NCBI GenBank assembly: GCA_043718025.1
Contig: JAYSWN010000008.1
Coordinates: forward strand, 1 to 16,273
DNA length: 16,273 nt
Source: Pseudomonadota bacterium
GTDB lineage: Bacteria > Bdellovibrionota > FAC87 > UBA2466
Reading direction: 5' to 3'
Part shown: piece after piece, positions 1-16,273 of the stretch
How the letters are laid out: every line of letters starts with the position of its first letter
Numbering within the stretch: the first letter of the stretch is position 1
Translations under genes and position numbers: made by a program
The notes under the pieces: generated by a model
The model's database searches: none
What the model was told of the DNA's origin: nothing
What the model saw: the letters and a program-made list of their open reading frames with translations, nothing else

Positions 1-9
1 TGTCGACGT

Positions 10-92
10 CCCTCTTCACTCATAGTGAAAGGGTTGCTTCAGCCGCACTGCGTGCGCAATGACGGCGAAATACCACTTTTGAGACACCCTCT
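10..92. repeat. Palindromic extragenic element, resembling a CGTC-tagged REP-like repeat
   Basis: The minus strand reads CGTCATTGCGCACGCAGTGCGGCTGAAGCAACCC (64-31), which resembles the GTCATTGCG...GAAGCAATC palindromic repeat type. Internal hairpins are CGCAC-tgc-GTGCG (44-56) and CCCT-c-TTCACT-cat-AGTGAA-AGGG (10-33). Only one copy is in the window, so repeat status is inferred from resemblance. Confidence 0.4.
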
Positions 93-243
93 GAGGAAAT
101 TTCCTGGCTTTGAAATGGCTCTGGTTTTTTTATGACTTGAAACAGCGCCAACGCCCGGCCTTGCACTGCCCGGCCGAATCACACCCGGGTGGAAGCTCCC
201 CCCCCCGTTTCACTCGCCGTCATAGAGAATTCGAGCCTGAATC

Positions 244-265
244 TGTCAGTAACAATTTACGGACA
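244..265. promoter_or_regulatory. Candidate upstream activator sequence (enhancer) for a sigma54 activator
   Basis: Inverted repeat TGTCAGTAA-caat-TTACGGACA (8 of 9 pairs), about 100 bp upstream of the predicted sigma54 start site, a typical enhancer position. Confidence 0.5.
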
Positions 266-326
266 ATTGGCCAATGCGTCGCCGGTTCTTAGGCTCAAGT
301 TCGCCTAAATACGCTCTAGAATACGA

Positions 327-342
327 CGGCATATTGATTGCA
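327..342 (+). promoter_or_regulatory. Sigma54 (RpoN) -24/-12 promoter
   Basis: CGGCAT-ATTGA-TTGCA matches TGGCAC-N5-TTGCW with exact spacing (GG at 328-329, GC at 340-341). It lies about 50 bp before the ATG at 391. Confidence 0.7.
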
Positions 343-390
343 AACTCCCCCCGCGGGTCGAAAGATTTCTTAAATTTGAGGTGAGTTAAC

Positions 391-1161
391 ATGTTGAGAC
401 GTTCGTTAAGTGTGGCGGTAGTGGGTATCTTGTTTTTGACGGGTTGCGGACAAACGCAGTTGTCCGATGAGCAAAAGGCTCAAGTGAAAGAGTTGAGCAA
501 AAGCGCTTCGGCGGTATTTTCTTCTGCCTCGGACCAAGCCAAAGCCATACGCTCCGCCGCGCGGTTTGCTGACGGCGAAATCCCCAGCGAGCTCAAAGCG
601 CGCATTCAAGAAAAGCTGAAGTCTCCCGCGTGCACCATTACCCAACCTAAATCGGTTGATTCCGGAATAGATACGATAAGCGTAAAGGTCGAAGGCGCCG
701 AGTGTCCACTTGCCATGGAGGTCACCGTTGGCGGCGAGAAAAGAGCACCCGTACTTAAAATCTACTTCGAGATTCGTGACAAAGAACTTTTGGAGATAAT
801 CGATGTCTCGAAAATGGATATGGGCGGTTCCTTTAAACTTGAAGAATCGGGCAGCGCTTCGGGCAGCCTCACTGGCTACATCCAGTCGAAGAAGTTCGGC
901 AAGGTAGAAATGTCGATGACTATTTCCGGTAACACATCAGACGCCAAGATGAGCGTCGTTTATAAATTCCAGACCTTTAGGCTCGAAATCGGACTACAAG
1001 GAAACGACAAGGACATTAGGTACACTATAAACGGAAAAGAGAGTTCGGCGGCTGAAATCAATGCGCTGTTCGAAGGCGGCATGATTCCCGGAACTAGTTT
1101 GAAAGCGCCAGAAAAGAAATCTTCTTCTAGCGATAAGAGTAGTTTGTTGCTGTTCAACTAA
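391..1161 (+). CDS. Hypothetical lipoprotein (256 aa)
   Basis: GAGGTG ribosome-binding site before the ATG. The N-terminus is basic then hydrophobic and ends in the lipobox LTGC. The mature region looks beta-rich with two further Cys. It is followed by a terminator. Confidence 0.85.
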   Translation: MLRRSLSVAVVGILFLTGCGQTQLSDEQKAQVKELSKSASAVFSSASDQAKAIRSAARFADGEIPSELKARIQEKLKSPACTITQPKSVDSGIDTISVKVEGAECPLAMEVTVGGEKRAPVLKIYFEIRDKELLEIIDVSKMDMGGSFKLEESGSASGSLTGYIQSKKFGKVEMSMTISGNTSDAKMSVVYKFQTFRLEIGLQGNDKDIRYTINGKESSAAEINALFEGGMIPGTSLKAPEKKSSSSDKSSLLLFN

Positions 1162-1184
1162 GCAAAATTTTAATTTATACGATC

Positions 1185-1215
1185 GGGGATCCTGAACTTC
1201 AGGGTCCCCTTTTTT
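1185..1215 (+). terminator. Rho-independent terminator between the convergent lipoprotein gene and dxs
   Basis: Hairpin GGGGATCCTGA-act-TCAGGGTCCCC (one G-U pair) followed by TTTTTT. Confidence 0.85.
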
Positions 1216-3169
1216 AATTTAGCGTGGGTCTGACTTCGGCGGCGGGCTGCTTGGGCCCGAGCACAAATGGAGCGTCACCGGAAATACGCTGGGTGATTTT
1301 GGCAACGATCGACGCCGCATCGAGCCCGCACAGCACTCGCTGCTCTTTGGGCGAGGCGTGATCGACGTAAATATCGGGAATGCCAATGGTAAGAAGCTCG
1401 GCCTTAACCTGGTCGCGGGCAATAAATTCGGCAATGGCGCCGCCAAAGCCACCGCAAATGGTGTTCTCTTCCATCGTCACTGTAAGGCGACTGTGCTGCA
1501 TCCAGTAGCCAAGCAAATCTTCATCCAAAGGCTTTACGAAGCGCGCGTTGATGATACCAACCTTAAGCCCTTTTTCGCGAAGCTTTGGTGCCACTTCCAA
1601 CGCGGTTTGCACCGTAAGGCCAATTCCCACCAGCAGCACATCTAGCCGGTCGTTGTCGGTGTGCAGCAGCTCGCCTTTTCCAAGCGGCAATACGTGCGGA
1701 TCCGCATCCATCGGCACACCCACCACTTCACCGCGCGGGTAGCGCAAGGCCGTGGGGGCGGTGGTGCAGTCAATGCAGGTTTTGATCATGTGTTGAAGTT
1801 CATTTTCGTCTTTAGGCGCCATGATCACCACGTTGGGCACGGCCCGCAAATAGGTGAGATCAAAAATACCCTGGTGCGTGGCGCCGTCGGCACCCACCAG
1901 TCCGCCGCGATCCATCGCGAAGACCACCGGCAGGTTGTTCAACGCCACGTCGTGAATGATCTGATCGTAAGCGCGCTGTAAGAACGTGGAGTAAATGCCC
2001 GCCACCGGACGGTAACCTTCGGTTGCCAATCCTGCCGCAAACATCACCGCGTGGGCCTCGGCAATACCTACGTCGTAGGTGCGGGTAGGAAACTCTTTTT
2101 GAAATTTATTTAAGCCGGTTCCGCTCGGCATGGCCGCGGTGATGGCGATGATGCGCGGATCTTCTTTAGCGAGCCGAATTAAAGTGTCGGCGAAAACGTC
2201 TTGGTAGGCCGCTTTTTTCGGAGCGGTAGAGGGCTGAATGCCATCATCGATCTTAAACGGCGTTACCCCGTGATATTTCAGCGGCAGCTCTTCGGCGCGC
2301 CGGTACCCTTTGCCCTTAACGGTGAGAACGTGAACTAGGTACGGACCGCTTTCGGCGCCTTCGTTTTTGATGAACGACAAGGTGTCGTGCAGGGCCGTAA
2401 GGTCGTGCCCATCAATCGGACCAAAGTAACGAAAGCCAAAGCATTCGAACAAAATGCCCGGAGTAAAAAAGTTTTTAACGCTCTTTCGGGCGCGCGACAC
2501 CCAGCCACCCACCGGCACGCCGTGGTCTTCTAAGGAGACCAAAAGGTTGCGCACTTCGTGGCGAAGGCGATTGTACCCGGGGTGAGTGATCGCGTGATTG
2601 ATGAACTTAGAAAAGGCCCCCACGCTGGGGTCAATCGACATGTCGTTGTCGTTTAAAATCACCGCCAAGTTTCGACTGGGCGTGTGGCCGGCGTTATTCA
2701 AAGCTTCAAAAGCCAATCCACCGCTCATCGAACCGTCGCCAATCACCGCTACCGCCATGTGGGACGAGCCACTGTGGCGCATGCCCTCGGCAATGCCCAA
2801 TGCCGCCGAAATGGAGGTGCTGGCGTGGCCAGCGCCAAAATGGTCGTATTCGCTTTCGGCCCGGCTGGTAAAACCGGAAAGGCCATCTTTTTCGCGAATG
2901 GTCGGAAAACGATCGCGCCGGCCAGTCAAAATTTTGTGGGGGTAAGCCTGGTGGCCCACGTCCCAAACCAGCTTGTCTTTAGGGGTCTCAAAAACGTAGT
3001 GGAGCGCTACGGCCAGCTCTACCGTGCCCAAATTGGAGGCAAAATGGCCCCCTTTTTGGGAAATCACGCTCAGAATGAGATCGCGAACCTCTTTAGCAAC
3101 TTGCGGCAGGGCTTCCTTGGGAAGCTGACGCAGGTCAAAAGGGGACTCGATTTTTTCAATTAAGCTCAT
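1214..3169 (-). CDS. dxs: 1-deoxy-D-xylulose-5-phosphate synthase
   Basis: Motifs GGHFASNLGTVEL, WDVGHQAYPHKILTGR, GHASTSIS, TPP-binding GDGSM...ILNDN, GPIDGH, DVGIAEAHA, IYSTFLQRAYDQ, DGATHQG and RYPRG. Confidence 0.98.
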   Translation of the reverse strand: MSLIEKIESPFDLRQLPKEALPQVAKEVRDLILSVISQKGGHFASNLGTVELAVALHYVFETPKDKLVWDVGHQAYPHKILTGRRDRFPTIREKDGLSGFTSRAESEYDHFGAGHASTSISAALGIAEGMRHSGSSHMAVAVIGDGSMSGGLAFEALNNAGHTPSRNLAVILNDNDMSIDPSVGAFSKFINHAITHPGYNRLRHEVRNLLVSLEDHGVPVGGWVSRARKSVKNFFTPGILFECFGFRYFGPIDGHDLTALHDTLSFIKNEGAESGPYLVHVLTVKGKGYRRAEELPLKYHGVTPFKIDDGIQPSTAPKKAAYQDVFADTLIRLAKEDPRIIAITAAMPSGTGLNKFQKEFPTRTYDVGIAEAHAVMFAAGLATEGYRPVAGIYSTFLQRAYDQIIHDVALNNLPVVFAMDRGGLVGADGATHQGIFDLTYLRAVPNVVIMAPKDENELQHMIKTCIDCTTAPTALRYPRGEVVGVPMDADPHVLPLGKGELLHTDNDRLDVLLVGIGLTVQTALEVAPKLREKGLKVGIINARFVKPLDEDLLGYWMQHSRLTVTMEENTICGGFGGAIAEFIARDQVKAELLTIGIPDIYVDHASPKEQRVLCGLDAASIVAKITQRISGDAPFVLGPKQPAAEVRPTLN

Positions 3170-3193
3170 GGACCCCTTTTATAGCGGTTTTTA

Positions 3194-4090
3194 TTAGTTT
3201 TTTCGACGGCGAATAAATTCGGCGATGGCCATTAGCGACTCGCCACGGAAACCCTCTACCGAGATCGATTCTACGGCCAAGTCGAGCAAAGCGTTTAAGC
3301 GCTCTTTCATCTCGGTGGCGGTCATAAAATCGGCGTAAGAAGGCTTCGGCTTTTTGCGCGGGCCGCGCGAATAGCGGAAGCTGGTTTCAGAGTCTAAAAG
3401 GTCGTCCGAAATCTGAAAGGCCAAGCCCAGATTTTCGCCGTACCGCTTCAACCTCTGGATTTGACGCTCTTCTAAGGGCACCAGCCGAGTGGGCATCAGT
3501 ACGGCGCAAAGGATGAGGGCCCCTGTTTTATGGATATGAATGAATTCAACTTCGGGGTGCGAAAAATGGGCATCCACCGCCGTGACGTCCAACAGCTGGC
3601 CGCCAACCATACCGCGGACTCCCGAGCACTGTACTAATAGCTCTAGCGCGCTCAACGAGTTGGCTGGCGAGAACCGCCCCGACTTTCCCAGCGAGGCCAT
3701 CAGGCCAAATGATTCAGTCAAAAGGGCATCGCCCGCCAAAATGGCCACCGCCTCCCCGAACCGTTTGTGGCTGGAGGGCTTTCCGCGGCGGGTGTCGTCG
3801 TCGTCCAAAGCCGGAAGATCGTCGTGAATCAGTGAGTAGGTGTGAATAAACTCAAGCGCACAGGCGGCCGGAAGCGCGTCCTCGGGCTTAATGCCCACGG
3901 CCTCGGCACTTGCCATCATCAATAAGGGACGAAGGCGCTTGCCGCCGCCTTCGAGGCTGTAGCCCATGGCGTCGATAAGCGGAGAGAACTGCTTGGAGCA
4001 GACGCTGCGAAACTTCTTGAGGTGGGCATTTAAAAAACTATCAAAGAGAGCAACGTTACTCTCTGCAAACTGTTCAAAGCTAATCGCCAT
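3194..4090 (-). CDS. ispA: Polyprenyl (farnesyl/geranylgeranyl) diphosphate synthase
   Basis: Motifs GGKRLRP, first Asp-rich motif HTYSLIHDDLPALDDDDTRRGKP, AILAGDALL, GMVGGQLLD, HKTGALI and second Asp-rich motif FQISDDLLD. It sits in the classic position upstream of dxs. Confidence 0.92.
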   Translation of the reverse strand: MAISFEQFAESNVALFDSFLNAHLKKFRSVCSKQFSPLIDAMGYSLEGGGKRLRPLLMMASAEAVGIKPEDALPAACALEFIHTYSLIHDDLPALDDDDTRRGKPSSHKRFGEAVAILAGDALLTESFGLMASLGKSGRFSPANSLSALELLVQCSGVRGMVGGQLLDVTAVDAHFSHPEVEFIHIHKTGALILCAVLMPTRLVPLEERQIQRLKRYGENLGLAFQISDDLLDSETSFRYSRGPRKKPKPSYADFMTATEMKERLNALLDLAVESISVEGFRGESLMAIAEFIRRRKN

Positions 4091-4217
4091 CTGACATTTC
4101 CTTACTCTGGCTCACCATCGCGAGCGGGTAGAAGAGTAACCGTAAGTTGAGGTAAAAAGGGTGTCAAACTGACTGCGACTAGTTTTCTGATTTTGCTTCG
4201 CTTATAAGAGCGGCGCT

Positions 4218-4871
4218 ATGAAAAATCAAAAACCTCTGCGCAAAACACTAAGGGTCTTAATTACCGGCGGCCCCACCCGCGCTTACCTCGACGACTTTCG
4301 GTACCTGTCGAACCATAGCACTGGCGAAGTGGCGTTGCACCTGTGCCAACAGTTTATTAAAGCCGGCGTAGCGACCAGCTTGGTCTCTGGCCCCTGCGCC
4401 CAGCCTTTTGGCGATCTTAAGCTCAAACACTGGGCCCCCGTTGAGACTCATCGTGAGATGTTGGCCCAAGTGCTCCGTTTGTGTAAAAGCTGGCAGCCTC
4501 ACTTTGTCGTGTTTTCGGCCGCCGTATTGGATTTTGAACCGGCTAAGGTCTTGAAAGGAAAAGTATCGTCGAAGGGCAATTGGACAATAAAACTCAGTCC
4601 TACGCCAAAAATAATCGAAGTGGTTCGCAAAAAATTTTCCGGCATTCAGCGCGTTGGGTTCAAACTGGAACCGGGAAAGTTTTCGGCAAAAAAAGCCCTT
4701 ACGCTGGCGCAAAACAAAGCCGCCGAGGGAGACCTCTGGGCGCTGTGCGTGAACTATCATGACGACGTCGGGGCAAAAAAACACGCCGCCCTGGTTTGGA
4801 ATGGCTCTGAGGCGCGTATCGTGACCACCAAGAAAGACTTAGCCGCAGCGATCGTGCAGACGGTTATTTGA
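4218..4871 (+). CDS. coaB: Stand-alone phosphopantothenate-cysteine ligase (CoaB/DFP C-terminal domain)
   Basis: VLITGGPT..LD..RYLSNHSTG, LVSGP, SAAVLDF, PTPKII and VGFKLE match the CoaB domain of CoaBC. There is no N-terminal CoaC flavoprotein domain. Confidence 0.85.
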   Translation: MKNQKPLRKTLRVLITGGPTRAYLDDFRYLSNHSTGEVALHLCQQFIKAGVATSLVSGPCAQPFGDLKLKHWAPVETHREMLAQVLRLCKSWQPHFVVFSAAVLDFEPAKVLKGKVSSKGNWTIKLSPTPKIIEVVRKKFSGIQRVGFKLEPGKFSAKKALTLAQNKAAEGDLWALCVNYHDDVGAKKHAALVWNGSEARIVTTKKDLAAAIVQTVI

Positions 4872-4923
4872 TCACCGGTAACGGCGCGGTCGTTCAAAAT
4901 TGCTTTAGCCTCACCCGCGTTGG

Positions 4924-5910
4924 CTAGTGAAACACCGAGGCCTCGGGTGCCGCCCGGAGTTCAGTGCGCTCTTTTTCGTAAGTCGCCAGCTTGTTATAGA
5001 GCGTCTTTACGGTAATGCCCATGGCGTGCGCGGCTTTGGTTTTGTTCCCTTTAAAGTGTTGAAGCACTCTCAAGATTTGCGTTTTTTCAATTTGATCGAG
5101 CAAAAACACGGTGAGCGGCAAGTCGTCGGCCGCATCGGCTGGCTCGCCGGTGAGGTTGCTCGGAAGGTCTTCAATCTGAATCAACGATCCGTCTACCAAT
5201 ACTTTGAAGCGCTCTACCAGATTTTGTAGCTCGCGCACATTGCCGGGCCACGGATAAGATTGCAGCGCCAGCATCGCTTCTGGGCTCATGCGTTTAGCGG
5301 GTGTGCCATCGTTAGTTGCCAAAAAACTTTCGACCAAAAGCGGAATGTCGTCTTTGCGTTTTCGCAATGGCACCATTCGTAGGGTGACGGTGTTGATGCG
5401 GTAGAAAAGATCTTCGCGGAACTTTCCGAGCTTCACTTGGTTTTCTAAGTCTTTGTTAGTGGCGGAAATGACGCGCACGTCGACGTGAATTGGCTCTTGC
5501 CCACCCACCCGGCGAAACTCCCCTTCTTGTAAGAAACGTAAAAGTTTAGACTGAGCCTCAATTCCCATTTCGCCGATCTCGTCGAGAAATAGGGTGCCAC
5601 CGTTAGCGAGTTCCACCAAGCCTTGCTTCTGGCCCGTAGCCCCGGTAAACGCGCCGCGTTCATGGCCAAATAGTTCGCTAAGCAACAATGTCTCTTGAAT
5701 GGCGCCGCAGTTTAGCGAGACCATGCGCGATCGGTTACGCTTTGAGTTGTCGTGGATGAAGCGGGCAATCAGCTCTTTGCCCGTTCCGCTTTCGCCTTGG
5801 ATCAACGCGGACACTTCGGTGGGGGCAATCTTGCCCGCCATCTGAAGTAGACCTTCCATCAGATTGTTTTGAGTCAGAATGGACACGGTTTGCGTCCGTA
5901 GATTTTTCAT
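4924..5910 (-). CDS. Sigma54-dependent transcriptional activator (AAA+ plus Fis-type HTH) with no N-terminal regulatory domain
   Basis: Walker [23 protein letters not shown], Walker [25 protein letters not shown] and [24 protein letters not shown]. Confidence 0.95.
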
Positions 5911-6002
5911 AACTAATTCCCCCCATACACCACTGAATTTTTTATAGGGTAAATGGGACCCGGCATCAACTTCTATTTTACGGAGGCATTTTTGCTACGT
6001 TT

Positions 6003-7421
6003 TTAGCGGGGTTGCGCGGGAGTAGGGAAAGGCGAGGGAGTGGCCGCCTTAAGATTCCAACGCACGAATGCCTCAAGGTCTTCGGGGGTGCCCAGGCCGT
6101 GCATCTCGTGCTCGGCGATAGGAAAAATCTCTACCCTGAGACCCAAACGAATCATTTCGTTGTAGACCGGGCAAACGTAAAATTCACCTCGCGTGCGCCG
6201 CTCATGGCGAATCAACGCTTCAGCGGCTTCGACGAAGTAGGCGCCTTTTTTAAAGTAGTAAATCCCCGTTGTTGCGTGTGGGCTGATCACCAATTTTTCG
6301 GCCACCTCAACCACTTGGTTATCGGCGGTAGTCTTGGCGTAACTCCATTTCGGATCGCTGGCGGGAAAGGTTAAAATCAAACCGTCGCAACCACTGGTGG
6401 CCGCATGGTGAAAGAACGGATCGAGCGTCAGGCCAAGCCATTGATCCACGTTGGCGATTAACAGCGGCTTTTGCAAATCTAGGTGTTCGAGTGCAAGCAA
6501 TACGGTGCACGCGGCACCCTGGGTGGTTTCGGGCACGTCGACGATCTGACATTCCGGTGAAAGCCAGCGAAGATTTGAAGCTAAATTCGTTTCACGCAAG
6601 TGGCTTTGGCGGCAAAGAAAAGTAAACCGGTGAGTCAAATGGGTAGGGCGCAAATTTTCAATCACCCAATCGACCATCGGGCGGCCAAAGATAGGGATGA
6701 GAGGTTTTGGCTCAGCGTACCCCTTTTGCTGAAAGCGAGCGCCTTCGCCTGCCATGGGAATCACGATCTCAATATCGGGTGAGGCCCCAAGGTTTGCGTC
6801 GGTTTCTGGCTGGCGTTTGAGATCGCGGCGCAAACGTTCGAGCGTCACTTCGCGGGGACTGCGCACGACAATCAAATTGTTGGTGACGGCGGTGGCGGCG
6901 GTAACTCCGGTGAGCGAATCTTCTACAATCGCCATTTCAGAAGCGCTTACCCCAAACCGTTTTAATGCCTCGAAGTAAATCGCCGGATGGGGCTTAGGTG
7001 CTGAAACCTCTTCTTGCGACAGCGCGAACTCAAACACTTCAGAGATTTTTAGTTTCTGCAGAAAAAGCTCTAGCGTGGCGCGGGTGCAGTTGGTGGCCAC
7101 CGCGAGGCGGTAGCCTTCTCGCTTTAATGTGGACAATAAATTGGCATGTTCATCGTTGGGCTTTAGTTCGCGTTCGGCAATCTCTCGAGTGTAATGCTGC
7201 TTGAGCTCATTCAAAAAAGGGTGAAGGGCGCGGGGAAGGCCGGTGCGCTGAGAAAGAATTTCTAGTTTGGTGCGAGTGGGTAAACCGTTGTAAAGCGCCT
7301 GATGCTCGTCTTTCGTGATGGAGTAGCCGAATATGGAAAGGGCGCGGTTAAAGGCCTGAAAGTGCCATTCCACGGCATCCACCAGAACTCCATCTAGATC
7401 GAAAACAATCGCACGAATCAT
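6003..7421 (-). CDS. Fusion of a HAD-family phosphatase and a BcbE-like sugar nucleotidyltransferase/GT-A domain
   Basis: N-terminal HAD motifs FDLDG, ATN, KPHP and EDS. C-terminal IVIPMAGEGARF...PKPLI, GAACT, NVDQ, KWSY, VAEK, EFYV.PVYN and GLGTPEDL. The start is placed at ATG 7421 (MIRAIVFD); the ORF track begins at GTG 7457. Confidence 0.88.
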   Translation of the reverse strand: MIRAIVFDLDGVLVDAVEWHFQAFNRALSIFGYSITKDEHQALYNGLPTRTKLEILSQRTGLPRALHPFLNELKQHYTREIAERELKPNDEHANLLSTLKREGYRLAVATNCTRATLELFLQKLKISEVFEFALSQEEVSAPKPHPAIYFEALKRFGVSASEMAIVEDSLTGVTAATAVTNNLIVVRSPREVTLERLRRDLKRQPETDANLGASPDIEIVIPMAGEGARFQQKGYAEPKPLIPIFGRPMVDWVIENLRPTHLTHRFTFLCRQSHLRETNLASNLRWLSPECQIVDVPETTQGAACTVLLALEHLDLQKPLLIANVDQWLGLTLDPFFHHAATSGCDGLILTFPASDPKWSYAKTTADNQVVEVAEKLVISPHATTGIYYFKKGAYFVEAAEALIRHERRTRGEFYVCPVYNEMIRLGLRVEIFPIAEHEMHGLGTPEDLEAFVRWNLKAATPSPFPTPAQPR

Positions 7422-7514
7422 TCCGGCTAATTCTAATTGAAAATCGGCGATCCGCACTGATGCGGCGCGCTATCTCAGTTTGCCTGATCCCGGGGTAAGG
7501 CAATCTCCGCTCGA

Positions 7515-8405
7515 TTAGAAAAAGCCGTAGCGGGTGACGATTGCAAATGACTGGGCCGCCGGCGTATTTCGTGACCAGCCAACTTGCGGCACCGTGAATT
7601 CGGCGGTGGCGGCAATGGACCAGACGCGATCGATAAAAAAAGTGGGCTGGATAAAAGCGGAAACCGTGTTGCTGCTCGTTGCGGCGATGGTTCTGCCGTT
7701 TGCAAAAGTGTTTCCAGTCCAGACTTGGCTGCTACCCAAAGCGAGCGAAAGGCGGTTTGAGAAATTGTAGGCAACGGTTTCGGAGAGTTCGAATTGGTTT
7801 CCCAATCTATCTCCGGTCGCCGGGGCGAGCCGATGGGTGTAGCTTGCGCGTAGGCCCAAGGAGGTCGCGCCTAACTTTTTTTCTACGCCAACGCCGACGT
7901 AGGGTTCCCACATTCCATTGCCGGTGCCGGGCGTCCAGGTGCCATCCACCTTTTTTTCAACCGATCCGGTGGGCAGTTTAACCCCGCCCTGAAGGCGAAT
8001 CGTCGGATACCAGTCATCGGTAAACAGGGCCTCTAAGGCAGTCCAGTCGACGCCAATTGAAACATCCCCTACTCCGCGTCGATCGGCGAGGGTGGCGCCG
8101 TAGGACTTAGCTTGGGTGACTAAGGGAACCAACGCCTGAATTTGCCAGTCGGGATGTAGGCGCATGCCGGCACCAATGGTTAAAGCTATGGTCCGGTGCA
8201 GTTCGGTTTTTTCAGCCTCTCCTGAAGAGTTAAACCTCCCGTAATCTTCTTTATACGACAATGAGGTTCCCACTTCGTATTTCTGAAGGCGAGTTAGGGA
8301 AATGAAACTTTTAGAGGCGCCGCCGATACAACAAGCCGCCGCGAGCACCCAGCGGGAGAAAAACAGACTAAACCAACTCAGCCGCAGCCATCTCATCAAC
8401 TTCAC
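7515..8405 (-). CDS. Outer-membrane beta-barrel protein (putative transporter, MetA-pathway/SphA-like) with N-terminal Cys-Cys
   Basis: Signal peptide followed by AACCIGG. Amphipathic beta strands, G(V)GD(V), GVKLPTG and GTGNGMW motifs, and an aromatic C-terminal signature TRYGFF. The start is GTG 8405 or ATG 8396. Confidence 0.75.
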   Translation of the reverse strand: MKLMRWLRLSWFSLFFSRWVLAAACCIGGASKSFISLTRLQKYEVGTSLSYKEDYGRFNSSGEAEKTELHRTIALTIGAGMRLHPDWQIQALVPLVTQAKSYGATLADRRGVGDVSIGVDWTALEALFTDDWYPTIRLQGGVKLPTGSVEKKVDGTWTPGTGNGMWEPYVGVGVEKKLGATSLGLRASYTHRLAPATGDRLGNQFELSETVAYNFSNRLSLALGSSQVWTGNTFANGRTIAATSSNTVSAFIQPTFFIDRVWSIAATAEFTVPQVGWSRNTPAAQSFAIVTRYGFF

Positions 8406-8407
8406 GA

Positions 8408-8971
8408 TTAACGGCCTTTTCCCTTTGGAATATCGATGCCGACTTTAACTACTTGTTTAGCCCCGTCTTCGAAAACTAAGTTCATTTCCCAGTAGCCACC
8501 ATGGGCAATGTCGAGCGTGGCTTCCACTTCAGTCGCCGATTTTTTATTAAGCGTGGCGGTGAAAGGGCCGCCCATTTCCGGCATGGTGGGCATGTCGTAT
8601 TCAACCAGGGTCAGCTTATCGATGGCGAGGGGGGTGAGCGTAAGATCGCTCCATTTGATTGAAAGCACATTCTCTTTTCCCGGTTGAAGATTAAGAGTGG
8701 AAACACTCACCACTTGCCGAGATGGCAAAATGAAGAGGCCCGGCATGGCGTTTGTATTACGCTGGGCTTGCACACGTTCACCTTTCTGACGGAGAACAAG
8801 TCCGCTGCCTTTTTCAGTGTTAGTCGCGTGAACTAGCACGGTGCTGCCCGTGCTTACCGCAGGTTGAGAAATGGCGGACAACGGGGCCGGCGAGTTAATT
8901 TGGCAGCCGGTTAGCATCACGCCGGATAGTAAGATGGCCAATCCGACGGCATGGATGGATTTAAGCTTCAT
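8408..8971 (-). CDS. Lipoprotein with a C-terminal YtkA/FixH-like Ig-fold domain (Met-rich, putative Cu binding)
   Basis: Start at ATG 8971 (MKLKSIHAV...) and lipobox LTGC. YDMPTMPEMG and downstream HGGYWEM follow the MP.M...G.W pattern of YtkA-like domains. Confidence 0.7.
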   Translation of the reverse strand: MKLKSIHAVGLAILLSGVMLTGCQINSPAPLSAISQPAVSTGSTVLVHATNTEKGSGLVLRQKGERVQAQRNTNAMPGLFILPSRQVVSVSTLNLQPGKENVLSIKWSDLTLTPLAIDKLTLVEYDMPTMPEMGGPFTATLNKKSATEVEATLDIAHGGYWEMNLVFEDGAKQVVKVGIDIPKGKGR

Positions 8972-8981
8972 ATTTTTAATG

Positions 8982-9449
8982 TTAATGAGCCATCGCTTGC
9001 TTAAGGTTTTTCCAACCACGAATCACTTCTCCGTCACCAAGCTTCGTCGTTTTATCTTTTGCCGCTTTTTCAGACGCAAAAGCCACCACCGTCGGTGGCA
9101 TGTCGAAGTCGAGCTCTTTCAGTAGATTTTTACTGCGAACCAGAAAGTAAGCGTCGTCGCCCGGTATGGTTTTGTCGCTACTGAAATCGGTGACTTCAAA
9201 TTTGGCCTCGGGAAATTTATCCGAGGTTTTCGTAGCGCAGGCAAAGGAGCAAAGGTGACGCGGTTTTTCCTGCACCTTGGTGAAAAAGGCGGTCTTGGCC
9301 GTGGGCCGAAACGTCATTCCGCAGACCGGACATTCGGCAAGTTTGGCGGAATTTCCGGCGACCGGTGCGGCCACAAGGTGAGGGGAGACCAGGAGGCCTA
9401 AACTTAAGAAGAGGGGAATCAAAAATCCCCGGCTAATGCTTTGCGTCAT
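8982..9449 (-). CDS. NosL-like periplasmic metal (copper) chaperone
   Basis: Signal peptide, then CPVCGM, HLCSFAC, VTDF, AYFLV.S, DM..TVVAFASEKAA and a terminal G..I.GW. This is the NosL/YHS-TRASH layout. Confidence 0.78.
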   Translation of the reverse strand: MTQSISRGFLIPLFLSLGLLVSPHLVAAPVAGNSAKLAECPVCGMTFRPTAKTAFFTKVQEKPRHLCSFACATKTSDKFPEAKFEVTDFSSDKTIPGDDAYFLVRSKNLLKELDFDMPPTVVAFASEKAAKDKTTKLGDGEVIRGWKNLKQAMAH

Positions 9450-9473
9450 GCGGGCAAGCTAGTTAGCCGGGAA
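9421..9473 (-). promoter_or_regulatory. Terminator-like hairpin with the nosL-like start codon in its loop
   Basis: The minus strand reads UUCCCGGCUAA-cua-GCUUGC-ccgcAUGac-GCAAAGC-a-UUAGCCGGGGA followed by UUUUU. Confidence 0.45.
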
Positions 9474-9501
9474 CACTTTGTAAATACTTTGAATCTACCT
9501 C

Positions 9502-10287
9502 TTACTTTGCCAATGATTTTAGGGTTGGACTGAGCGTCAGCAAGTGACTCATCGCGGGACCACTATTTGAAGTGGCCTCTCCAGATGAAGTGCAGCCGCC
9601 CAAGGTGTGCACGCCCATCACCCGTATGCTTTGTTGGTTTTGCTCATCGAAAGAGAGAATGGCCGAGCCTGAGCTGCCGGGTTCGGTGTCACAGCGGTGG
9701 TGCAACATGTTGTCTTTCATCTCGTTTACCGCACACTCCTCAAGCGAGATCTGCATCGGTTTACCGGAGGGGTGGTGCAACATTACCAGCTCTTGTTTTG
9801 CCTTAGCTTGAAGCTTGGCCGGCGGATAATAGCCCCACTTCACGCCGGGCTTTCCTTCGAGGCGAATGATCATAAAATCCTCGTCGTTGCCGGCGCCACC
9901 CTTCTCAACCACTTCGGCGCAGTTAAAAACTTCCTGCTGATCGCGTTCGGCCAAAAAATTGAATGCTACCTTGATCTTGTCGCACGATGACTGAAAGCAG
10001 TGGCGCGCGGTCAAAAAAAGATCGTTCGAGATAAGGGTTCCGGTGCAGCGGGCCACATTGCCTAAGAAAGAAGTTTCGCGGTACTGGCCGATTGGAAAAC
10101 CAAGCTCCTGCAACTCTTCTTCTTGTTCGACTACGGGCGCCATGTTGTTCTCGCCGCAGATGCTGCGAGACGCGTCAATGGAATGGCCTAGCCAATCAGT
10201 TTTTAGAATATCTAAAGAGGCGGCGCTTGAGCGGTGGCTTACTCCGAGTAGGGTCGCGAACAACAACACGGCGAGTCTTTTCGTCAC
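9502..10287 (-). CDS. Secreted trypsin-like (S1) serine protease
   Basis: Catalytic triad contexts CTGTLI...TARHC (His), EDFMII (Asp) and DTEPGSSGS (Ser), plus GVHTLGGC and multiple Cys. A signal peptide follows GTG 10287, which has a GGAG RBS; the ORF track starts at ATG 10308. Confidence 0.9.
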   Translation of the reverse strand: MTKRLAVLLFATLLGVSHRSSAASLDILKTDWLGHSIDASRSICGENNMAPVVEQEEELQELGFPIGQYRETSFLGNVARCTGTLISNDLFLTARHCFQSSCDKIKVAFNFLAERDQQEVFNCAEVVEKGGAGNDEDFMIIRLEGKPGVKWGYYPPAKLQAKAKQELVMLHHPSGKPMQISLEECAVNEMKDNMLHHRCDTEPGSSGSAILSFDEQNQQSIRVMGVHTLGGCTSSGEATSNSGPAMSHLLTLSPTLKSLAK

Positions 10288-10379
10288 GTAGGGCTCCTTT
10301 GGAAGCATTGTTGATACTTACTAAAAAGTGAAACGGTGGTATTCTAATAGAGTCGCTTTTTTCACCCTCCTGTCACACC

Positions 10380-11453
10380 ATGACCCAAAAGCAATTGCTC
10401 CTTCTTGAAGAGGCTAGAGAGCATTTTTACGCCTGGCGTATGCTCGATGCTTACAACATCTTCCGTCGATTCTTCGACCGTTTGCCATTTTCTGCTGAAA
10501 AAGAGCATGCCGAATTTATTGGGCCATTTGTACGTGTGCTGTTTGAACTGGGAAAAGAATTCGAGCTGAAGTTCTATCTCGCTGAACTAGAGAAGTTATA
10601 CCAAAAACAAAAGCATCCGCATATCGCATACGCGCTGGGGTTTCTTTACAGCTATTCGGGCGCCGAAAAAGTGGAAGCGGCGCGCCAGGTTTTTGAAAGT
10701 ATCGTGCGTGATCCTAGCGCCAGCGACTTTCACGCCAAATCAAAAATGATGTTGGCCGATTATCACCTACGAAAAGGGGACGTGCACGCGGCCCATCTTT
10801 GCATCGATTCCGTAGGTGAGGTCGAGGATCCAACGAATGCCACTTTGCTGCAGATCTGGAAAGCGGTGATTGCCCGGCGCGAACAGAAGTTTGAACAGGC
10901 GCGCGACTTGCTTATCGCCGTAATTCTCACCCTTGATTGCCGGCGTAACTGGTACTCCTATTTTTCTGCGATGAACGTGCTGGCCATGGTGCATGTAGAT
11001 TTAGGTGATCTCGATCGCGCCCAACTTGCGGTGGGTGAGCTGGAAAAACTCTTCGACCAAGGTAAGTTTCGGTCGGTACGCGAACAAATCGAATCTCTGC
11101 AATGCATAATCCAAGACAAAAAAGGGAATGGTCTGGTGCGTCTCGTGAAACGAGATACCGATCGGTATGAATTCTTCCACCGCGATCGATGCTTGCCGCT
11201 TAATCCAAAAATTTCTCAAGATCGTTTGCTACTTACGCTTTTGAAAAAAGGCTTTATCGAAAAAGCAATTATCATTCGGGGAATTTACGGCCGCGAGTAT
11301 GTTGCTGAAAAAGATGACAAGCTAATCTATTATCATATTCACAATTTGCGAAAACGTCTCCGCGCCGTGGGATTGCCTAACGATGTCCTGTTGAGTGAAA
11401 AAGAGGGATACCGATGGGCAACACCGGTGGAGACCACCGTGGAGGAACTATGA
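10380..11453 (+). CDS. TPR-repeat protein with a C-terminal OmpR/PhoB-type winged-helix DNA-binding domain
   Basis: Helical TPR-like repeats (YALGFLY...EAARQVFE, LADYHLRKGD...A, NVLAMVHVDLGDLDRA). The C-terminus LL..LLKKG...IIRGIYG...IYYHIHNLRKRL...EGYRW fits Trans_reg_C. Confidence 0.8.
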   Translation: MTQKQLLLLEEAREHFYAWRMLDAYNIFRRFFDRLPFSAEKEHAEFIGPFVRVLFELGKEFELKFYLAELEKLYQKQKHPHIAYALGFLYSYSGAEKVEAARQVFESIVRDPSASDFHAKSKMMLADYHLRKGDVHAAHLCIDSVGEVEDPTNATLLQIWKAVIARREQKFEQARDLLIAVILTLDCRRNWYSYFSAMNVLAMVHVDLGDLDRAQLAVGELEKLFDQGKFRSVREQIESLQCIIQDKKGNGLVRLVKRDTDRYEFFHRDRCLPLNPKISQDRLLLTLLKKGFIEKAIIIRGIYGREYVAEKDDKLIYYHIHNLRKRLRAVGLPNDVLLSEKEGYRWATPVETTVEEL

Positions 11454-12568
11454 GATTGAAGGCCATCTCTCTCATCGTAGCGATGGGGATCTCTTTGTCG
11501 GCAACGGCAAAGATGGAATATTCAAAATTTCTTGAAGGAGAATGCCGCGGACCGGGCGGAGAAGGTCCCAAGCCCCTTGTCCAACTACCCTTCTCACTGT
11601 CGCACATTCAACCTTACTCGTCGGCCAATGAAGTTCTCGACGGGCTGTTTCTTCCCCTCACCGGTCAATTTGCCTTTCGCGATGTTAAGGGAAACCTCAA
11701 AGTCACCAAGTTGGACAGCCACGCGACTACTGCGTTGGCTTCGGTAAAAAAACCGCTGGTGCGCGTGCGATCTGAGTCGGAACGGTTTCTTTCGTTTGAT
11801 AACATCGCCAGCGTCTTCGATAATTTTGAGCGACGTTTTTATAATTATCGGGCGGCGTATAACGGTAAAATTCGGCCGCTTTTTTGGGATAGATTCACCC
11901 AGTACAGCGCGGTGGTAAGCGATGACACCGATCGCAACGCCAAATTCCGCCTTCAGAGTTATCGAGTTGGCGATGGCAACCGGGCGCGCCGCGTCTGCCA
12001 CCGGTTGAACTTTGCGCTGAATAGTGGCTATCAACTGGGCGAAGGGCACGTGTACCCGTTCATGGTGCTGCACCGTACCGAAAAAATCGGCAAAGAGAAT
12101 AAACTCACGGTCTCTTTTCTAAACGTAGAGGATTGCACGATTCAGACTAAGGTTTACGCGGATTTGATGAAGGGCGAAGTGTTCAATGTTTACTATTTTG
12201 CCAAATTGAATTCTCTGCTTATCGAAACGAACCACCCAACCCAGCAGCTAATTTGGGATACCGGGCCAGATGACAAGCATTGCCACTACTACTCGCTAAA
12301 AGGCTCAAAACTATTGATGGTGAGTTACGAACATAACATCATCGGTGCTTTTGATCCGTACGACGGGCTTTCGTTAATATACCTTCACGACTTAGACAAC
12401 AATCCGCCAAAGGCGGCACAGGTCACCGGCGACTACCCAATGGCCGACATGAATTTATTCGACGTGGAATTGAGCAGCGACAAAAATACGTTAGTTGGCG
12501 TGACCCAACTTATTGATAAATCCAAAACGATCATCAAGATCGACGTGCCTAAGTACGATTATCCGTAG
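11450..12568 (+). CDS. Secreted hypothetical protein, beta-rich (possible beta-propeller)
   Basis: GGAGGA RBS before ATG 11450, which overlaps the upstream stop (ATGA). Signal peptide MRLKAISLIVAMGISLSATA. Long ORF of about 372 aa from this start. Confidence 0.8.
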   Translation: MRLKAISLIVAMGISLSATAKMEYSKFLEGECRGPGGEGPKPLVQLPFSLSHIQPYSSANEVLDGLFLPLTGQFAFRDVKGNLKVTKLDSHATTALASVKKPLVRVRSESERFLSFDNIASVFDNFERRFYNYRAAYNGKIRPLFWDRFTQYSAVVSDDTDRNAKFRLQSYRVGDGNRARRVCHRLNFALNSGYQLGEGHVYPFMVLHRTEKIGKENKLTVSFLNVEDCTIQTKVYADLMKGEVFNVYYFAKLNSLLIETNHPTQQLIWDTGPDDKHCHYYSLKGSKLLMVSYEHNIIGAFDPYDGLSLIYLHDLDNNPPKAAQVTGDYPMADMNLFDVELSSDKNTLVGVTQLIDKSKTIIKIDVPKYDYP

Positions 12569-12593
12569 TGCCGGCGTAGCGCACCATCAACGG

Positions 12594-13010
12594 CTACTGT
12601 GCAGCCAGGTAGGCTATTTCGCGTTTGCGCCAGATAAGAAAAACAGCGCCAAACGCCACTAAAAGCACGCAGACCAGTGCCAGTAAGAAGTTAACTCCTG
12701 CATTAGCGCCGATGACCAAAGGCGAATTGGGGTTACCCAGACAGACCGGGCACGCCCAGGCTGACTCTCCCGAGAACGCCAGCCCAGCGATGGATGCCGT
12801 CCACGCGAAGTAGCTTATGCTCTTCCACTTCTTCACAAACCAAATGCCGTAGATAAACAGGCCCACAAAGGTGGCCAGCGAAAGAAAGCCCAAGATCTGC
12901 ATTGTGCCGTCGCCAGTATCGGCCGCTTCACGTAGGCACCACACCCCCAAGCCTAAGCTCAAAAGATTGGATAAGAAGATAAACGCTACGTGAAACGATT
13001 TGAGACCCAT
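12594..13010 (-). CDS. Small membrane protein with a CPVC motif, last gene of the oxidase operon (putative assembly factor)
   Basis: AAGGTG RBS, 17 bp after the subunit IV gene. It has 3-4 hydrophobic segments and AWACPVCLGNPNSPL before the last TM helix. Confidence 0.75.
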   Translation of the reverse strand: MGLKSFHVAFIFLSNLLSLGLGVWCLREAADTGDGTMQILGFLSLATFVGLFIYGIWFVKKWKSISYFAWTASIAGLAFSGESAWACPVCLGNPNSPLVIGANAGVNFLLALVCVLLVAFGAVFLIWRKREIAYLAAQ

Positions 13011-13027
13011 TCAAACACCTTAAGTCA

Positions 13028-13312
13028 TCAGAGATACATAGAGATCGACATGCAAAAGACGAACAAAACTGAGGTGAGCGCGATGGTGGCGTAAATAATT
13101 TTTTTCTCATGCGCCAAATGCATAAAGAATAATGCCACCAGGCTGGCCTTGATTGTGGCAACAAACATAGCCAGCGCAATCGCTTTACCCGTAGATAAGT
13201 GGATGTAAGACACCCCCACCGTCACCACGGTCAAAAACAGCAAGGTTGCAAAAATACCAAGGTATAACTTAACGCTTTTTTTGATCGCCTCGGGCGATGA
13301 ATCAGCAGACAT
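13028..13312 (-). CDS. ctaF: Cytochrome c oxidase subunit IV (prokaryotic COX4/CyoD family)
   Basis: Three TM helices, Y..IF..LL.LT..TV and A.IKASLVALFFMHL motifs, and its position after subunit III. Confidence 0.88.
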   Translation of the reverse strand: MSADSSPEAIKKSVKLYLGIFATLLFLTVVTVGVSYIHLSTGKAIALAMFVATIKASLVALFFMHLAHEKKIIYATIALTSVLFVFCMSISMYL

Positions 13313-13327
13313 AGCTTCCGTCCTCTC

Positions 13328-13927
13328 TTAGAGCAGGTACAACAAGGGAAATAAGAAAATCCAAACCAAATCGACAAAATGCCAGTAAAGGCCGGCCACT
13401 TCGATACGGCCCGTGAACCGTTCTGGTTCAGTGTGCCACATTTTACTGCCGGGGCCTAAAAGGTACGCATTTACTATGATACCGCCGATGATGTGAATGG
13501 CGTGAAGGCCGGTCATCGTAAAGTAGATAGCAAAGTAGGTGTTAGTGGCCGGGTAGTATCCGTGATGAAACTTAGCCTGGTACTCAAAGTACTTAACGAC
13601 CAAAAATACGCAGGAGAGAACTACCGTTAGCCCCATGTACAGTTTGTATTTTCCAAACTCTTTCAGCTTTAACGAGGCCCAAGACATGACAATGGTTACC
13701 GATGAGGTGATCAGGAGCACGGTATTTAAAGCCCCCATCGGAATATTGAGCACTTCATAACCGTGCGGCCACACCGTGGCACCCGTGCGCAGAATGATAA
13801 ACGTCGAAAAGAGCGCTCCGAAGAGCATCACTTCCGAGGCCAAAAACAGCCAAATGCCAAACTTGGCGTTGGTAACTCCGGTTACCGGATGTTCGTGGTC
13901 TACGTAGGGAATTAAGCCAGCAGACAT
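13328..13927 (-). CDS. ctaE: Cytochrome c oxidase subunit III (short form, about 5 TM)
   Basis: [32 protein letters not shown] and [24 protein letters not shown] overlap with subunit I. Confidence 0.95.
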
Positions 13928-15690
13928 TAGGACTCCTTCGAGAATTGCGGAAGAAGGTTACGGTTTGGTGAGTACTGGTACGGGTCGCGATAGACCTCAA
14001 CCGCGTGCTCAAAATTAACGTGCGGCGGAGGCGTGGGGGTTGCCCACTCCAAGGTGGTGCCACCCCAGGGGTTCTTGTCGGTAACCACTTTGCCTTTTTT
14101 CAGACTCACCACCAAATTGTACAGAAAAGGGAGTTGGAATACGGCCAACGCCCAAGCTGCATAAGACATGACCACGTTAAAGATCTGTCCCTGAGCGCCA
14201 TGGGCGTAAACAGTTTGGTCGAACAACCGGCGCGAAATGCCCATCATCCCCATCATAAGCATCGGCATGAAGATAAAGTTCATGGAAACCATTGAACCCC
14301 AGAAATGAATCTTACCGAGCGTTTCATTAAACATTCGACCCGTCACTTTTGGATACCAGTGATAAACCCCGGCCATCAACGCAAACAGCGTACCCGGCGC
14401 AACCACGTAGTGGAAATGGCCAATAACGTAGTAGGTGTCGTGCAAATGAATGTCCGACGCGGTTAACCCCAAAGGCAATCCGGTTAGGCCACCGATGGCA
14501 AACATGGGTAAAAACGCCAGCGCAAAGAGCATTGGCACCGTGTAGCGAATGGACGCGCCCCACAACGTGAGCAGAAAAGTGGTCAGCACGATTACCGACG
14601 GTATTGAAATGATCAACGTGGTGGCCTGAAAGAATGAGCTCAAGGTGGTTCCCATGCCGGTCATGAACATGTGATGGGCCCAAACGATAAAAGAGGTAAA
14701 GCCCAAAAACAGCAGGGAGTACACTAACGTCCGGTACCCGTAGAGCGGTTTTTTAGTATTAGTGGCAATGATTTCGCCAACAATTCCTACCGCGGGCAAA
14801 ATCAGAACGTAAACTTCCGGGTGCGCCAAGAACCAGAAGAGATGTTGCCACAAGATGGGGTTGCCACCACCGGACACCTGAAGCGCCTCACCGCTTACTA
14901 CTAAGCCACTGGGCATAAAAAAGCTGGTACCCGCCAGACGATCCATGAGCTGGAGTACGCCTGCCGCTTCTAAAGGCGGAAAGGCCAGTAACAATAAGAA
15001 GGCGGTAATTACCTGCGCCCAGACCAAAATCGGCCAGCGCATAAAAGTCAGCCCTTTCACCCGAAGCTGAATGGCGGTGACAATCGTATTGATGCTACCC
15101 AGCAAAGAAGAGGTGATCAAAAAAACCATGCCGATAAGCCAATAGGTCTGAGCGTTGTTAGCAATAACGGCAAGCGGGGGATAAGAGGTCCAGCCACTTG
15201 CGGCGGCGCCACCGGGAGCTAAAAAGCTAAACATCATGATCATGCCGCCAATAAAAAACACCCAGTAGCTCATCATGTTGAGCTTGGGGAAGGCCATGTC
15301 ATGCGCGCCCACTTGAATCGGTAGTAAATAGTTTCCAAAACCGCCGACGCTCAAGGGCACCACGCCCAAGAAGATCATGATGGTTCCGTGCATGGCGCCA
15401 AGTTGGTTATAGGCCTCGGGCGACATCACGCCGCCGGGGAAAAGAGATTCACCCAGCAGCCCACCAATTAGCGGGAGCGGTTGGTTGGGGAAAGCCAGCT
15501 GCCAACGCATGAGTAGCATCAAACCGAAACCAATTAGCAAAAACAACATGGCCGTAACGGCGTACTGGATGCCAATCACTTTATGGTCGACCGAGAAGAT
15601 ATACTTTTTCCAAAAGGGCTCGTGAGCCCAATGTTCCATAGTATCCTTCAACATCTGATCGTGATCACCGGCGTGTGAGGACGCGCTCAT
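13927..15690 (-). CDS. ctaD: Heme-copper oxidase (A-family) subunit I
   Basis: [64 protein letters not shown] and GISRR. All six His ligands and the cross-linked Tyr are present. Confidence 0.98.
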
Positions 15691-16273
15691 GATTCATTCC
15701 CTTCTTCTTCAACTTCTTCTTGAACTTTAGATTTACGGATGGTCGTCTCTTCAACAGGAGCTTTTTGCACGGCAGGCGCGGCTTCCGCCGTCTCTCCCAT
15801 TTGCTCTTTGTGCTGCTCGGCCATCCACTTATCAAACTCTTCTTGCGTCTGGGCAATGAAACTACCGCGCATGCGGTAGTGGCCTACGCCACATAGTTGA
15901 GCGCAGGCAATTTCAAACTCGCCGGTCTCTTTGACTTCAAAATGGACCGGAATCTCCATCCCGGGAATAACGTCTTGTTTAACTCGAGCCACCGGGAGGA
16001 AGAAGGAGTGAATGACGTCTTTTGAACGAAGATCGATGACGATGGGCCGATTAATCGGAACGTGCAGGTTATTAATGGTTACGATGTCATCTTTGCCATC
16101 CGCACTCTCTCGATCCACTCCAATTGGGTTCGATGCGCTGTCGATCTTGGCGTTGTCGGTGGGACCAAATTTTCCGTCTTTACCCGGATAGCGGATGTTC
16201 CATGCGTACTGCTCGGCCACTAACTTAATCACCACCGCGTCTTTGCGATCGGGAAAGTCATTTTTATACTTTC
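15687..16273 (-). CDS. ctaC: Cytochrome c oxidase subunit II, C-terminal CuA domain (5' end lies outside the window)
   Basis: The frame is open to the window edge (...KYKNDFPDRKDAVVIKLVAEQYAW). Motifs SKDVIHSF, KQDVIPG and CAQLCGVGHYRM. ATGA overlap with subunit I. Confidence 0.95.
   Translation of the reverse strand, partial: KYKNDFPDRKDAVVIKLVAEQYAWNIRYPGKDGKFGPTDNAKIDSASNPIGVDRESADGKDDIVTINNLHVPINRPIVIDLRSKDVIHSFFLPVARVKQDVIPGMEIPVHFEVKETGEFEIACAQLCGVGHYRMRGSFIAQTQEEFDKWMAEQHKEQMGETAEAAPAVQKAPVEETTIRKSKVQEEVEEEGNES

Follow-up and report, generated by a model that had tools for sequence, protein, structure and literature searches.

A likely TonB-independent copper-trafficking module of the Bdellovibrionota built from a NosL-like protein, a YtkA-family lipoprotein and an outer-membrane barrel

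To our knowledge, the passage of copper across the outer membrane without TonB is poorly known, and PcoB is one of the few examples. The window analyzed here, a stretch of 16,273 nucleotides from a genome deposited as Pseudomonadota bacterium (GCA_043718025.1, JAYSWN010000008.1:1-16273), carries three adjacent genes for a NosL-like protein, a lipoprotein and an outer-membrane barrel. The initial annotation had read this trio as a copper import route that serves a cytochrome oxidase encoded nearby. Is this what the trio does, and does it hold for its relatives? We conclude that the trio is a conserved module of the Bdellovibrionota that likely moves copper across the cell envelope.

The three ORFs lie on the minus strand with gaps of 10 bp and 2 bp (Table 1), which is the tight co-directional packing described earlier, and the ligand motifs that had been listed for them (CPVCGM, HLCSFAC and a Met, MPTMPEM, and Cys-Cys) are all in the sequence. 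The trypsin-like protease gene upstream is kept across the genus and stands outside the wider module. A CuA oxidase had been placed about 3 kb away, and the cox operon is indeed found 3.1-6.8 kb from the trio, with a CuA motif in subunit II. The protease gene and two plus-strand genes lie between them, and because these two plus-strand genes intervene the cox operon is not co-transcribed with the trio. A promoter scan gave 3 matches against 5.4 by chance, which is below chance, terminator-like matches were uninformative, and a plasmid search gave no match to the module.

Table 1. The trio, its motifs and its context in the window.
Feature	Coordinates	Strand	Description
NosL-like gene	8982..9449	-	155 aa; predicted soluble periplasmic Zn/Cu(I) chaperone, signal peptide, CxxCxM...CSxxC...M
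CPVCGM motif (C40, C43, M45) of the NosL-like protein	9315..9332	-	equivalent to SdNosL C59, C62, M64
YtkA-family CrdA-like lipoprotein gene	8408..8971	-	187 aa from ATG at 8971; lipobox C23; Ig-like beta-sandwich
MPTMPEM methionine loop of the lipoprotein	8573..8593	-	aligns with the Met loop of CrdA; likely site for Cu(I)/Ag(I)
Outer-membrane beta-barrel gene, FapF/COG4313 fold (predicted)	7515..8405	-	296 aa, GTG start, C-terminal Phe
Cys25-Cys26 of the barrel (AACCxGG)	8328..8333	-	predicted mature N-terminus
Trypsin-like exported protease gene (context)	9502..10308	-	52 bp upstream of the trio
aa3/caa3-type cytochrome c oxidase operon, coxB-A-C-D and small membrane gene (context)	12594..16271	-	

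Other genes of the window were recorded as well. A HAD phosphatase fused to a nucleotidyltransferase is encoded on the same strand 57 bp downstream of the barrel (6003-7457); it is found at the same site in genomes G001 and G015 and is missing in G002. At 10380-12568 the gene of a TPR protein with a C-terminal winged-helix domain overlaps the gene of an exported unknown protein; the genus retains both genes, and in genus g3 the pair is duplicated (loci L166 and L167). The small membrane gene after coxD (12594-13010), whose product has a terminal segment with a CxxC motif, is conserved after cox in G002 and gave no family match.

Candidate metal sites of the three proteins

The NosL-like protein, with CPVCGM, HLCSFAC and Met117, matches the Pfam NosL family (PF05573) at E 2e-4, with 22.2 bits just under the 24-bit gathering score, and two of its homologs clear this cut-off (30.1 and 36.6 bits). 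The solved NosL structures 7osf, 7znq and 7og7 align with its profile over most of the protein, and the profile also matches the ribosomal L24e zinc finger. In the available part of PMC8457098 the zinc ligands of NosL are C59, C62, C88 and D92 and the Cu(I) ligands are C62, M64 and M145. The zinc positions map to C40, C43, C67 and C71, and the Cu(I) positions to C43, M45 and M117. The fourth zinc position is thus occupied by Cys71, and a Cys4 zinc site is predicted. As C40, C43, M45, C67, C71 and M117 are invariant in all 18 NosL-like homologs, the motifs are beyond chance. No lipobox cysteine was found before the CxxC, and the few such cysteines of homologs sit within signal peptides, so the protein is predicted to be soluble in the periplasm. 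Two other NosL copies were seen in different settings. In a lone NosL-like copy in a cox block (L166:8760-9200, genome G005), Thr replaces the Cu-ligand Met of CxxCxM, and in G062 a lipoprotein-type NosL, a YtkA protein and an ABC transporter form one operon without a barrel (L168:1821-5212), which is a second context of NosL together with YtkA.

The second protein carries the lipobox LTGC and the MPTMPEM motif. Met-rich loops select Cu(I)/Ag(I), and the MPTMPEM loop is likely such a site. In Pfam the window lipoprotein has no significant match of its own, and YtkA (PF13115) matches 43 of 77 homologs, several of them above cut-off. A single-sequence search of the PDB was without significant match. 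A profile of nine lipoprotein sequences found one significant solved structure, CrdA of Helicobacter pylori (9ll2, E 2.5e-9), with the Met loops of both proteins aligned. CrdA was also the best fold match of the AF2 model (pLDDT 81.6) among 48,161 chains, with Z 11.5, rmsd 2.4 and 104 aligned residues, the next-best Z being 9.0; Foldseek with the same model gave no match at E<=0.001, with CrdA ranked 2nd and 11th. According to the available text of PMC9182242, CrdA binds Cu(II) with a Kd in the micromolar range, its Met loop is a proposed Cu(I) site, and a copper efflux pump is encoded together with it. The initial annotation had drawn the parallel to CtaK (YtkA) of Bacillus subtilis, which supports CuA assembly and depends on His118 (PMC13344008, PMC9145763, each in the part available). 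The family assignment of this parallel stands, but fold, profile and Met loop are nearer to CrdA. Thus, with CtaK judged by its published description, in which this methionine loop is missing, the lipoprotein resembles the resistance protein CrdA more than CtaK.

The barrel has no significant Pfam match of its own. PF13557 (Phenol_MetA_deg) matches 3 of 77 members at E<=0.001, and the Atlas neighbours of the barrel carry this domain in 11-13% of members. The AF2 model (pLDDT 83) matches FapF in Foldseek (E 2e-16, TM 0.71-0.72), and by VIA the Z scores are 27.2 for FapF, 26.7 for the COG4313 protein 4rl8 and 12.7 for PcoB (rank 45). We therefore predict a 12-stranded FapF/COG4313 fold. The family is large, with 459 clusters at E<=1e-30 and 1,515 family representatives at E<=1e-10. 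The Atlas cluster bears the name 'serine protease spb1', under which the papers listed were all irrelevant; given the barrel fold, we rejected this name. No TonB-type plug was seen, in agreement with the TonB-independent route suggested before, and the window barrel has no His/Met-rich tail. The residues AACC come after the cleavage site predicted for the signal peptide. Of the 110 loci, which were not selected on the motif and of which five were read by eye, 105 have the N-terminal Cys pair (97 CC, 6 CH, 2 CxxC), three lack it and two are truncated; in an alignment selected on the motif, the pair forms the only conserved Cys/Met/His columns of the family. The earlier expectation of conserved Cys/Met residues is thus upheld. 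Residues 18-38, which hold the Cys pair and might plug the lumen, are modelled with pLDDT <50 and did not align to the FapF/COG4313 structures.

FapF is a polypeptide transporter and COG4313 a small-molecule channel, and neither is a metal channel. The top match to FapF could mean that the barrel is a secretion or display channel that puts the lipoprotein or the NosL-like protein on the surface as a copper sponge, with a Cys pair that is structural or redox-active and no metal gate; a third gene that mostly encodes a thioredoxin-fold protein (see below) could then keep the vicinal cysteines reduced. We regard this as quite improbable. The small-molecule channel scores equally well, the Cys-to-His change in six loci fits metal ligation better than a disulfide, and no genes for amyloid-like subunits recur nearby.

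Distribution of the module and its two versions

Close relatives are recorded as Bdellovibrionota or Oligoflexia. The barrel was found in 133 of 401 genomes of the phylum (E<=1e-10); of 40 genomes negative at first, a broader profile recovered it in 5. Neighbourhoods were examined at 110 loci, which come from 106 genomes in 66 genera and 19 families; each was covered for up to about 9 kb per side, less on some short contigs. The relatedness of the genomes inflates all counts. In 98 of these loci the gene immediately upstream of the barrel is YtkA-like. The third gene encodes a NosL-like protein in 18, a thioredoxin-fold redoxin in 77 and neither in 15. NosL-like genes occur in 22 of the 401 genomes, and 19 of the 24 copies adjoin lipoprotein and barrel (18 genomes, 5 families), so the trio is conserved together, as had been supposed; in two trio genomes (genus g4) the NosL-like gene is on the opposite strand.

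In a quick maximum-likelihood tree of 77 barrels, which leaves out the 33 of 110 loci without matched motif or adjacent lipoprotein, the NosL and redoxin types separate (SH-aLRT 100, midpoint root). The lipoprotein motif follows this split. MPxMPxM is present in 15 of 16 lipoproteins of the NosL clade and in none of 61 of the redoxin clade, whereas M-x-H is present in 0 of 16 and 51 of 61, respectively. The window genome has one barrel, and the trio is its only barrel/YtkA module; a second, redoxin-type barrel of full length was not found in the 17 other trio genomes, which suggests that both versions fill one role. Hence, the pair of barrel and lipoprotein is the phylum-wide core, the third gene is exchangeable and the two versions are largely exclusive.

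NosZ was detected in only one of 48 module-bearing genomes, on other contigs, and the idea that the module tracks with nosZ was rejected. In the window genome the only match to NosZ was the CoxII cupredoxin. The proposal that NosL is used here outside N2O reduction therefore holds, and NosL homologs outside nos clusters are noted in the available part of PMC8457098. In Bdellovibrionota records, the name 'nitrous oxide reductase accessory protein NosL' mostly stands for proteins without a tie to N2O reduction.

In the commoner redoxin-type module (77 of 110 loci; L082-L163, e.g. L091:6592-8533) the redoxin shows CPC-x-x-H together with a C-terminal Cys, the YtkA lipoprotein carries MPxMGHG and the barrel CC; a second His/Met YtkA protein is often present. 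This version appears to be vertically inherited and seems undescribed. A third barrel subtype with an N-terminal CxxC is flanked by YtkA-like genes without redoxin or NosL (L136 and L158, in G023 and G019). In genus g7 a shortened barrel stands alone at L068, L072, L073 and L074 where G022 has the full trio, which looks like decay of the trio; G009, G018 and G028 of this genus have a second barrel elsewhere, of the redoxin type where fetched. A recurring operon of unknown exported proteins and an outer-membrane-factor-like gene (L027:4884-8054, L069:10966-13345, L076, L077) adjoins NosL-type modules in four families.

Copper-efflux and oxidase genes near the module

Genes for heavy-metal CusA, CsoR or CopA lie within about 9 kb of 9 of 15 NosL-type loci outside the window genus, compared to 1 of 77 redoxin-type loci. 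At L028 and L075, NosL-clade barrels without NosL are found beside CopA. The three CusA Met motifs are present in 7 of 8 full or near-full RND pumps beside NosL-type loci. The neighbouring ATPases clear the Cu-ATPase cut-off TIGR01511, and the best NCBIfam match of the neighbouring CsoR is the copper-sensing RicR, below cut-off. A G-tract palindrome that overlaps the TTGAC/-35 element was detected within 450 bp upstream of 3 of 18 NosL-type loci and further upstream of two more, that is five loci in four genomes; none of 77 redoxin-type loci has it upstream, against a background of 28 in 2200 random windows. The palindrome matches the CsoR consensus (TAC/GTA, G-tract) given in the available part of PMC3902906 and overlaps the -35 element, which implies induction by excess copper. 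The operator loci come from only four genomes of two families, in the half of the NosL clade opposite the window genome. In G004 the trio lies beside csoR and copA, and a CuA subunit II was not detectable there. Beyond the window genus, the neighbours of the trio are thus Cu(I)-efflux genes and CsoR-type operators, and the claim that its homologs track with oxidases finds no general support.

Vicinal Cys and Cys4 (TRASH-like) sites bind several soft metals, and it is conceivable that the module handles Ag, Hg, Zn or Cd, or is a general thiol-redox module recruited into copper islands. The match of the NosL-like profile to the L24e zinc finger, the lack of metal genes near most redoxin-type loci, and the RND pump next to L062, which has no CusA Met motifs, would fit. 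We nevertheless consider this improbable, given the selectivity of Met-rich loops for Cu(I)/Ag(I) and neighbours that are Cu-type ATPases, Met-bearing CusA and a RicR-like CsoR.

The link of the trio to the neighbouring oxidase is weak. Seven of the 110 loci, all from family f1, have cox genes close to the module: three are NosL-type loci in the window genus, with a shared syntenic block, and four are redoxin-type loci in genus g12, with an act-sco-cox operon; in both genera unrelated genes lie between module and cox. As only 3 of 18 NosL-type loci of a single genus show this proximity, dedicated delivery to the adjacent oxidase, as the initial annotation had it, finds no support as a general claim. 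In genus g3 a lone NosL-like gene stays in the cox syntenic block together with regulator and CoaB-like genes; this is block synteny and therefore not countable as an independent case.

It might still be that the barrel admits copper and that the YtkA and NosL proteins, with Sco, pass it to CuA of a heme-copper oxidase in place of PCuAC. We find this somewhat unlikely. The role of CtaK in CuA assembly (PMC13344008, PMC9145763, in the parts available) would be a precedent, the M-x-H motif of the redoxin-type lipoproteins recalls its His/Met, and in the window genome Sco was found without PCuAC. Besides the cox proximities just described, a redoxin-type module adjoins both sco and PCuAC in G183 and sco in G030, and at seven loci RegB-like kinases, which score below their family cut-off, are neighbours. 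However, cox proximity is confined to one family and comes with synteny of unrelated genes, and the motif of the NosL-type lipoprotein has no His. The CuA subunit II (COX2) is present in 27 of 35 barrel-less genomes and was not detected in 3 of 48 module genomes (88-99% complete). All eight COX2-negative genomes of the 40-genome sample are also without barrel, and six of them are small genomes of one family. Among genomes with PCuAC, 19 of 60 are on the barrel list compared to 133 of 401 overall; there is no anticorrelation, and as a rule for the whole phylum we rejected that the module replaces PCuAC. For oxidase supply the redoxin-type sister module is a better candidate than the NosL-type trio.

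The window genome itself, which is 92% complete, encodes one Sco, a cbb3-like besides an aa3-type oxidase, and a pair of heavy-metal RND pumps, neither with the CusA Met motifs. Searches of it for PCuAC, a Cu P1B-ATPase and CsoR gave nothing, nor was a CsoR-type operator found at its trio; of the copper genes named for checking, Sco was thus recovered, but PCuAC and NosZ were not. Control genomes nearly all have a P1B copper ATPase, unlike this genome. The missing ATPase and CsoR may reflect its completeness. As the usual efflux genes are missing, oxidase supply stays plausible in this genome.

Proposed function and comparison with known systems

Three independent sets of ligands, the relationships to CrdA and NosL, and the neighbouring genes make it likely that the module handles copper, and we hold this sequence-based view with good confidence. 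Our main reading, to which we give a probability of about one half, is that the module would shuttle Cu(I) between periplasm and outside without TonB, and that the NosL version would mainly buffer or expel excess copper. The soluble NosL-like protein would hold a structural zinc on its four cysteines and take up Cu(I) on Cys43, Met45 and Met117. It might then give Cu(I) up to the Met loop of the lipoprotein, which is anchored in the membrane, and from this loop the ion would reach the N-terminal Cys pair, the putative gate of the barrel. Since no energy source is part of the module, the direction would follow the gradient, and cuproenzymes could also be supplied when copper is scarce. Buffering or export and oxidase supply could hence both hold under different conditions.

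Several points speak against the excess-copper reading. The window genome shows no CsoR, Cu P1B-ATPase or operator, its trio lies near cox, and PCuAC was not found in it. The two versions seem to fill one role, and the redoxin type leans to oxidase genes. Finally, the closest folds of the modelled barrel, FapF and COG4313, are not metal channels.

No description of the trio, of its parts in Bdellovibrionota, or of a Cys-gated barrel of the COG4313 fold was found in the literature searched, whose coverage was incomplete, in accord with the earlier remark that the trio was not recognized as a named system. The parts each belong to known families; their combination seems undescribed. We regard the trio as likely an undescribed TonB-independent copper-trafficking module, which is probably protective in its NosL form. 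More tentatively, and at less than even odds, the module may stand for a new class of TonB-independent copper channel, a FapF/COG4313 barrel gated by an N-terminal Cys pair and loaded by its own dedicated YtkA/CrdA lipoprotein, in at least a third of the sampled Bdellovibrionota. Its two interchangeable versions would be redoxin with a His/Met lipoprotein, directed to oxidases, and NosL with a Met-loop lipoprotein under CsoR control, directed to copper excess. The module would add a second channel family, unrelated to PcoB, for TonB-independent copper passage and give the large COG4313 barrel group its first metal role. It would place the YtkA domain in a defined Gram-negative pathway, and the CrdA match would link CrdA to the YtkA family; according to the available part of PMC12362106, YtkA domains outside B. 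subtilis had not been studied. Closed genomes of the phylum include the redoxin version, which should therefore be genetically tractable.

The relation to known systems differs from protein to protein. Compared to NosL (PMC8457098; 7og7, 7osf), the NosL-like protein keeps CxxCxM, the third Cys and the C-terminal Met at the same length and domain span. However, it has no lipid-anchor Cys, its fourth zinc ligand is Cys rather than Asp/Glu, its score is below the Pfam cut-off and there is no nosZDFY near its gene. With FapF and COG4313 (PF13557; 5o65, 4rl8) the barrel shares the predicted 12-stranded fold (Z 26-27, rmsd about 2 A), but identity is 14-22%, and the conserved N-terminal Cys pair and the metal-chaperone partners set it apart. 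PcoB/CopB (7pge), in the available part of PMC12509749 a TonB-independent barrel whose N-terminus carries metal ligands and which acts in copper efflux, resembles the barrel in this layout and in its proposed role in copper homeostasis. Here the fold match is distant, PcoB has a His/Met-rich tail in place of the Cys pair, and its partner is the oxidase PcoA instead of YtkA and NosL proteins; no multicopper oxidase is among the recurring module neighbours listed. By these tests PcoB is a functional precedent, but not a homolog.

The lipoprotein shares its Pfam family with CtaK and the YtkA domain of YcnJ, and like CtaK it is a lipoprotein. CtaK, however, needs His118 and acts with Sco in a monoderm, whereas the Met loop of the NosL-type lipoprotein is free of His; the M-x-H of the redoxin-type sister is closer to the His/Met of CtaK. 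The second comparison is CrdA of the H. pylori crdAB-czcBA copper efflux system (9ll2, 9ll4, 9ll5). The module protein differs from it in being a lipobox lipoprotein encoded directly before a 12-stranded barrel rather than CrdB, with NosL or a redoxin as partner. Both have the same fold and the same MPxMPxM loop, and relatives of the module are also associated with RND copper efflux.

What the first reader, a model, noticed from the sequence alone, without database searches (positions are those of the whole stretch)
14569..14625. A-family oxidase subunit I lacks the K-channel lysine
Seen: helix VIII reads [17 protein letters not shown], where canonical A-family enzymes read about TMIIAVPTGIKIFSW. 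By manual alignment the K362 position (Rhodobacter sphaeroides numbering) is Val (codon 14587-14589) and T359 is Ser. D-channel residues (Asp in DMAFP, Asn in FGNY and KLN, Glu in HPEVY), the active-site Tyr, all His ligands and the RR pair are intact. Established: replacing K362 nearly abolishes O2 turnover in model aa3 enzymes. Inference: this enzyme uses a rebuilt K-pathway or the D-channel only, or has altered pumping or substrate behaviour.
Basis: partly seen in the sequence, partly recalled or inferred. Interest (0 to 1): 0.75.

Follow-up and report, generated by a model that had tools for sequence, protein, structure and literature searches.

The report
Lysine-less oxidase with rerouted proton path
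This gene encodes the catalytic subunit of a respiratory heme-copper oxidase from a widespread bacterial branch that lacks the textbook proton-channel lysine; it likely still reduces oxygen, probably drawing protons through a new buried glutamate on its partner subunit, which would make it a natural test of why that lysine is needed.

Summary
Observation confirmed. Val368 (codon 14587-14589) aligns without gaps to K362; 120 of 120 top homologues have Ile/Val/Leu there. It marks a multi-phylum clade, not an error. Thr-to-Ser at 359 is ordinary (31 of 37 Lys-bearing relatives). The loss is already in print: a 2021 supplementary table lists an A1 'KC channel' subclade, and methanotroph genes matching its Methylacidiphilum row nest in this clade. 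I found no biochemistry on it. It likely reduces O2: metal ligands, Tyr and D-channel are intact, and in 8 related genomes it is the only terminal oxidase found. All 66 paired subunits II carry a new mid-membrane Glu/Asp (0 of 36 Lys-bearing), and helix VIII gains Ser362 and Thr370 on the face predicted to touch it. Best reading: a rebuilt proton path at the subunit I/II interface (0.5); D-channel-only is the main rival. The co-occurrence is one evolutionary event, so it is not independent co-evolution. This scan reported the same clade and the subunit II Glu several times on other genomes.

The parts
13927..15690 (-). coxA/ctaD: heme-copper oxidase subunit I, 587 aa, A1 motif HPEVY, 12 predicted helices
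   Evidence: model pLDDT 80.3, best fold matches aa3 oxidases, TM 0.80-0.82
14587..14589 (-). Val368 at the K362 position
   Evidence: I/V/L in 120 of 120 homologues
14605..14607 (-). Ser362 (A356 position): clade-specific polar residue on the face of helix VIII predicted to touch subunit II
   Evidence: 88 of 88 clade rows, 0 of 37 Lys-bearing rows; in predicted interface
14581..14583 (-). Thr370 (F364 position): clade-specific polar residue, same face
   Evidence: Thr/Ser in 88 of 88, Phe in 37 of 37 Lys-bearing rows; in predicted interface
14593..14598 (-). Ser365 (T359 position, kept as hydroxyl) and Val366 (G360 position, now bulky)
   Evidence: S365 87 of 88 clade and 31 of 37 Lys-bearing; V/I366 88 of 88 versus A/G 37 of 37
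14626..14628 (-). Gln355 (M349 position): clade-specific polar residue near the outer end of helix VIII
   Evidence: 83 of 88 versus 0 of 37
14809..14823 (-). HPEVY motif: CuB ligand His290, Glu292 (E286, D-channel end), Tyr294 (active-site Tyr)
   Evidence: 88 of 88 each
15277..15333 (-). D-channel entry: Asn120, Asp131, Asn138
   Evidence: D/E 84 of 88; N 84 of 88 each
14968..14970 (-). Glu241 in helix V (A247 position): second clade-specific membrane acid, role unexplained
   Evidence: 78 of 88 versus not among the common residues of 37 Lys-bearing rows
15687..16271 (-). coxB/ctaC: subunit II, C-terminal CuA domain, no heme c domain. Its two membrane helices lie outside the window at G000:C90:19697-20068 (+) (L112:3698-4069), whose end overlaps this contig by 97 identical bases; they carry His30, Glu73 (E101 position) and Glu80 (new)
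13328..13927 (-). coxC/ctaE: short subunit III, 199 aa
   Evidence: PF00510
13028..13312 (-). ctaF: subunit IV, 94 aa
   Evidence: PF03626, TIGR02229 over cut-off
12594..13010 (-). 138-aa membrane ORF without Pfam family: fusion of two small genes (two helices with a conserved His; CxxC plus one helix) that travel with this clade; possible extra subunit or assembly factor (inferred)
   Evidence: no family; N-terminal part in 60 of 88 clade loci and 2 of 37 Lys-bearing loci, some loci with short flanks

Best explanation
This is subunit I of an A1-like oxidase that has lost the K-channel lysine and likely still reduces O2, with the protons of the reductive phase probably entering by a rebuilt path along the subunit I/II interface in which a new glutamate of subunit II would take the lysine's place. 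Shown: ligands, Tyr, D-channel and CuA motif are intact; K362, S299, S365/N and W366 are gone; subunit II keeps the entry Glu73 and gains Glu80 seven residues deeper on the same helix face; helix VIII gains Thr370 and Ser362. Inferred: heme a/a3 enzyme fed by a cytochrome b-type complex III; path Glu73(II) > Thr370 > Glu80(II) > Ser362/Ser365 > Tyr294; pumped protons still use the D-channel.
For: O2 reduction: all active-site residues conserved in 87-88 of 88 clade rows; dN 0.06-0.07 with saturated dS against three same-genus genes, dN/dS 0.033 in the one measurable pair of five. In 8 of 24 same-family genomes (G009, 012, 013, 018, 019, 020, 022, 023; 91-98% complete) it is the only heme-copper oxidase and no cytochrome bd was found; all 8 encode homogentisate 1,2-dioxygenase, and heme A synthase was found in 6 of the 6 of them tested. 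Same-family genomes without it carry a Lys-bearing A2 enzyme instead. Rebuilt path: Glu/Asp at the new site in 66 of 66 paired subunits II, 0 of 36 Lys-bearing (Pro in 26), plus 2 of 2 methanotroph copies; it is better conserved than the entry Glu (58 of 66). S362 88/88 vs 0/37 and T/S370 88/88 vs F 37/37. Predicted I/II complex (score 0.88, best control 0.00; mark reached by 116 of 157 solved and 2 of 215 mismatched pairs; runs agree in at least 90% of contacts, partner pLDDT at least 79; a textbook pair, so the pass shows likeness) lists II 72-73, 76-77, 80-81 and I 355, 362, 366, 370 in the interface. Published channel heights put E101 about 9-10 A below K362 (passages of PMC10341450), matching seven helix residues (about 10.5 A). 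Three clade members lost D132, N121 and N139 yet keep Glu80, E286, Tyr and all His.
Against: No activity, pumping or structure is measured. The Lys loss and the Glu gain map to one branch, so 66 of 66 is one event. Two other Lys-less lineages in my set (L014/L015/L018; L101) have no Glu at this column. The complex output names no partner for Glu80 among its 25 listed pairs, and S365 and V368 are not in the interface list, so the link from Glu80 to Tyr294 is not shown. Val366 replaces Gly on that face and could block it. An acid cannot supply the positive charge proposed for K362 near the active site (passage). The entry Glu is missing in 6 of 66 (2 more have Asp). The 8 sole-oxidase genomes are incomplete assemblies of only 3 genera, and the AOX search had no positive control. 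ctaA and ctaB were not found in the window's own genome (92% complete), which also has a cbb3-type oxidase.
Confidence: 0.5

Rival explanations
1. O2 reductase that takes all eight protons through the D-channel; the K side is sealed by Val/Ile, and Glu80, Ser362, Thr370, His30 and Pro406 serve packing of subunit II or of the heme a3 tail, or tune the active-site potential.
For: Canonical D-channel entry in 84 of 88 clade rows and E286 in 88 of 88; every classical lower K-channel residue of subunit I is lost; bulky Val/Ile at the G360 site; entry Glu less conserved than in Lys-bearing relatives (58 of 66 vs 36 of 36).
Against: Entry Glu or Asp is still kept in 60 of 66; an invariant mid-membrane acid is costly without a function; L068, L072 and L081 lack the D-channel entry as well but keep Glu80 (they may be decaying or rewired; two are near-identical).
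Confidence: 0.27
2. The enzyme uses a C-family-like ('KC') route through helix VI/VII hydroxyls (Glu306, Ser325, Ser333), as the label in Degli Esposti et al. 2021 implies.
For: Ser333 in 83 of 88 and Glu306 in 85 of 88; the published table classes matching rows as 'KC-channel' or 'hybrid'.
Against: These residues are not clade-specific: Glu/Asp306 in 32 of 37, Ser325 in 20 of 37, Ser333 in 10 of 37 Lys-bearing rows; Ser325 is Ala in 21 of 88 clade rows; two of the four 'KC' columns are Gly and Leu here.
Confidence: 0.1
3. The enzyme has another main substrate or role (NO or peroxide reduction, O2 scavenging at low turnover) and needs no K-path.
For: K-channel blocks spare the peroxidase half-cycle (passage of PMC10095113); many hosts, including this genome and the methanotrophs, have other oxidases.
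Against: Tyr plus three His CuB site, not the Glu-bearing NOR site described in PMC11214002; only oxidase found in 8 genomes with an O2-dependent dioxygenase, which lies within about 4 kb of the subunit I gene in each.
Confidence: 0.1
4. Sequencing error, misalignment or a decaying gene.
For: None found.
Against: Ungapped alignment; 120 of 120 homologues; strong purifying selection; identical contig.
Confidence: 0.01

Closest known systems
A1 'KC channel' subclade of Degli Esposti et al. 2021 (PMC8239418, Table S1 and table for Fig. S7: Elusimicrobia, Ca. Calescamantes, Methylacidiphilaceae)
   Same: A1 motif, K354 (Paracoccus) replaced. Published Methylacidiphilum row Y G L S V E S F S S E is matched exactly in its ten subunit I columns by six of 11 genes from pmoA-bearing Verrucomicrobiae genomes; these are 60-64% identical to the window protein and those put in trees nest in its clade. 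Window row: Y G V S T E G L S S E.
   Different: The table looks only at E78 of subunit II; the parts I read do not mention the deeper Glu, Ser362 or Thr370. The clade is far wider than the taxa listed. No biochemistry in the parts read. I could not fetch their accessions, so the Elusimicrobia and Calescamantes rows are matched by pattern only.
Canonical A1 aa3 cytochrome c oxidase (R. sphaeroides 1M56, P. denitrificans 1AR1)
   Same: Fold (TM 0.81, 37-38% identity), HPEVY, six His, RR pair, D-channel, CuA subunit II, subunits III and IV, entry Glu.
   Different: No K362, S299, S365, W366, G360; new Glu80 and His30 in subunit II; score under the TIGR02891 cut-off (563.2 vs 670.75).
Bacteriovorax/Halobacteriovorax-type A1 oxidase ('Oligoflexia' subclade of the same paper)
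   Same: Also lacks the Lys (Phe); L014, L015, L018 match the published Halobacteriovorax row in all ten subunit I columns; shares Ser362.
   Different: 42-44% identical; keeps S299 and Asn at S365; no Glu at the Glu80 column; sister relation unresolved (apart, together at support 56).
B-family ba3 oxidase (Thermus thermophilus)
   Same: Works without the Lys, through a polar chain that starts at a subunit II Glu (general statement; residue detail recalled).
   Different: B-family has no D-channel; here it is intact. The two helix VI tyrosines of the ba3 path (recalled as Y244, Y248) are Val301 and Gly305 here, and its Thr at the Lys site is Val.

Membership tests
A1 heme-copper O2 reductase (Pereira/Sousa) | Six His ligands and helix VI Tyr | tested here: met
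A1 heme-copper O2 reductase (Pereira/Sousa) | HPEVY motif with E286 | tested here: met
   motif definition in passage of PMC8361435
A1 heme-copper O2 reductase (Pereira/Sousa) | D-channel D132, N121, N139 | tested here: met
A1 heme-copper O2 reductase (Pereira/Sousa) | K-channel with K362 (and S299/S365) | tested here: not met
   V368, G305, T371. So it works like and descends from A1 but is not a canonical member.
A1 heme-copper O2 reductase (Pereira/Sousa) | Subunit II with CuA and entry Glu (E101) | tested here: met
   CuA motif in 65 of 66 clade subunits II, with Gln in place of the usual Glu in the window's copy; Glu73 present
A1 heme-copper O2 reductase (Pereira/Sousa) | O2 reduction with proton pumping | not testable with these tools
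   only genomic inference
A1 'KC channel' subclade (Degli Esposti 2021) | A1 motif with K354 replaced, Y280, S/T351 and E292 kept | tested here: met
A1 'KC channel' subclade (Degli Esposti 2021) | Groups with Methylacidiphilaceae COX1 | tested here: met
   genes with the exact published row, from pmoA-bearing genomes, nest in the clade: SH-aLRT 96 and 100; taxon inferred from pmoA, class and residue row
A1 'KC channel' subclade (Degli Esposti 2021) | Groups with the Elusimicrobia and Calescamantes members | not tested
   no such sequences fetched; Elusimicrobia rows resemble the window row
A1 'KC channel' subclade (Degli Esposti 2021) | C-family-like polar chain at the four 'KC' columns | tested here: inconclusive
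   G, L, S, S; not specific against Lys-bearing relatives
B-family oxidase | No D-channel; Tyr/Thr/Ser K-analogue | tested here: not met
   D-channel intact; V301, G305, V368 (ba3 positions recalled)
C-family (cbb3) oxidase | Active-site Tyr on helix VII, cytochrome c subunits | tested here: not met
   Ser333 at that column; CuA subunit II; TIGR00780 31 bits vs 583 cut-off
NO reductases of the superfamily | No cross-linked Tyr; Glu or other ligand at FeB | tested here: not met
   Y294 in 88 of 88; definition in passages of PMC11214002

The most novel reading that the evidence does not exclude
A whole branch of A-type oxidases has swapped the essential Lys of subunit I for a Glu of subunit II, reversing the sign of the channel's key residue and moving the chemical-proton path to the subunit interface, with its own small extra subunits; a few members run on that path with the D-channel entrance gone too.
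Probability: 0.35. Interest if true: 0.75.

Novelty: new variant of a known kind. Interest (0 to 1): 0.5.

Why it matters
Why A-type oxidases need a separate K-channel, and whether K362 is a proton relay or an electrostatic switch, is a long-standing question argued almost wholly from mutants of a few model enzymes. Here is a natural, conserved, multi-phylum enzyme without the Lys that appears to be the only terminal oxidase of some bacteria. A cultured host is likely available (verrucomicrobial methanotrophs, whose aa3-type oxidase is mentioned in PMC8498564 and PMC10205796), and the sequence pattern gives specific mutants and a transplant test. It also means that classifying A-family enzymes by two conserved channels, and assigning them a fixed pumping yield, is unsafe for this branch. 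The bare loss is not new (2021 supplement), which caps the score.

Tried and rejected
Shifted Lys: none in helices VI-IX cores beyond two single outliers. T359S as a signal: rejected, common in Lys-bearing relatives. B-type analogue: rejected. Treating 66 of 66 as co-evolution: rejected, one origin. One origin for all Lys-less A1 sequences: neither shown nor rejected (support 56; apart). Direct His30-Glu80 pair: not supported by register (His30 is listed with Pro406) and His30 is Leu in the methanotroph copies. Glu241 pairing with the His of the small gene: by-eye comparison shows no clean match. AOX search: blank with blank control. ACIII (NrfD) not found in 5 of 5 genomes; cytochrome b found in 5 of 5. 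Expression: no RNA holder listed; small-share runs X3, X5 gave only short pieces. Single-chain model gave fold only, no side-chain geometry. Subunit II was found for only 2 of the 5 methanotroph regions fetched. No atlas look-alikes were obtained for the 138-aa ORF. Literature searches found no paper on the deeper subunit II Glu or on biochemistry of this clade; the library lacks most subscription papers, and I did not see Degli Esposti 2020 (review), which the 2021 paper cites on channel variants, nor Fig. S7 as an image or five of eight parts of its supplementary text.

Full report
Observation. The stretch lies in a 587-aa minus-strand gene, 13927-15690, matching COX1 and, best among solved structures, R. 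sphaeroides subunit I (E 6.9e-115). Helix VIII aligns without gaps: V368 (GTG, 14587-14589) is K362, S365 is T359, V366 is G360. S299, S365 and W366 are also replaced (G305, T371, F372). D-channel, Tyr, His ligands and the RR pair are intact. An AlphaFold model (pLDDT 80.3) matches aa3 oxidases.

It is a clade trait. The 120 best of 7998 scored homologues (69-100% identical) all have Ile, Val or Leu there. From 125 fetched loci I recovered 118 subunit I rows. In a tree of 115 (3 partial rows dropped) 75 rows form one branch (support 0.974), all without Lys; subsets of 52 and 31 of 126 rows gave 96 and 100. Record titles include Acidobacteriota, Verrucomicrobiota, Planctomycetota, Marinimicrobia and Ignavibacteriota. 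Among 301 genomes of the window's own phylum, matches over 70% identity occur in 23, all in its order; the next best is 46%. The phylum is probably Bdellovibrionota (inferred from a homologue label and from relatives matching published Halobacteriovorax rows). My 88-row 'clade' set was picked by the residue at 368, without L101; the trees show it coincides with the branch for the rows they include.

Operon. Order on the minus strand is coxB, coxA, coxC, ctaF, then a 138-aa ORF. The window is a whole contig that cuts coxB; its first 124 residues lie on contig C90, which overlaps by 97 identical bases. Next to it, divergent, is homogentisate dioxygenase, then an aromatic amino acid hydroxylase. 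The genome also has a cbb3-type oxidase and a cytochrome b, no bd; ctaA and ctaB were not found, though ctaA is in 9 of 9 relatives tested, including 3 of 3 of the same genus, so an assembly gap is likely.

Does it reduce O2? Inferred, with good support. The active site is invariant and selection is purifying. In 8 of 24 same-family genomes it is the only heme-copper match and bd is not found; all 8 have the O2-dependent dioxygenase. Limits: three genera, 91-98% complete, AOX control blank. Family members lacking it carry a Lys-bearing A2 enzyme, as if the two were interchangeable.

What replaces the Lys? Earlier notes of this scan pointed to a Glu in subunit II; I tested it. Of 118 rows, 106 had a subunit II in the locus. 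In the 66 clade pairs the position seven residues after the entry Glu is Glu (65) or Asp (1); in 36 Lys-bearing pairs it never is (Pro 26); in 4 Lys-less pairs outside the clade it is not. The entry Glu is kept in 58 of 66, a His in the first helix in 62 of 66. In subunit I, S362 (88/88 vs 0/37), T/S370 (88/88 vs Phe 37/37), V/I366 and Q355 are clade marks. A predicted complex of subunit I with the 124-residue piece (0.88, best control 0.00; 116 of 157 solved and 2 of 215 mismatched pairs reach the mark; runs agree in at least 90% of contacts, partner pLDDT at least 79; a textbook pair that may pass from memory) lists exactly these helix VIII residues and II 73, 76-77, 80 in the interface. It lists no partner for Glu80 and omits S365 and V368. 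Published heights along the channel (23.4 and 19.1 A either side of E101; 12.8 and 10.4 A either side of K362) put the Lys about 9-10 A above E101, about the rise of seven helix residues. So Glu80 would sit near the level of the lost Lys, on the neighbouring helix. The path Glu73 > Thr370 > Glu80 > Ser362/Ser365 > Tyr294 is inference.

Against. One origin only; other Lys-less lineages lack this Glu; Val366 may seal the face; an acid cannot give the positive charge proposed for K362. D-only remains open. In the other direction, L068, L072 and L081 lack D132, N121 and N139 yet keep Glu80 and the active site, which D-only cannot explain unless they are decaying.

What is known. Degli Esposti et al. 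2021 (PMC8239418; I saw passages, section 12, supplementary files 3 and 5 whole, and parts 2-3 of 8 of file 2) lists an A1 'KC channel' subclade without the Lys. To link it, I found 15 pmoA-bearing genomes among 401 of class Verrucomicrobiae, took the 11 A-type subunit I genes of five, and found six with the exact published Methylacidiphilum row; all 11 lack the Lys and carry the clade marks, the four and two put in trees nest in the clade, and 2 of 2 subunits II found carry Glu80. The paper's 'KC' columns are not specific here. Passages of PMC8498564 and PMC10205796 mention an aa3-type oxidase in these methanotrophs without characterising it. Passages of PMC11214002, PMC6431628, PMC10095113, PMC8239185, PMC10341450 and PMC8361435 give family definitions and K-channel roles; that K362M nearly abolishes turnover, the ba3 residue numbers and the name P108 are recalled. 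Nine searches found nothing on the deeper Glu or on biochemistry of this clade.

Verdict. Real; a new variant of a known kind. Interest 0.5.

Noticed in passing
window 12594-13010 (-): 138-aa ORF without Pfam family; a fusion of two small membrane genes that are often separate elsewhere. The first part (conserved His) is in 60 of 88 clade loci and 2 of 37 Lys-bearing loci; flanks differ in length, so both counts are lower bounds.
   Followed up: partly
L068:5950-7701, L072:1564-3315, L081:5905-7710: Clade members that also lack D132, N121 and N139 but keep E286, Tyr, all His and subunit II Glu80; L068 and L072 lack the entry Glu too.
   Followed up: partly
L101:5935-7695: Separate Lys-to-Val subunit I in which two of the three CuB His are Gln; probably not a normal oxidase.
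   Followed up: no
L014, L015, L018: Bacteriovorax-type Lys-to-Phe oxidases; their subunit II second helix carries one or two Asp residues whose register I could not fix.
   Followed up: partly
window 14968-14970 and helix V: Clade-specific Gln226, Glu241 and Gln247 form a second polar set away from the K-channel; Gln226 is Glu in 11 of 88 rows.
   Followed up: no
window 15687-16271 (-): CuA motif has Gln where model enzymes have the Glu that bridges to Mg (role recalled); nearly invariant in the 36-row clade alignment.
   Followed up: no
L112:2277-3575; relatives: Homogentisate 1,2-dioxygenase lies next to coxB in this genome and within about 4 kb of the oxidase gene in most same-family genomes that carry the clade enzyme.
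   Followed up: partly
L130-L140: Each of five methanotroph genomes has two or three copies of the Lys-less subunit I; no subunit II was found near three of the five copies whose wider region I fetched.
   Followed up: partly
window 6003-7457 (-): HAD-like hydrolase fused to a nucleotidyltransferase domain.
   Followed up: no
window 7515-9449 (-): Three small genes, one NosL-like under the cut-off, one resembling an outer-membrane barrel by eye; possibly metal handling.
   Followed up: no
window 1214-4090 (-): ORFs that read by eye as 1-deoxy-D-xylulose-5-phosphate synthase and a polyprenyl diphosphate synthase (not searched).
   Followed up: no
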